In this document: piece by piece, positions 1 to 64,000 of the stretch | Layout of the letters: each line of letters begins with the position of its first letter | How positions within the stretch are numbered: position 1 is the first letter of the stretch | NCBI GenBank assembly: GCA_965197905.1 | Contig: CBDAOB010000005.1 | Span: 1,280,001-1,344,000, forward strand | Source: Candidatus Latescibacterota bacterium | GTDB taxonomy: Bacteria; Latescibacterota; UBA2968; UBA8231 | Direction of reading: 5' to 3' | DNA: 64,000 bases | The notes under the pieces: model-generated | The model's database searches: none | Told to the model about the DNA's origin: nothing | What the model saw: the letters and a program-made list of their open reading frames with translations, nothing else | Made by a program: the position numbers and the translations under genes

Positions 1-2
1 AA

Positions 3-785
3 GCGTTCGTTTATGAACGTTTCATTGGAAGAACGTCCACGGTGGGCCCCGAGCTGATCCATTGCGAGGCCGATGGCGACGGCACTGTGATCGTGCTCTC
101 CGATCTGGAGATCGATCATGAGTTCAAGAGATCAGACCATCTCTGGAGCCAGACGGAGATCGTGCCGGTTCTCGAAACATTCGCTCGCTTGCATCTGCAA
201 GCGGAGGAGATCGGCCATGCGGATGGTGGCCCCCTGGTTGCGGCTCCGAACCTTCGCTGGGGGCAGGCCGTCATTCTGGAGGCGGCGCGAAGCGTAATGC
301 CTCACGTTACAGAAATCCCCTCAAGATTTCTTTCGGAGTGTGAATTCCTGCTCGGCAGGCTGGATCCGAACAGCTGGCAGCAGCGACCCTCGACGTTGCT
401 TCATAGCGATTTTAATGCCTCAAATGTGGCTTTCTCGAACCGCTCCGGAGAAGCGCGGCTGATCGATTGGCATATCGCGGCTTGGGGTATGCCATCATTC
501 GAGATCGGGTCGCTATTTTACCAGCCGCACTGCAACCACGTGAAGTTGAGCCGGTCTCAAACCCTGCGGCAGTATCTCCATGCCCGTTACGAGCTGGACG
601 GAGTAAGATTCGACGAACAGGAGGAGTGGAACTGTTTCCGCTTCGCCCTGGCGTACGACGGACTCAGTTACCTTCCCCCGGTAGCCCGGAGTCTGAAGGA
701 GGCAGGATCCCTGTCCGGCTGGTGGTTGAACATGTTGCAGAATATTGTTGAGAATCTGAATTGGGCGGCGCGAGAATACCGGTAG
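3..785 (+). CDS. Aminoglycoside phosphotransferase / choline kinase-like protein, 5' end probably outside the window
   Basis: HxDxxxxN motif (LLHSDFNASNV) followed by LIDW. The frame is open from base 3 into the ORF called at 42. Confidence 0.75.
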   Translation, partial: AFVYERFIGRTSTVGPELIHCEADGDGTVIVLSDLEIDHEFKRSDHLWSQTEIVPVLETFARLHLQAEEIGHADGGPLVAAPNLRWGQAVILEAARSVMPHVTEIPSRFLSECEFLLGRLDPNSWQQRPSTLLHSDFNASNVAFSNRSGEARLIDWHIAAWGMPSFEIGSLFYQPHCNHVKLSRSQTLRQYLHARYELDGVRFDEQEEWNCFRFALAYDGLSYLPPVARSLKEAGSLSGWWLNMLQNIVENLNWAAREYR

Positions 786-795
786 AAATGCGGAA

Positions 796-1821
796 TTGAT
801 GGAATACGAGGAATTCGCCGCCGACCTGGAAGATTTCTGGGGGCGCCGGAAGAATGAGCCGACCCACCGGCGGGAGACGGTCTTATTCGGTCGCAACACT
901 TGCATCCATGCCAATGAGGCGGCCGTGCTCGAGGCCGTCGATTTCTCGGCCCGGCTGTTCTCCCGCGTCGCCACGTTGTGCGACCGGTCCTTCGAGGTGC
1001 GGATCGTCGTAAGCCCGGCACCCCAACCGCCGCAGCCGGTGGACGAGAGCCTGGTTAACCAGTTGCACTACGTGGGACAGGGCGACTGGCTGCACATCCG
1101 CGCTGCCGCATGGGGCAGCGCCCACGTTGCTTTGAACCGTGGAGAAGCCCACTTGATACTGACCCCCGAGCTAGCGTGTCGGCCCGACCTGGTCAGCTCG
1201 TACCTTTTGAACACGGTGCTGCTGAACCTCGCCATCGCCGATGGGGTAGGCATGTTGCACGCCTCGTGCCTCATGCGGAACGGACGGGCGCTATTGCTGA
1301 TGGCGCCACACAACACCGGTAAATCAACGACCGCCCTCGAACTCGTGCGCGCCGGCTATCGCCTTCTTACCGACAGCATGGTCTTCTTTCAGCTGGTCGA
1401 TGGCAGGCCGCTACTCATGGGCATGCCGGTGGGCCGGATTAAACTGAGGCGAAATGTTCTCAGCCGTTTCCCGGAGTTCGAAGCTTCGTTGAAGGCGGAG
1501 CAGGTACGCTCTGAAACCAAATACGTGGCCGAACTGACCGAGCGTTCACAAACAGAAAAAGAAGCGGTTTCCGCGGCTGCGATCGCACTTTGCCTGCTGC
1601 GGCGAAGCGAGCTCGAGTCGAGCCATTACGTCGTCGTGGATCGGTCGGAGATCATGCAGGCTATCGTAAAAAACAGCTTGTACTTCGACAGCTCCATGGT
1701 GTGGCGTCGAAATCTCGATCAGCTGGAGCAGTTGGTTGAAATTGCAGATTGGTACAGCCTGGCGGTGGGAACGAGCCCCGCGGGAATCGTAGAAGCTGTT
1801 AACTCGATCCTGAACGACTAG
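796..1821 (+). CDS. HPr kinase-related P-loop protein
   Basis: LHASCL..NGRALLLMAPHNTGKSTTALELVRAGYRLLTD is the HprK C-terminal pattern, with a variant Walker A. Confidence 0.7.
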   Translation: MMEYEEFAADLEDFWGRRKNEPTHRRETVLFGRNTCIHANEAAVLEAVDFSARLFSRVATLCDRSFEVRIVVSPAPQPPQPVDESLVNQLHYVGQGDWLHIRAAAWGSAHVALNRGEAHLILTPELACRPDLVSSYLLNTVLLNLAIADGVGMLHASCLMRNGRALLLMAPHNTGKSTTALELVRAGYRLLTDSMVFFQLVDGRPLLMGMPVGRIKLRRNVLSRFPEFEASLKAEQVRSETKYVAELTERSQTEKEAVSAAAIALCLLRRSELESSHYVVVDRSEIMQAIVKNSLYFDSSMVWRRNLDQLEQLVEIADWYSLAVGTSPAGIVEAVNSILND

Positions 1822-3038
1822 CCGATGTGCTGAGGAATCTCTATTTCCTCCCCCGTCATCTCGAAGATCTGGTGTTGGTACACCGTGCGTACGATAGTGC
1901 TTTCCAGCGCGGGTGGCAGGTCGACAAAACGCAATTGCATGGTCCGGCCATGCGGGTCTGACGTGTCCCGAAGTACCTGGCAGACAATTCCCCCCAGTGG
2001 GAAAGCTCCTTCGAAGTCGGGATCGATCAACACCCGGAAGCCTGCAGTCGTCGTATCCTCCGTCCTGACACTGAGTCCACCGGCACCCAAGTCCATCACT
2101 TCCACCTGAATGGCGGGTAGCTCTCGGGGGTCGAAAACCGCTTCATGCGCTTCCCCATCGTCGGCGTCAGAGCTGTCTTCCGGGAGCTCGACGACTACGT
2201 CCTCCTCCCCGGACGTATCGACGCTATCGAGCAACGCGATGGCCGCCTCGGTCCCCTTTGGCCCCGCATCTTCAGGCAGCACTCTGAGCAGCATCGGGAA
2301 GTGGACCGGTATGCGAAAAAATCCGCGCTGCTGCATGCGCTCCAGGTCGTGCACATGCTTGAGCAGAATCGTCTGCGAGACCTCGTCGACGGAGATTATT
2401 TCGGTCGTGAAACGATATTCCGTGTCCTGCTCTCTCCAAAACCGGGCGGACAGGTGGCTCCCCTGAGTCACCGCGCGGAATTCCCGCTGGTCTTCCCGCA
2501 ACATCAAGGTGGCGGAGAGCCCGCGCTCGTCCCGGCTTACCACAAGCCAAGGAGAAAAGGTTTCCGTGTCGCCTGCTTCCGGCTGCACCATCAGGGTGAC
2601 TCCGGGCTCCAGTTGCCGCGTGGTGCGCATCGGTTGGGCGGCATCGAGGGAATCGAACCCCAGCATCTCTCGCATCTCGGCGATGTTCTTCAACACGGGG
2701 TCTTCCGGATTGCGATCGGCCACGCGAGCTGCGTATCGGCCCACGTGTCGATCGAAGCTATACACGGAATTCAAAAGCATCGATGGGTCGCTGAGCGAAT
2801 GTTTGCGGCCCAACTTTGCGAGAAATCGCAACTGTTTCGGCTTCAGACCTCGATCCTTGCCCGAACTCCAGAACCGTTTGTGAATCGCCTGCTGATGGCG
2901 CCGCCGTTTGACAAAGTACCCCACCGCCATCGCCAACAGACCGGCACAGAGCAATGTAAACAGGACTTTTACTACCGGTGACGGCTCCTCAATCCGTGGC
3001 CGCAGCAGGGGCAGAATCTCGCGCAATCCTTCGTTCAC
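1818..3038 (-). CDS. Membrane-anchored PilZ-domain (flagellar brake YcgR-like) c-di-GMP effector
   Basis: N-terminal TM helix; QQRGFFR (RxxxR) and DLGAGG (DxSxxG-like) motifs, separated by an acidic insertion. Confidence 0.75.
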   Translation of the reverse strand: MNEGLREILPLLRPRIEEPSPVVKVLFTLLCAGLLAMAVGYFVKRRRHQQAIHKRFWSSGKDRGLKPKQLRFLAKLGRKHSLSDPSMLLNSVYSFDRHVGRYAARVADRNPEDPVLKNIAEMREMLGFDSLDAAQPMRTTRQLEPGVTLMVQPEAGDTETFSPWLVVSRDERGLSATLMLREDQREFRAVTQGSHLSARFWREQDTEYRFTTEIISVDEVSQTILLKHVHDLERMQQRGFFRIPVHFPMLLRVLPEDAGPKGTEAAIALLDSVDTSGEEDVVVELPEDSSDADDGEAHEAVFDPRELPAIQVEVMDLGAGGLSVRTEDTTTAGFRVLIDPDFEGAFPLGGIVCQVLRDTSDPHGRTMQLRFVDLPPALESTIVRTVYQHQIFEMTGEEIEIPQHIG

Positions 3039-3146
3039 GATTCGTCCTTCTCCATTTCGGTCTTAGATACGAAAGACCACCTTGCAAGTCAATTGAGAAA
3101 TGCTTGTAAGTTGCTGTCAGAATTGCTATTAATACTAGCTAGGCGG

Positions 3147-3162
3147 TTGGCGTTCCTCTTGC
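3147..3162 (+). promoter_or_regulatory. Putative sigma-54 (-24/-12) promoter
   Basis: TTGGCGTTCCTCTTGC has GG-N10-GC spacing and ends 27 nt upstream of the ATG at 3190. Confidence 0.55.
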
Positions 3163-3189
3163 CCGAAAACTCACCCCAGGTTATGCCCC

Positions 3190-3822
3190 ATGGCCACTTT
3201 ACTGATCATTGAAGACGACATGGTGTTTCAACGGGCGTTGAAACGCGCCCTCGAACCAGCCGGACACAAGGTGTCGACGGCCGACACCGGGCACAGCGGT
3301 CTGGCGATGCTGCAGGAGTATATGCCCGACGTTGTTCTGCTTGATTTGATTCTAGGGGATGGGGACCTGGATGGTCTCGAGGTCCTGGCGTGGACGCGGG
3401 CACTGAACTCGGAGCTCCCCATCATCATCATGACCGGTCATGCCTGCGTGGAGACCGCGGTGGAAGCGATGAAACTTGGAGCCAGTGACTACGTTCAGAA
3501 ACCGTTGAATTTCGACGAGGTGCTGCTCTTGATCGATCGGAGCCTCGAGGTGGTCAATCTGCGGCGAGAGTTGGATCGGCTCCGCAGCGCGCAGGTGGCA
3601 CCGATAGGGGAGTCCCTAGCCCATATCGTCGAAGAGCACCCCGAAGGCGATGTCTACGACGGTGTCCTTCGACAACTACTGATGGAAGCGCTGCAAAGAG
3701 CCGGTGGCAACAAGGCCCGGGCCTGCCGGTGGCTCGGATTGAGCAAGTCGCGTCTGGACTACCGTCTGCGTCAGTACGGCATCAACGCCACCGAGATTCG
3801 CAAGGCAGGGCGTAGTGGCTGA
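3190..3822 (+). CDS. Response regulator: NtrC-type receiver plus Fis-type HTH, no AAA+ domain
   Basis: IEDD, LLDL, MTG and KP receiver motifs; C-terminal EALQRAGGNKARACRWLGLSKSRLDYRL; only 210 aa. Confidence 0.85.
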   Translation: MATLLIIEDDMVFQRALKRALEPAGHKVSTADTGHSGLAMLQEYMPDVVLLDLILGDGDLDGLEVLAWTRALNSELPIIIMTGHACVETAVEAMKLGASDYVQKPLNFDEVLLLIDRSLEVVNLRRELDRLRSAQVAPIGESLAHIVEEHPEGDVYDGVLRQLLMEALQRAGGNKARACRWLGLSKSRLDYRLRQYGINATEIRKAGRSG

Positions 3823-4060
3823 AACGCTCCCAACTGGAGATGAACCCCTGGAGGAGAATGCGGCGCTGTTGCAACGGTTTGTTCACGATCTCAACAATAT
3901 CCTGGCGGCGGCATTGGTCAACGCAGATCTGCTGCAAAATCGGCTTGCGCCAGAAAGTCCTCTAATGGAGATCGTGGAGGATCTGAACCTTTCCTTGGAA
4001 CAGGCGCGGACGTTGATACAAGAGATCAGAGCGGCAGCGCCAAACCTCAAAGGGCGCTAG
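3815..4060 (+). CDS. Stand-alone HisKA/DHp-like protein
   Basis: H-box FVHDLNNIL in an 81-aa helical protein with no ATPase domain; overlaps the regulator stop codon. Confidence 0.65.
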   Translation: MAETLPTGDEPLEENAALLQRFVHDLNNILAAALVNADLLQNRLAPESPLMEIVEDLNLSLEQARTLIQEIRAAAPNLKGR

Positions 4061-4934
4061 TGGTGTCGTCCACTTCCTCGGCGCTGGGGATTGAATCCAT
4101 GGCGCCCGATCTCGAAACGCATATGGCCGCCGCAGACGTTGCCCTCTCAATTGAAAACCTTGCGTCCGCGCCTCGAGCGCGTTCTGCGAGGTAATATCCT
4201 ATGAAGGTATCTCCGGCCGCCGTGGTGTCGATTGCCTTTACCTTCGGCGCGTCAATCCGAAAGCCTTCCGAGCGATAGCGATACTCGGCTCCCTGAGCGC
4301 CCAAGGTTAACAGTACCTCGGCAGCGGGCAGCTTTTCCGCCACCCGTTGGGCTAATTGATCGATGCTGATGTTGCCGACGAGACCGGCGGCTTCGGTCTG
4401 GTTGAGAATCAAGCCGCTCAATTTGTGCAAGGGATATTTTAGCAGGTCGGGGTCGAACGGAGCCGGGTTGAGATAGATGCTCAACTCTCTGGTTTTGGCC
4501 TCATTTATTAAATAAGATACTTCGTTTATCTCATTCTGTAACAGTAGAGTATCTCCACTATGAAAGTTGGTCAAGCTGTCGGCGATATATTCCCGGGATA
4601 GATCAGTGTTGGCCCCCGCATGCAACAAGATCGAGTTCTCTCCCTCGTGGTCCACCTGGATGATAGCGTGTCCCGTCGGATGATTGGAAGTGGCTATATA
4701 TCGGGTTTCAGCGCCAAATGCGGCGAGTTTTTCAATCAGCCAGCGGCCATCGGGGCCCACCATGCCACCGTGGGCGACCTCGGCGCCAGCCAGCGCGAGG
4801 GCGGCGGTCTGGTTCGCCCCTTTGCCGCCGGCGAAGACCTGATAAGAGCGGCTGGAGATGGTTTCGCCAGGCCGTGAAATATGCGCTACGTTGTAGACGT
4901 GGTCTATGTTGATGGAGCCGAAATTGAGAATCAC
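4047..4934 (-). CDS. rbsK: Ribokinase (PfkB family)
   Basis: FGSINID, GGKGANQ and DTTAAGDTF motifs. The GTG at 4934 overlaps the upstream TGA (GTGA). Confidence 0.85.
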   Translation of the reverse strand: MILNFGSINIDHVYNVAHISRPGETISSRSYQVFAGGKGANQTAALALAGAEVAHGGMVGPDGRWLIEKLAAFGAETRYIATSNHPTGHAIIQVDHEGENSILLHAGANTDLSREYIADSLTNFHSGDTLLLQNEINEVSYLINEAKTRELSIYLNPAPFDPDLLKYPLHKLSGLILNQTEAAGLVGNISIDQLAQRVAEKLPAAEVLLTLGAQGAEYRYRSEGFRIDAPKVKAIDTTAAGDTFIGYYLAERARGADARFSIERATSAAAICVSRSGAMDSIPSAEEVDDTTSAL

Positions 4935-5671
4935 CTCAAGGCTTCTTTGAGCTCCGACTGCGCGTGGGTGGTGAGAAACCGCATGTCGCTGGCCAGATCG
5001 ATGAACCGAAAACCTTCCGCGAGCCGCGATCTGGCGCCCGCGGCATCCTGCACCGGCAAGCCGCTCGGTGTGCCCGCTTTCTGGCACCCTTCGCGAAAAC
5101 GTTGCAGTGCCTCTTCGTGGTCGGAGTGCCCTGCTTCGACGCCCATGGAAAAGGCCAGGTCTGTCGGACCCAGAAAGCCGATGTCGACACCCTCGACGCA
5201 TGCGATCGTTTCGGCATTGTTGATGCCCTCCATATCCTCGATCTGGGGAATACAGAGAACAGCGTCGTTTGCCGTCGTGCGGTAATCCGGAGAGATCAGG
5301 TTGCAGCGGCCCGAGCCAACCGACCGGCTACCCCTGGGAGGATATCGCATGGCTTTGGACAGTTTCTCGGCCTGCTCGGGCGTGCTGACGTGAGGGAAGA
5401 CGATTCCGTGGGCGCCAGCGTCGAGAAGGCGCGCCACGGTGACGGGGTCGTGGTCCCAGGCGCGCACCAGGGGTATCGATCCCCGCGCCTCGATGGCGCG
5501 GAAGGTCTGCGTGATCAGATCCAGATCGAAGGGGGAGTGTTCGGCATCCACGGCGATCCATGGAAATCCGATCGACGCCAGAACCTCGGCGGCCAAAGGT
5601 GAGGCGAGATTGAGCCAGCTTCCCACCGATGCCTCTCCGCGCGAAAGGGTTTCCCGTACGGGATTTTCCAT
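4931..5671 (-). CDS. HpcH/HpaI family class II aldolase
   Basis: VDAEH, LDAGAHGIVFPHV, QIED and FLGPTDL motifs. Confidence 0.9.
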   Translation of the reverse strand: MENPVRETLSRGEASVGSWLNLASPLAAEVLASIGFPWIAVDAEHSPFDLDLITQTFRAIEARGSIPLVRAWDHDPVTVARLLDAGAHGIVFPHVSTPEQAEKLSKAMRYPPRGSRSVGSGRCNLISPDYRTTANDAVLCIPQIEDMEGINNAETIACVEGVDIGFLGPTDLAFSMGVEAGHSDHEEALQRFREGCQKAGTPSGLPVQDAAGARSRLAEGFRFIDLASDMRFLTTHAQSELKEALR

Positions 5672-5748
5672 CAAATATTCCTCAGGTCTAACTTAATAGT
5701 GATACAAATACAAATTCCGTAATATGTTGCGATACAACAAGCTGATAG

Positions 5749-6873
5749 CTACTTGATAGCTATCAGACTATCTACTTCTGCCTTCAGGCGGGGAAGCACT
5801 TCGTCGTATGGAAACTGGCCGACCAGGTGGGTTCCCCGCTTCAGGTTTACGAAGTTGGGGGCGCACCACAGCCCGAGATCGGCATCGTCGGTTTCTCCAG
5901 GTCCATTGACCCGGCACCCCATCACCGCAATGGTAATGGAGTGCCGCTTCGCATATTCTGTCGTTTCGCGGACCTGTTGCGCCAGCTCTATGAACGCCTC
6001 GTTTTCGACCCGGGAGCAGGAGGGACAGGAAATGATATTGAGTCCATCCGGCAAAGACTTGGGAACCGATCGAAAACGACCGGTTTCGATGTCAGTGAGA
6101 ATGTCTCGTCCGACGCGGATCTCCTCTCCCTTCTCCTCGAAAGGCAGGGTCAGGGATACTCGCAGGGTGTCGCCGATTCCTCTGGGTATCAGCTGCTCGA
6201 AAGCGATGCGGGTCTTGATCACCCCGTCCGGAGGCATGCCCGCTTCGGTCACGCCAAGGTGCAAGGGAACATCTGGTCGTGCCGAAGCGAATCGGTCGTT
6301 CGCCTCGATGACCTTGTTCGGGTCGGAGTCTTTGAGGGATACGCAGTAACGAAAGAACCCGAGATCGTCCAGCAGCTGGCAATGTTCCAGAGCCGAAGCG
6401 AGCATGGGACCGATGGAATCACCCTGGGGAAATTTGGCTTTGTGTTCGGGGTCTACGGAGCCGCAGTTGACTCCGATGCGAACGGCGCAGTCATTTTCCT
6501 GGGCTACGTCGGCGAGATAGGCGACCTTTTCCGCAACCGGAAGGTTCCGTTCGTGGTGGTAAAGGTGTCCCGGATTGTAACGAATTTTCTGGACGTACGG
6601 GGCTACCTGCTTGGCGAGTCGATAGTTCTCCTGCAAGTCGACGCTGAGTGGGGTCGTCGCCTGCTCGCTGATCTCGGCCAGCGCTTCCACATCTTTACGG
6701 CTGTCTACGGCGATGCGAATCAGGTCGGCGCCAGCCGCCTCCAACAGTTCCACCTGGCGCACGGTCGCGGGGATGTCCTGAGTGCGGGTAGCCGCCATGC
6801 TCTGCACGGCGACCGGGTGATTCGCGCCGATCGGCGTACTGCCTATCCAGACCTCTCGGGTAGGGTTCCTCAT
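5749..6873 (-). CDS. ispG: (E)-4-hydroxy-3-methylbut-2-enyl-diphosphate synthase
   Basis: [39 protein letters not shown] and [11 protein letters not shown] motifs. Confidence 0.95.
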
Positions 6874-6910
6874 ACGTCACATTTCGTCGGGGATGGCGGA
6901 TGATTGCTAC

Positions 6911-6939
6911 ATTGTACGGGCGTTGAAAATTGTTGTCAA
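6911..6939 (-). promoter_or_regulatory. Sigma-70-type promoter for ispG
   Basis: Minus strand reads TTGACA-N17-TACAAT. Confidence 0.7.
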
Positions 6940-7031
6940 AACAGGTCGCTATTCGGCCAGCAAACGACTCTCTTGCCGCGGATGACCCAGTTTCGATTCA
7001 GCGGCTGTGTTGATCGCCGCCATACCGGTCT

Positions 7032-8171
7032 ATGAAGAAACGAGAATTGCCGAAATCCGAGCCGTATTTGACCGAGGAGGAGATCGAGACTCTGGTGGCC
7101 GACTTCGAGGGGATTTTGCGGTCTAAGACTCTTACCAGGGGGCCGTTTATAGATCGATTCGAGATGGAATTCGCCACACTTGCGGGTGTCTCACATGCAG
7201 TCGGCATGAGTTCCGGCACGGCTCCACTTGAGGTTGCCATGCGGTTTTGGAACGTGGCAGGCGGCGAGGTGATCGTGCCCACGAACACCTTTGCCGCGTC
7301 GGCAAACGCGGTCCTTCTGGCGGGTGGGACGCCGGTGTTAGCCGACATAACCTGCGAGACTTTGACCAGTGATCTGGACGCGATCGAAGACCACGTTTCT
7401 GACATCACTAGGGGAATCATCGCCGTCCACATCTCGGGGTTTATTCAACCGGATCTTCACGAGGTGCGACGATTCTGCGATCAGCGGGGTCTCTTCCTGT
7501 TGGAAGATGCGGCTCACGCCCATGGAGCCAGCCTGGATGGCCAATCGGCCGGGTCCCTGGGCCACGCCGGCAGCTTTTCGTTTTTTCCTACCAAACCGAT
7601 GACCAGTGGAGAGGGGGGGATGTTGACGACGGATGATTCGGAGTTGGCGGGGTTTGCAGAAAGTTTTCGCTGCCACGGGATCGACGATGCGGGGAAACGC
7701 CTCGAGCGTCTGGGAGCAAACTACCGGTTGCCGGAGCTAAGTGCGGCCCTGGGGCTGCGTCAGCTCGAGCGACTGGAAGAAAAAATGACATATCGTAAAT
7801 CGCTGGTAAACAGCTATATAAGTCAATTGAAATCAGTTCCGGACGTAGGAATTTTTCGAGAACCGAAAAACCAGGTTCACAGTTACTATAAATTCCCGAT
7901 ACTACTCCCGGACTGTTGGGATCGAGAATTCTGCCTGTCCTCGTTGGAGCGGGATTTTGGCATCCGTTGTGGCACCATTTACTGGCCGCCCTGCCATCTG
8001 GAACCCTTTTACCGGCGGCGTTTCGGCTACGGTCCTGGGAGTTTCCCGACCGCCGAAGAAGTGCTGCCGCGAACCCTGACCCTGCCGCTTTATAACGGCA
8101 TGGCACTGGCGGATGTGGAGTATATTTGCGGCGCGGTCAAGGAGGTGGCACGTCGCTACGAAAACGGTTGA
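7032..8171 (+). CDS. DegT/DnrJ/EryC1/StrS sugar aminotransferase
   Basis: SSGTAPL, EDAAHAHG and SFFPTKPMTSGEGG (PLP lysine) motifs. Confidence 0.92.
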   Translation: MKKRELPKSEPYLTEEEIETLVADFEGILRSKTLTRGPFIDRFEMEFATLAGVSHAVGMSSGTAPLEVAMRFWNVAGGEVIVPTNTFAASANAVLLAGGTPVLADITCETLTSDLDAIEDHVSDITRGIIAVHISGFIQPDLHEVRRFCDQRGLFLLEDAAHAHGASLDGQSAGSLGHAGSFSFFPTKPMTSGEGGMLTTDDSELAGFAESFRCHGIDDAGKRLERLGANYRLPELSAALGLRQLERLEEKMTYRKSLVNSYISQLKSVPDVGIFREPKNQVHSYYKFPILLPDCWDREFCLSSLERDFGIRCGTIYWPPCHLEPFYRRRFGYGPGSFPTAEEVLPRTLTLPLYNGMALADVEYICGAVKEVARRYENG

Positions 8172-8205
8172 CTTTCTGGCGTCGTTAAGTAAGTTAACGT
8201 TTACT
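8168..8205 (+). promoter_or_regulatory. Putative promoter and inverted-repeat operator upstream of the TetR gene
   Basis: TTGACT at 8168. Overlapping inverted repeats CGTTAA-N5-TTAACG (8183-8199) and AGTAA-N8-TTACT (8188-8205) lie just before ATG 8209. Confidence 0.5.
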
Positions 8206-8208
8206 ATC

Positions 8209-8814
8209 ATGCCTGCTGAAAGGAGAACCCGCAAGAACAAGCGCGAAGCGCTGGTGGGGGCCGCTATCCGGCTGGTCGCTCAAAAAGGGACCAAAGCCGC
8301 TTCCGTTCGGCAGATAGCCGAAGCTGCGGGGGTATCTGAAGCTGCGGTTTATCGACATTTCTCCAGCAAGGAGGATCTTTTTTTTCAGGTTTACTGCCAG
8401 ATCGTCGACGATATGGCGGTCTCCAAGGAAGATATCCTCGGAAGCGGCGAGCCGATGCACCTGCGAATCGGGGGATGGGTCCGGGTTACCTACGACTTCT
8501 TTGACAAATTCCCCGATGCGTTCACCTTCGTGCTCCTGACTCCGCACAACTTCGAAGAGCGGGATGGGGTTGAGATTACCACGAGGCAAGGAGCCATGCT
8601 CATGGCCATGCTCGACCGCGACATGAAGGAGGGTCTGTTACCATCTTTTCAACTCGATCTGGCCATGGCGATGTTTACCGGAGTAATGCTCAACGTGCCG
8701 CGGCTGATCAACGAGGGTGCCCTTGCCGCTCCCGCCTCCCAGTATGCAGATCGCGTAGTAGAGGCGATATTCAACATGTTTCGGATCAAAGAATCGACTC
8801 GCGCGGAAGCTTGA
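8209..8814 (+). CDS. TetR/AcrR family transcriptional regulator
   Basis: SVRQIAEAAGVSEAAVYRHFSSKEDL helix-turn-helix. Confidence 0.92.
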   Translation: MPAERRTRKNKREALVGAAIRLVAQKGTKAASVRQIAEAAGVSEAAVYRHFSSKEDLFFQVYCQIVDDMAVSKEDILGSGEPMHLRIGGWVRVTYDFFDKFPDAFTFVLLTPHNFEERDGVEITTRQGAMLMAMLDRDMKEGLLPSFQLDLAMAMFTGVMLNVPRLINEGALAAPASQYADRVVEAIFNMFRIKESTRAEA

Positions 8815-8815
8815 G

Positions 8816-9451
8816 ATGTCGGAACGAAAGAGAATTCTGGTTCTAGCGCCCCACACGGACGATGGCGAGTTCGGCTGCGGAGGAACGATTAGTCGATTCG
8901 TCGAAGAGGGGGATGACGTGTATTACGCTGCATTCTCCACCGCCGAGAAGTCTGTCCCACCTGAATTTCCACCCAATATTCTGGAGCGCGAGGTCAGATT
9001 GGGTACCTGCGTTCTGGGTATACGCCCGGAAAATCTTCTCGTTTACAAATACGAGGTACGCTGCCTGCCGCACGCCAGGCAAGAGATTCTTGAAGAGCTA
9101 GTGCGGCTGAAAGCGGAGATAAACCCCGATACGATTTTTCTTCCGAGCAGTCAGGATCTTCACCAGGACCACCAAACCGTTTACACCGAAGGGCTGCGCG
9201 CCTTCAAGATGTCGACGGTTCTCGGATATGAACTGCCTTGGAACAACCTCAGTTTCGACTATCGGCATTTCGTCGTGCTGCAGCAACGCCACGTGGAGAC
9301 CAAGATCGAAGCGCTGCGGTGTTACCAGTCGCAAGCCCATCGTCCCTACAGCGAAGAGGATTTTATCTGGGGATGGGCGCGCACGCGGGGAGTACAGATA
9401 GCAGCTGAATACGCAGAAGCGTTCGACGTGCTCAGGTGGGTGCTGCCGTGA
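8816..9451 (+). CDS. PIG-L/LmbE family N-deacetylase
   Basis: APHTDDGEFGCGG and HQDH metal-binding motifs. Confidence 0.9.
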   Translation: MSERKRILVLAPHTDDGEFGCGGTISRFVEEGDDVYYAAFSTAEKSVPPEFPPNILEREVRLGTCVLGIRPENLLVYKYEVRCLPHARQEILEELVRLKAEINPDTIFLPSSQDLHQDHQTVYTEGLRAFKMSTVLGYELPWNNLSFDYRHFVVLQQRHVETKIEALRCYQSQAHRPYSEEDFIWGWARTRGVQIAAEYAEAFDVLRWVLP

Positions 9452-10137
9452 GTCGCGTGTTGGCCGCTCACCAGCCCAACTATCTTGCCTGGCTAGGTCT
9501 TTTCCACAAGGTGGGCAACGCCGACGTCTGGGTGGTTGCCGATGATGTGCAGTTTGCCAAACATGGCTTGACCAATCGCAATCGCGTTCGAACAACAACT
9601 GGATGGCAGTGGCTTACGGTGCCGGTTCTCACCAGGGGTAAGGGTTTGCAATCCATCGGGCAAGTCGAGATCGACAATGCCCGGAATTGGCGCGACAAAC
9701 ATCTCAAGTCGTTGCGATGGAACTACGGCAAGGCACCCTATTTCGCACGCTACGAGGAGGTCCTGGCACGGTACTACGAAACCGATTGGCGACATCTGGT
9801 GGATCTGAACATGGAATTCTGCCGCTTCGTCCTGGGGGAGCTGCAGATAGAGATCGAGCTTCGCAAGACATCGGAATTCGAGGTTCGGGAGGATCGAACT
9901 CTTAGGTTGCTCGATTTGGCAACAGCGCTGGACTGCGGGGTCTATCTGGCCGGAGCGGGATCGTCCCGACAATACCTCGATCCAGCCGCTTTCGAGCAGG
10001 CAGGTATCGAGTGTCGATTCAGCACGTTTCGCCACCCGGTCTACCCCCAATGTTTTCCGGGATTCGAACCGTCCATGTCGACCCTGGACCTGCTGCTGAA
10101 CTGCGGTCCCACGAGCCGGGAGGTGCTGTTTGGCTGA
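9448..10137 (+). CDS. WbqC family protein
   Basis: HQPNYLAWLG, DDVQF, NRNR, WLTVP and STLDLLLN motifs; GTGA overlap with the previous gene. Confidence 0.9.
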   Translation: MSRVLAAHQPNYLAWLGLFHKVGNADVWVVADDVQFAKHGLTNRNRVRTTTGWQWLTVPVLTRGKGLQSIGQVEIDNARNWRDKHLKSLRWNYGKAPYFARYEEVLARYYETDWRHLVDLNMEFCRFVLGELQIEIELRKTSEFEVREDRTLRLLDLATALDCGVYLAGAGSSRQYLDPAAFEQAGIECRFSTFRHPVYPQCFPGFEPSMSTLDLLLNCGPTSREVLFG

Positions 10138-11272
10138 CAAGGTGTTGATGTTGACGAACGTGCACAGCCCCCTGGATCAGCGCATCTATCATAAGGAAGC
10201 AAAAACCCTGGCTGCGGCCGGGTACAAGATAACCATTGTGGGTCCGGGAGACGCCGTGCTCCAGGAATGCGATGAAGGTATCGAGGTCAAGGTCATTCCC
10301 GTTCCTCGAACCCCGTGGGACCGTTTGACCAACCTGTGGCGACTGTTCGAGATTGCACGGAGCTCCGATGTGGGTCTGGTTCACTTCCACGATCCGGAGC
10401 TGCTTCCCGTCGCGTTTTTGCTCTCGCTTATGGGCAAGAAGGTCATCTACGACGTCCACGAGCATTTTCACATGGTTGCCCTGACGCGATCGTGGATACC
10501 TGCCGCGGTGAGAAGGCCGCTGGCGTTTGCTGTGGAACACGGCGAACGGTATCTCGGCCGCTACATGAACGCAGTAGTGGGAGTGGTAGATGAGCAGGGC
10601 AACCGCTTTGGCCGGCGCCCCTTCGTCGCGGTCAAGAACTATCCGCGGCTGGAGTGTTTTGATGCCCCCCAGAGCGCGAGGGGGATATCCTGCGATTTGC
10701 TGCACGTGGGCTCCCTGTCGCGAGAACGTGGGGCCCTGCTGTTGCCCCGCATACTCAAGACCCTCAAAGGGACCCATCCGACATTCTCTATGCTCAACGT
10801 CGGTGGGTTCCATTCCCCGTCCGATGAGCAGCGATTCCATGAGGATCTGGAAAGCTTCGATCTATGCACGAACGTGCGCTGTCTGCAGCGCCACGTGCCG
10901 TACTCCAAGTTGGGCCATCTCATCGCATCGGGCAGAGTGGGATTGGTTCCGGGGATCGTCTGCCCAAAAAATCTAAAACCGTTTGTGCCCACGAAACTTT
11001 TCGAATATTTGGCGTGCGGTGTACCGGTAGTGGCGAGTGATCTGCCCTCCATAAGGGCGCTGCACAATCAGGGTAGCTGGGGCATCCTGGTGGATCCGGA
11101 CGATCCGCGGGCCCACGCCGACGCAATCGGCTATCTGCTCGACCATCCGGGCGAAGCCGCCGAGATGGGGAAGAGGGGCCGGGCGTTGGTTGAGGAGCGG
11201 TTCCAGTGGGGCCGCCAGGGCAGCAAGCTACTTTCACTCTACGATCTCGTTCTCAAAGGTGGAGCCGTATGA
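10130..11272 (+). CDS. Glycosyltransferase family 4
   Basis: HFHDPEL, YDVHE and PTKLFEYLACGVPVVASD motifs. Confidence 0.92.
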   Translation: MADKVLMLTNVHSPLDQRIYHKEAKTLAAAGYKITIVGPGDAVLQECDEGIEVKVIPVPRTPWDRLTNLWRLFEIARSSDVGLVHFHDPELLPVAFLLSLMGKKVIYDVHEHFHMVALTRSWIPAAVRRPLAFAVEHGERYLGRYMNAVVGVVDEQGNRFGRRPFVAVKNYPRLECFDAPQSARGISCDLLHVGSLSRERGALLLPRILKTLKGTHPTFSMLNVGGFHSPSDEQRFHEDLESFDLCTNVRCLQRHVPYSKLGHLIASGRVGLVPGIVCPKNLKPFVPTKLFEYLACGVPVVASDLPSIRALHNQGSWGILVDPDDPRAHADAIGYLLDHPGEAAEMGKRGRALVEERFQWGRQGSKLLSLYDLVLKGGAV

Positions 11273-12099
11273 AGGGTTTGGTCCATTTCATCTCAGCATG
11301 CTCGATCTGCCTGGTGTCATCGCATACGCCGAGTTTCGCCGGCGCCTGGAGCCAGCAGAAGGGGCATTATTATGCCAAGTTTTCGGGTATCTACTACACC
11401 TCCGACGAGCGCTACAACGATATGGGCCGGCGCGACGAATTGGGACAGGATGACGATGAATTCAGGTCGACCCAAGGGTTCCTCTACGTCGAGTACGGAG
11501 TAGCCGACAGACTGACCACGGTGGCTCAGTTTCAAGGGGGTAGGTTGGTCAACGAAAACGCGCTGATCCGGCAGACGACCGTGGGCACCGGCGATGTAGA
11601 TCTGGGTCTCAAGTACCAGTGGATCGACGCTCCGGTCGTACTGGCACCATTCGTCACGGCAAAGATACCGGGCGGCTACGACCAGAAATACGAGCCGCCT
11701 CTAGGCACCGGAGATGCCGATCTCGAATTCAGGGTGCTGGCTGCAAAGTCGTTCCACCCGTGGCCGCTGTATATGGGAGCCGAGGTTGGTTACAGGCTGC
11801 GCGGCGGCCCGTTCTCGAATCAGGTTCCGTATCTGGTGGAGGTTGGTTCGCAGTTCCGCGAAGGCATGTTCGCCAAGATCTATGTCAACGGAACCCAAAC
11901 CCGTTCGAAGACGGAGAACCTGGGGTTGGTCGGCGCGGGCGTTCAGGTATCGGAAGGAGACTTCGCGAAGTTGGGACTGAATCTCGCATTCCAAACGGTG
12001 GGATCGATCTGGGTAGACGTGCTTTGGGAGTCCGTGTTCGACGGGAACAACGTCGGAGCCGGTGCGACGTGGGGTCTGGGAATTTCAACGATACAATAG
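11269..12099 (+). CDS. Secreted, probable outer-membrane beta-barrel protein
   Basis: Signal-like N-terminus (..SFAGAW), GTGDVDLGLKY motif and alternating beta-strand pattern; ATGA overlap. Confidence 0.55.
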   Translation: MKGLVHFISACSICLVSSHTPSFAGAWSQQKGHYYAKFSGIYYTSDERYNDMGRRDELGQDDDEFRSTQGFLYVEYGVADRLTTVAQFQGGRLVNENALIRQTTVGTGDVDLGLKYQWIDAPVVLAPFVTAKIPGGYDQKYEPPLGTGDADLEFRVLAAKSFHPWPLYMGAEVGYRLRGGPFSNQVPYLVEVGSQFREGMFAKIYVNGTQTRSKTENLGLVGAGVQVSEGDFAKLGLNLAFQTVGSIWVDVLWESVFDGNNVGAGATWGLGISTIQ

Positions 12100-12115
12100 T
12101 GACGGAGGTTCGATC

Positions 12116-13246
12116 ATGAAACGATTGGCGCGGCGCGATTTTATGAAGACGGGAGGTGTGGCGGTTATTTCCAGTCTCATACCGTTAGCTGGATGCTCAT
12201 CCAACGACGTAGACGTGCTTGCTATGCCGACAGCGCCCGATGTGGATGTCCCCGCCGGCGCAACAGGGAGCGAGATACTGGTGTCACCAATAACCAGCAA
12301 CGACCGCTTCTACCTGCAATCGATCAACGGACAGAACTACGACCCCAACGTCAACGCCGACAATTGGCGCCTAACGATAGATGGTTTGGTCAGCTCGCCG
12401 ATCACGGGTCTAACCTACGGAGACCTGATTTCCATGCCCATACAAAGGGACACGGTTACCTTGCAATGCATCGGCAACTGGATCGGCGGACCGTTGGTGG
12501 GCAATGCGGAGTGGGGAGGCACGCCGTTGCGCAATCTCCTGGATCGGGCAGGGGTCCAGAATCAAGCCATCCGGCTCAAGTTCTACAGTGTCGATGGGTA
12601 CACGACTTCGATCCCCCTCGAACGTGCCGTTCGGGATAATGTTCTTCTGGCATGGGAAATGAACGGCGAAAGGCTGCCTTCGAAGCACGGGTTTCCAGTG
12701 CGTCTGATCAACCCGGGTCACTACGGTCAAAAGATGCCGAAGTGGATCACCCGAATCGAGCTCATCGACGACGTCTACCTGGGCTATTGGGAAAGGCTGC
12801 CCAAGGACAAGCCGTTCAAGTGGTCGGACGAAGCAGTGGCCACCGTGAACTCTCGCATCGACGCACCGCTTTCCATATGGGACGATGTCAAGGATCCTGG
12901 AAACGGGGGCGTCACTTTTACCTTGCAGACTATTCGGGGTGCCGTCGGAGAGGATTTCATCATACACGGCATCGCGATGGCAGGTGAGCGTATTGTGGAC
13001 CGGGTGGAGGTCAGTACCGACGGTGGGTTTGTGTGGGAGGAGGCCCATATCACTACCCAGCAATCACCGAATATTTGGGTGACCTGGGGCTACCATTGGG
13101 CTTTACCCGCAAGCGGCCGCTACGAGATCTTCGCCCGGGCAACCGACGATGCGGGAGAGGTGCAGCCTGCCACCGACACCGGTGTCGATCTGTACGATGG
13201 CCGCACGGGCTACCACCGGGTTCCGGTGAACGTCGTGACCAGCTGA
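12116..13246 (+). CDS. Sulfite oxidase family molybdopterin oxidoreductase, Tat lipoprotein
   Basis: ARRDFMK twin-arginine motif and LAGC lipobox; TLQCIGN, GYTTSIP, HGFPVRL, KWITRIE and VEVSTDGG motifs. Confidence 0.88.
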   Translation: MKRLARRDFMKTGGVAVISSLIPLAGCSSNDVDVLAMPTAPDVDVPAGATGSEILVSPITSNDRFYLQSINGQNYDPNVNADNWRLTIDGLVSSPITGLTYGDLISMPIQRDTVTLQCIGNWIGGPLVGNAEWGGTPLRNLLDRAGVQNQAIRLKFYSVDGYTTSIPLERAVRDNVLLAWEMNGERLPSKHGFPVRLINPGHYGQKMPKWITRIELIDDVYLGYWERLPKDKPFKWSDEAVATVNSRIDAPLSIWDDVKDPGNGGVTFTLQTIRGAVGEDFIIHGIAMAGERIVDRVEVSTDGGFVWEEAHITTQQSPNIWVTWGYHWALPASGRYEIFARATDDAGEVQPATDTGVDLYDGRTGYHRVPVNVVTS

Positions 13247-13333
13247 TTATGGGGAACGCCGATCAACGGAGTGAGACTGTCTCGGCGATCGGATGGGGTT
13301 GATGGGGGGCGGCAGCGTAGATCTAAGCGGGTA

Positions 13334-13627
13334 TCAGGCTTCCTCGGCGGGCAGCCATTCCTCGATGGTTCGGCATACGGAACGGGCCTGGTTGGCGCTT
13401 GAGATCTCGAACTTACTGCGCTGCAGGTAGGTGCCCTCGCGCTTCTGGTATCTGCGGATCGATATCTTTTGGGGGCCGTAGTCACCCGATTTTCTGTCCA
13501 GATCCTGGTACAGAAACATGATGGTGGCCCACGAGCCTTTGCTCAGCACTTCCTTGTCCAGTTCCTTCCGCAGGACTTGACCATCCTCCTCGTACTGGAT
13601 CGTCAACTCCTCTACCGTTTCCGCCAT
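13334..13627 (-). CDS. Small conserved hypothetical protein
   Basis: 97-aa ORF with an RBS-like AAAGG and protein-like composition (KEVLSKGSWATIMFLYQ..IRRYQK). Confidence 0.7.
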   Translation of the reverse strand: MAETVEELTIQYEEDGQVLRKELDKEVLSKGSWATIMFLYQDLDRKSGDYGPQKISIRRYQKREGTYLQRSKFEISSANQARSVCRTIEEWLPAEEA

Positions 13628-13778
13628 CTGAACCTTTCCACTATCTGTATCTCAATCTCGCGTCACGTAGAATAACGACCAATGCAAATCCAATTGCAAC
13701 AAGATTCTTCGAGGTGTTCTCTGCGCTGTAGATCTTCCGCCAACCCTGTTGTTCAATCCGTAAAAAGTAACGTCTTAG

Positions 13779-13807
13779 TTGAGTATCCATATTTTCTCGC
13801 CTATAAT
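13779..13807 (+). promoter_or_regulatory. Sigma-70-type promoter for the IOR gene
   Basis: TTGAGT-N17-TATAAT. Confidence 0.65.
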
Positions 13808-13867
13808 GATGGCAACAGGGTCGCTTTTGCGAATTGTCTCATCTTGATGTAGACGGAGCACTTCCAC

Positions 13868-16800
13868 TTGTCCATGGATATTCGGGATCGATTTACCCGC
13901 AAAAACGGGACCGTCTTCCTGACGGGAATCCAAGCCCTGGTGCGTTTGATCCTGGAGAAACAACGGACGGATGCCGCCAACGGCCACGTGAATCAAACCT
14001 TCATAACCGGTTATGAGGGGTCGCCCTTAGGTGGGTTCGACATGGTCGTGGCCCAACAGATCGATTTGCTCAATCAGGTTGGGCGCACCGTGCATCAACC
14101 GGGCGTGAATGAAAAGGTCGCCGCCTCGGCCATTCTCGGAAGCCAGTACGCCGATTGCGCTGACGTGGACGCGTTCTGGTATGGCAAAGCCCACGGGGTG
14201 ATGTGGGTGCCCGACGAGGTTTGGTTGTCAAACCTCGCCGGGTCTGCGGGATCGGGTTCCATGGTTCTGCTATGTGGGGAGGATCACAACTCCAAAAGCT
14301 CAGTGACGCCTGGCAGTAGCGACTGGGTGCTGCGCAGCAGCTACGTACCAATTTTTTATCCGTCGTCCGTGGCGGAGGTTCTCACTCTCGGAATGCACGC
14401 CATCGCGCTCTCGCGCCGGACAGGTCTCGTAACCGCGCTCAAATTGACGACCCCGATCTGCGACGGAGCTGCCACGGTCACGTTGGAAGAGCCGCGTTCT
14501 GGATGGCAGCATCAGCAGGTGAGCTATAAAAAGCAGTTCAATCCGTTGGTGATGGCCACAGGAGCGCTTCCAATGCAACGCGAGCTGGTGGAAAGGAAGG
14601 TGCCGCTGGCAGCGGAGTATGTGCGCCTCAATCAGCTCAATCAGGTGGTCGACGAGGATGCTGGCGGGGATGTGGGCATTGTGGCCACGGGCAAGAGTGC
14701 GGTGGATCTCGCTTGCGCGCTAGAAGCGATGGACCTGCGGGTTCCGGTTCTCAAGATCAGCGTAACATTTCCGCTAGATACACAAATCGTCGCCCAGTTT
14801 GGTCAGAATCTTCGCCACATCTACGTGATCGAGGAGGCCGGCGACTTCGTGGAGGATGCTATAAAAGCTGCTCTCTGGAATACGGGAGTGACAGGGGTGT
14901 ACGGGAAAACAGATGATCGCGGTGAGCCGCTGATCCCAGCACACGGAGAGCTCACCCCGGAGCTACTGATTCGGATACTTGAACCGCGATTGAAAGCGAG
15001 CCACTCCGCTACGTCTGCAAGTCGAGGGTTGGAGGAAATCGACAGCCGCACCTATCCACATGTTCCGACAGTTTCGCCCATGTCATGTGGGGGTTGTCCC
15101 TACAACAGCTTCCGCGATCTGTCTGAGAAGCCGGGTGGGGCTATAGGATGCAGCTCGATTCGCGCCGTTGACGCTTATGATAACGGCGTGCTTTACATCC
15201 CGACCATGGGTGCGGGGGGTTCGATCTACAGCGGTTGGTCCCAGTTCAACGGGAACAAGCACATCTTTCAGAACCTTGGAGACGGAAGTTACTTCCACAG
15301 CGGTCGCGGTGCGATTCAGAGCTGCGTCGAAGCCGGCACGAACATCACCTTTCTGCTGCTGTTCAACGGAGCTGTCGCGCTCACCGGCGGTCAGCGACCG
15401 GCGGGACAACGCTGCACGGAAGACGTAGTGTCCGAGCTTCTGGGAATGGGTGTGAAGAGACTAGGCATCGTAAGCGAGGATCCAACGGTGTACAAACTGA
15501 AGTCGGACGATCGCGTGGAGCTGTTCTCAACGGAACGTCACGCAGAGGCACTAGACACGTTCAAGAAACTTCCCGGAACGACCGCTCTAATCCTCGACAA
15601 GGAATGTGCAACCGAGAAAAACCGTCGTGCGCGCCGGCAGCGGACGTCCCCGACAGAATACATCATGATCAACGAGGCGATCTGCGAAGCCTGCGGTGAT
15701 TGTTTCAGGAAGTCTGAGGGGTGCGCCGCGCTGTATCAGGTAGACACCGAGAATGGACCCAAGACTCAGATTCGCACCTCGCAGTGTACCCGCGACAGTC
15801 TGTGTGTAGAAGGAGAATGTCCGGCGTTCGTTTCGGTGATTCCGGCGGCAGGCACGAAGCTCCGGCGTCGCTCCCCTGGCATGATCGAACCACCGCCCGA
15901 ACCCGCGCTGCCAGAGCTGGAGCGTACCTACAGTATCTACGCCACCGGCCGTGGGGGTACGGGTGTTGTTACCATATCCCACATCCTCGCGTTCGCGGCG
16001 ATGATGGAAGGCAGGTTCGTCTACCTATCCAACAATACGGGTCTTGCCCAAAAAGGGGGGCCCGTGGAAGCACCCGTACAGATTAGCGCTGAGAAACAGA
16101 TTACCTTCCATAGTCTGCTGCCTGGCGCCGCCGATCTCTACCTTGGCTTCGATCTGATTCGAGCCGCCGAGCCGGGCAATCTGAGGTACGCGGCCGCGAA
16201 TCGGAGCGTTGGCGTCGTGAGTAGCAGCGTACTGCCGACGGCCGCGCAGAATCGGCATCCCGACGGCCGCATCCCCGACCAAGAGTTCCTGCGCAGTGTC
16301 ATCGAGCGGTATACACGAGCGGGCGAGAATCTCTACGTGGACACCTACGTGGCGGCGGAATCCCTCTTCGCCGATTCGGTCTTCGCCAACATGATTCTGC
16401 TTGGCGCGGCCTTCCAGGCCGGCGCCGTTCCCGTGTCCTCCGACTCCATCGAAAGGGCAATTCGCCTGAACGACCGCGCCGTCGAGGACAATCTGTGCGC
16501 TTTCAGGTGGGGTCGGATCTCCGTCGCTGATCCGGAGCGGCTCACCCGAATCTCCGAGGACGGTGATTCGAATCCGGTGTCGATTCGGTTTGGGGGTATC
16601 GAGTATACCTCCAAGCCGGCGGCGAAGGCTGCGACGCCATCGATCACCAATCACCTGGGCGATCAAGAGCTAGAAGAGGAGGTCGGTCGCTATCTAACCG
16701 AGCTTACGGCGTATCAGGACGCTAGCTACGCGTCCGGATTTCTTCGATACATCGAGAAGGTTCGCGGGAAGGAGCAGGCGATTGGTACGACCGGGACTCG

Positions 16801-17287
16801 CTTTACACGTACGGTGGCGCTTCAGCTCTATCGCCTCATGGCCTACAAAGACGAGTACGAGGTGGCCCGGCTGGCAACCAGGCCGCAGTTCGAGCGCAGA
16901 ATTCGCGGACTGTTCGAGGGCCGACTCTCCATCCGGTACCATTTGCAACCGCAGACTCTGCGCTGGCTCTTCAAAAAGAAGATTCGTTGCGGCTGGGGGA
17001 CGCGGACCGTCTTGCGATTACTGGCCCGTATGAAATGGCTGCGCGGCTCGGGGTGCGATCCCTTCGGCTTTGCGAAGTCGCGAAGACAGGAACGAGAGTT
17101 GGTAGGTTGGTACCGAGATCTGATCGCTAAGCTGACCGCGAGACTAGACGAATCCAACTATGACAGCGCAGTAGAGATTGCGGCGACTGCTGACCGGATC
17201 CGCGGCTTCGAAGAGGTGAAGTCGACGGCGGTGGAAACCGTTCTCGAGACGACCGCGAGAGCATCCGAACGGTTCGGACAAGATTAG
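13868..17287 (+). CDS. Indolepyruvate:ferredoxin oxidoreductase family protein, fused alpha/beta
   Basis: LTGIQALVR, GYEGSPLGG, CGGCP, GDGSYFHSG (TPP), CEACGDC ferredoxin, GGTGVVT, GLAQKGG and MAYKDEYEVARL motifs. Confidence 0.92.
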   Translation: MSMDIRDRFTRKNGTVFLTGIQALVRLILEKQRTDAANGHVNQTFITGYEGSPLGGFDMVVAQQIDLLNQVGRTVHQPGVNEKVAASAILGSQYADCADVDAFWYGKAHGVMWVPDEVWLSNLAGSAGSGSMVLLCGEDHNSKSSVTPGSSDWVLRSSYVPIFYPSSVAEVLTLGMHAIALSRRTGLVTALKLTTPICDGAATVTLEEPRSGWQHQQVSYKKQFNPLVMATGALPMQRELVERKVPLAAEYVRLNQLNQVVDEDAGGDVGIVATGKSAVDLACALEAMDLRVPVLKISVTFPLDTQIVAQFGQNLRHIYVIEEAGDFVEDAIKAALWNTGVTGVYGKTDDRGEPLIPAHGELTPELLIRILEPRLKASHSATSASRGLEEIDSRTYPHVPTVSPMSCGGCPYNSFRDLSEKPGGAIGCSSIRAVDAYDNGVLYIPTMGAGGSIYSGWSQFNGNKHIFQNLGDGSYFHSGRGAIQSCVEAGTNITFLLLFNGAVALTGGQRPAGQRCTEDVVSELLGMGVKRLGIVSEDPTVYKLKSDDRVELFSTERHAEALDTFKKLPGTTALILDKECATEKNRRARRQRTSPTEYIMINEAICEACGDCFRKSEGCAALYQVDTENGPKTQIRTSQCTRDSLCVEGECPAFVSVIPAAGTKLRRRSPGMIEPPPEPALPELERTYSIYATGRGGTGVVTISHILAFAAMMEGRFVYLSNNTGLAQKGGPVEAPVQISAEKQITFHSLLPGAADLYLGFDLIRAAEPGNLRYAAANRSVGVVSSSVLPTAAQNRHPDGRIPDQEFLRSVIERYTRAGENLYVDTYVAAESLFADSVFANMILLGAAFQAGAVPVSSDSIERAIRLNDRAVEDNLCAFRWGRISVADPERLTRISEDGDSNPVSIRFGGIEYTSKPAAKAATPSITNHLGDQELEEEVGRYLTELTAYQDASYASGFLRYIEKVRGKEQAIGTTGTRFTRTVALQLYRLMAYKDEYEVARLATRPQFERRIRGLFEGRLSIRYHLQPQTLRWLFKKKIRCGWGTRTVLRLLARMKWLRGSGCDPFGFAKSRRQERELVGWYRDLIAKLTARLDESNYDSAVEIAATADRIRGFEEVKSTAVETVLETTARASERFGQD

Positions 17288-17318
17288 GGATCAGGTGTCC
17301 GCGAAAGCCGTACCGTAG

Positions 17319-18224
17319 CTACAGATCGAGGGCTACGGGTGTCGAGGTACGCAGCGCGCGCCGCAAGACGCGCAATAACTTCGACCGCAAAACGATCTCG
17401 TCCCAGGGTGGAACGCCTGGCTTGGGTTGGGCCAGCTGTGCGACAAAATCTTCGAGCCAGGTTGGCTCGGCGAACTGCCCAGTGTGTGGATGCAGGTGCA
17501 AACCGTCCTGTCGCACGACCGCCGAGGAGCTCGAGAGCCCCTCCGTGTAGACGACACCTCCGGTTCCCGCAACGGTGAGCTCTTGATTCAGCGGAAGGTG
17601 AACTGGCGCCATCAGAAGCTGGGCTGTCGCTCTCCCGATTCCTGCCGTTATGGCAAGATGGTGTTTGGAACGTTCCTTCGTGGCGGTGGCAAGCAGGAAC
17701 TGAAGATCGGAGCCGATCAGATCGACCGCCATATCGACGGCGTCCCACGCTGCCCACCACGCGGGTAAGAGACTGCTGCCTCCTCCCCGAAGGTGGCGGA
17801 GGTAAACCGCCTGGCCGAATGCTGGCTTGCGGCATTCCCGTTGCACGGTTCTGTAATGGTTGCTGAAGCGGAATTGCCCTCCGCTTGCCACACAAATATT
17901 TTGCCTTGCTGCCATTTCAGCCAACTGGTCATGCTCGGTTTTCGATAGGGCTACGGGGCCAGCCGCGAGAACATGAATCCCTTGTTCCACACACCGGAAC
18001 AGGTCTCGCTTCAGCGCAGAATACGGCGTTAGAAAGCAGCATACTCCAGACGCCACGTGCTGGAGCACGACGCCCAACTCGTCAAACACCGGTATCGAGC
18101 CGATATCCAAACGGGTACGTCCAAGGATCATTACCCCCGAGATCTCAAGGGACTCGCAAAGTACTTGGACCGCATCTTTCTGCGCCGCACTGGCTACGAG
18201 AGCTATGGGAGGGGCGGTGGACAT
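17319..18224 (-). CDS. Divergent Gfo/Idh/MocA-like protein
   Basis: GIHVLAAGP occupies the usual HVLxEKP position and is followed by family-like spacing; canonical motifs are degenerate. Confidence 0.55.
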   Translation of the reverse strand: MSTAPPIALVASAAQKDAVQVLCESLEISGVMILGRTRLDIGSIPVFDELGVVLQHVASGVCCFLTPYSALKRDLFRCVEQGIHVLAAGPVALSKTEHDQLAEMAARQNICVASGGQFRFSNHYRTVQRECRKPAFGQAVYLRHLRGGGSSLLPAWWAAWDAVDMAVDLIGSDLQFLLATATKERSKHHLAITAGIGRATAQLLMAPVHLPLNQELTVAGTGGVVYTEGLSSSSAVVRQDGLHLHPHTGQFAEPTWLEDFVAQLAQPKPGVPPWDEIVLRSKLLRVLRRALRTSTPVALDL

Positions 18225-19369
18225 CAGGATGCGGCGGCCTCCATAGGTAAGCTGACTACCTGATTCTGCATCACCGATAAATAGCCGGCGGTTAGAATCT
18301 CCATATTGTCGCGGGCGTCCGCGACGGTGTAAGACGTATGGCGGTCGTTGTCCATAGCCCCAAGCAGATCCTCGAGGGCGGCGGCGAATCCGACGCTATC
18401 AGGGACCGCTGTCGTCGTTGGAGTCGGAGATCTGCTGTGCCACATCATCGGGTCTTTGGGGGGGATGCTGTAGTCGGCGCCGACGATCTCCTCCCTTAGG
18501 AAGCTATTGACGGTAGGTCCCTTGCCATCAACGACCGCGCTTCCCAAGCTGCCAACGAGATATGCCTTCGAGGGACCGCCCTGCGGGTGGGTTGCAACCC
18601 CGATGCGGCCACCGCAAACCGTGGCGATGCGGCCGGAGTCGTCTGTCATGGTCAAGGTGCCAAAATCGTCAGCACCATGGGACGCGTGCTCGGGGAAGAA
18701 GTGGGCCCCGGCGCGTCCGTAGACCTTTCTTATGGGGCCCAGACAGGTCTGCACCAATCCGACGCCGTAGGCGCCGACGCAAAGAAGCTCCCGTTTGATG
18801 TCGGGAAACTTCCAGCGTCCCGGCCCTAGAAAGGTGGGAGTAGCGCTCGAATCGATCGGCCGTGGCCAGCCCTTGGAGAACAAACCGTCGGCGTGGACGC
18901 CGAGAAGGGTCCCCAACGAATTCGACTCCAATATGGATTGGCTCTGCCTGGCCAGCTCACCATAGGTGAAGCTCGGAATGATCGAACAGACGCCAGCGCG
19001 ATCGACGGCGGAGACCACCGCATCGCACTCGTCGACTGTCGCCCCGATGAACTTGTCGATCCACAGCGCCTTGCCGGCGGCGGCAGCACGTTGGGCCAGG
19101 CCGGCGCGTTTTTCGATTTCGTGACCGATACTCACGATGTGAACCCGATCGTCTTCGAGCCCACGATCCACATCTTCGAGGTAGGGGACGCCCAGGCGCG
19201 CCGCCCAATCGCGATTGGCTACCGCAAGATCCTCCTCGATGTCCGCGTCATCGGCGACGGCGACGATTTCGATGCGAGGATGATCCTGGTAGAGGGGGAC
19301 GAAGCTCGGTTGGTGGCTGTACTTGCTGAAGCTTACCAGCAAAACTCCGTATCTCTCGAGGTCGGTCAA
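18224..19369 (-). CDS. Gfo/Idh/MocA family oxidoreductase
   Basis: IEIVAVADD, AAAAGKALWIDKF and LGTLL segments; C-terminal DARDNMEIL. Confidence 0.75.
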   Translation of the reverse strand: MTDLERYGVLLVSFSKYSHQPSFVPLYQDHPRIEIVAVADDADIEEDLAVANRDWAARLGVPYLEDVDRGLEDDRVHIVSIGHEIEKRAGLAQRAAAAGKALWIDKFIGATVDECDAVVSAVDRAGVCSIIPSFTYGELARQSQSILESNSLGTLLGVHADGLFSKGWPRPIDSSATPTFLGPGRWKFPDIKRELLCVGAYGVGLVQTCLGPIRKVYGRAGAHFFPEHASHGADDFGTLTMTDDSGRIATVCGGRIGVATHPQGGPSKAYLVGSLGSAVVDGKGPTVNSFLREEIVGADYSIPPKDPMMWHSRSPTPTTTAVPDSVGFAAALEDLLGAMDNDRHTSYTVADARDNMEILTAGYLSVMQNQVVSLPMEAAAS

Positions 19370-19439
19370 CGGCGAATCAGTTTTTTGGGAGAATAGATGA
19401 ATGAGGCCGGCATTTCGAATCGATGCCGGTCGGAACTGG

Positions 19440-19976
19440 CTACCAGCGCGTCAAGTTGCCCATGATCTTGTCCAGATCAGTCTGCAGACCCTTCTTTTCC
19501 GTTTCCAGCTCGCGAATACGGTTTTCGCTTTCTTCGAGCGATCCGGAAAGATTCTTCATGGCGTCTTCCAGCTCAGCTGCTTTTTCAGCCAACTTAGCGC
19601 TCTGTTCCGTTGCCTGTGAGCGTTGCTTCTGGCGTTCGTCGAGCTCCTGGCGCAAGGTGGACAGCCGGATCTCCATATCGTGAATCGTTTTGTCAGCGTC
19701 CTCCTGGACCTTCTTGCGTTCCTGGTCCAGTTCCTGCTGGATGCGATTCTGTTCTTCCTGCAGTTTTCTTTCCTGTGCCTTCAATTCCTCGTAGACAGCC
19801 GAAAGTTTTTCCTCGACGGCCTCTCGCTCCTGTGCGCTAGTATGCACCTGTTTCTCCGCCTCTTGCTTGACGGCGACTTCGATGTCGAGCATTTGGTGCA
19901 AGCGTGCAATCTCATCACGTTGTCGGGTGAGTTCAGTTTTTAATCTACCGGCAGTTAGGAAGGCGAATATTCCCAT
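19440..19976 (-). CDS. Coiled-coil protein with a short hydrophobic N-terminus
   Basis: MGIFAFL followed by about 160 aa of E/Q/K/L-rich heptad sequence; AGGGA RBS. Confidence 0.7.
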   Translation of the reverse strand: MGIFAFLTAGRLKTELTRQRDEIARLHQMLDIEVAVKQEAEKQVHTSAQEREAVEEKLSAVYEELKAQERKLQEEQNRIQQELDQERKKVQEDADKTIHDMEIRLSTLRQELDERQKQRSQATEQSAKLAEKAAELEDAMKNLSGSLEESENRIRELETEKKGLQTDLDKIMGNLTRW

Positions 19977-20053
19977 TGAGTTTCCCTCTTACGCAGCTAA
20001 CCGCACATTTCGGGGGAGTCGGGGGGAGAACCGAAGAAAACTGAGCCGGCGAC

Positions 20054-21142
20054 CTAGGAGACCTTGCCGGCTTGGCGCCACTCGGAATCGGGCATGTCAG
20101 TAGCCAGCTTCAGCGCTCCAACGGCTCCGGCGTACACCGGGTCTTCCACCGTCGACACCTTACACGGACCAAACTCGCTCAGGTTCGAACGCACCTCTTC
20201 CGCAAGGGCGCGAATCTGACTGCCGCCTCCGGCGAGCAATATGTTCTGCCGCAGATCGTGTTGGTACTCCGGATCGAACGTAACGATCAGTTCCCGGGCG
20301 CTCTCGATCAGATCGGGCATGACACTTTCGCAAGCTTCCCTCACTTCCTCGGTTACGTCGTAGGTCTTCGGTTTTCCGTTGACCTAGAAATCGACGTAGA
20401 TCACTTCTTTCTGCGAGGAAACGAAAGCGTACTGTTCCTTGATGCGGCGCGCATTTTCCAGGGTGATGGGCGAATCCTTGATCTTCTCCTGAAGCAGCAT
20501 GTGCAGGCGCGAATCTACGAAGTTGCCGGCTTTGACCAACGTCCGTTGGTCTTCCTCGCTGGGGATCGTACCGTGCATGCGACAGAGATCTAAGGTGCCC
20601 GCCCCGATGTCGATAATCAGCGCGCTATTGAACAGATCCAAGCCATACGCGACAAGAAATGGCTCAGAGGCTATGAGCACATAATCAACCAGACCGCTTA
20701 CCGCGTCGGCCAACGCTTGCCGGTCCTCGGTGGAGGCGCGGGCCGGACATCCGATGACGACCCGAAGTTCCTGATTCGGCTGGCGTTCGGCTAATTCGAG
20801 TATGAAGGTGACCAGGTGGTTGATCGCCTCCGCATCCCGGTTCAAATCCTGATCCTCGGCCTCTTCCGGCGATGCGCGATATCTAAAAACACCATTCTCC
20901 AATGGCCAGATCATGTCGACGGCCATGCGGTTCTTCAGACATTCCTCGCCGATCACTACCCGTTTTCCGAGGAACTTGTAAGATATTAGGTCCTTCGGCC
21001 AACCGACGACGCTGCTGACTGTTCGTTTGATCTGTGTGTTTGTGGCGATAGAACTCTGCGATGTGCCCAGGTCTATGCCAATGCAGAGGATATCGGATTT
21101 GGAGGACTTATCCAAAGCTCCTTCCGCCTCGGCACTTGCCAT
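20054..21142 (-). pseudogene. MamK-like actin, full length (362 codons) but with an in-frame TAG at 20384-20386
   Basis: GIDLGTS, SVVGWPKD, VIGCPARAS, SEPFLVAYG, IDIGAGT and KAGNFVD, then DF*VNGKP..ACESVMPD, NILLAGGGS and GALKLA in the same frame. This motif order matches MamK as I recall it. Confidence 0.85.
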
Positions 21143-21198
21143 ATTCAAATGCTCCCCGAAAAATACGTCAAAATCATGTGTAAATCTCTATTTCGCAC

Positions 21199-21228
21199 AA
21201 TGTAAGAGCAATACTGGAGGACTGTCAA
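21199..21228 (-). promoter_or_regulatory. Sigma-70-type promoter for the MamK-like gene
   Basis: Minus strand reads TTGACA-N18-TACATT; GGGGAG RBS 9 nt before ATG 21142. Confidence 0.6.
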
Positions 21229-21388
21229 GCAAAAGTTTCCTCAGGCATACTCACGGTGATGTGAATGGCGAAAAGGGCGAATGTGTTCACGGCATGCGGC
21301 CACTACCGAAAGAAGCAGCTGCCAACGGCTCGCAACCTCTTTCTTGCCGACAATCGAAGAGTTTATACAATTCTGTAGGGACCAGTTC

Positions 21389-24300
21389 ATGCTCTACTTG
21401 GCGATTATCACAGGGTTGGCGGCCGTTGGTTACGGTGGTGCGCAAGCCTCGTCTGTCCCCACCCATGCACCCAGCGAGATCCTGGTTCGCTTCCGTGCCC
21501 CGAGTGCCAAGATATCCGCCGCCGCCCACGACGAGGTCGAACGACTGAACCGTCTCTTCGGGCTTGTGGCGGAGGTGCCGGTGTTACCAGTTAACTCCTT
21601 GCCGGGCAGTGCGAAGACCGCTGGCGGGAGCACACTGGAGAGATGGCGGTTGTTGCGTTTTTCCCCGGGGACCGCCGCCGATTCGCTCGTGCTGTATTAT
21701 TCGATGTTGAAAACTGTCGAGCGAGTCCAGCCAAATTACCTCCGACGGTTTGCCAGTACGCCCAACGATTCACTCTTTCGGCGGCAGTGGAATCTCTCCC
21801 ACATTGGCTGGACGGAGGTCGAACCGGTCGATGCCAGCCACCTCATCGTTGCGGTCATCGATTCTGGTCTGGACTACCGTCACCCCGACATCGTTGACCA
21901 GGTGTGGACCAATGAAGGGGAAATCCCCGGTGCGCCGGGTGTCGACGACGACAGCAACGGATACGTAGATGATTTCCTCGGTTGGGATTTTACCCATGCC
22001 CCAGGATTCGCGGCACAAGGGGATTATCTAGATCGCGATGGCGATCCCATGGATGAGTCCGGACATGGAACCCACGTCGCTGGCATCATCGCCGCAACGA
22101 GCGACAACGAACTGGGAATAGCAGGTGTGGCCCATGGGGTCCGGATCATGCCGCTGCGAGCCGGCTTCAATCTGGCTGCGGGTGGCTTCCTGGAGGATGA
22201 CGACCTCGCCGCTGCCATTGTCTACGCGGCGGACAACGGCGCGGACATCCTGAACATGAGTTGGGGCGATCCTCAGTTCTCGCCGCTGATTCGCGATGTG
22301 ATTCGCTACGCCCGCAGCAGAGGCTGCGTTCTGGTGGCGGCGGCGGGCAATGATGGCGGCGATGCGGTCTTCTATCCCGCGAAGCTGGACGAGACGATTG
22401 CGGTAGCAGCCAGCGGAACAGGCGATTCCGTGCCGGCCTTCACCAACCGCGGATCAAGTATCGATGTCGCGGCGCCGGGGATCGGGATCTGGAGCCTGGC
22501 GCCTGGTGGTTCCTACGCCGAGCGGACCGGCACCTCCATGGCGGCCGCCCACATTTCCGGGATTGCGGCAGCGTTCATGGCGCAAGGTGCTGGCCTGGAC
22601 GCCGCTCAGGTAAGGGCGGCGCTCGCATTGAGCGCGCGTGACGTAGGGTCGTCCGGATGGGATGACCGCACCGGTGCCGGCATCGCCAACATCGATGCAT
22701 CTACCCCGTCGCCGCCGGTGGTGGCGATCGCTAAGCCGTCAGTTGATGATCTTCTTGTCGATCGCATCGGAATTGAGCTAACCCTTGCTGGAAGCGTAGG
22801 CAGATTGGATGTAAGCTGGCGCGCCCTCGAAGAAAGCTCGACATGGAACCGGCTTTTCGCGGGAGCGGCATCGCAGGTAAGCGCGGAAAACCTGATGTGG
22901 GATGTTTCGACCTTGCCGGAGGGCAGCTACGAAATCCGCGCGCGTGCGTTGCAGCACGATCTTCAAGACCGCGTGGAGGTCCGGGTGCAGCGTACGCCGC
23001 CGCGGATAACGCAGGTCGAGCTCACGCCTGTGTTGGACGGGCCCAAGTGGGACTATCTCTTGGAATGGGAGACGGATGAGCCGTCAGGCGGCGAGGTTGT
23101 GATCGTCGCTGACGTCGGGAGCGTGCCGGTCAGAACCTTGCCGGTACCCGCACGTTCCCGCAGCCATTCCCTGACCTTGGGTTCTGATCTGGATCGCGGG
23201 GAATACCGCGTACATCTACGTCCGCGCTCGGGACAGCTGCAAGGGGTCGAATTCGAAGCGGGCGGTTTTGCTGTCGACGCTCGTCAGTTCCCGCAGTGGA
23301 ATTCCGTTCTTCGTGGCAGGTTAGCAGACGGCTACCTCATGCCGATGTTTTCCGACTTCAACACCAACGGGGTTGCGGAACTCGTGCAAATGACGATGGG
23401 CGGGACGCCACAATACGGCCAGGCCGTGTTCCATGAACCGGGGACCGAAGGGTTTAGGGAGGTGTTTCGCAGCTCGAGGTTATTCATCCCGTGGAACACC
23501 CACGACCTCGATCGCGATGGGCTGCCCGAATTGATGGCCGTAGATGCCCAGAGGGTCAGGTTGCTGGAGCCCGAAAACGAGGGTCGATTCCCGCAACAGG
23601 TTGTCTGGGAACGACGAGACGTTTGGGGTGGCGAGGTGGGTGACCTTGATAGCGATGGCAATCAGGAGATGTTTCTCCGGTCCAGCAACGCCGACCTGAT
23701 TCATGTCTTCGAGAACCAACGAGACAATGACTTTTCCGAGATCACCGTGCTCACCAATCCCACAACGGGCACCAACGAGTTGGGAGATCGGCAGCTAGTC
23801 GGCGACTTCGACGACGACGGACGCGCGGAGTTGTTGGTGGGAGACGGGGACGGCGACCTCTTCATCTTCGAAGGTTTTGGCGACGACCGTCAGCGGATGT
23901 CGTGGCGGCGCGATCAGAGCGGTAACTCAGACGGTCGGGTGGTGGGCGGGGGAACGGATATAGATGGGGATTCGCGGGTAGAGTTTGTCGTCGCTCATCT
24001 GCTCCTGAACCCAGTGCGTCCCGACCTTCAGCGCTGGACCGTATCCGTATTCCAATCGGTGGGAGACAACGAGTTTACCCGCGAGTGGTCTGTGGAGGTA
24101 AAGGGTGGCCGGTCTAACGGTAACGGGATTGCCAGCGGCGACTTGAACGGCGATGGATTGCCGGAACTCGTTCTGGCTCTGGTGCCCGATCTCTATGTCG
24201 TCTCAGCAACGGGTGTCGACACCTATGAACCGGTGTGGCACTCCACCATTGGCAACGCTCGAAGAACTGTCATTGGAGATCTGACGGCATCCGGCGATAT

Positions 24301-25465
24301 GGCGATCGCTTACAATACCGCCAACGGCATCGAGATTCGGTCGATGGTCTCAAGCCCCGAGATCTTGTTGGCGCCGGTGGGAGTGCGTGGCTTCGCAGGC
24401 CCCGACGGGCAAATCGCCGTCTTTTGGGAGACCATCAAAGGGGCCGCGGCATATCGAGTTTTTCGTGATGGCCTCTTGCGCCAGGACAATCTGACGGGAA
24501 CGGAGTATCTCGACCAACGGACCCAGGCAGGTCGGGTTTACGAATATTCGGTGGCGGCGATCGACGAGCGGGGGATCGAGGGTGAGAGGAGTCATAAGTT
24601 CAAGATCGAGGCACGTCCGCTGGCGCAGGTAATAGCAGTCGAGCGGGTATCGGCGACGCACCTTGCAGTTCAGTTCGGCGAGTCGATGGAACCGCTCGAA
24701 GCGCACCGATTCGACCTCGATCCGGGTATTGGAAAACCCACATCGGTCACCCAGGATCGTCAAGATTCGAGGGTCGTACTCGGCTTCGAATCAGCACTGC
24801 CCGATTCCGGCACGTTTGAGCTGGTTTTGGTTGGCGTGAAGGCGGCGGACGGCACGCCATTGGCGTCATCCAGCGCTCGCTTACCTGTGCAGCTGAAGCC
24901 GTATCTCGCGGTTGTTCAGATCGTAGATGCGGTCGTGATCAACTCCCTGAGAATCGAGTTGCAATTCGACGGCGGGGTTCGGTACGACGGCGCAGACAGT
25001 ACCTTTTCCTTCGTCGGAGGTGACATCCACATACGCGATGTGGAGATGATAGCGGAGGATCGGCTGGGAATCGACCTGGACGATTTGACGCCGATACGGG
25101 CCCGAGGGGAGACCTTTCAGCTGGTCATTTCCGGGTTGCTCGACGCCAACGGCAATCTGATCAGCGAGCGCGTCCCTCTGCGCGCGACTGCCACCGATCT
25201 CGCAGACGTGATGGTGTTCCCCAATCCGTTCGTGCCCGACCGCGGCGACCTGGTTTTCGCCAACCTGACCGAATCGGCTACCATCCGCATCTACAACCTT
25301 GCCGGGCAGCTTGTCCGCACGCTCGTGGAGGACAACAAGGATGGCGGCCTCGAATGGGACGGCAGCAACGACCGCGGCAGGCCGGTGGACTCGGGAGTCT
25401 ACTACTTTACCGCGTCTTCCGGCAAGGAATCGGTCCGTGGAAAATTCGCCGTTGTCGCGGATTAG
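21389..25465 (+). CDS. Secreted S8 (subtilisin) protease with FG-GAP/VCBS repeats, FN3/Ig-like domains and a C-terminal FlgD-Ig-type domain
   Basis: Catalytic triad motifs VIDSG, HGTHVAG and GTSMAA; several GDxDxDG repeats; C-terminal VFPNPF..IYNLAGQLVRTL..WDG..SGVY. Confidence 0.9.
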   Translation: MLYLAIITGLAAVGYGGAQASSVPTHAPSEILVRFRAPSAKISAAAHDEVERLNRLFGLVAEVPVLPVNSLPGSAKTAGGSTLERWRLLRFSPGTAADSLVLYYSMLKTVERVQPNYLRRFASTPNDSLFRRQWNLSHIGWTEVEPVDASHLIVAVIDSGLDYRHPDIVDQVWTNEGEIPGAPGVDDDSNGYVDDFLGWDFTHAPGFAAQGDYLDRDGDPMDESGHGTHVAGIIAATSDNELGIAGVAHGVRIMPLRAGFNLAAGGFLEDDDLAAAIVYAADNGADILNMSWGDPQFSPLIRDVIRYARSRGCVLVAAAGNDGGDAVFYPAKLDETIAVAASGTGDSVPAFTNRGSSIDVAAPGIGIWSLAPGGSYAERTGTSMAAAHISGIAAAFMAQGAGLDAAQVRAALALSARDVGSSGWDDRTGAGIANIDASTPSPPVVAIAKPSVDDLLVDRIGIELTLAGSVGRLDVSWRALEESSTWNRLFAGAASQVSAENLMWDVSTLPEGSYEIRARALQHDLQDRVEVRVQRTPPRITQVELTPVLDGPKWDYLLEWETDEPSGGEVVIVADVGSVPVRTLPVPARSRSHSLTLGSDLDRGEYRVHLRPRSGQLQGVEFEAGGFAVDARQFPQWNSVLRGRLADGYLMPMFSDFNTNGVAELVQMTMGGTPQYGQAVFHEPGTEGFREVFRSSRLFIPWNTHDLDRDGLPELMAVDAQRVRLLEPENEGRFPQQVVWERRDVWGGEVGDLDSDGNQEMFLRSSNADLIHVFENQRDNDFSEITVLTNPTTGTNELGDRQLVGDFDDDGRAELLVGDGDGDLFIFEGFGDDRQRMSWRRDQSGNSDGRVVGGGTDIDGDSRVEFVVAHLLLNPVRPDLQRWTVSVFQSVGDNEFTREWSVEVKGGRSNGNGIASGDLNGDGLPELVLALVPDLYVVSATGVDTYEPVWHSTIGNARRTVIGDLTASGDMAIAYNTANGIEIRSMVSSPEILLAPVGVRGFAGPDGQIAVFWETIKGAAAYRVFRDGLLRQDNLTGTEYLDQRTQAGRVYEYSVAAIDERGIEGERSHKFKIEARPLAQVIAVERVSATHLAVQFGESMEPLEAHRFDLDPGIGKPTSVTQDRQDSRVVLGFESALPDSGTFELVLVGVKAADGTPLASSSARLPVQLKPYLAVVQIVDAVVINSLRIELQFDGGVRYDGADSTFSFVGGDIHIRDVEMIAEDRLGIDLDDLTPIRARGETFQLVISGLLDANGNLISERVPLRATATDLADVMVFPNPFVPDRGDLVFANLTESATIRIYNLAGQLVRTLVEDNKDGGLEWDGSNDRGRPVDSGVYYFTASSGKESVRGKFAVVAD

Positions 25466-25495
25466 CAGCACCTGACTCGAGAAAGGGAACAGAAG

Positions 25496-26506
25496 ATGAT
25501 TCGCATAGGCATTGTCGGGCTCGGCTTCATGGGGGTGACCCACTACAAGGCGATACAGAAAGTCCGGGGAGGCAAAGTGGTGGCCGTCTGCACCCGAGAC
25601 CGGCGAAAGCTGGCCGGAGACTGGCGCGGTGTACAGGGGAACTTCGGCGGTAGCGGGGGTGTGCAGAATCTAGAATCCGTCGCCCGATATCGACAGGTCG
25701 ATGCGCTTTTCGCCGATGCGAATGTGGACCTGGTGGACATCTGCTTGCCAACGCGCATGCACTACGAAGCCTGCACCGCAGCGCTTACAGCTGGCAAACA
25801 TGTGTTGGTCGAAAAACCTATCTCGCTCTCGCCGCGGCAAGCCGATAGCATGGTAAACACGGCACGAAAAAAGAGACGGCTACTGATGGTTGCCCATGTC
25901 CTCCGTTTCTTTCCCGAATTCCGGTTGCTCAAGGAGATGTTGGAGAGCCGCGAGTACGGCAAGATTCAGGCGATGCACATGAAGCGGATTATTTCCAAGC
26001 CTGACTGGCGCGATCCCAAGGAAAACGGAGGACCGGCGATCGATCTGCACATTCACGACGTCGACTTTCTGCAATACCTGCTCGGGATGCCAACCGCGGT
26101 CACGTCGTCAGGGTATCTCGATCGCGGCGGTTTGGTGGAGTACGTGCACACCCAGTACGATTACGCTGGGAAACGGATGGCAGTGAGCGCCGAAAGCGGA
26201 TGGTTGTCGCAAGCCGGCTGCCCGTTCGAACACGGCTACGATGTCTACTTCGAAGACGCGACCCTCAAGTTCAATTCGAGCTCCGGGCAGCCTCCTCTAC
26301 TACTTACGCGGGACGGCAAGACGAGGCGCCCGAGGTTGAGTTCACGGGATGGATTCGTTGCTGAACTGCAGGAAGCGGTAGATTCGGTTCAAAACCGAAA
26401 ACCGTCGCGAATCATCGGTGGTCAGAGCGCTCGAAACTCGATCGCGATCTGCCTGAAGGAAATCGAGGCGGTGCAGAAAGGCCGGAGAGTCAGGATTGGA
26501 AAATGA
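25496..26506 (+). CDS. Gfo/Idh/MocA family oxidoreductase
   Basis: IGIVGLGFMG, GKHVLVEKP and DLHIHD motifs. Confidence 0.92.
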   Translation: MIRIGIVGLGFMGVTHYKAIQKVRGGKVVAVCTRDRRKLAGDWRGVQGNFGGSGGVQNLESVARYRQVDALFADANVDLVDICLPTRMHYEACTAALTAGKHVLVEKPISLSPRQADSMVNTARKKRRLLMVAHVLRFFPEFRLLKEMLESREYGKIQAMHMKRIISKPDWRDPKENGGPAIDLHIHDVDFLQYLLGMPTAVTSSGYLDRGGLVEYVHTQYDYAGKRMAVSAESGWLSQAGCPFEHGYDVYFEDATLKFNSSSGQPPLLLTRDGKTRRPRLSSRDGFVAELQEAVDSVQNRKPSRIIGGQSARNSIAICLKEIEAVQKGRRVRIGK

Positions 26507-26511
26507 GCCGT

Positions 26512-26814
26512 TCAGGAAGGTTGCCAGGCGTTCAGCTCGGAAGCAAACTGGATATCCGCCCGCGTAACAGCTTTTGCACTGTGGGTCGTGACGGATGCAG
26601 AAACCGTTTTCGTGCCGGTGTTCAAACTGAAATCGGGATGGTGATTCATCTCGGTAATGGTTTTTACTAGATGGTTTAAGAAAGAAGTAATGTCGCGGAA
26701 ATTGCTGAAGGTGAAGTCGCGGGCGATGATCGTATCGGTCCGCGACCATCCCTCGAGTCGCTTCAATTCTTCATCAACTTCACTGGCGCTGAGTACCGTT
26801 TTGTCTTCTGCCAT
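26512..26814 (-). CDS. Pterin-4-alpha-carbinolamine dehydratase
   Basis: FTFSNF, NHHPD, TTHS and D motifs; 100 aa. Confidence 0.88.
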   Translation of the reverse strand: MAEDKTVLSASEVDEELKRLEGWSRTDTIIARDFTFSNFRDITSFLNHLVKTITEMNHHPDFSLNTGTKTVSASVTTHSAKAVTRADIQFASELNAWQPS

Positions 26815-26951
26815 GTTTTGCGTCTCCTGATCGGCGTGTGGGGTGAATTTCCCGCGAGGCTCTCTCTATGTCAATCCTGCGTTGACGCCTGCCCCACTCG
26901 CCGCTAGGTTCGGGGAGTAGGCGAGTCGACGACGCAAAGGAACGGCAAACG

Positions 26952-27203
26952 ATGAGCAGTCCAACAGATCTTTCCCAGTTGCAGAATATGGATGTGCGGG
27001 TGTCGGTGGAATGGGGGCGGACCCGCATAACGCTGGAAGAGGCGCGGACGCTTGGCCCCGAAGCGATCCTCAAGGTCGATAGCGAGGTGGACGATCCGGT
27101 GGAGGTGCGGGTCAACGGCAAGTTGATCGGGCGCGGCAAGATGGTGCTCGTGGGCGACAGTTACGGCGTACAGATGACTCAGTTCGTGGATGGCGGTACC
27201 TGA
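26952..27203 (+). CDS. fliN: FliN/SpoA family flagellar switch protein (short, orphan)
   Basis: VSVEWGRTRITL..DPVEVRVNGKLIGRGKMVLVGDSYGV. Confidence 0.8.
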   Translation: MSSPTDLSQLQNMDVRVSVEWGRTRITLEEARTLGPEAILKVDSEVDDPVEVRVNGKLIGRGKMVLVGDSYGVQMTQFVDGGT

Positions 27204-27231
27204 AGTGAGAGTGAACAATCCTTTGGTTGCC

Positions 27232-27275
27232 ACGAAAAATGGGGCGAGGGATTCAACCCTCGCCCCACTTTTCGT
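27232..27275. terminator. Bidirectional intrinsic terminator between fliN and groEL
   Basis: GGGGCGAGGG / ATTCAA loop / CCCTCGCCCC stem (27241-27266), flanked by A and T tracts. Confidence 0.85.
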
Positions 27276-27296
27276 ATCCGGCAAAACTACTGGTTC

Positions 27297-28940
<1,644 letters not shown>

Positions 28941-29237
28941 TTAACCTACGATGGCGAGAACATCTTCCTCGCGCATTATGAGGAACTCTTCACCTTCGAT
29001 CTTGACCTCGGTGCCAGAATACTTGCCGATAAGAACCTTGTCGCCTTTCTTCAGTTCGGGCGTAACGCGCGAGCCGCCATCCAGTTTTCCGGGACCGACG
29101 GCCACGACCTCGGCCTCCTGGGGTTTTTCTTTGGCGGTATCGGGAATGATAATGCCCCCAACCTTCTGCTCATCATCGTCATCTAGACGCTTGACCAGGA
29201 TGCGGTCCGCGAGTGGTTTGATCTTTGGTTTGGCCAT
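28941..29237 (-). CDS. groS: Co-chaperonin GroES
   Basis: [30 protein letters not shown] and KYSGTEV motifs; GAGGAG RBS before ATG 29237. Confidence 0.97.
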
Positions 29238-29297
29238 GGGATTGTCTCCTCGTGTGGGGTAAAAGAAACTCCTTACGATGGTGTAGCTACTCAGTTG

Positions 29298-29312
29298 GCA
29301 ATTCCCGTGCCA
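29298..29312 (-). promoter_or_regulatory. Sigma-54 promoter of groES-groEL
   Basis: Minus strand TGGCACGGGAATTGC matches TGGCACG-N4-TTGC exactly. Confidence 0.8.
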
Positions 29313-29330
29313 ATAGCAACAGAAAAAGAG

Positions 29331-29343
29331 TAAACCATTGATA
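29331..29343 (-). promoter_or_regulatory. IHF binding site
   Basis: Minus strand TATCAATGGTTTA matches WATCAANNNNTTR; it lies between the sigma-54 site and the upstream repeats. Confidence 0.65.
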
Positions 29344-29393
29344 AATAACATCTTAAGAGATTGTGCCCCGCTGCCGTGCGAATCCTTCAAGTG

Positions 29394-29524
29394 GCCAATA
29401 TTCCCAAAATGGGAATATTGGCGCAGGAAGTCCGCGCCGCGAAATTCATAGTCTATTAATTTTAATAGCTTTAAGATCATTTCCCGAATCGGGAATCTAT
29501 CTCCGGGCATTCTCAAAACGGGAA
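29394..29524. promoter_or_regulatory. Three TTC(C/T)C-N5-GGGAA palindromes, candidate enhancer sites
   Basis: Copies at 29401-29415 (inside a perfect 13-bp inverted repeat, 29394-29422), 29481-29495 and 29510-29524. Confidence 0.7.
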
Positions 29525-29661
29525 TCTGGTCCTCCCATTGGTGAAATGGAGACATTTTGCCGTCGGCCATAGGGATGGCTATCTTTTTGTCCGTCATTGG
29601 CAGATTGGTCTGAATTGTTCAAGGCCCTGCAACATCTCATTTCGATACAGGAAATCCCACA

Positions 29662-31537
29662 TTGACGTCTATCCAGGGTGAGCTGCGCGACCAGCTCGTA
29701 GGTTTGTTGGGCGACCGGATTGCCACCGGAGAAGTGTTGATCTCACCTTCCCACTTCCTCGCCGCCATCGTCGAGGATTACCAGGTGCTGACAGGAAGCT
29801 TCGTCTCGGAGGAGGTGAAGAGCGAGTTGTCATCTCTCCTTGGCGAGGTCAACAAATCTACTCCGGAATTGGTGCTCATACCCGGGATTGAGAACTGGAT
29901 CACCAAGTCGGTTTATGGCTTGATGCGCAAAAAGAGCTGGGGCGTAACCGAGGTGCGCGAGGGCGGGAATCACCTGGTGCGCGACTTCGTGAAAAGCGCC
30001 CAGGTGAAAGCGTTGCTCCAGGGTTTGAAGACTACTCCGAATCAGCTGAATGCTCGCCGCTGCCTTCACACCATAACCTACCAGATCGCCGGCAAGGAAG
30101 ATCCCCAGCAAAAACGCTCCCTGGCGCGCCTGGCACAGGCAAGAGCCAACGCCAAGACCGTTGTCCCCGCCGATGGAGGCGGCGCCCCGGTTGACCGCGC
30201 AGCCCAAAGTGAAGCGCGGTTGCAGGAGCTGCTTTCGGGGCCAGCCGAGGACCCGAGTGCGGAGGAGGTGGAGCATCGGCACGCGGAGCAGAAGAAGGCC
30301 CAGGCAAAGATTCGCAAAGAGCAGATGGACCATTTGATAGAACATCTGGACCAATATGTCGCCCAGGGCAAGATGACTGAAGAGGAAGCGGGGAAGCTCA
30401 AGAAGCTGAATCAGGTCGACACGGCCATGCAGAGTGGCAAGGTAGACAAAGAGAAGGGAAGCAAAATACGTAACAGTATCCTCTCCGGCACCGCACGTTA
30501 CGAGCTGGACAAGAAGGTCAAGGAAACCGTCGACTACGTAGTGCGTTACACACAGGTGTACGACGCGCTGGGGCGCATCGAACAAAAGTACGACGACGCA
30601 CTGCGGCTCCTGATCGAATTCAAGGAGGCGGCGAACGCCGCGGAGCGCACTCAAGAGGAATTCGGCGCGTTGGGCAAGAAGCTCATCGAAGACACCGCTT
30701 GCCTGCAGAAGGTCATCGGCCTTCTTGACAGACAGGACGGCGAGGTGCGCATGATCGCTGCGAACCTGCCTCCGTATAGCCACATCATGCGCAGAGATCA
30801 GGATCGCGTCTCCAACATGGTTATCGAAGAGAGTTTCGTCATCGAGCTGCGGGAGTCGGAACCCGGTGCGATCTCCGAGAAGCTGAGGGATCCGGACCGC
30901 AAGGTGCAAGTGCGAGCGGCGGCGGACATGTTGTGTATGGCAGGACTGATCAATCGCCTTATCAAACCTACGCCGATTCGCAAAGAGATTCGGCTTCTAA
31001 AGTTGAACCTCATCATTGAGGACTTCTTTCGTTCTTCCAACGACGTGAGTGAAGCGCGCTCGCGCGCGCAGCAGTTTCTAGAGACCCGCATTTTGAAGCT
31101 GTACCCCGACTTGACCGAGGAGGAAACCGCCGAAATGCAGCAGCTGGGCGCGGAGATGATCGAGTCGGTGGAGCAGACTATCGTGGCAGAGCGCGCCGCT
31201 GAAAAAGAGGCCGGCGCAAGTGCAGCCAAGGAAGGGGCCGCTTCCTCTGCGCCCGCCTCTGAAGAGGGAGGGGGTGAGCTCAGCGCAGACGAGGTGAAGA
31301 GCGGAGTGATGATAGGGAGGGTACTGATGCGTATGGGGGGTGGGCAGCGCGTTGCCAAGCGGTATGTGGTAAAAAATCGGGAACGTGCCTTTTAAGATCA
31401 TGCCCGACGATGACGATCCATCCAGGTTCGTGCTCGTCAAGAAAGATCCGGATAGCGGCGAGCTTCTACTCGTGCGCCGTCGCGGCGCCAAGCGGTATGT
31501 GGTAAAAAATCGGGAAGGGGTCTGGGAGCCGACCTAG
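29662..31537 (+). CDS. Large helical hypothetical protein; 3' end frameshifted by a local duplication (called ORF stops at 31395)
   Basis: 577-aa ORF. A shifted frame continues VPFKIMPDDDDPSRFVLVKKDPDSGELLLVRRRGAKRYVVKNREGVWEPT to TAG at 31535-31537. Confidence 0.65.
31354..31516 (+). repeat. Exact 30-bp direct repeat, copies at 31354-31383 and 31487-31516
   Basis: GCCAAGCGGTATGTGGTAAAAAATCGGGAA occurs twice, offset by 133 bp. Confidence 0.95.
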
Positions 31538-31574
31538 GCACCGTCCGGACACAGCGGTCCCGCCGCTGAAGAAG

Positions 31575-32363
31575 ATGCTCGATCTCACCAACAAAGTTGT
31601 GCTCGTCACCGGGGCCAGCAGTGGCATCGGGTGGCACCTGGCCACTCAGCTCGCTGGCTGCGGGGCGCAACTCGTTCTCATGGCCAGACGGCGCCACCGG
31701 TTGGTCGAGCTACGCCAACAGATTGTCGAACAGTGCGGGCACGATTCGATGATCGTGGTCGGGGACGTGGCGGATCCGAGCAGCGTTCGCGAAGCTCGCC
31801 ACCAACTGCTGGAACGATTTCCGCGCGGGTTGGACATTCTGATAAACAATGCTGGCCGGGGATTGTACGGCCCATTCGTGGAAGCCAATCCGGAAGAGCT
31901 GACCGCGATTGTTCAAACGAATTTGTTGGGGGTGATCGAATGCACCCGGACCTTTGTGCCGGACATGCTCGAAAGGGGAGATGGGTGTGTGGTTTTCGTG
32001 TCGAGCGTGCTGGGGGAGCTGCCGGCACCAAACAACGCGGTGTACGGCGCCACAAAGTTCGCGGTGTCCGGCCTGGCTGAAAGTCTGGAGTATGAATTGA
32101 CTCCGAGGGGGGTCGGGGTGTTGCTGGTCGAGCCCGGGTCGGTGCCTACCGAATTCGCCGACGTCAGCGGCACGCCCGCGGGACAGTACCGATGGTTACC
32201 GCGAACATCTCCCGAACGGGTGGCGCGCCTTATCGTCGATGCCATCGTTCGCCGACGGCGCCGACTCGTTCCCGATCGTTTTGCCCACCTTGGGATATTG
32301 TGGCGTCGTTATCTGCCGCGAAGTTGGAGATTTTTTTACAGGAGTGCGCTGCGAAAGGTGTAG
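31575..32363 (+). CDS. Short-chain dehydrogenase/reductase
   Basis: TGASSGIG, NNAG and YGATK motifs. Confidence 0.92.
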   Translation: MLDLTNKVVLVTGASSGIGWHLATQLAGCGAQLVLMARRRHRLVELRQQIVEQCGHDSMIVVGDVADPSSVREARHQLLERFPRGLDILINNAGRGLYGPFVEANPEELTAIVQTNLLGVIECTRTFVPDMLERGDGCVVFVSSVLGELPAPNNAVYGATKFAVSGLAESLEYELTPRGVGVLLVEPGSVPTEFADVSGTPAGQYRWLPRTSPERVARLIVDAIVRRRRRLVPDRFAHLGILWRRYLPRSWRFFYRSALRKV

Positions 32364-32395
32364 ACTAGGTCGTTTTACCGCACCCAAAATGGCGA

Positions 32396-32632
32396 CTACC
32401 ATTGCTCGGCTTCAACCATCTCCCGCGCCAGATTCCCCAGCTCTTCCACCAGCTCCGACTGGTCATCGGCACGCGCCTTGTTGGTGATTTGCATCGTGAG
32501 GGCGATCAAACCCAGCCCGAAAATGCGCTGCAGGCTCTGAGGGGAGTCCGGCACCAGATTGGGTACCAGCTCGCTCAGCTTTTCCAGCAGCTGTTTGTGT
32601 TTTTCCGATATTTCGATTACTTCGAGTGGCAT
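32396..32632 (-). CDS. Small hypothetical protein
   Basis: 78-aa ORF filling the gap, co-directional with the sugar cluster. Confidence 0.5.
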   Translation of the reverse strand: MPLEVIEISEKHKQLLEKLSELVPNLVPDSPQSLQRIFGLGLIALTMQITNKARADDQSELVEELGNLAREMVEAEQW

Positions 32633-32709
32633 GGGAGTTCGCGTGAGTGGGGTTGGCGTCTGATCAGATCCATTCTAACCATTCGGATCTCTTCCAGCAA
32701 TTGGTCCAG

Positions 32710-33699
32710 TCAGACGTTCATCAGTACCTTGACGCCCTCCAGATCGAACTGAAAGCGCATCTCGCGCAGCCCCTGATCCGCCATGGCATGGCGCAACGCT
32801 TCACGGTCCTGGGCCGGACAGTAGAACATCATAAATCCGCCTCCTCCGGCACCCAGAATCTTGCCCCCAAGCGCTCCGGCTTCACGGCCCGCCGCATACC
32901 ACCGATCGATATCCTGATTCGACATCATGGATGACCGGCGCTTCTTCGCTCGCCAATGCTCATCGAGCAGCGTGCCGAACCGTTCCAGGTCGCCGGTTTC
33001 CAGACTCTTCTTGATCTCCAGGCCAATGCGTTTCACGTCGTGCAAACTCTCCACGACTTCGCTGGTTCCCTTATTCGTTTCCGTTTGTTGCTGCGAGAGA
33101 ATATCGAAGCTCTCCCGCTCGATCCCGGTGAAGAACAGCACCATGCTGTTGCGCAACTCCTCTTCGGTGTGATGGCTCAACTCCAGCTCGGACACCTCGA
33201 CTCGACCCTCCTTGTCGATGTCCAAGCAGGTTACGCCGCCGAATGCCGCGAGGTAATGATCGTGTTTCCCGGCTGGTTGGCCGGCGCAGTGGGATTCCAC
33301 GTAATACGCCTCTTCGGCCAACTCTTGTGTCGATAGCTGGTTGCGCGTATGGCCGTGCAGGGCCGCAAGCAGCGCCACGGTAAAGGCGCCGGAAGACCCC
33401 ATCCCGGTGCGCCCCGGAATGTCGGCCATTGCGCTGATCTCCAAACCGCCGACGATCTTCATGTGCACGAGGGTTTCGCGCAGCAACGGGTGTTCGATCT
33501 GGAGCGGATCCTCCACGAGCTCGGTCTGCGAATATTTGACGCGCACGAAGTCTTCGACCTTCAAGGTGTTGAGCTGGATATAGACATACTTGTCGATGGC
33601 GGCACTGAGAACGAAACCACCGAATTTGGAGTAGTAGGATGCGAGGTCGGTGCCGCCGCCACCCAAGGGAATGCGCAAGGGAGCCCGGGTCGTAATCAC
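32710..33699 (-). CDS. GHMP kinase, D-glycero-alpha-D-manno-heptose-7-phosphate kinase (HddA)-like
   Basis: RAPLRIPLGGGGTD, PGRTGMGSSG and GGKILGAGGGG motifs. Confidence 0.88.
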   Translation of the reverse strand: MITTRAPLRIPLGGGGTDLASYYSKFGGFVLSAAIDKYVYIQLNTLKVEDFVRVKYSQTELVEDPLQIEHPLLRETLVHMKIVGGLEISAMADIPGRTGMGSSGAFTVALLAALHGHTRNQLSTQELAEEAYYVESHCAGQPAGKHDHYLAAFGGVTCLDIDKEGRVEVSELELSHHTEEELRNSMVLFFTGIERESFDILSQQQTETNKGTSEVVESLHDVKRIGLEIKKSLETGDLERFGTLLDEHWRAKKRRSSMMSNQDIDRWYAAGREAGALGGKILGAGGGGFMMFYCPAQDREALRHAMADQGLREMRFQFDLEGVKVLMNV

Positions 33700-33714
33700 G
33701 GGAATTTCATCTAT

Positions 33715-34437
33715 TCAAGGAAGATCGAAGACACCAGCACCCACCTGTTCAAGCGCGTGCCTGTAGCGTTCCGGCGTGTCGGTTGAAAGTAGCTGTCCCT
33801 CGAGGCGGTGTCCATGAAGTGGGCGCCCATCCTCGAGCATCGCCGGGAAGAGGTCGCTGCCGAAGTCGAGACACTGCCCATCGGGGATGTCGTCGACCAA
33901 TTCGGGTTCTATGGCGTAGATACCCGCATTCACCAGGTAGCCTTCGAAGACCTCCTCCGGTGTTGGTTTCTCCACGAGTTTGGTGATCGCTCCTTCGGCG
34001 TCGAGCTGCACGATGCCGCGAGTAGTGGGATCGTCCATCGGCAACAAGCCGATCGTTGCCATGCTGCGGCTGCTTTCGTGGTCAGCCCACAACCTTCCCA
34101 GGTCGACATTGCACAGGTTGTCGCCGTAATAGACAAGGAACCGCTCGCGAAAATGAGATCGCAGCTTTGCTACAGCGCCGGCGGTGCCGAGGAGCTCGTC
34201 TTCCCGGGAGTAGGTGATCTGCGCTCCCCACCGTTTGCCGCTGCCGCAGAAGGCTTCGATTTCGTCGGGCAGGTGGTGGAGATTGATGGCGAGCTGGTCG
34301 AAGCCGTAGCGCACCAGGAGACGAATCACGTACTCGAGCAACGGTTTGCCGGCGATTGGAATCAGCGGTTTGGGGCAGTTGTCAGTGAGTGGCTGCAGCC
34401 GCCGACCGCGTCCGGCGGCGAGAATCATCGCCTTCAC
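33715..34437 (-). CDS. Sugar-phosphate nucleotidyltransferase
   Basis: KAMILAAGRGRRLQPLT..PKPL, LGTAGA and YGDN motifs. Confidence 0.9.
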   Translation of the reverse strand: MKAMILAAGRGRRLQPLTDNCPKPLIPIAGKPLLEYVIRLLVRYGFDQLAINLHHLPDEIEAFCGSGKRWGAQITYSREDELLGTAGAVAKLRSHFRERFLVYYGDNLCNVDLGRLWADHESSRSMATIGLLPMDDPTTRGIVQLDAEGAITKLVEKPTPEEVFEGYLVNAGIYAIEPELVDDIPDGQCLDFGSDLFPAMLEDGRPLHGHRLEGQLLSTDTPERYRHALEQVGAGVFDLP

Positions 34438-35558
34438 GGCGCCGCTTTTCGCAGCACCTTGGCTGCTCTCATTTTGCTTTCGGACTCGGCGTAGAACGCA
34501 TCGAGGTCGGGTTGCTCACGGGCCCATTCGACATAGGAAGAAATTATCGATTCCAGACCGACCTGAGGTCGCCAGCCGAGACAGCCGAGGGCAGCTGAGG
34601 AAGAAAAGGTATGACGGGTGTCTCCGAAGCGGTACTCTCCCGAGACCTCCGGCTCGAGATCCTTTCCGGCGATGCGAATCACCGCCCTGGCGTAGTCGAG
34701 GACCGAAGTCGCTTCGATGCCTCCAACATTATACGCGTTGTAGTCCGCCGCTGGGTTCTCGAAGGCGAGCAGATTTGCCTCAGCCACATCGCCGACGAAT
34801 ACGTAATCCCGCAGCTGCTGGCCGTCCTCGTAACAGACCGGCGGCTGATCGTGAAGGACTCGCATTGTAAAGAGTCGGCAGATCCCGGAATAAGCGTTGA
34901 AAAACGAGTTTCGCGGCCCTTGTACTATCGAATACCGCAAGCAGACCGTGGGCACCCTGTGCTTCCGGCCCAGCTCCCTCGAAGCCAGCTCCAGGGCGTA
35001 CTTGGAGATGCCGTAGGCGGTGTGCGGGTGAACGACCTCCTCCGTAATCTCCACCGGTTCGATCTCAGCAGCGCATCGGGGGCACCGAAGCTCCCAGTCG
35101 GACCTGTCCAGCTGTTCAGCCGGCCGGCTGTCGGGAAAAAGGCGCCCATGGGTGGCGCAGCGATAAGAGCCTTCCCCGTACACCGACTGAGATGAGGCCA
35201 GCACCACCTTGCGGACCGGCAATTCTCTGGCTGCGATGAGCTCGAACAGCATCGCCGTGCTGACGGTATTGACGTGAAAGAAAGTGCTGAAATCGGGCAT
35301 GTAGTCCTGATAGGCCGCCAGGTGAAAGACTCCGTCGACATCCGTCAGCGCCTGCTCCCAATCCGCCCTGTTGCGCACGTCTCCGCGCACCTTCTCGACC
35401 TCCGGCGGCAGGTAGCGAGGCCACCCGTCGGGATGAACCCGGTCCTGAAGGCTGTCCAGAATCCGGACCCGGTACCCCTTTTTCAGTAACACATCGACGG
35501 TGTGCGACCCGATAAACCCGGCACCCCCGGTAACCAGAACCCGGTTGAGCTCACTCAC
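34434..35558 (-). CDS. NAD-dependent epimerase/dehydratase
   Basis: TGGAGFIGSH, YGISK and RDYVFVGDVA motifs. Confidence 0.92.
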   Translation of the reverse strand: MSELNRVLVTGGAGFIGSHTVDVLLKKGYRVRILDSLQDRVHPDGWPRYLPPEVEKVRGDVRNRADWEQALTDVDGVFHLAAYQDYMPDFSTFFHVNTVSTAMLFELIAARELPVRKVVLASSQSVYGEGSYRCATHGRLFPDSRPAEQLDRSDWELRCPRCAAEIEPVEITEEVVHPHTAYGISKYALELASRELGRKHRVPTVCLRYSIVQGPRNSFFNAYSGICRLFTMRVLHDQPPVCYEDGQQLRDYVFVGDVAEANLLAFENPAADYNAYNVGGIEATSVLDYARAVIRIAGKDLEPEVSGEYRFGDTRHTFSSSAALGCLGWRPQVGLESIISSYVEWAREQPDLDAFYAESESKMRAAKVLRKAAP

Positions 35559-35726
35559 GCAAACGAGATCCTCTCGAGAAGGGTCGAACGATGCACAAAA
35601 ATTCTCTCAAACATAAGTAAAAAATGAATTTAGATCAATATTGTGGCGGGGGATATGCGCCCTGACCGAGTGCGTGAGCTGCAGACAAGGCCGTCAAAAA
35701 TGGTATACAAATGGATACTGTTTATC

Positions 35727-35755
35727 TTGACGTCGAGCCTAGGGGTCATTAGTTT
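35727..35755 (+). promoter_or_regulatory. Putative sigma-70 promoter for the EIIA gene
   Basis: TTGACG-N17-TAGTTT; GGAGGG RBS before ATG 35778. Confidence 0.45.
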
Positions 35756-35777
35756 CGCCACGACCCGGGAGGGTGCC

Positions 35778-36242
35778 ATGATAAAATGGAATCGCTTACT
35801 CAATCCGCAGCGAGTGCTGGTAGGTGTCCGTTCAACGCGACGGTTCGACGTCATACGTGAACTCGCGGCCGTTATCTCGGAGGATGAGGCTGTTGGCGAC
35901 CCCAAGCGGTTTCTGGCAGACCTTATTCGGAGGGAGAAACAGAGTTCGACGGGTATCGGTCACGGGGTCGCGATTCCCCACGTTCACGAAGACTACATCC
36001 ACAGGCAGATTCTGGCCGTTGGTGTCTCCACCGATGGCATCGACTTCGCCGGATTGGACGACATACCGGTGCGGATTGTGGCACTGTTCGCCAGCCCCCT
36101 GAAACACCAGAAGCAGCATATGAAGCTCCTTGCCGCGCTGTCCCGCCTCCTGCAGACAGCTTCTGTCCGCGATCGCTTGATCGGGGCGACCGAGGCGGCG
36201 GAGGTGATCGAGGTCTTCTCACACACGCCGCAGCCTGTCTGA
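35778..36242 (+). CDS. PTS EIIA (Ntr/fructose-type) protein
   Basis: REKQSSTGIGHGVAIPH (phospho-His), GIDF and HMKLLAALSR motifs. Confidence 0.88.
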   Translation: MIKWNRLLNPQRVLVGVRSTRRFDVIRELAAVISEDEAVGDPKRFLADLIRREKQSSTGIGHGVAIPHVHEDYIHRQILAVGVSTDGIDFAGLDDIPVRIVALFASPLKHQKQHMKLLAALSRLLQTASVRDRLIGATEAAEVIEVFSHTPQPV

Positions 36243-36300
36243 GCGCGCGACTGCATTCAGGAGCTTCCTTTTTCCTTAACGCAATAGTTTTGGCAGCGCG

Positions 36301-38367
36301 ATGAAGGGTGATATCGCCGCCGCCGTCGAAGGGGCGACGGAGGGTGGATGGTCCTGTTTTCTGTCCGCACCTTCTGGCAGTGACTGGCCGCAGGCGGTGA
36401 TGGGGAGACTGCGATATCTCCTGGGCAACCGAATTCCCGGACACCAGATCCTTCTCCTGGTTCCGGACCGTGCCACCGGCATCGAGATTCGCGCCGAGCT
36501 GACGGCGCTTCAAACCGAGCCGTTCGCCCAGCTCGATCCGCAGACCTACTACAGTATGGCGGCCCGGTTTACCAGGCTGTTCTGGCCCCTGATCGCCTCG
36601 GAGACGGGTTTCGCCGACCCCAGCCGTCCTCCGGTGCTGCTGAACTACGAGATGGCGCAACACCTTCTAGGCCAGCTCATCCAACCGCTGCTGAACAAGG
36701 GATACTTTGGCGAGCTCTCCCTGCGCCCCCAGCGCATAATCAGTCAGCTCATAGACAACCTGAACCGGGCAGCGGTCAACGGCTACCCCATTGCCGCGGT
36801 CGAGTCGCGACTTGCTGCTGCGTGGAACGGTGACCCGGATAGGTTGCGGTACTACGAACAGGGACAAGAGTGCATCGATCTCTTCCGATCCCATTGCCTG
36901 AAATACGGTCTGCTAGACCTCTCGTTGTCGGTGTCCATATTTACCCAACTGTGCGCAAAAAAGGTTTTCTGGAGTTTCGTGGTGCGGCGCTACCGGCACC
37001 TTGTGGCGGAACAGGTGGAGGAGACGGTGCCCGTGGCGCAAGATATGGTGCGCCGCCTGCTGGGCGAATGTCAATCCAGCCTTCTCTGTTGCGATCCCGA
37101 AGGTGTTTACCGCTCTTTTCTCGGATCGAACCCCGCCGGCGCTACCGAGCTAGGGGAGCTTTGTCGCGACCAGGTCGAGCTGAGCACCGCAGCTGGGGCG
37201 ACGAAGGTAATTTCGTTCCTGAACGCCGTCGCCGGAGAGTTGCAGCAAGCAGCGGCGATCGAGGAGGCAAATGGGGAGCAGCCTGGGTTCGTGCGTTTGA
37301 TTCGGACCCGGTACCGCGTGGAGATGATTCGGCAGATCGGGCGCGAAATAGGCGTTCTGCAAAAACAGGGCATAGCTCCGGGCGACATTGCGGTGGTCGC
37401 TCCCTTCGCCGATGGCGGCCTCCGATTCATGTTGGGCCAGGTTTTGTCTGAAGCCGGGATCGCCTTCAAGATCGTGCGCCGCTACGAGAATCTCTTTGAG
37501 GAACCGATAGTCCGGTCGGGCATCGCGTTGGCGATGCTAGCGCACCCGCGATGGGGACGAAAGCCAACGCCATACGAGGTCGCTGAAGCATTTACATCGA
37601 TTCTCAAATGCGACCCGATCCGCGGCCGACTCGCAGCGAATCACTTGTACGACCCCCGCTCCGGCTCCTTGATGTCGCGAGTCAATCTGGACGAAACCGT
37701 GGCGTTGCGCTTGGGCGAGCGCCTCCTCTCCACTTTCGGCGCGCTGAAGAGATGGCTCGACGAGTACCTGTCGCGCCCGGTGGAGCATATCGATCATTTC
37801 CTGCGCCGTCTGTTCAACGAACCATTTCTCCAGGCGGGCTTGGAGTCTCACGACGTTGAGATCTTCAGCAAGCTCGTAGCTTCGGCGGCCGCCTTCCGTC
37901 GAACGTCGCCCTTCATGGGTCTTGGCATCGAGGAGATCGGCGATGGCTACATAGCGATGCTCGCAGAGGGGATCGTGGCCGCTCAATACCTGGTCGATTC
38001 CGGCATCGAAGCCGATGCAGACGCCGTAACCTTGATCGCACCGGTATACACCTATCTGCTCAGCCATCAGCGGGCGCGGGTACAGTTCTGGCTGGACATC
38101 GGTTCGCCATACTGGTGGGAACCGCTGCATCAGCCGCTTACCAATCATCAGGTCCTGGCCCGCAGCTGGAGTGGCGATGAGAAGTGGACGGATCTCATCG
38201 ACTACCGCCGCCGCAATCGCACCCTGCTACGTCTGCTGCGCGGCTTGGTCCGGCGCTGCGACGAAGGAATCTACCTGTGCAACAGCGAGCTCGATTCCGG
38301 AGGCAATCCGCAGCAGGGGCCGTTGCTGTTCACGGCCGAACGAGTGCTGGAGGAGGAGCCGCATTGA
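36301..38367 (+). CDS. UvrD-like helicase-fold protein with degenerate ATPase motifs
   Basis: SAPSGSDW at the Walker A position, YRHLVAEQVEE at the Walker B position, GIAPGDIAVVAP; coupled to the helicase gene. Confidence 0.65.
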   Translation: MKGDIAAAVEGATEGGWSCFLSAPSGSDWPQAVMGRLRYLLGNRIPGHQILLLVPDRATGIEIRAELTALQTEPFAQLDPQTYYSMAARFTRLFWPLIASETGFADPSRPPVLLNYEMAQHLLGQLIQPLLNKGYFGELSLRPQRIISQLIDNLNRAAVNGYPIAAVESRLAAAWNGDPDRLRYYEQGQECIDLFRSHCLKYGLLDLSLSVSIFTQLCAKKVFWSFVVRRYRHLVAEQVEETVPVAQDMVRRLLGECQSSLLCCDPEGVYRSFLGSNPAGATELGELCRDQVELSTAAGATKVISFLNAVAGELQQAAAIEEANGEQPGFVRLIRTRYRVEMIRQIGREIGVLQKQGIAPGDIAVVAPFADGGLRFMLGQVLSEAGIAFKIVRRYENLFEEPIVRSGIALAMLAHPRWGRKPTPYEVAEAFTSILKCDPIRGRLAANHLYDPRSGSLMSRVNLDETVALRLGERLLSTFGALKRWLDEYLSRPVEHIDHFLRRLFNEPFLQAGLESHDVEIFSKLVASAAAFRRTSPFMGLGIEEIGDGYIAMLAEGIVAAQYLVDSGIEADADAVTLIAPVYTYLLSHQRARVQFWLDIGSPYWWEPLHQPLTNHQVLARSWSGDEKWTDLIDYRRRNRTLLRLLRGLVRRCDEGIYLCNSELDSGGNPQQGPLLFTAERVLEEEPH

Positions 38368-40568
38368 GTCCGTTCAAGCCGCGACCGGGACAGCAGCAAA
38401 TAATGGAGTATGGCGGTGGTCTCATGGGTGTGTCGGCGGTGCCAGGGAGTGGAAAGACGGCAACCATAGCCAACCTCGCGGCGCGTTTGGTCCGCGAGAG
38501 GACGGTGGGCACGGGGAGCGTGCTTGTAGTTACCTATCAGAACGCTGCGGTTGATGCTATCAAAACCCGAATCAGGTCCGAGCTCGGTCACGTCAATCGA
38601 CCTGACGGAGGGTACGACGTCAGGACACTTCACAGCTTGTCCTACGGGATAATTCAAGCTCAACCCGCCCTGGCGGGAACGACCGCAGAGTTTCACGTCG
38701 TCGACGACCGGACGCGCGCTGATCTTCTCGACAAGGCGACACGTTTGTGGAGTGAGCAGAACCGATCGGTGTGGGAGCCGCTCGCCGTCCAGGGAAAGTC
38801 CGACTGGCAGGCGGAGTGGATCGAGATCGCTCATGCCCTCGCGCGCTCACTGATCGCCACCGCAAAGAACCATCGGTTGGCGCCCGAGCGGGGCCTAGGG
38901 TTGGCTGATACGCTACCTGCGGGAATGGTGCGAACCCTGCTCACAGCCGGAATGGAGATCTACCGGCTCTATCAGCGCAATCTGACGACCATCGGCGGCC
39001 TCGACTTCGATGATCTCGTTCGCCTGGCATTGGACCTGATCACCGTACACGAAGAGCTGGCGCAGCGGCTCCGTCGGGAATGGCCGATCGTCCTCGAGGA
39101 TGAAGCCCAAGACAGCATTCCCCTGCAAGAGAAACTGCTGAGCCAACTCTCCGGCGGTTCAGGCTGGATCAGGGTAGGGGATCCCAATCAGTCGATCATG
39201 AGTACCTTCACCGCCGCCAACCCCCGATACCTGCGTCAATTTCTCGATCGCAACGATGTCGAGACGGTGGAGATGCTGATCTCGGGACGTTGCGCCCGCC
39301 CCATCCTCGAATTGGCGAACCATTTGGTGGAGTGGATCTGTGCCCACCATCCGGTGCAGTCGGTGCGTGAGCGGGCTTTCCGCAGTCAGACGATTTGCGG
39401 CACCGAACCCGGAGACAGCCAGGAAAATCCAGGTGACGAAGAAAGCGGCATTCTCTTCCGCGAATACAATGACCGAGACGATGAGCTGCAGGACATTGCG
39501 CGCCGGGCTCATGGTTTCACCCTTTCGCATCCGGACAGGACCGCGGCGATTCTCGTTCCAACCAATCGCGTCGGCACGGAGATGGTCGAGCGTCTACAGC
39601 AACAGGATGCCGCATTCGACGAAGTGCTGCAGACCTCCCGACGTTCACGAGAGACCTGCGACGCCCTTAGTTCGGTGTTGGTTTATCTCGCAGATCCGCT
39701 CAAGGCGAAAGGGTTGGAAAGGGCGTTTCAGTCGGTGTGTCAGCGGGGCCACCTGTGTGACGAGTCCGGCACCCGCGAAGGGGTGTCCAGATTGCTGCGC
39801 AGCTGCTACCGGGCCGAGTCGCTGATTTTTCCGGAAGGGGGTGCAGCTACCGCAGAGGCTTTCCCGCCCATCGGTCCAATCTCCGAAGCAGAGATGGTCG
39901 TGTTAGACGAATTCGCCACACAACTCCGTCGATGGTTAATGGCTGCCTCGTTGCCCATCGATCAGCTGGTGTTGACGTTGGGACAAGACCTGTTCGAAGA
40001 CGAGCAACTGGCAAGCGCGCAGCGAATTGCCGCGTACTTGCGCGGTAAGGCTGAGCAGAACAGCCATTGGCGGCTTCCAGATTTTGCCCGTGAACTCGAG
40101 GTGGCCATTCGTGGCCACAGTGCCATCTTCGCCGGCGACAGCGCCGAGTTTCAACCCCGTCCCGGGCGTATCACCCTTACGACTATGCACAAAGCGAAAG
40201 GGCTCGAATGGGACCTTGTTTACCTCGTCGGGGTCGACGGGGAATGGTTTCCTCACGATTTGAGCGATCGTTTTCGAGGGGAGCGAGAGTTCTTGAACGC
40301 CGACCCGGCTGAGGAGACCAAAGCAGCTTTGCTGCGTCTTCTTGGCGAATCCGCATCTTCCGAGCATTTGGCGACCGATGACGCCCATGTGGAGATCATC
40401 GCCGAGCGGCTGCGTCTCCTCTACGTCGGCATAACCAGAGCGCGCCGATATCTGGGATTCAGCTGGAGTCGACAGGTGCCATCGTTCGACCGCCATCGCC
40501 GAGTCCCGCCCGCTGCCATGTTCTCCATACTCCAAACCCACCACCTGAAATCCAAGGAAGATGACTGA
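38364..40568 (+). CDS. ATP-dependent UvrD/REP family helicase
   Basis: AVPGSGKT, LEDEAQD, VGDPNQSI, TMHKAKGLEW and RLLYVGITRA motifs. TTG start overlaps the upstream TGA. Confidence 0.9.
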   Translation: MSPFKPRPGQQQIMEYGGGLMGVSAVPGSGKTATIANLAARLVRERTVGTGSVLVVTYQNAAVDAIKTRIRSELGHVNRPDGGYDVRTLHSLSYGIIQAQPALAGTTAEFHVVDDRTRADLLDKATRLWSEQNRSVWEPLAVQGKSDWQAEWIEIAHALARSLIATAKNHRLAPERGLGLADTLPAGMVRTLLTAGMEIYRLYQRNLTTIGGLDFDDLVRLALDLITVHEELAQRLRREWPIVLEDEAQDSIPLQEKLLSQLSGGSGWIRVGDPNQSIMSTFTAANPRYLRQFLDRNDVETVEMLISGRCARPILELANHLVEWICAHHPVQSVRERAFRSQTICGTEPGDSQENPGDEESGILFREYNDRDDELQDIARRAHGFTLSHPDRTAAILVPTNRVGTEMVERLQQQDAAFDEVLQTSRRSRETCDALSSVLVYLADPLKAKGLERAFQSVCQRGHLCDESGTREGVSRLLRSCYRAESLIFPEGGAATAEAFPPIGPISEAEMVVLDEFATQLRRWLMAASLPIDQLVLTLGQDLFEDEQLASAQRIAAYLRGKAEQNSHWRLPDFARELEVAIRGHSAIFAGDSAEFQPRPGRITLTTMHKAKGLEWDLVYLVGVDGEWFPHDLSDRFRGEREFLNADPAEETKAALLRLLGESASSEHLATDDAHVEIIAERLRLLYVGITRARRYLGFSWSRQVPSFDRHRRVPPAAMFSILQTHHLKSKEDD

Positions 40569-41376
40569 CAAGGTTCCTGCAGGGTTCATCTTCAGCCAGG
40601 CGAATCTCAGCCTCTTCGAAGATTGTCCACGGAGGTTCTTCCTGCGATATCTGCGCAAGATGCCATGGCCTTCCGATCTCTCGGCCGCCGAGGAGGAACG
40701 GGAGAACGCCTTGGCCCGGGGCCAGCGGTTCCACTATCTGGTTCAGCAAGACGTTCTTGGTCTAGCAGCGGAGTCGGAGGTAGAGGCAAGTGAAGACCCG
40801 GTGCTGGCGAGATGGTGGTCCAACTTCAAGCTCTTCAAACACGAGGCGCCGGCAAACGAGCTATTCACCGAGCTGGAGCTGTGTGTGCCGTTCGGCGAGT
40901 TTATGGTCGTGGCGAAATTCGATCGACTGGTCGTCACGGTGAACGACGAATTTGTCATCTACGACTGGAAAACCGGTTTTCGCGAACCCAAGCTGCAGCA
41001 GTTCAAAACAAGCTGGCAAACCGCGATCTATCCGTTCGTGTTGGTTGAGGGGGGCGAGGTGATCAACGGGGAGCAGGCCATCGCACCCGACCGCGTCAGC
41101 ATTACCTATTGGTACGCCCAGTACCCTCAGACCGTACATCGCTTTCCTCACGACGAGGAGCAGCACGCGGCAACGCAGGTTCGACTGGCGCGGGCGATCG
41201 AAGAGATCTTAGGGAGGACGGGCGAGGAGGAGTTCGAACTCACTTCCGAAATCTCGCGATGTAGCGGATGTGAGTTTCGCTCCTATTGCGGCAGGCAGGC
41301 CGAGAAAGAATCCCCCATGGAAGAGGAAGGACTGGAATTTCTGGAGGATCTAGAGGTTCCGGACGAGCCGGATTAG
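40561..41376 (+). CDS. PD-(D/E)XK nuclease, RecB/AddB/Cas4-like, with four Cys
   Basis: FSQANL..CPRRF, G..FH, KFDRL..YDWKTG, QTAIY and C-terminal CSGCEFRSYC. Confidence 0.88.
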   Translation: MTDKVPAGFIFSQANLSLFEDCPRRFFLRYLRKMPWPSDLSAAEEERENALARGQRFHYLVQQDVLGLAAESEVEASEDPVLARWWSNFKLFKHEAPANELFTELELCVPFGEFMVVAKFDRLVVTVNDEFVIYDWKTGFREPKLQQFKTSWQTAIYPFVLVEGGEVINGEQAIAPDRVSITYWYAQYPQTVHRFPHDEEQHAATQVRLARAIEEILGRTGEEEFELTSEISRCSGCEFRSYCGRQAEKESPMEEEGLEFLEDLEVPDEPD

Positions 41377-42755
41377 TTGCCGTTGGTGACGGCGTCGCCG
41401 AACAAGGTGTGGGAGGTGGTGTTGTGGACGGTGACGTCTGTCAGAGAGTTTGGCGGTGCCTGTTGTGGAAAGATCACTGTCTTTCCCTGTGGCGAGCGAC
41501 CGAACATATTCCGCGTTTCTCCGCTCTGCCGTCGTGACGGGCCCTCCACGAGAACCTGCTCGATTCCTCCTATCCTCTCCTGATTTATCTCGAAGGAAAT
41601 GCGCTCCTGTAGCTGGATCACCTGCTGCAGGCGCTCACCCTTTTCCGACTCTGGAACATCGTCCGGCATGTTCTTGCTGGCGTAGGTGCCGGAGCGCTCG
41701 GAATATTTGAAGGTGAAGGCTGAATCGAAGCGGATCTCTTGCATCAACTCACAGGTCAACTCGAAGTCGGCGTCCGTTTCGCCGCAGAAACCCACGATGA
41801 TATCGGTGGTGAGCGCTAAGTCGGGAATAGCGAGGCGCAGCCGCTCGACGAGGCGGCGGTAACCGGTCAGATCATAACCGCGCCGCATGGCGGCGAGCTG
41901 CGCATCCGAGCCACTCTGCACCGGCAGATGCAGCGAAGGGCACACCGCGGGGATCTCAGCCATTGCCCGAATCGTGCGATCGTGGAAATCCTTGGGATAG
42001 GGCGAGGTGAAACGAACCCGCATGATGTCCGGGACCTCACTCACCAAACGTAGCAGATCGGCGAAGTCAGTGGTGCCGTCGTTGTAGGAATTTACCGTTT
42101 GCCCCAACAGGGTTACCTCCCTGTACCCCGCTGCCGCAATCTTCTCGACCTGCCTCACGATTTCCGCCGCGCTCACGCTGCGCTCGCGGCCGCGAACAAA
42201 CGGCACAACACAAAAGGTGCAAAACTTGTCACAGCCCCGGATGGCGGTGACCCAGGCATTGGTCCCGACAGTGCGGGCGGGGTCTATTCCGGCATACGTC
42301 TCCCCCCGACTGAGGCGCAGATCCAGCAAGGTGTCGTCCGCCGTCTCCCGTAGGATGTCCGGCAGGCGTCGGTAGGAATCGGGCCCCATCACCAGGTCAA
42401 CAAACGGCGCGCGCTGGGGTAAGGTTGCGGCCAGGTGCTGCGCCATGCAGCCCAGGATACCGATGGTGAGCTGAGGGTTCCTGTTGCGCAGTCCGTGCAG
42501 CTGACTCGCCCTGCCGATGACCCGCTCCTCGGCGTGCTCCCGCACGGCGCAGGTGTTGATCAAGATGATGTCGGCGCCGTCCGGTCGGTCCACGATGCGA
42601 TAGCCCGCATCCCTGAGGATGCTGGTTACCAGCTCCGAGTCCGCGACGTTCATCTGGCAACCGTAGGTCTCAACGTAGACGCGGCGGATCCCATCAGTGG
42701 GTATCTCCACCGCCTCGGTGGCCGGCAACGTTTCGATGTTGGTAAGTTCAACCAT
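41373..42755 (-). CDS. miaB: tRNA-2-methylthio-N6-dimethylallyladenosine synthase
   Basis: TYGCQMNVADSE, NTCAVRE, GCMAQ, GCDKFCTFCVVP and RFTSP motifs; TRAM C-terminus. Confidence 0.93.
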   Translation of the reverse strand: MVELTNIETLPATEAVEIPTDGIRRVYVETYGCQMNVADSELVTSILRDAGYRIVDRPDGADIILINTCAVREHAEERVIGRASQLHGLRNRNPQLTIGILGCMAQHLAATLPQRAPFVDLVMGPDSYRRLPDILRETADDTLLDLRLSRGETYAGIDPARTVGTNAWVTAIRGCDKFCTFCVVPFVRGRERSVSAAEIVRQVEKIAAAGYREVTLLGQTVNSYNDGTTDFADLLRLVSEVPDIMRVRFTSPYPKDFHDRTIRAMAEIPAVCPSLHLPVQSGSDAQLAAMRRGYDLTGYRRLVERLRLAIPDLALTTDIIVGFCGETDADFELTCELMQEIRFDSAFTFKYSERSGTYASKNMPDDVPESEKGERLQQVIQLQERISFEINQERIGGIEQVLVEGPSRRQSGETRNMFGRSPQGKTVIFPQQAPPNSLTDVTVHNTTSHTLFGDAVTNGN

Positions 42756-44088
42756 GTCTCACGGTCGTCTCGCCAAATACAAGATCCTCTCGCGCCTGCC
42801 CAACTCGCACCGTGTCGAACTGGTTGGTGCCACCTTCCCCGGGCGCGAACAGGGCTTTGATGTAGTTGTCGGTCAACCCCGAAGAAAGTTCCGTTCCATT
42901 GACCTTCTCTTCCTCAACTAGCACCTCGATTTCCTCGCCGACGTGCTGTTGGTGGAAGTCGAGGCGTTTGCGCTCGCCGAGGCGAATCAACTCCTGGCTG
43001 CGGCGTTTTTTCGCCTCCGCCGACTGCTGATCGATCAGACGCTCGGCGGGCGTACCCTCCCGCTGCGAATAGGAGAACACGTGCAGGTAGGTCAGCGGTA
43101 AGTCGGCAATGAATGTCAAAGCTTCGGAAAACTGGCCATCGCTTTCTCCGGGGAATCCGACCATCACGTCGGCGCCAATGGCGCATTTGGGGACCTCTCT
43201 CGCCAACCTTTCCACAAGACTCTGATACTCGGCGCTCCCATATCTCCGTCCCATGCGGCGCAACACGCGGTCGTCTCCGCTTTGTAGCGGAATGTGAAAA
43301 TGGCGACATAGCTTATCTGACGTGACGGCAAACTCGATCAAGGCCTCCGAAAAGTATCCGGGCTCCACGGAATTCAAACGCACGCGGGACAGGCCTTCGA
43401 TCGTCTCCATCTGCTCCAGCAAAAATACCAGCGCTTCGGGTTCCTGACGGTCGTAACCGTAGCTGCCGGTGTGTACGCCGGTAAGGGCGAGCTCTCGATA
43501 TCCGGCAGCCGCCATCGATCGAGCCTGTTCGACAATCTCGGGAATCGGTCGACTTCGGCCGGGACCGCGCACCGCGGGGATGATACAATAGGTGCAGTGC
43601 TCGTCGCAGCCGTCTTGAATCTGCAAGGCGCCGCGAGTCCGTCCTAGATCGACCGCTCCGCGCTGTTGTAGAAAACCGCTGGGCGAGACGGCGCTTGGCG
43701 AAATCTCCAGGTCTCGACCTTCGAGCCGTAGATGTGACTTGAGCCGCTCGTGCAGGTTCGACTTGGCGTTATTGTCAACGACCAGGCTGGCACCCGCTTC
43801 CTCGAGCTCATGCGGTCGTCGGTGCGCGTAACATCCCGTGGCGACCACCGTCGCCTCGGGGTTAGTGCGCCTGGCGCGACGTACCGCCTTGCGTGAATCG
43901 GCATCTCCCGAACCGGTCACGGTACAGGTGTTGATCACATAGATGTCTGCCGGATCGACAAACGGCACGATGCGGCAGTCTGACGTGTCGAATCCGAACT
44001 TCAGCGCATCGATCTCGTACTGATTCAGCTTGCAGCCAACGCTCTTGAAGGCAACTCGCAGAGGGGATGTGGTTTGCTGCGTGTCCAT
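42748..44088 (-). CDS. mtaB: tRNA t6A37 methylthiotransferase
   Basis: GCKLNQYE, NTCTVT, TGCYA, QDGCDEHCTYC, LTGVHTG, LHVFSYSQREGT and TDNY motifs. Confidence 0.92.
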   Translation of the reverse strand: MDTQQTTSPLRVAFKSVGCKLNQYEIDALKFGFDTSDCRIVPFVDPADIYVINTCTVTGSGDADSRKAVRRARRTNPEATVVATGCYAHRRPHELEEAGASLVVDNNAKSNLHERLKSHLRLEGRDLEISPSAVSPSGFLQQRGAVDLGRTRGALQIQDGCDEHCTYCIIPAVRGPGRSRPIPEIVEQARSMAAAGYRELALTGVHTGSYGYDRQEPEALVFLLEQMETIEGLSRVRLNSVEPGYFSEALIEFAVTSDKLCRHFHIPLQSGDDRVLRRMGRRYGSAEYQSLVERLAREVPKCAIGADVMVGFPGESDGQFSEALTFIADLPLTYLHVFSYSQREGTPAERLIDQQSAEAKKRRSQELIRLGERKRLDFHQQHVGEEIEVLVEEEKVNGTELSSGLTDNYIKALFAPGEGGTNQFDTVRVGQAREDLVFGETTVRHG

Positions 44089-44193
44089 TCCTATCAGTCT
44101 CCGTAATGCTGAAACTTAGACGGTCGGTTGGGAATAGGCAACGCGTCGGTCGTTCAGTCCGCGGACCGGTTGCATTCTAGCTGGGAAATTTCC

Positions 44194-46431
44194 TCAAGCG
44201 GGTTCGAGTTGGGCGTAAGCGACGGCCACCTTCTTTATCCGATTGTTTCCAAAGCGGATGGATAGCTTGAGATCGGCACCGACTCCTTCGCTGGATTCGA
44301 TGCGTCCCCGTCCCCAGGTGGGATGCAGCACCCAGTTGCCTACGCTCAGGAAATCGTCGCCGGCCTCAGCGTAATCGTAACTCGGGGTGGCGGATTCGTC
44401 CCATTCGTAGTGAACGCCCTGCTTGGCGGGTTGTTTCTCAGGAGGGGGCGGCAGTATCCGCCGCGGCCGCCGTGGAGCGGAGTAGGACTGGTGTCGCGAT
44501 CTGTTCTTGTGCAAAAGGTCGGTCGGAATCTCATCGACGAATCGCGAGGGAGCCGATTCGCGAAACGCTCCGAACGCGAAACGGCGCTCGGCGTGAGAAA
44601 GGTAGAGTCGCTCGCGGGCGCGGGTGATTCCAACATAGAATAGTCGCCGTTCCTCCTCCAGAGATTCGGGATTGGTGCGAGCTTCTTCCAACGCTCTCGC
44701 CGTGGGAAAGAGATCCTCTTCCAGGCCGCAGATGAACACGATCGGGAACTCCAGTCCTTTGGCGCTGTGCAGCGTCATCAAGGTGATCGCCTCGTCCTCA
44801 TAGGACAGTTCGTCGGTGGGGGACATCAACGATTTGGCTTCCAGGAACTCCTCGAGGGTCGGATTCTCTTCTTCTTGACTGAATTCTGCCATGTCCGCAA
44901 TCAGCTGATCCACATTCTGCTCCCTCACCTCCGCCTCCGGGGTTCCCTCGGTTCTCAACATCTCCCGGTAGCCCGACTGCTCGAACACCTCCATTCCCAG
45001 GGAGGGCAGGTTGAGTTCGTCGAGCCGCTCGCGTAGCGACTTGATCATGGTATTGAATAAGCCCAGTTGTTTTCTGGAACGCGAGTTGAGCGCCGTGATC
45101 TCCGCAAGATGGTTCAGGGAATCGGTCAGCGGCAGGCGGTGTTGCCTGCCGTATTCCGCCAGGGTTCCGAGAGTCGTATCGCCGATCCCGCGCTTGGGAA
45201 CGTTGACGATGCGCCGCAGGCTAACGTCGTCGGCCGGATTGATCAAGATTCTCAGGTACGCGAGAAGGTCTTTGATCTCCCGGCGTTCGTAGAATCGCAG
45301 GCCGCCAACGATTTCGTATTTGATGCCGGCTCCCTGTAGCTCCTGCTCGAGCGCCCGCGATTGGGCGTTGGTGCGGTACAATACGGCCATGTCCTTGGCT
45401 GTGTGTACTCCGAAATGGCCGGAGATGGTCTCAGTGATTTGGCGCGCCTCTCCCCGGTCGTCGGCGCATTCCGACAACTCGATCGGATCGCCCTCCGCTC
45501 CTTCGGTCCAGAGATTTTTGCCCTTGCGACGCTGGTTGTTCTGAATGACCGCGTTGGCAGCGGCGAGGATTCGCCCGGTCGAACGGTAATTCTGCTCCAG
45601 GCGCACCGTCTTTGCATCCGGATAATCTCGTTCAAAGTCGAGTATGTTGCGGATGTCGGCGCCGCGAAACTGATAGATCGACTGATCGTCGTCCCCTACA
45701 CAACAGATGTTGCGGTGTTGTTTGGCAAGCAGTCGAGTCAGGAGGTATTGTGGACGGTTCGTGTCCTGGTATTCGTCGATAAGAACGTGCTGAAACCGGG
45801 TCTGGTAATCTTCGAGAACCTCGTTGTTATCCTGTAGACGACGCACTAATTCTACCAGAAGGTCGTCGAAGTCCATCGCGTTGTTCTGGGCCAGCGCCTG
45901 CTGATACGCTGCGTATACCTCGGCTAGCTGCCGTTTCTGATATGAGCTTCCTGCCTCTTGGCCGAAACGGGTGGCGTCGATCATGGCGTTCTTGGCGCGG
46001 CTGATCTGGCCGACGACCGATCGCGGCGTCAAATCATCCGGATTGATGTCCAAATTCTTCAATACGGTCCGCACTAGGGCCCGTCGGTCCTCCTCGTCGT
46101 AGATGGTGAAGCGAGAGTCGACGCCAAGCCGGGCCCCGTCGAACCGCAGGATCTTGGCGCAGATGGCGTGAAAGGTGCCGAGCCATATGTCGCGGGATTC
46201 GTCTCCCACCAGATCCACAACCCGCTGGCGCATTTCGCCGGCCGCTTTATTGGTGAAGGTGACGGCGAGAATCTTCCACGGCAGTACGCTGGCTTCTTTG
46301 ATCAGATGCGCAATGCGATAGGTAAGAACCCGGGTCTTTCCGGATCCAGCTCCGGCGAGAACCAATAACGGTCCCGATCTGATTTCGGCGGCTTCTCGCT
46401 GGGCCGGGTTGAGATCGTCGAGAAAATTCAT
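44194..46431 (-). CDS. pcrA: DNA helicase PcrA/UvrD
   Basis: LNPAQ, AGAGSGKT, TFTNKAA, DEYQDTN, LEQNYRST, HSAKGLEFP and EERRLFYVGITRA motifs; C-terminal Tudor-like HPTWGRG. Confidence 0.93.
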   Translation of the reverse strand: MNFLDDLNPAQREAAEIRSGPLLVLAGAGSGKTRVLTYRIAHLIKEASVLPWKILAVTFTNKAAGEMRQRVVDLVGDESRDIWLGTFHAICAKILRFDGARLGVDSRFTIYDEEDRRALVRTVLKNLDINPDDLTPRSVVGQISRAKNAMIDATRFGQEAGSSYQKRQLAEVYAAYQQALAQNNAMDFDDLLVELVRRLQDNNEVLEDYQTRFQHVLIDEYQDTNRPQYLLTRLLAKQHRNICCVGDDDQSIYQFRGADIRNILDFERDYPDAKTVRLEQNYRSTGRILAAANAVIQNNQRRKGKNLWTEGAEGDPIELSECADDRGEARQITETISGHFGVHTAKDMAVLYRTNAQSRALEQELQGAGIKYEIVGGLRFYERREIKDLLAYLRILINPADDVSLRRIVNVPKRGIGDTTLGTLAEYGRQHRLPLTDSLNHLAEITALNSRSRKQLGLFNTMIKSLRERLDELNLPSLGMEVFEQSGYREMLRTEGTPEAEVREQNVDQLIADMAEFSQEEENPTLEEFLEAKSLMSPTDELSYEDEAITLMTLHSAKGLEFPIVFICGLEEDLFPTARALEEARTNPESLEEERRLFYVGITRARERLYLSHAERRFAFGAFRESAPSRFVDEIPTDLLHKNRSRHQSYSAPRRPRRILPPPPEKQPAKQGVHYEWDESATPSYDYAEAGDDFLSVGNWVLHPTWGRGRIESSEGVGADLKLSIRFGNNRIKKVAVAYAQLEPA

Positions 46432-46452
46432 TCTAGAGAGGTCGAACCGACG

Positions 46453-47511
46453 CTAGTTGGCGAGTCTCGCGCGCCGACGTTCGAGGCGCAGAGTGCGCTT
46501 GGCCTGTTCGTGCTCCTTGTTCGTGCGGCTGAAGATATGGCCGCCGTCCCCGCGGGCGACGAAATACAGATACTCGGTATCCGCTGGAAACAGGGTGGCC
46601 ATGATGGATGCACGGCCGGGATTGCCGATGGGCCCTGGGGGCAGGCCGCGGTGCCGGTATGTATTGAATGGGGAGTCTACCTGGAGGTCGGCGTTGGTCA
46701 ATCGTTTCTTGTGCACTCCGAGCGCGTACTCCACGGTGGCGCAGGATGCCAATCGCCGATTGAAATCGAGCCGGCGTTGAAAGACGGCCGAGATGACGGG
46801 CCTTTCCGCCGGGATGCGCGCTTCTCTCTCCACGATGGAGGCGAGGGTTACCGCCTGATGCAAGCTCATCCCGATCATCGGCAATCGCCGGTGAAGCGAA
46901 TCGGCAAACACCACGCGAAATTCATCGACCATACGTGCGACGACCTCCTCCTCCGTTGCGTCTAAATCCAGAAAGTAGGTCTCGGGGAAGAGGTACCCCT
47001 CCATGGTCGGTGCCTCAATGCCAAGCCGAGACAGGAAGGCGGGATCCTCGGTCAGCGCGACAATACGCGCCGAATCGAGAGTTGTCTGGCGACTCAGCTG
47101 CGACGCGGTCTCGTGACGAGTTAGTCCTTCCGGGATGGTAACGCGCTGGGTTTGGATGGGTGCGCGCAAGAGGTCTTCTAGGAGAGCACTCGTACTCCTG
47201 GTGCCATCGAGCCGATAGGTTCCCGCCTCGAGCTTATGCGCCTGTTTCCTGACCCGCGCCAACCATTCGAAGATCCGCGCATCGCGAATCAATCCCCTCT
47301 CGTAAAGCAGGTCGCCGATGGCTCGCGCGCTCATGCCCGGATCGATGCGTACATCTCTTGCTTGTCTCATTCCGGTCGGGCGGTTGAGCATCCAAACCGC
47401 CAACGCGGTGCCGGCGGCGGCAGAGCCGCTCAACAGCACCAGAATCAACAGGACGATCTTGTAATTGCGAACTATCAAGGTCGTGGACATCGGTGGGGCA
47501 GGGTCGAGCAA
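46453..47511 (-). CDS. mltG: Endolytic transglycosylase MltG (start could be ATG 47490)
   Basis: N-terminal TM; VTIPEG, EGYLFPETY, LASIVERE, SPFNTY, GLPPGPI and YLYFVA motifs. Confidence 0.93.
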   Translation of the reverse strand: MLDPAPPMSTTLIVRNYKIVLLILVLLSGSAAAGTALAVWMLNRPTGMRQARDVRIDPGMSARAIGDLLYERGLIRDARIFEWLARVRKQAHKLEAGTYRLDGTRSTSALLEDLLRAPIQTQRVTIPEGLTRHETASQLSRQTTLDSARIVALTEDPAFLSRLGIEAPTMEGYLFPETYFLDLDATEEEVVARMVDEFRVVFADSLHRRLPMIGMSLHQAVTLASIVEREARIPAERPVISAVFQRRLDFNRRLASCATVEYALGVHKKRLTNADLQVDSPFNTYRHRGLPPGPIGNPGRASIMATLFPADTEYLYFVARGDGGHIFSRTNKEHEQAKRTLRLERRRARLAN

Positions 47512-47535
47512 TTCTGGGTTGGGTGGGGGGAGGAG

Positions 47536-47564
47536 ATAGTACTATCAGCCCCGTTTCGGTGCAA
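47536..47564 (-). promoter_or_regulatory. Putative sigma-70 promoter for mltG-pcrA
   Basis: Minus strand reads TTGCAC-N17-TACTAT. Confidence 0.5.
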
Positions 47565-47581
47565 GAAAGGGCGGAATGCGC

Positions 47582-48799
47582 TTACTCGCTGCGAAACAGG
47601 GTGAGAAAGAAGTCGTGAACATGGGGGCTGAGGGGCATCGGTTTTGAGGTGGTGGTCTCTACCTCTTCGCCGGCCGGGGACGCCACGTATTCAGTCTCTG
47701 AATTAGAGCGCGAATCCGAACTCATCCGCGACTTGAATTCGTTGTACCTCTTTCTCCGATTGGAGTAATCGGAGGCGAGATTGCGCAGGAATCCGTTGTG
47801 TTCGGTGGCCCAGGCGTCGCGGGCGCTCTCGAGCTCATCACACACCGAGTCAAAGAGCTCGTCCTGCCCCCAACAGCGTTGGTGGGCGCTCAGATGCACC
47901 AGATTGTCTCCCGATAACAGCGCCGTACCCGAGACGCCATTGCCGGTAAAGGCGAGGGAGCGACCGGCGCTTTTGAGACTGCGGCTCTGCAGTACGAGGT
48001 TGTTCTTGCTGGCTTCAGCAATTTCGGCCAGTACCGTCTTTACCCTGTTCGGGGAGACGACGTTGCTTCCCGACTGGGTAATCGCGTCCACCAGTGCGCT
48101 GCGAAGAACTGAGTCGTAGCGATCTTCCAGAATCTCGGGATCGGTGTAGAGTTCGACGAAGAGGTCGTGACCGACGGCGGAGATGGTGCCGACCTGTCCC
48201 GGACGCCGCGGAAACAGGTCGCTGAGGTTATGCATCTCGAAGGCGTTGTCGTTCATGACGGCATGAAGGTCATGGGTCTTCGAAACCGTACCGGCCATAT
48301 TAAGGTAGGACTTCACCTTCTCCCATACTTCGTACTGGGGAATCTCTCCCGATCGTGCCAGGTTCTCCATTTTGAATGAACGCAAGTACCAAGGGCAGGT
48401 GCTGGACTGGGTAAAACGAGCCTGGTATTCGGTGGGTTGTCCTTCCTCGACGCAATTCACTGGTAGTGACGCGCGACAGTACGGTGGGACAAGGCAGCTG
48501 TACTGCAGGGACCGCAGTTGGGTGGGGCCGAGCAACACGTCGGATTCACCGGCCAGAACCGACGCCGGCAGCGGATTTTCTACATGCACCCGGTTCACCA
48601 ATCCGGTATCGTGGAGACTCACTCCACGGCGCATCGCTTCCGAAAGCGTTATCAGGGGCGAAGGATGGGGATCCAGTGAGGGCGGAAACAGGGGATACAC
48701 CACCATGTTCGGCACGCGGCCGAGACGATCGAATTGCGGCGGACCGACAACGATGCTGTCGAGGCGATCCTGGAGGAATTTCGACAGAGAAAAGGGCAT
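47582..48799 (-). CDS. ARPP-1 / DUF6569-like protein
   Basis: ITLSEAM, EN....VLAGE...LG..Q.R, PVNCVEEG, QYEVWEKV and GQVG segments match the family pattern as I recall it. Confidence 0.65.
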   Translation of the reverse strand: MPFSLSKFLQDRLDSIVVGPPQFDRLGRVPNMVVYPLFPPSLDPHPSPLITLSEAMRRGVSLHDTGLVNRVHVENPLPASVLAGESDVLLGPTQLRSLQYSCLVPPYCRASLPVNCVEEGQPTEYQARFTQSSTCPWYLRSFKMENLARSGEIPQYEVWEKVKSYLNMAGTVSKTHDLHAVMNDNAFEMHNLSDLFPRRPGQVGTISAVGHDLFVELYTDPEILEDRYDSVLRSALVDAITQSGSNVVSPNRVKTVLAEIAEASKNNLVLQSRSLKSAGRSLAFTGNGVSGTALLSGDNLVHLSAHQRCWGQDELFDSVCDELESARDAWATEHNGFLRNLASDYSNRRKRYNEFKSRMSSDSRSNSETEYVASPAGEEVETTTSKPMPLSPHVHDFFLTLFRSE

Positions 48800-48800
48800 G

Positions 48801-49310
48801 CTACGCCAGCGCCGCCGCGAAGTTAAAAGCGCCCACCCCGAATGCCAGACTGCAGTAGCCGGCGAGAACGGCCAGTCCCACAAAGAGTGGCAGCAGGACC
48901 ACCATGGCGTAGTCCGGGTTGGCGTCTTGGGCGCTTCTCAGCTCGAGCACGGCAAGGGTGGCGTCGTGACCGAGAATCGTGCCTATGGAAGCGGTGACCG
49001 CGGCGAGAACCGTCTGGAGCTGAGACCAGCGGAGGAAATAGTCGAGAAGGAATACGGCCGATATGGCCAGCACCAGGCAGAGAGGCCAGCGCAGGTGTCC
49101 ACCGAGAACGCGGTGAAGACGCATGAAGTATATTACCGCCGCGGCGTAGGGCCCGAGGGCAAACATGCCTAGGCTTATGCCGATGGCCACTGTCAGAATG
49201 AGCTTGGGGTGCGGGCCCCAGAGGGCAATGGCGACACCGACGCCGAACCAGATGGCCATAAGTGGCCAGGCGTTCCACATACGATCGGAAAAGCTAACCG
49301 CGGAATTCAT
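48801..49310 (-). CDS. Small multi-pass membrane protein
   Basis: 169 aa with about five hydrophobic segments; stop is 1 nt from the next start. Confidence 0.55.
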   Translation of the reverse strand: MNSAVSFSDRMWNAWPLMAIWFGVGVAIALWGPHPKLILTVAIGISLGMFALGPYAAAVIYFMRLHRVLGGHLRWPLCLVLAISAVFLLDYFLRWSQLQTVLAAVTASIGTILGHDATLAVLELRSAQDANPDYAMVVLLPLFVGLAVLAGYCSLAFGVGAFNFAAALA

Positions 49311-49396
49311 TTCGATGGTTGTTCGCTGGGATTAGATCAATGCCTGGCGGAAATACCGCCTAAACTACATATCGGCAGATCTGCGGATCTCCGCTC

Positions 49397-50380
49397 TCAC
49401 TGGTACTTTTCTTCCTCTGCCGAGCTGACGATCGTGGTGATCTTGACTACCCGTTTTTTACCGTTCAAACCCGGTCGCCCCAGAAATTTCGGTCGTTCGC
49501 CCACGATTACCACGGCGGGGTCGCTCTTGGCGGTGTCGAGCTTGACCACGTCTCCCTCTTGCAGACTGGAGAGCTCTTGGAGTGAGATGTGGCCGTTAGC
49601 CAACTCCACTACTATCGGCACCTGGATCTTGGCTAGAGCAGCTTTGGATGCGGGTGGGGGTTTTCGTTTCGGACTGGCGTTTGGCACCGGGCGCCGGGGC
49701 GCCAGTCTGGACAAGACCGGGTCCAGGGTCGTCATAGGGTAGCAGAGGTGAATCTGGCCCGTAACCCCTTTCGAATTCACCTCGAAGGCAAGAACGACTG
49801 CCGGATCGGAAGGACCAGCGATGCGAATGAATTCAGGATTTGATTCGAAGGAGACATCCCTCACTTCAACGGCCGCAGCCGTCTCCCAGGCGGCCTCAAG
49901 GTTGTTCAACACCGATGTGGCCAGACGATTGACCACCTTGCGTTCGATCTGCGTAAATGTCCGAGGCTCGAACTCGACCGAATTTCCATGCCCCCCGAAT
50001 GAGCGGTCTATGACCATCATCAATAGCTCTGGCGATATGGTGAGCAGGGCCGTGCCCCCGGGGGGTTCCAGAACGTAGCTGTAGCCGGCGCAGGGATTTG
50101 CGAGCCCTAGGATGAACTCACTGTAGGGGATTTCATCACAGACCCCCAGTTCGACGTCGACCACAAGTCGGGTCGAGCCGGAGAGGGAGGCGGCAGTCAA
50201 CCGTGCAAATTGCTCGTGGATGCCCTCGAGGAACCGTGTCTGCTCCGAACTGACCCGTTGCTGCCGTTTGAAATCGTAGGTAAGAGGTAGGGGCGCCGAC
50301 GAGCTCGAATCCGACCCCGAACCCGGTTTCTGGGCGTGCAGCAACTCGTGGAGTTCCTCTTCAGAAAGCCCTTCTGCCAC
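49397..50380 (-). CDS. fliM: Flagellar motor switch protein FliM
   Basis: LSEEELHELL (CheY-binding-like), YDFKR, HEQFAR, RTFTQIE and ESNPEF motifs; SpoA C-terminus. Confidence 0.88.
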   Translation of the reverse strand: MAEGLSEEELHELLHAQKPGSGSDSSSSAPLPLTYDFKRQQRVSSEQTRFLEGIHEQFARLTAASLSGSTRLVVDVELGVCDEIPYSEFILGLANPCAGYSYVLEPPGGTALLTISPELLMMVIDRSFGGHGNSVEFEPRTFTQIERKVVNRLATSVLNNLEAAWETAAAVEVRDVSFESNPEFIRIAGPSDPAVVLAFEVNSKGVTGQIHLCYPMTTLDPVLSRLAPRRPVPNASPKRKPPPASKAALAKIQVPIVVELANGHISLQELSSLQEGDVVKLDTAKSDPAVVIVGERPKFLGRPGLNGKKRVVKITTIVSSAEEEKYQ

Positions 50381-50499
50381 GGTTCTCAGTCCGTCTCCGT
50401 ACCATGTATCTAGCTAGTACTAATGAACTTAGGGCGAACCACGTAGGTTGTTAACCAGTTCCAACTATAAAGGTATCGCAACCTGTTTCAAATGATGGG

Positions 50500-50526
50500 T
50501 AAAGTTTTTCTGCCCGCCGCCGATAA
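50500..50526 (+). promoter_or_regulatory. Sigma-28 (FliA) promoter
   Basis: TAAAGTTT-N11-GCCGATAA, an exact consensus match upstream of fliS. Confidence 0.85.
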
Positions 50527-50638
50527 TGGAAGAGTGATTGATAATATTTAGTATTAAGTAGTATTAATCATACTCCCCGCTCGAATACTCCCCGTCCGCT
50601 AAATAGGACGGTCTAACATGCGATATAGGAGGCCAAGG

Positions 50639-51064
50639 ATGGTCAAGCATACTCTCACTCCAGGGATGAGTCAACGACAGGTTGTGCCCGCATGGAACAG
50701 AGAAAAGGGACAACTCCTGCTCAGGCTGTACGACAAAGCCATGCACTGCATGGCCGAAGCTGTGAGCATGATAGACGCCGGCGATGTCATCGGCAAAAGC
50801 GAACAGCTCATCCGGGCCCAGGATATCATTCTGCAGTTGAGTGACGCCCTGGACAAGAATTCGTTCGATCCAACCGCCCGTTCGATTACGCACAATCTCG
50901 AACGCCTATACCTATACATCTATAGGCGGCTGATTCATGGCAACCTCTCGATTGATCGCGGGGCTGTTCTGGAAGCTCGGCGTCTCATGCAGACGTTGTA
51001 CTCAGCATGGTCTCAAGCGGTCGCCGAAGGTCCGGCCACACTAGAGGTTCAACTGGCAGGCTAA
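50639..51064 (+). CDS. fliS: Flagellin chaperone FliS
   Basis: LLLRLYDKA, RAQDIILQL..ALD, NLERLYLY..RRL and LYSAW motifs; AGGAGG RBS. Confidence 0.8.
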   Translation: MVKHTLTPGMSQRQVVPAWNREKGQLLLRLYDKAMHCMAEAVSMIDAGDVIGKSEQLIRAQDIILQLSDALDKNSFDPTARSITHNLERLYLYIYRRLIHGNLSIDRGAVLEARRLMQTLYSAWSQAVAEGPATLEVQLAG

Positions 51065-51202
51065 GCCATCAAGAGCTGCAGGGCCTGGTCTACCGTGATT
51101 TCTTGACGGACGCCATCGTTTGGCGTTATTAGTCCTCGCTTTTTTCACTGCGAGGGGCCGCCAGGAAAGGGCCGGGCTACCGTAAAAATACGAGAACCCC
51201 AT

Positions 51203-52156
51203 GTGGTAGACTCAGGCGCGTATATCCGGATATCGGACCTGACCAAAACCTATCCGGCCTCCCGTCGAAGCGAGGCTCGCACCGCCTTGCAGGACGTCAA
51301 TCTCGACATCACCGCCGGTGAGATGGTAGCTCTTCTGGGGCCCAACGGCAGCGGAAAATCCACTCTGCTGCGCATTTTGACGACTTCCTTGCATCCCAGC
51401 TGCGGCTCGATCGAAATCGGCCCCTGGCGGTTGCCTCAAGATGCCTCCGAGGTGCGTAAGACCCTCGGTGTCGTCTTCCAGAAGCCCGCTCTCGATGACA
51501 AAATGACAGTCTCCGAGAATCTCCGCGCCGCTGCACGTCTGCAGGGGATCCAGGCGGGCGAAATCGAACGCCGCATGGCTCGCTGGCTCGACAAGATGGA
51601 CCTCTGCGACCGGAGAAACGAGCTCGTGGGAACCCTTTCGGGTGGGTTGGCGAAGCGCGTCGAACTGGCGAAGGCGCTGCTGCACGATCCCGTGCTCCTG
51701 GTGTTGGATGAACCCACCTCTGGCTTAGACCCGGTTTCCCGTCACGAATTCTGGCGGCAAATCGACCATTTACGACAAGAGCGTGCGCCGACTGTAGTAC
51801 TGACCACTCACCAGATCGATGAAGCGAGCCGTTCCGATCGGACGGCCATTCTGCACCAGGGAACCCTGCTGGCATATGATGCTCCAGAGAAGCTCCAGGC
51901 AGGCATCGGCAAGCAGGTGCTCGCCATCAGAGCAGACGACCCGGATGCTCTACGCGCCGGACTAGAGGCTTCGCTCGGAATCGAGGGGGTCATCTTCGAC
52001 AGTGGGATCCGCTTCGAATTGGAGAATCCCGTAAGTCTGGACGGGGTGCTTTCGAGTTTCGGTGATTGCATTCGATCCCTCAGTGTTGCACCACCCTCGC
52101 TGGAAGATGTCTTCTTTCATTTCGCAGGTGAGCCGCTCTCCACCGCGGAGGGGTAG
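51203..52156 (+). CDS. ABC-2 exporter ATP-binding subunit
   Basis: GPNGSGKST, LSGG, LDEPTSGLD and TTH motifs. Confidence 0.92.
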   Translation: MVDSGAYIRISDLTKTYPASRRSEARTALQDVNLDITAGEMVALLGPNGSGKSTLLRILTTSLHPSCGSIEIGPWRLPQDASEVRKTLGVVFQKPALDDKMTVSENLRAAARLQGIQAGEIERRMARWLDKMDLCDRRNELVGTLSGGLAKRVELAKALLHDPVLLVLDEPTSGLDPVSRHEFWRQIDHLRQERAPTVVLTTHQIDEASRSDRTAILHQGTLLAYDAPEKLQAGIGKQVLAIRADDPDALRAGLEASLGIEGVIFDSGIRFELENPVSLDGVLSSFGDCIRSLSVAPPSLEDVFFHFAGEPLSTAEG

Positions 52157-52158
52157 GC

Positions 52159-52923
52159 ATGAACGGGATACTCGTGCTCGCTCAACGCGAACTGGTGCGG
52201 TTCTTTCGCCAGCGCACCCGGCTCTTCGGGAGTCTGGCGCAGCCGTTCCTTTTCTGGCTGCTTATGGGGTCAGGATTTGCCGATAGTTTCGCCCCCGGAG
52301 GATTGGCAGAGTCCTACAGTGAATTCTTCTTCCCTGGAGTGGCGCTGATGTTGCTCCTGTTCGGCGCCATCTTTTCCACCATATCACTCATCGAAGACCG
52401 GGCAGCCGGGTTTCTCCAGGGTGTGCTGGTTGCGCCGGTGTCAAGACTCAGCATCGTCCTGGGAAAAGTGATCGGCGGAACATCGATAGCGGTGCTTCAA
52501 GCAGCGGTCTTTCTCATCCTGTCCCCATTCGCGGGGTTCGAGATGACCTTCGCCCGAATCCTCGGCTTGATCGGACTCTTCGCGTTGGTGGGGATAGGTT
52601 TTACCGGCCTAGGATTCTTTGTTGCCTGGTTGTCGGAAACAGTGGCCAGCTATCACGCTGTCATGAGCATGGTGATGCTGCCTTTGTGGTTGCTCTCAGG
52701 GGCTGTGTTCCCGTTGGAGCGGGCGGCGGAATGGCTGCGGCTAGTGATGCTTTTGAATCCGGTCACCTACGCCATGCAGGTAATTTGCGGGGCCTTCTAC
52801 GAGACCGGCTATGAGTTGATGGTACAACCCGATTACCTGTTGGCGATGGGGGTCACCACACTTTGGGCGCTTTCTACCTTGCTTCTCTCAGTCTGGGTCG
52901 CGGCACGCAAGGTGACGACCTGA
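52159..52923 (+). CDS. ABC-2 exporter permease
   Basis: RELVRFFRQ, FFPG, LVAPVSR..IVLGK, LSGAVFP and NPVTY motifs; six TM segments. Confidence 0.92.
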   Translation: MNGILVLAQRELVRFFRQRTRLFGSLAQPFLFWLLMGSGFADSFAPGGLAESYSEFFFPGVALMLLLFGAIFSTISLIEDRAAGFLQGVLVAPVSRLSIVLGKVIGGTSIAVLQAAVFLILSPFAGFEMTFARILGLIGLFALVGIGFTGLGFFVAWLSETVASYHAVMSMVMLPLWLLSGAVFPLERAAEWLRLVMLLNPVTYAMQVICGAFYETGYELMVQPDYLLAMGVTTLWALSTLLLSVWVAARKVTT

Positions 52924-53068
52924 GGGTGTTGATCTGATCCCGCTGGATGTAGCGATAGCCGAGCAGGAACACGAGGGTGGAGGTGGTGTTGAGAAAAGCG
53001 TTAAGGGCGGGTATGTGGAATTACGGGGTCGACCAAGATGCGAATACGACTGCGGAAAGCGGGTGGCG

Positions 53069-53446
53069 TCAGTTCGAGCCACCCATGCCCATCTTGGTTC
53101 GCTGGATGCGTTTCTTGCGTTTAGATTCTTCCTGTTCTTCAGCAGCGTGAACGCGCTTGTCCTCTTCGAGCCGCATGTCGGTCAACTCTTCGTAGTAGTT
53201 CGTCAGCTTGTCGGTGGCGGCCTTCAGTGGGGCAACAATCGGCGTAAGCTCCTCGACCCGTTTCTTTTTGTCAGCCATGCCGTCCTTAAGTCTTTTCAGC
53301 TCCCGTTCCACTTGATCTTGTTTAGGACGCAATCCTGCCGCTGTTTGCGTAAAGAACAGGATCGAGCGGATCGACATCACCAACGAACCCACCACGAGAA
53401 TAGCGGCGAGAACCTCCGGGGTCAGCAGTCCTCCTAATATATCCAT
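53069..53446 (-). CDS. Single-pass membrane protein with a coiled coil
   Basis: N-terminal hydrophobic helix followed by a charged heptad region. Confidence 0.65.
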   Translation of the reverse strand: MDILGGLLTPEVLAAILVVGSLVMSIRSILFFTQTAAGLRPKQDQVERELKRLKDGMADKKKRVEELTPIVAPLKAATDKLTNYYEELTDMRLEEDKRVHAAEEQEESKRKKRIQRTKMGMGGSN

Positions 53447-53543
53447 TTGCTAGGCAATTCGACCATTATTTGATGTATTTGAGAGCAACTTTCCTTAAAA
53501 TAATTAAACTCAAACAAATGGCAAACCGGAAGACGGCAACTAA

Positions 53544-54418
53544 TTGTCCAACTCATTGAGAGAGAATGGCGTAGCCATTGGGGAAGGAGGCGGAACACAG
53601 GGGTTCCCCGGTACCATCGCGGCGCTGATCGGAGCTTTGGTGATCGTGGCTGAAATCCAGCAGTTCGCGACGCTTTCCAAGTTCCAGGTGATGCCCCCCG
53701 CGGCCGGTTTCAAGAGCCCGGGTGATTTCGCCGCGGAACTCCACGCCTCGGTTTCCTTCCAGCTGTGGGATTGGGGGTTGATCATCCTCCTCGCCGGCGC
53801 CGTTTTCTCCGTGCTTATCATGGAGATTCGCGGCCACCAGCTCACCAGACTGTTCGACTATTGCTTCGCCCGTGATGCTCGTGCACTGGTGCTGCTGATC
53901 ATCAGCAGCACTGTTCTAATGCGCTACTACTTCACCGTTGGGCAACTGAGCTGGGCCGGCGATGCTGCCGAACACATCGTCTATTCCTGGATCGCCGCTA
54001 GCGCTTTCGCGGCCGGGGAGTTGCCCATATGGTCGAACTACATCTCGGGCGGTTCGCCGTTCCTGCAGTTTTACGGCTTCTTGTTTTTCTATACGGTCGC
54101 GGGCGTAGATCTGGTCGTTGGCGAGATCTTCACCTCCCTGAAGCTGGTTCTGGGGATTGCGCATATCTGCTCTGGCGTTGCCGCCTACGCCTGGTTCAAG
54201 GTTATGTTCGGCTCCCGCCGCGCCGCGTACCTGGGAGCTCTGGCCTACATCCTCAGCTTTTGGCATACGCAGCAGGTGCTGTTCATGGGCCGGTTACCCC
54301 TGTCCCTGTTCTACGCTGTCCTGCCGCTGCCATTTCTCTTCTTCGAAGCTTTCAGAAGTTGGCGCAACAAAGAGCTGGCGCTGGGACTGGGTGCCGCATC
54401 CCTGGGATCGCTGGTATT
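53544..54418 (+). CDS. 5' exon of a large polytopic membrane protein (GT-C / PTPS-related / YfhO-like)
   Basis: WAGDAAEH, PIWSNY..GGSPFLQFYG and AYLGALAY motifs with many TM segments; the membrane-type sequence ends at the GTGCG at 54419. Confidence 0.75.
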
Positions 54419-56559
54419 GTGCGCCACGAGGCGCCAGAGAACCGGGTGGGATGCAAGGACCCACCAACGGGCTGTCGCAGCAGCCCGTTGAAGCTGGAGG
54501 CAGCCTGACCCTGGGAGCGCAGGGGAAGGTGGAAGCAGCCTCGACAACGACAGAGTGGAGTGGCACCTCCAGACACTCCACGTCTGGCAAGCAAGACGGA
54601 ATGGTGTAACCCGAAGTGAACCAGTGATGGAACCCCCTTTAGCGGCCCGCCAACCCAAACCTGGTGGATAAGGGTTGGTACGCAACGCACGTGGTCGGAT
54701 ATATGACCGACTGCGACTCTGGGGAGGTGTGATACCCACCGAAGCAGAGGCCTTGGAGAATGCCTGCGGCGTACCCAAGGCGAAGTTGCAGGGGAAAAGC
54801 TGGGCACCTCCCCCGTCAAACGGTTCATGGTGAACGTGGGAACCGAGCCGAGTCCGACCGTTATCGGGGCAGCGCGCTGTCCGCTGTGGGGCTTGGCAAG
54901 GGACGGAGCCTCTGTAGTAGTCCGCGAGCGGGAAAGCCGCTTACATGGCGAAGGGAGGCAGCAAGTTGCGCAGTGGGGTACTGGAAAAACAGGAGGACGC
55001 CGGTGAATGCCAGCGCTTCGTGGCCCGAGGCAGAACAAGCCCGTAATCGAGTACTGGAAATCCAGACCAAACTGCACCGTTGGGCTGTAGAGGATCGAAG
55101 CAAGTGCTTCGACGACCTGTTCAACCTGGTGTGTGACCCGGCGTTTTTGAGTGTAGCCTGGCGTCGGGTGCGCAGCAACAAGGGTGCTCGTTCGGCCGGA
55201 GTGGACGGACAAACGGCCTACTCTGTGGAGACGGAACGCGGCGAGGAGGCCTTTCTCGCCGAGGTGCGGGTTGATCTGAAGACCCGCAGTTTCCGGCCTC
55301 TGCCCGTACGCGAGCGGTTGATTCCGAAACCTGGCACAACGAAGAAGCGCCGGCTCGGCATCCCAACCGCTCGGGACCGAGTGGTCCAAGCCGCACTCAA
55401 GCTGGTGCTCGAACCGATCTTCGAAGCGGACTTCAAGCCGTGCTCCTACGGCTTCCGCCCGAATCGGCGGGCTCAGGACGCCATCGCCGAGATTCATCAA
55501 TTCTGCTCCCGCTCTTATGAGTGGGTGGTGGAGGGCGATATCCGTGCTTGTTTCGATGAGATTGATCACGCAGCCCTCTTGGACCGCGTGCGTCGACGTA
55601 TCGGTGATAAGCATGTTCTGAGGCTTGTAAAAGCGTTCTGCAAGGCCGGTGTCCTCACGGAACAATCGGTGTTGCAAGAAAGCACTTCGGGCACTCCGCA
55701 AGGCGGTATTCTCTCACCGCTGGTGGCAAATATCGCCTTATCCGTCCTCGACGATTATTTCACTGAGGTCTGGAGAAAGGTGGGCGCTACCTCCAGTGCG
55801 CGACAAGCGCATCGGCGAAAGGGGCTACCGACTTGTCGGCTTGTCCGTTACGCTGACGATTTCGTGCTGCTGGTGGCGGGCACCGAAGCTGCAGCGTATG
55901 ACCTGCGCGACCAAGCGGGGGTGACTCTCACCCCCATGGGTCTGCACCTGTCGGAGACGAAGACCGCCATCACGCACATCAGCCGTGGCTTCGATTTCCT
56001 GGGTTTTCGCATTCAGAAGCGACGGAAACCGGGCCCGGTTGGCGCACGCATCTATACGTGGCCAAGAAAGGAATCTCTGGCCCGGTTGAAGAGCACGGTG
56101 CGCGCAGTCACGAGAACGGGTCGGCAGAGGCCGTTGAAGAGCCTTCTGCGCCAACTCAATCCGGTGTTGCGGGGGTGGGCCAACTACTTTCAGTACGGGG
56201 TGTCGAAGGCCACTTTCAACTACGTGCGGGGCTTCACTTGGCGCCGCGTAGTGCATTGGCTGCGCCGCAAGCACCCGCGCTTTAATTGGAGGAAGCTGAA
56301 ACGCCGCTACCTGCCAGGATGGTGGCCCACCGAGGACGGGATTGCTCTTTACAACGTCGGCGAAGTAGCAGTGACTCGTTACCGCTATCGATCGGCGCGG
56401 ATCCCTTCTCCCTGGCCTGCGACAACCGGATGAGACTCTGCGGTCACACGGCACCTTGTGGAGAGCCGGATGCGTGGTAACGCGCACGTCCGGTTCGGAG
56501 GGCGGGCCGGAGAAACCCACATCACGCGTGTGGCGCAGGGCGCTCCGGTCCGACCCTAC
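54419..56559 (+). mobile_element. Group II intron (2141 nt), sense orientation
   Basis: 5' GTGCG; domain V GAGCCGGATGCGTGGTAACGCGCACGTCCGGTTC (56463-56496, AGC triad); domain VI ending CCGACCCTAC; EBS1 GATACC (54731-54736) pairs with exon end GGTATT. Confidence 0.93.
55003..56433 (+). CDS. ltrA: Group II intron reverse transcriptase/maturase, no endonuclease domain
   Basis: AGGAGG RBS and GTG start; AGVDG, IPKPG..RRLGIP, SYGFRP, EGDIRACFD, GTPQGG, RYADDF, FDFLGF and LRGWANYF motifs; no HNH. Confidence 0.95.
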   Translation: MNASASWPEAEQARNRVLEIQTKLHRWAVEDRSKCFDDLFNLVCDPAFLSVAWRRVRSNKGARSAGVDGQTAYSVETERGEEAFLAEVRVDLKTRSFRPLPVRERLIPKPGTTKKRRLGIPTARDRVVQAALKLVLEPIFEADFKPCSYGFRPNRRAQDAIAEIHQFCSRSYEWVVEGDIRACFDEIDHAALLDRVRRRIGDKHVLRLVKAFCKAGVLTEQSVLQESTSGTPQGGILSPLVANIALSVLDDYFTEVWRKVGATSSARQAHRRKGLPTCRLVRYADDFVLLVAGTEAAAYDLRDQAGVTLTPMGLHLSETKTAITHISRGFDFLGFRIQKRRKPGPVGARIYTWPRKESLARLKSTVRAVTRTGRQRPLKSLLRQLNPVLRGWANYFQYGVSKATFNYVRGFTWRRVVHWLRRKHPRFNWRKLKRRYLPGWWPTEDGIALYNVGEVAVTRYRYRSARIPSPWPATTG

Positions 56560-58188
56560 TATCCATCCCGGCTACGCCTTCTGGGCGGCTTTCTTCCTCC
56601 TGCTCTACATCGGCCTGCGCGTATGTTTTGAACCCTCGCACCGCCGCCAAATGGTGGTCTGGGGGAGCGGCCTGGTATTGCTCGGCACGGTGTTCGGCTC
56701 CGCCTTTGGGTTGCCCATGCTGCTTGAGGCGAATCAAACCAGCCTGGAGACCGGCGTCTCCCTGTCGGGTGTGCCCGATCCGTCCTGGCAGCATCTCCTC
56801 GGATGGTCCAACTTCCGCCTCCGTTTGTTAGCCTTGCCGGAGACCAACCACCATTGGTATGGTGGGTACCTTGGCCTGTCTCTAATCCTCATTGCGGCCG
56901 TGGCGGTCCTCGCCGCCCGCGGGCTCCGGCTGTGGCGGTTACTCGCGCCGGGGGTGGCCGGGATGGGGGTGGTGCTCGTCATCATCTTCGGGTATCGCCT
57001 GACCTTGCTACAAAGCCTAGCGCCGGTAACCGCGCTGAACTCCGGCCGCTACCTTCTCTTCGCAGTCTTCTTCCTGGCGTATCTGGTTGCCACGGCGGTG
57101 GTGGTGGTGGAACGTTCTGAGTCCTCAGCCAAAAGCGCTTCGAGACTCTACACCGCGATGTTTGCGCTCATTCTCATAGACTTGGGACCAACGACATTTC
57201 AACACCCGTACGTGCCGCGTTCGGCGATTCCAATCAACTTTCCCGCATCGACACTTCAGCAGATTCGTGCAAGCACCAGCGGCGGCGGAAGTATTCCGAA
57301 CTTTCGCACCTACGTCACCACCGAGCATAGCAACCCGTTTCAGGCAATCGGCTGGCTCTGCTTCGCTTCCGGCATTCCCACCTTTCAGGGCCTCTACAAC
57401 GAAGCCCCACGCGCACATGGCAAACTGGCGGAGCCATGGGAGACCTTTGCAGAACCGGTGTTCAACACCATCGACCACGCCCGCGAGCTCTCCTGGCACA
57501 CCCCCAGGCGGATATCATCAGTGGCGGCCTCGCGCTGTTGAATGTGCGACGCGTCGTCGCATTACAGCAGGAGGAACTCCTGACGTTCGAGTGGAACGCG
57601 AGCACTCCGATCCTGGTGTCGCCGAAAGTAGGACCGTTTCCATACGACGAGTTTGACCGCATGCAGTCGGAAGGCAAACTCCAATCGCTCTTGCGCAGCA
57701 CCTTTCCCGATTGGCCGGACCTGATCGAGCTCGCCCGCATTTTCAAGTCCCTGTGGCTCGTGCGGGCTCTTGGGGTCGACGGGGAAAACGGAACGTGTGA
57801 GCAGATCATCCTGCGCGATCCTCATTATCGCGACGATCTGAAAACCTCACCCAGCGTTGTCGTGACGGAACACCGTGTGTGGAATCAAAGAGTCGAGCTC
57901 GCGGTCGAGGTTTCCGAACAGTGCTACGCTCGCCTGGCGTACGCGTTTTATCCGGATTTGCGCGTAACGCTCAATGAGGTCGAGGTGGACGCCCTGGAAA
58001 CAGCGGGCGGTTTCATCGGGTTGAAATTGCCTGCGGGAAGGAACCGAATCGAGATCACTCCGCAACTGTCCTCGCTGCGAAAGACCACGTGGGGCGCCAG
58101 TATCCTATTGCTCGTTCTGGTGCCTGTAGGAATCGGATCCTGGAAAAGAAGGATGGGAAGGCGTTCGCACCAGCGCCGCGGTAGTTAG
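56560..58188 (+). pseudogene. 3' exon of the intron host gene, with a frameshift near 57490
   Basis: IHPGYAFW..GGYLG..GRYL..DLGP runs to about 57490. The frame then shifts at GAGCTCTCCTG into LLAHPQADIISGGLALLNVR..AYAFYP..LPAGRNRIEI plus a final TM, a YfhO-like C-terminus. Confidence 0.7.
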
Positions 58189-58922
58189 CATTCTTCCGCC
58201 TTGCCGGTCATGGGCACGAACCTGACCGGCAACAAGGTATCGGCCCCGACACCGCTTTCGGACTTGCTCAGCCTTACCAGCTGTTGGAATTCGTCGCCAA
58301 CGGGAAGCACCATGCGGCCGCCTACTGCGAGCTGTTCGACCAAAGGTTGGGGCACATGGTCTGGTGCTGCCGTTACAATAACGGCGGAAAAGGGAGCCGC
58401 TTCGGGCCAACCTAGATAGCCGTCCCCAGCGCGGACGCGGATGTTGTCGTATCCCAACTCCTCCAACAGGGCCGCCGAACGCGCAGCCAGCACCGGCACT
58501 ATTTCTATGGTAAACACTTCCTTGACCAATTCGGCGAGGACAGCGGCCTGATACCCTGAACCGGTGCCGATCTCCAAGACCCGGTCGCCGGGTTTCAATT
58601 GCAGCGCCTGGGTCATATACGCCACGATGTACGGCTGAGAGATCGTTTGATCTTCGCCGATCGGCAATGGATGGTCGGCGTACGCAAACTCGCGCCACTT
58701 GTCGGGCACGAACAGATGCCTCGGGACTTCGCCCATAACTCGAAGCACGGCCGGGTCTGTAATATCCCGCCGCGACAGCTGGGATGTTACCATCTCCGCA
58801 CGGAGCTCGGCAAAGCGATCGGGCAGGGACTGTCGCTGACCGTGGGACGGGTCCTGGCAGGCTGCCAACACCGACCAACCCAACATCAACAGACCGGTGA
58901 TCGATGCGGCGTTGAGCGACAT
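58185..58922 (-). CDS. pcm: Protein-L-isoaspartate O-methyltransferase with a lipoprotein-like N-terminus
   Basis: VPRHLFVP, QTISQPYIVA, VLEIGTGSGYQAA, GDGYLGW and VRFVPM motifs; N-terminal LAAC. Confidence 0.93.
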   Translation of the reverse strand: MSLNAASITGLLMLGWSVLAACQDPSHGQRQSLPDRFAELRAEMVTSQLSRRDITDPAVLRVMGEVPRHLFVPDKWREFAYADHPLPIGEDQTISQPYIVAYMTQALQLKPGDRVLEIGTGSGYQAAVLAELVKEVFTIEIVPVLAARSAALLEELGYDNIRVRAGDGYLGWPEAAPFSAVIVTAAPDHVPQPLVEQLAVGGRMVLPVGDEFQQLVRLSKSESGVGADTLLPVRFVPMTGKAEEC

Positions 58923-58981
58923 TCGGGCCTCTATTTGAACGGTGAATGGAGGCGATGCGAAGCGCAAAAGATGGGGGGTGT

Positions 58982-59242
58982 CTATCCGTCTTTGGAGAAA
59001 CCGAACTTGGTAATATTCATGGCGCCGGTGTAGCTTTTGCCCGTCATGCGCTCGTGTTCCTCCTTGAGACCGGAGAAACTCTCCCGCTCTGAATGCAGGG
59101 TCGATTCGAGGTAGGCATTCCTCTCCGTCAGTTCCTTGTTTTCGCTCTGCAGCTGGCCCAACTCCCCCTTCATCTTTTCCATCGACGCCATAAGCCTCTG
59201 ATTGGCCAGTTCCAAAGCCACTGCCTTGCTTTGCTTCGACAT
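58982..59242 (-). CDS. Small coiled-coil hypothetical protein
   Basis: 86 aa, AAGGAG RBS, heptad pattern. Confidence 0.65.
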   Translation of the reverse strand: MSKQSKAVALELANQRLMASMEKMKGELGQLQSENKELTERNAYLESTLHSERESFSGLKEEHERMTGKSYTGAMNITKFGFSKDG

Positions 59243-59469
59243 AATCCCGTCTCCTTAGCGGGCCGGTTAGGTTCGAGCCCGTTTCGCAAGACCTACTATT
59301 ATTACTGACTTACCCATTAACCCATAATATACAACGACTTAGTGGAGTTCGCCAACGTTCGTGAGGTGACCTGATCGATGACTTTCCCAATGCGCGCAGC
59401 ACGTCGCTAGTGGGACGCAGGTGGACAGCATCTGGTATTCCACTCGCACGGGTGGCCTTACCACACCAC

Positions 59470-60373
59470 ACGATGACGACGTTGCCAGCCGGCGCGGCCG
59501 CCCGCTGCTACTGGCGGCCCACACGCCGTTCAGCCTGGAGGACTGCGTACACGTTGGCGTGGATCTGGAAACATGGCTCCAGGAAGGACTGATCGACCAG
59601 TTCAGCCCGGGAGGCGATCTTGAGTCGGTTTTGCGCGATTCCTACACCGACATCATCGACCTGGGACACAAGTACGAAATCCCGGTCTATCCTTGCATGT
59701 CGTGGTCGTTTTGGGAGTACTGGGTTTTTCTCGCGTTGAGCGACGGCAAATACAAGAAGTGTGAGGATTGGATGGAAACGCTCTATGGGGGACAGTCGGA
59801 TCGCATCGGCAAGCCGGAGTATGTCTCGATATTCAACGCGTGGGAGGTGCATTCCCAGCCTGGCGCGGTGCTGCCCTGAATCTGTTTAACGCCGGCGCCG
59901 ATGGACTCTACATCTTCAATCCCGCGCTTGGTGAGCCGCGTGTGTGGAAGGAGATCGGCGAGGTGGCGACCATGGCGGGAAAGGACAGACTGTATGGCAT
60001 CGACCGTTTCGAAGGTGCCGATAGCTTCACCGCCATCCCGGAGGTAACACTCCCCGCGGCCGTGGGTTTTCAGGTGGGCGAGGATGTCGGATCTATCGGT
60101 GCGCGAAGCATCGACTTCAGCCTGCATCTGTGGGACTGGGTTCCGGGCGACGACCTCTCCGTCAGACTCAACGGGGCATCCGTCGAAGGGCTGGAACCGG
60201 CCGAGCCGGGCCGCAATCCAGCCGAAGGTCAGTGGCTACAGGGCGATCTCGATGCCAAGCAGATCAATCGTGGTGAGAATCGGCTGGAAGTGAAGGTGGA
60301 AAAACGGGGCGACACTGCATCATCTCCTGTCGTACTGGACACGGCGCAGGTGCGCGTTCGGTGCGACGCCTAG
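59470..60373 (+). pseudogene. 5'-truncated, frameshifted remnant of a glycoside hydrolase-like TIM-barrel protein
   Basis: RRGRPLLLAAH..GVDLETWLQEGLID..IPVYPC in one frame continues as RGAALNLFNAGADGLYIFN in another, shifting near 59845. No N-terminal part. Confidence 0.55.
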
Positions 60374-60422
60374 CCAGAAGTCCGTGCCGGCGGAGCCTGA
60401 GCCCCGCATAGAGGGATGTTCT

Positions 60423-61385
60423 TCACGTCGTTACTACCCCGATCGGTGGGCATTGCTTGAAGTACTGCATCAGCGGAGCGAGTGCTTTCAAGAGCTGCTC
60501 TTCTTCGTCAGCAGACAGCGAATCGGGAGAATCAAAGAGCGACGGCTTGCCCAGACGTGAGTCTGAAAAAATCCCGCGGCGCTTGATGATTGCCTTGTTC
60601 GTGTTTTCTCCGCCGATGTAGGACTTGAAACAGATCACACCCAGCATTTTGCTTTCGGTCTGTTCGGCGAGGATTTCATCACCCGACCTCAATGCCTCGA
60701 AGATCGCTATCACCGGTTCGATTACGTCCGCAGCAGTCATGAACAGCGTACAACCTGCCCGGTAGGACATCACAAAATTGGGCCCGGCCATCATTCCCAA
60801 TAGAATATCGCCCACTTCAGCCTGCATAGCCCGTACCTGGCGCACCCAGCGGGGTCCCTCGATTTTCATGTAACGAACGTTGGGATGGGACTGCACGATG
60901 TCCACCAAGGTGCCGACACCGAAGACCTTGTTACTTGGCCCCCCATAGATGGTATGCAGCATGACCGGAAGCTGCACTGATTCGGCGACAGTCATCAAAC
61001 ACTGGGCAGCTTCCGATTCTCTAGTCACCCATGGCGGAGGGATTACCGCTACCATGTCTGCGCCGATCTTGTCTGCTTGCTGTGCCGCGTTCACAACTTC
61101 ATGTATTCCGACACCGCCGACTGCGGCACAAACCGGAATACGACCGTTTGCCTCTTCGAGTGATATCTCGATGCACTTCTCACGTTCGGCCGGCGAAAGA
61201 CAATACGTTTCGCAGCCTAGCATCCCGGGGACGAGCAATACCGTCCCGACATCAATCACGTGGCGAACCTGGCGGCGGTATGAGGATTCATCCAGACGGC
61301 TGTCATTGTCGAATGGCGTTTTTAGAAGCGTCGCGACCCCTTTGATCTGTCTATTTCGATCCGTCAGATCGAAAGCTTTTCGCAT
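60423..61385 (-). CDS. Dihydrodipicolinate synthase (DapA/NAL) family aldolase-like protein
   Basis: TPF..D.RLD, GMLGCE..LS..ER, GRIPV, GAD...VIPP and YMKIE (Schiff-base Lys). Lacks GTTGE, so not a canonical DapA. Confidence 0.8.
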   Translation of the reverse strand: MRKAFDLTDRNRQIKGVATLLKTPFDNDSRLDESSYRRQVRHVIDVGTVLLVPGMLGCETYCLSPAEREKCIEISLEEANGRIPVCAAVGGVGIHEVVNAAQQADKIGADMVAVIPPPWVTRESEAAQCLMTVAESVQLPVMLHTIYGGPSNKVFGVGTLVDIVQSHPNVRYMKIEGPRWVRQVRAMQAEVGDILLGMMAGPNFVMSYRAGCTLFMTAADVIEPVIAIFEALRSGDEILAEQTESKMLGVICFKSYIGGENTNKAIIKRRGIFSDSRLGKPSLFDSPDSLSADEEEQLLKALAPLMQYFKQCPPIGVVTT

Positions 61386-61901
61386 GGCGAACTCCCAATC
61401 GATATGGATGGAAAAACGAAACACATTGATGAAGTTACATGTTGAATGCTGCGCCGAGAAAAAGAACCCACCGACCGAACTGAGGAAAGTCACCCCCTTC
61501 CCAACATACTAAATAACAACGTGATCAACGCCGCGCCTGCAAGGGCGAGACGGATACTTATTCGCGTTGGCTGTCTGGACTTTTTCTCCTTTTCGTACCC
61601 AAATACGACCTTTTTCACATGCTCTTCTTCAAGTACGAAGATACGGCCATGGCTTGCTCAGATGGAAATGTTGCTGGCCAAGCCGCGGTGCCAACGCTGG
61701 GGTTTCTCAATCTCGCGCAATTCGATCGGAGCAGCGGCGAACGTAGCAGACGAATATTTGTTGAGCATGTTGATGAGTTTCAGACGCTCCTTAGGGGGAC
61801 CGCGGGAGCTAGGCGCGAGGCATCCAACAGGATTGGCGTCAGCTGTCCATAGCGGGTAGGTTGAGACCCATGCCAAGTGCTCGACCTGCTCGCCCAAGCC
61901 A

Positions 61902-62777
61902 GTGATGTCTGATCAACGCAACATGATACTCGGCATCGCCGCCTGTCTTCTGTTCGGGCGGATCGGTTCGATTCTGGCGGAACCCCCCAATGATGATGTC
62001 CCGCGGGCGGTGTCCCGCCAGGAGCTCCTGGCGGCGATGCGGTCGCACGGAGATTACGATCCTACTGCGACGACGAACGGCGCTCGCTTTCAGGCGGAGG
62101 TGCTACTCCACCTGGCCCGAGAGGCGATACGGAGCGACCCCGACGACCGCCCTCCGTTCATCGGACACGAGGAGTGGTTCGCCAGCTTCCTGGATGTGAC
62201 CGGGCTAGCCGCAGACGAGGCACCCAACTATGCGCTGTTGGCCTATCGTCACGGACAACGCGTGGAAATCAGCTTCCGGGATGGCTGCGTCATCCGAGAG
62301 GTGAAGGAGGGGCCGGTGCCGGAGCTGGCGGCAAACGTAGTTATCTGGTGGCCGCAGACACCGGGAGGGCCGACGCGATACTCCTACCGTGACACGCTTT
62401 CGACACCTCACCTGAAGGTGATGAATAACCGGGTGATTACCTACCGGCTGCTCGATCTCGGAGATCGAATCGTCTACGACCAGATCAATGGGCTGACGGG
62501 CCGCCCGACCTCGGGTATTCTGGGCTTTCTATTCCGGGCGATCGGGGAGGGCCGCATTGTGGAGTCGGCAATGGCGGTTTCCGAGGACGGACTGCAGGTG
62601 GCGCGAGCAAGGGCGAGTAAGGCTTTCTTGGAGGTGTCGACAACCGTCACCGTGTACCCCGACGGACGCACTGAGAAGGATGTGCCGAAAGATAGACCCG
62701 ATCTACTGGCCATCGAGGCACGACTGAAGGAACCCTCTGAGATAGAGTACGCGCCACTCAGATTCTCGGATAGATGA
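61902..62777 (+). CDS. Secreted hypothetical protein
   Basis: 291-aa ORF with a signal-like N-terminus. Confidence 0.65.
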   Translation: MMSDQRNMILGIAACLLFGRIGSILAEPPNDDVPRAVSRQELLAAMRSHGDYDPTATTNGARFQAEVLLHLAREAIRSDPDDRPPFIGHEEWFASFLDVTGLAADEAPNYALLAYRHGQRVEISFRDGCVIREVKEGPVPELAANVVIWWPQTPGGPTRYSYRDTLSTPHLKVMNNRVITYRLLDLGDRIVYDQINGLTGRPTSGILGFLFRAIGEGRIVESAMAVSEDGLQVARARASKAFLEVSTTVTVYPDGRTEKDVPKDRPDLLAIEARLKEPSEIEYAPLRFSDR

Positions 62778-62964
62778 CTTGGGGGTGGGCTTTGGAGCTT
62801 TTGATTCACATTCGCTCGACGTGGCCCGGATTCGGAATGCCAGCGAGTCAGATGATCTGGTATACTATATCATTGCCAGTGAACATGAAGACAAAGATTC
62901 AGCTCACCGATTCGCGATCTGACCGTATAATCGACAATCATATATCTGTTAGCGAGGCTACTAC

Positions 62965-63690
62965 ATGAAGCTAGAAAACATTATCGCCGTGGTCACTGGT
63001 GCCAGTCGCGGCATCGGTTGGGAGATCGCACTCGGTTACGCCGATGAAGGAGCGGATCTCGTCGTCTGTGCACGAGACGAGCAGCGTCTTCAGCAGTTGG
63101 TCAGTCGACTTCAGGAATCGGGTCGACGTGCGTTCGCGGTCCAAGCGGATGTATCACAAGAGACAGATGTATCGCGCGTCGTCGACCGCACGCTTGAAGC
63201 GTTCGGACGTATCGATGTTCTGTGCAACAACGCCGGTGTGAACCATACGCACCCGGTCGATGAGATGCCGTTAGAAAAGTGGGAAGAGGTCATCGCGGTC
63301 AACCTACGCGGTCCCTTCCTCCTGTCACGCGCAGTGCTGCCACACATGAAGAAGCAAAACTACGGACGAGTTGTGCACGTTTCCTCCATGTCCGCCGTCG
63401 TCTGCTCCGCTGGTGCCGGGGCATACAACGCGTCGAAAGCAGCGTTGAACGCCTTGAGCCGAACGACGGCCAGCGAGACGAGGGACTACAACGTTCTCGT
63501 GAACGCCATGAGTCCGGGGTTTCTCAAGACAGACATGAACCCGGAAGGCACCCAACCCGCGAGCGCTGCAGTTCCGACGGCGATCGATTTGGCGGGACTA
63601 CCTGACGACGGCCCCAGCGGGCGATTCTTCCGCTTCCAGGAGGAGGTCATTGTGATCCCAGAATCGTCGCCTAATGGGTGGCGGAATTGA
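62965..63690 (+). CDS. Short-chain dehydrogenase/reductase
   Basis: TGASRGIG, NNAG, YNASK and PGFLKTDM motifs. Confidence 0.92.
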   Translation: MKLENIIAVVTGASRGIGWEIALGYADEGADLVVCARDEQRLQQLVSRLQESGRRAFAVQADVSQETDVSRVVDRTLEAFGRIDVLCNNAGVNHTHPVDEMPLEKWEEVIAVNLRGPFLLSRAVLPHMKKQNYGRVVHVSSMSAVVCSAGAGAYNASKAALNALSRTTASETRDYNVLVNAMSPGFLKTDMNPEGTQPASAAVPTAIDLAGLPDDGPSGRFFRFQEEVIVIPESSPNGWRN

Positions 63691-64000
63691 TTAAGTGGGC
63701 GGCATGTTTTTGCTCTCGACAATCGCCGAATAGCTAAATCACGTAACAAAACAAACGCTACAGGGCCTTGCGTCGATAATGACGCTTGTTTGTGGAATTC
63801 GGTCTATCGGACCCGCCTCGAATCGCCATGTGACTCTTAGCTGTTTTCCGCCATGAGGTGAGCGATCCTAGTTTGGACAACAGCAGGAAGCTCGTCCCAT
63901 CCCTCGACCACTCGAAGCAGCGTCGGGTTTGACACGTATATGACACGTTTCACCTGCGTTCTCTGGCTGAGTGGCCGTTCGGGTGTGGTGGTGAAGCGCC

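Follow-up and report, generated by a model that had tools for sequence, protein, structure and literature searches.

A MamK-type actin and a linked coiled-coil protein outside magnetotaxis: a gene pair of Latescibacterota with a possible tie to flagellar motility

Introduction

What does a MamK-type actin do in a bacterium in which no other magnetosome gene accompanies it? The question is raised by two adjoining genes in the window, by which we mean the whole stretch of 64,000 nucleotides of Latescibacterota DNA that was analysed. In Magnetospirillum, MamY ties MamK to the inner membrane; crescentin and CcfM are shape-related coiled coils, and ParM/ParR and Salactin are segregation-type actin systems. 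An earlier note, made from the sequence alone, read the pair as a filament with a membrane-associated adaptor that positions some cargo other than magnetosomes, or else as a dispersed part of a magnetosome system.

MamK relatives in non-magnetic bacteria, namely saltatorellin and BeeR, are already known, and what is new here is the flagellar link and the partner family. A literature search, with most subscription papers outside its reach, found no description of this actin clade, of the partner or of a flagellar link. An account of Latescibacteria, in its accessible part, notes flagella and BMCs and does not mention the actin (PMC4454575).

Organization of the gene pair

The actin gene occupies 20054..21142 of the minus strand, running over 362 codons from an ATG at 21142 to a TAG at 20054, and all seven motifs that the earlier note had quoted as following MamK are found in it. 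That description missed an in-frame TAG at 20384..20386 (minus strand), which stands in place of a conserved glutamine, Gln253, coded CAG or CAA in relatives; the gene is thus nonsense-broken in this strain. Upstream, the sigma70-type promoter-like site TTGACA-N18-TACATT, which had been claimed as the gene's own promoter, is located at 21199..21228 (minus strand) and agrees with the consensus at 10 of 12 positions. As three promoter-like sites were found against 1.7 in shuffled sequences, this site is weak taken alone, and a TTGACA...TAnnnT element is visible upstream of the actin gene in 9 of 13 printed upstream regions of relatives.

The partner gene, described earlier as a coiled-coil frame starting MGIFAFL, follows as stated after a 77-nt intergenic spacer (19977..20053, minus strand) that carries a purine-rich stretch ahead of the partner ATG and in which no terminator-like site was found. 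Its open reading frame is intact and encodes 178 amino acids at 19440..19976 (minus strand). A GC-rich hairpin right after the partner stop (19407..19429, minus strand), read from the sequence and folded, is a possible transcript end of the pair, although it has no adjacent U tract and was not called by a terminator scan.

The module occupies a fixed site, with an S8 protease gene on one side and a Gfo/Idh/MocA oxidoreductase gene on the other, and no flagellar genes lie next to it. The region upstream of the actin gene lacks the sigma28 motif that two flagellin genes have, and an upstream motif common to the module and the flagellar operons was sought and not found. Elsewhere in the window, genes at 29662-31395 (plus strand, 577 aa) and 13334-13627 (minus strand, 97 aa) match no Pfam or NCBIfam family; the 97-aa gene recurs in eight related loci.

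The actin is of the MamK type

In what follows, G000 is the genome carrying the window (91% complete) and G006 is its congener, which supplies the intact reference ortholog. On the NCBIfam MamK model NF040964 (cut-off 400), the actin scores 415.3 bits with the TAG read through as X and the G006 ortholog 417.2, on a scale where magnetosome MamKs score 426-523, one paralog 354 and members of a sister clade 355-408; its score with this model is also higher than with the models for MreB, BeeR and Salactin. With the MreB model it reaches 63 bits (cut-off 293), a separate mreB-like gene being present elsewhere in G000, and with the BeeR model NF053558 it reaches 204 bits (cut-off 530). The G006 ortholog matches PDB MamK at an E of 1.6e-87, and its AlphaFold model (pTM 0.87) finds a MamK filament, 5ljv, as its best Foldseek match (TM 0.86/0.96, rmsd 1.8 A); the predicted N-terminus of the actin has only 14 low-confidence residues. 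The actin therefore groups with MamK and not with MreB, as had been proposed.

All 76 aligned homologs share the ATP-site residues D24, G26, T27, P163, D180, G184 and G307, and the phosphate-1, SEP, phosphate-2 and adenosine motifs are all present in intact relatives. The features that distinguish Mad28 in the available part of its description (PMC10653835), a Ser for the Asp of phosphate-2 and loss of the EP motif, are not found, D180 and P163 being invariant throughout; this actin has the Asp and SEP motifs of MamK. It is a MamK-type actin, with intact ATP-site residues in its relatives. In 10 of the 76 homologs (P0041, P0099, P0103 and seven more), mostly of a KSB1-like branch, the SEP motif has Gln for Glu, which suggests that ATP hydrolysis in those homologs may be slow or absent. 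Eight other MamK-like actins (P0302-P0309) of 787-1194 aa are fused behind a long N-terminal part that looks both coiled-coil and proline-rich and is unrelated to the partner.

The nearest named records of the actin come from Candidatus Latescibacterota, and NCBI labels these proteins 'MamK family'; identity to the sampled magnetosome MamKs is 38-42%. Two quick trees, in which Omnitrophota, Nitrospirota, Desulfovibrio and Latescibacteria MamK, Mad28, BeeR and saltatorellin were not knowingly sampled, place it in a clade of its own with Latescibacterota, KSB1-like and Glassbacteria sequences (33 of 53 rows, SH-aLRT 92; 27 of 70 rows, SH-aLRT 86). This clade stands apart from the sampled magnetosome MamKs on stems of 0.78 and 0.98, with a basal polytomy and an unresolved root. 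Further members are broken in L073, L048, L056, L045 and L134 by frameshifts or internal deletion, some of which are possibly assembly errors.

The partner is a predicted continuous helix co-inherited with the actin

The partner is predicted to form one continuous helix over residues 2-177 (pLDDT 92), with heptad-like periodicity in its C-terminal half. Conservation is concentrated in a hydrophobic N-terminal head (residues 1-40), a segment at 100-130 and an amphipathic C-terminal end (KIMGNLTRW). The hydrophobic moment is 0.29 at the N-terminus versus 0.69 at the C-terminal end, which rules out a strongly amphipathic N-terminal helix, and no transmembrane segment was found. The earlier term 'membrane-associated' is weakly supported, given the missing transmembrane segment and the low moment of the hydrophobic N-terminus. 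The partner matches no Pfam or NCBIfam family over the cut-off, no ORF of 13 magnetosome loci and no Mam model. A search of 1.84 billion representatives gave only 58 matches, and many of the weaker are generic coiled coils. Judged by its sequence, it is an undescribed family.

Among 76 genomes of the family, 19 have the actin and the same 19 have the partner, the two genes being directly adjacent in 18 and the arrangement disrupted in one (G008); two genomes beyond these 19, G007 and G066, hold decayed remnants of both genes. In metagenomes we found 33 partner loci, and the actin lies directly in front in all 29 that have at least 200 upstream bases. The linkage in relatives that the proposal of a pair called for is therefore present. 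Compared with G006, a crude count puts dN/dS at 0.022 in the actin gene and at 0.041 in the partner gene. The partner is thus linked to and co-inherited with the actin, and strong purifying selection acted on both genes up to very recent times. Nine longer proteins looked at as candidate actin-partner fusions have N-terminal extensions unrelated to the partner, and a record joining LysM repeats to partner residues 21-178 (P0131) is single and was taken as a chimera.

The module is nested within flagellated genomes

Among 132 genomes of the class, 53 have flagellin and 31 the actin, which occurs in 31 of the 53 flagellin-positive and in 0 of the 79 flagellin-negative genomes; these genomes are kin and not independent, so that P values for the split overstate it. 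Counted by genus unit, the actin is present in 19/24 flagellin-positive and 0/12 flagellin-negative units. Within family f3, actin, FlhA and flagellin are found in the same 3 of 22 genomes, and in genus g18 each of the five genomes with FliG carries the module, a remnant of it or a piece of it at a contig end, while the five FliG-negative ones have none. Only three controls were profiled against flagellin: of the 39 family genomes without flagellin, 37 still carry the downstream neighbour and 36 the BMC shell genes, and the upstream neighbour persists in 11. All 20 module-negative loci that were checked have an empty module site, which in 14 of them is flanked by both neighbours. The pattern expected from this was also seen outside the phylum, where all five genomes carrying more distant clade members have flagellins, the base rate for this count being unknown.

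The converse does not hold. The module is missing from 22 of the 53 flagellin-positive genomes of the class, some of which have a cleanly empty site, and in other classes FlhA is found in 18 of 36 genomes and the actin in 0 of 36, so flagella do not need the module. Chemoreceptor arrays were rejected as the specific cargo since CheW does not track the module (present in only 17 of 31 actin genomes, and in 7 genomes without the actin), and BMCs likewise: 70 of the 76 genomes in the family carry BMC genes, and G013, where the pair is intact, lacks them. Gas vesicle genes were found in 0 of 5 genomes, where the control was also without a match anywhere.

Several features of the motility genes themselves were also seen. 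FliG is strongly multiplied and scattered: G000 has 8 FliG_C matches and G065 as many as 19, for the most part stand-alone full-length genes, and no fliG stands at the usual position next to fliF; G000 has about 10 flagellin-domain genes. A stand-alone FliN-like gene (FliMN_C, 82 aa) lies outside the flagellar clusters at 26952-27203 (plus strand) of the window and adjoins groEL; groEL/groES are present in at least two copies in G000 (window 27297-29597; L108), one of them directly behind a stand-alone fliG.

Decay of the module and of flagellar genes often goes together, as G007, G112 and G066 show, but flagellar damage is also seen beside an intact actin. G007 has a stop in flhA beside its remnant module, G112 has a split flhA together with a deleted actin segment, and G066 has remnants of both genes. 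G146 has no flhA and a split fliF, yet its actin is intact, and in G006 a 12.9-kb deletion running from fliR into fliF (G006:C1 near 2037165) has removed motor and export genes, yet its actin is intact too. The flagellum has been inactivated independently in these congeners, by that deletion in G006 and by frameshifts plus an inserted repeat element (L137, G000:C5:2478001-2498000) in G000.

Taking these distributions together, we give about an even chance to the reading that one Latescibacterota family has the pair from its ancestor as a cytoskeletal module of two genes, which is held at a fixed site, is unrelated to magnetosomes, serves the flagellated state and is lost with motility. Because the profiled controls number only three, a common change in lifestyle is still a genuine competitor. 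Under that alternative, to which we assign a smallish but serious probability, a MamK-type filament, together with a coiled coil similar to crescentin or CcfM, would shape or stiffen the cell, or the pair would serve some other need of free-living cells, and it would be lost along with flagella in host-associated or attached life. The flagellated relatives without the module and the retention of the actin in G006 after loss of its motor favour this alternative, as does the occurrence of the window stretch in a sponge metatranscriptome run. Saltatorellin, in the accessible part of its description, is proposed to drive shape change (10.1101/817700). Crescentin and intermediate-filament models give weak, generic scores to 3 and 4 of 24 members of the partner family, and the ESM Atlas returns unnamed clusters only (0.90 with low recognition); these coiled-coil scores, however, are under every cut-off and typical of any coiled coil. 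Also against this alternative, flagellin-negative genomes are not reduced, many being 5-7 Mb, and they keep the module's neighbours and the BMC genes; a separate MreB is present as well.

A different gene follows the actin in the sister clade

To one side of the family, a sister clade has a TPR gene in front of the actin and, behind it, a 204-aa gene with ParB_N and HTH_ParB domains. This arrangement is found in 11 loci, one of which (L051) lies outside the sister clade. The different gene behind the actin indicates that partners have been exchanged, and the ParB-type partner may be the older state. Across L038-L048, L051 and L056, the order is a TPR gene, a 160-aa low-complexity gene, the actin and a short ParB-like gene without a C-terminal extension; L051 has a ParA-like/response-regulator fusion close by.

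Other neighbourhoods were seen as well. Two loci of KSB1-like genomes (L052:4571-7212 and L059:2349-4478) contain a second clade member; behind it come a coiled coil of 71-73 aa and feoB, and in L052 also rubrerythrin. Clade members in L053, L054, L055, L069 and L073 adjoin NfeD/SPFH genes, which echoes the flotillin neighbour of the mamK of Thiomargarita, where a mamK homolog is reported in the accessible part of one study (10.1101/2022.04.11.487978).

The ParB-type loci raise the alternative of a segregation system, similar to ParM/ParR or Salactin, that moves DNA or DNA-attached cargo and in which the coiled coil has replaced a ParB-type adaptor. We regard this as improbable: the partner lacks a DNA-binding domain and is nearly neutral in charge (40 acidic versus 31 basic residues), an ortholog of the short ParB-like gene is missing from G000 (where the only match is a 30%-identical ParB-family gene), and clean loss in many lineages and nesting in flagellated genomes are not expected of chromosome partition. 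A plasmid partition system was rejected, as the module found no match in 72,556 plasmids.

The actin gene is broken in this strain

The TAG at codon 253 (YVDF*VNGKPK) leaves an open frame of 252 amino acids. The product ends before the adenosine motif, and the GGGS motif and the last three of the quoted motifs fall behind the stop, so that the gene as earlier described stands in its motifs and not in its integrity. Gln is found at this codon in 16 of 16 relatives with an alignment over the site. The TAG is present in a DNA contig (X1) that matches the whole stretch, has a depth of 7 and is possibly the source itself, and also in an RNA contig (X8) from another study, a sponge metagenome run, with 0 differences over 20338-20499. 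The RNA contigs reach only parts of the actin gene and are not evidence of transcription.

Could the allele nevertheless be functional, through an assembly error or through readthrough of the TAG as Gln or pyrrolysine? The possible identity of the DNA contig with the source and its depth of only 7 leave room for an error, and the frame is otherwise intact on either side, with dN/dS against G006 of 0.019 and 0.030 on the two sides of the TAG. An error, however, is opposed by the RNA contig of the other study, which spans the site without a difference. Recoding was rejected on several results: TAG is an ordinary stop in G000, terminating 1282 of 4165 long ORFs, the actin gene included; only 3 of 2992 Gln sites read TAG across 239 ORFs common to G000 and G006; RF1 is encoded; and PylS and a CUA tRNA were looked for in G000 and not found. 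We therefore consider a functional allele quite unlikely. Given that TAG is a normal stop, that the RNA contig agrees and that dN/dS is low, the actin in this strain is most likely a recent pseudogene that was conserved until very recently.

The flagellar genes of G000 are damaged as well: flhA is frameshifted, motA split and flgE interrupted, although some of these indels are possibly assembly errors. Flagellar dN/dS between G000 and G006 is 0.03-0.085, similar to that of the actin, which suggests that the flagellar loss is as recent as the actin loss. Enrichment of broken genes in the flagellar regions was considered and rejected: between G000 and G006, 15 of 102 and 16 of 93 genes are broken in flagellar blocks and 18 of 112 in a non-flagellar block (spurious ORFs included), so co-decay in G000 is not above background.

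Core magnetosome genes not found

The earlier statement that the window holds no other mam or mad genes extends to the whole genome, in which no mam genes were found. MamB was found in 0 of 132 class genomes (E 1e-45) and MamQ in 0 of 76 family genomes over the cut-off, with 10 weak matches; MamM is absent from G000. When 13 magnetosome loci were compared with G000 through their ORFs, among them MamI, M, N, Q, R, B, S and T of MV-1, the only matches were generic HtrA/TPR proteins, and the verdict on mamA, E, O and P comes solely from such weak matches. The core set of mamA, B, E, I, M, O, P and Q is thus not found in this 91% complete genome, and the proposal of a dispersed magnetosome system is largely refuted. 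That the module is a detached part or relic of such a system is very improbable, even though the actin passes the MamK cut-off, flagella are a feature of magnetotactic bacteria and metagenomic work has pointed to magnetotactic members of Latescibacteria (PMC12748827, accessible part), given the missing genes, the long stem of the actin clade and strong purifying selection without any mam gene.

Discussion

How might such a module serve flagellated cells? By analogy with MamK, the actin would form ATP-driven double filaments, and the partner would be a coiled-coil rod roughly 26 nm long, at 0.15 nm for each of 177 residues. Through its conserved ends this rod might anchor the filament at the inner membrane, in the way that MamY and Mad coiled coils act on MamK, or may instead tie filaments to a cargo. 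The filament-tether assembly would then help to place or align the motility apparatus, be it basal bodies, cell axis or polarity, as an accessory to swimming that is not essential. Once swimming was abandoned, both genes would decay and be deleted together; in this strain, the change from CAG to TAG in the actin would have come at about the same time as the breakage of flhA, motA and flgE. A filament with an adaptor for a non-magnetosome cargo, the other half of the earlier proposal, therefore stands as something that we infer, its binding and its cargo included. Two observations on MamK, each from the accessible part of its source, count in favour of this reading: MamK binds an MCP-like protein in AMB-1 (PMC7175107) and works with coiled-coil Mad proteins in RS-1 (PMC12748827).

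The closest relative by structure is MamK of Magnetospirillum magneticum AMB-1 (5LJV, 5LJW, 5JYG; NF040964), with 43-44% identity, the best structural match and the same ATP-site motifs. In contrast to it, our actin has an acidic insertion of about 12 residues near 88-100, belongs to a separate long-stem clade, has no magnetosome genes in its genome and a different, lineage-specific partner, and is broken in this strain. In Desulfovibrio magneticus RS-1, an actin filament of MamK or Mad28 likewise has coiled-coil partners, Mad20, 23, 25 and 26 (PMC12748827, accessible part), and the RS-1 Mad and Magnetospirillum MamY-MamJ systems may be the closest model, by analogy, for how the module works. 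Unlike the RS-1 system, however, it has no magnetosome cargo, and its partner matched neither the magnetosome loci nor the Mam models.

Two further relatives come from non-magnetotactic bacteria. Saltatorellin of Saltatorellota, in the available part of its description (10.1101/817700), forms filaments in E. coli and M. gryphiswaldense and occurs in genomes that also have flagella and MreB; it belongs to another phylum, and neither a partner gene nor a flagellar link is described in that part. BeeR of Verrucomicrobiota (8R2N; NF053558; PMC11929497) is a MamK-related actin whose function is not established; our actin is 27% identical to it, falls far below its model's cut-off and has a disordered N-terminus of 14 residues as against 30-50 in BeeR.

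More broadly, the MamK-type actins of Latescibacterota, KSB1 and kin could tentatively be seen as a dedicated cytoskeleton of the flagellar apparatus with exchangeable adaptors, a coiled-coil tether here and a ParB-like protein in the sister clade, in hosts with many FliG and flagellin paralogs. Motility might then have been the job of MamK before magnetosomes recruited it, a doubtful but possible history in which the flagellar tie would bear on the origin of the magnetosome cytoskeleton.

The pair is a real, undescribed variant of the theme of MamK plus coiled coil, outside magnetotaxis, broken here and with a testable tie to flagellar motility. As MamK is treated as a magnetosome marker and these proteins carry the 'MamK family' name, this clade can cause false calls of magnetotaxis. 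Nesting in flagellated genomes and clean joint deletion give the module a concrete, testable function, which saltatorellin and BeeR do not have established, and the window's own copy, most likely a recent pseudogene, would record that loss in progress.
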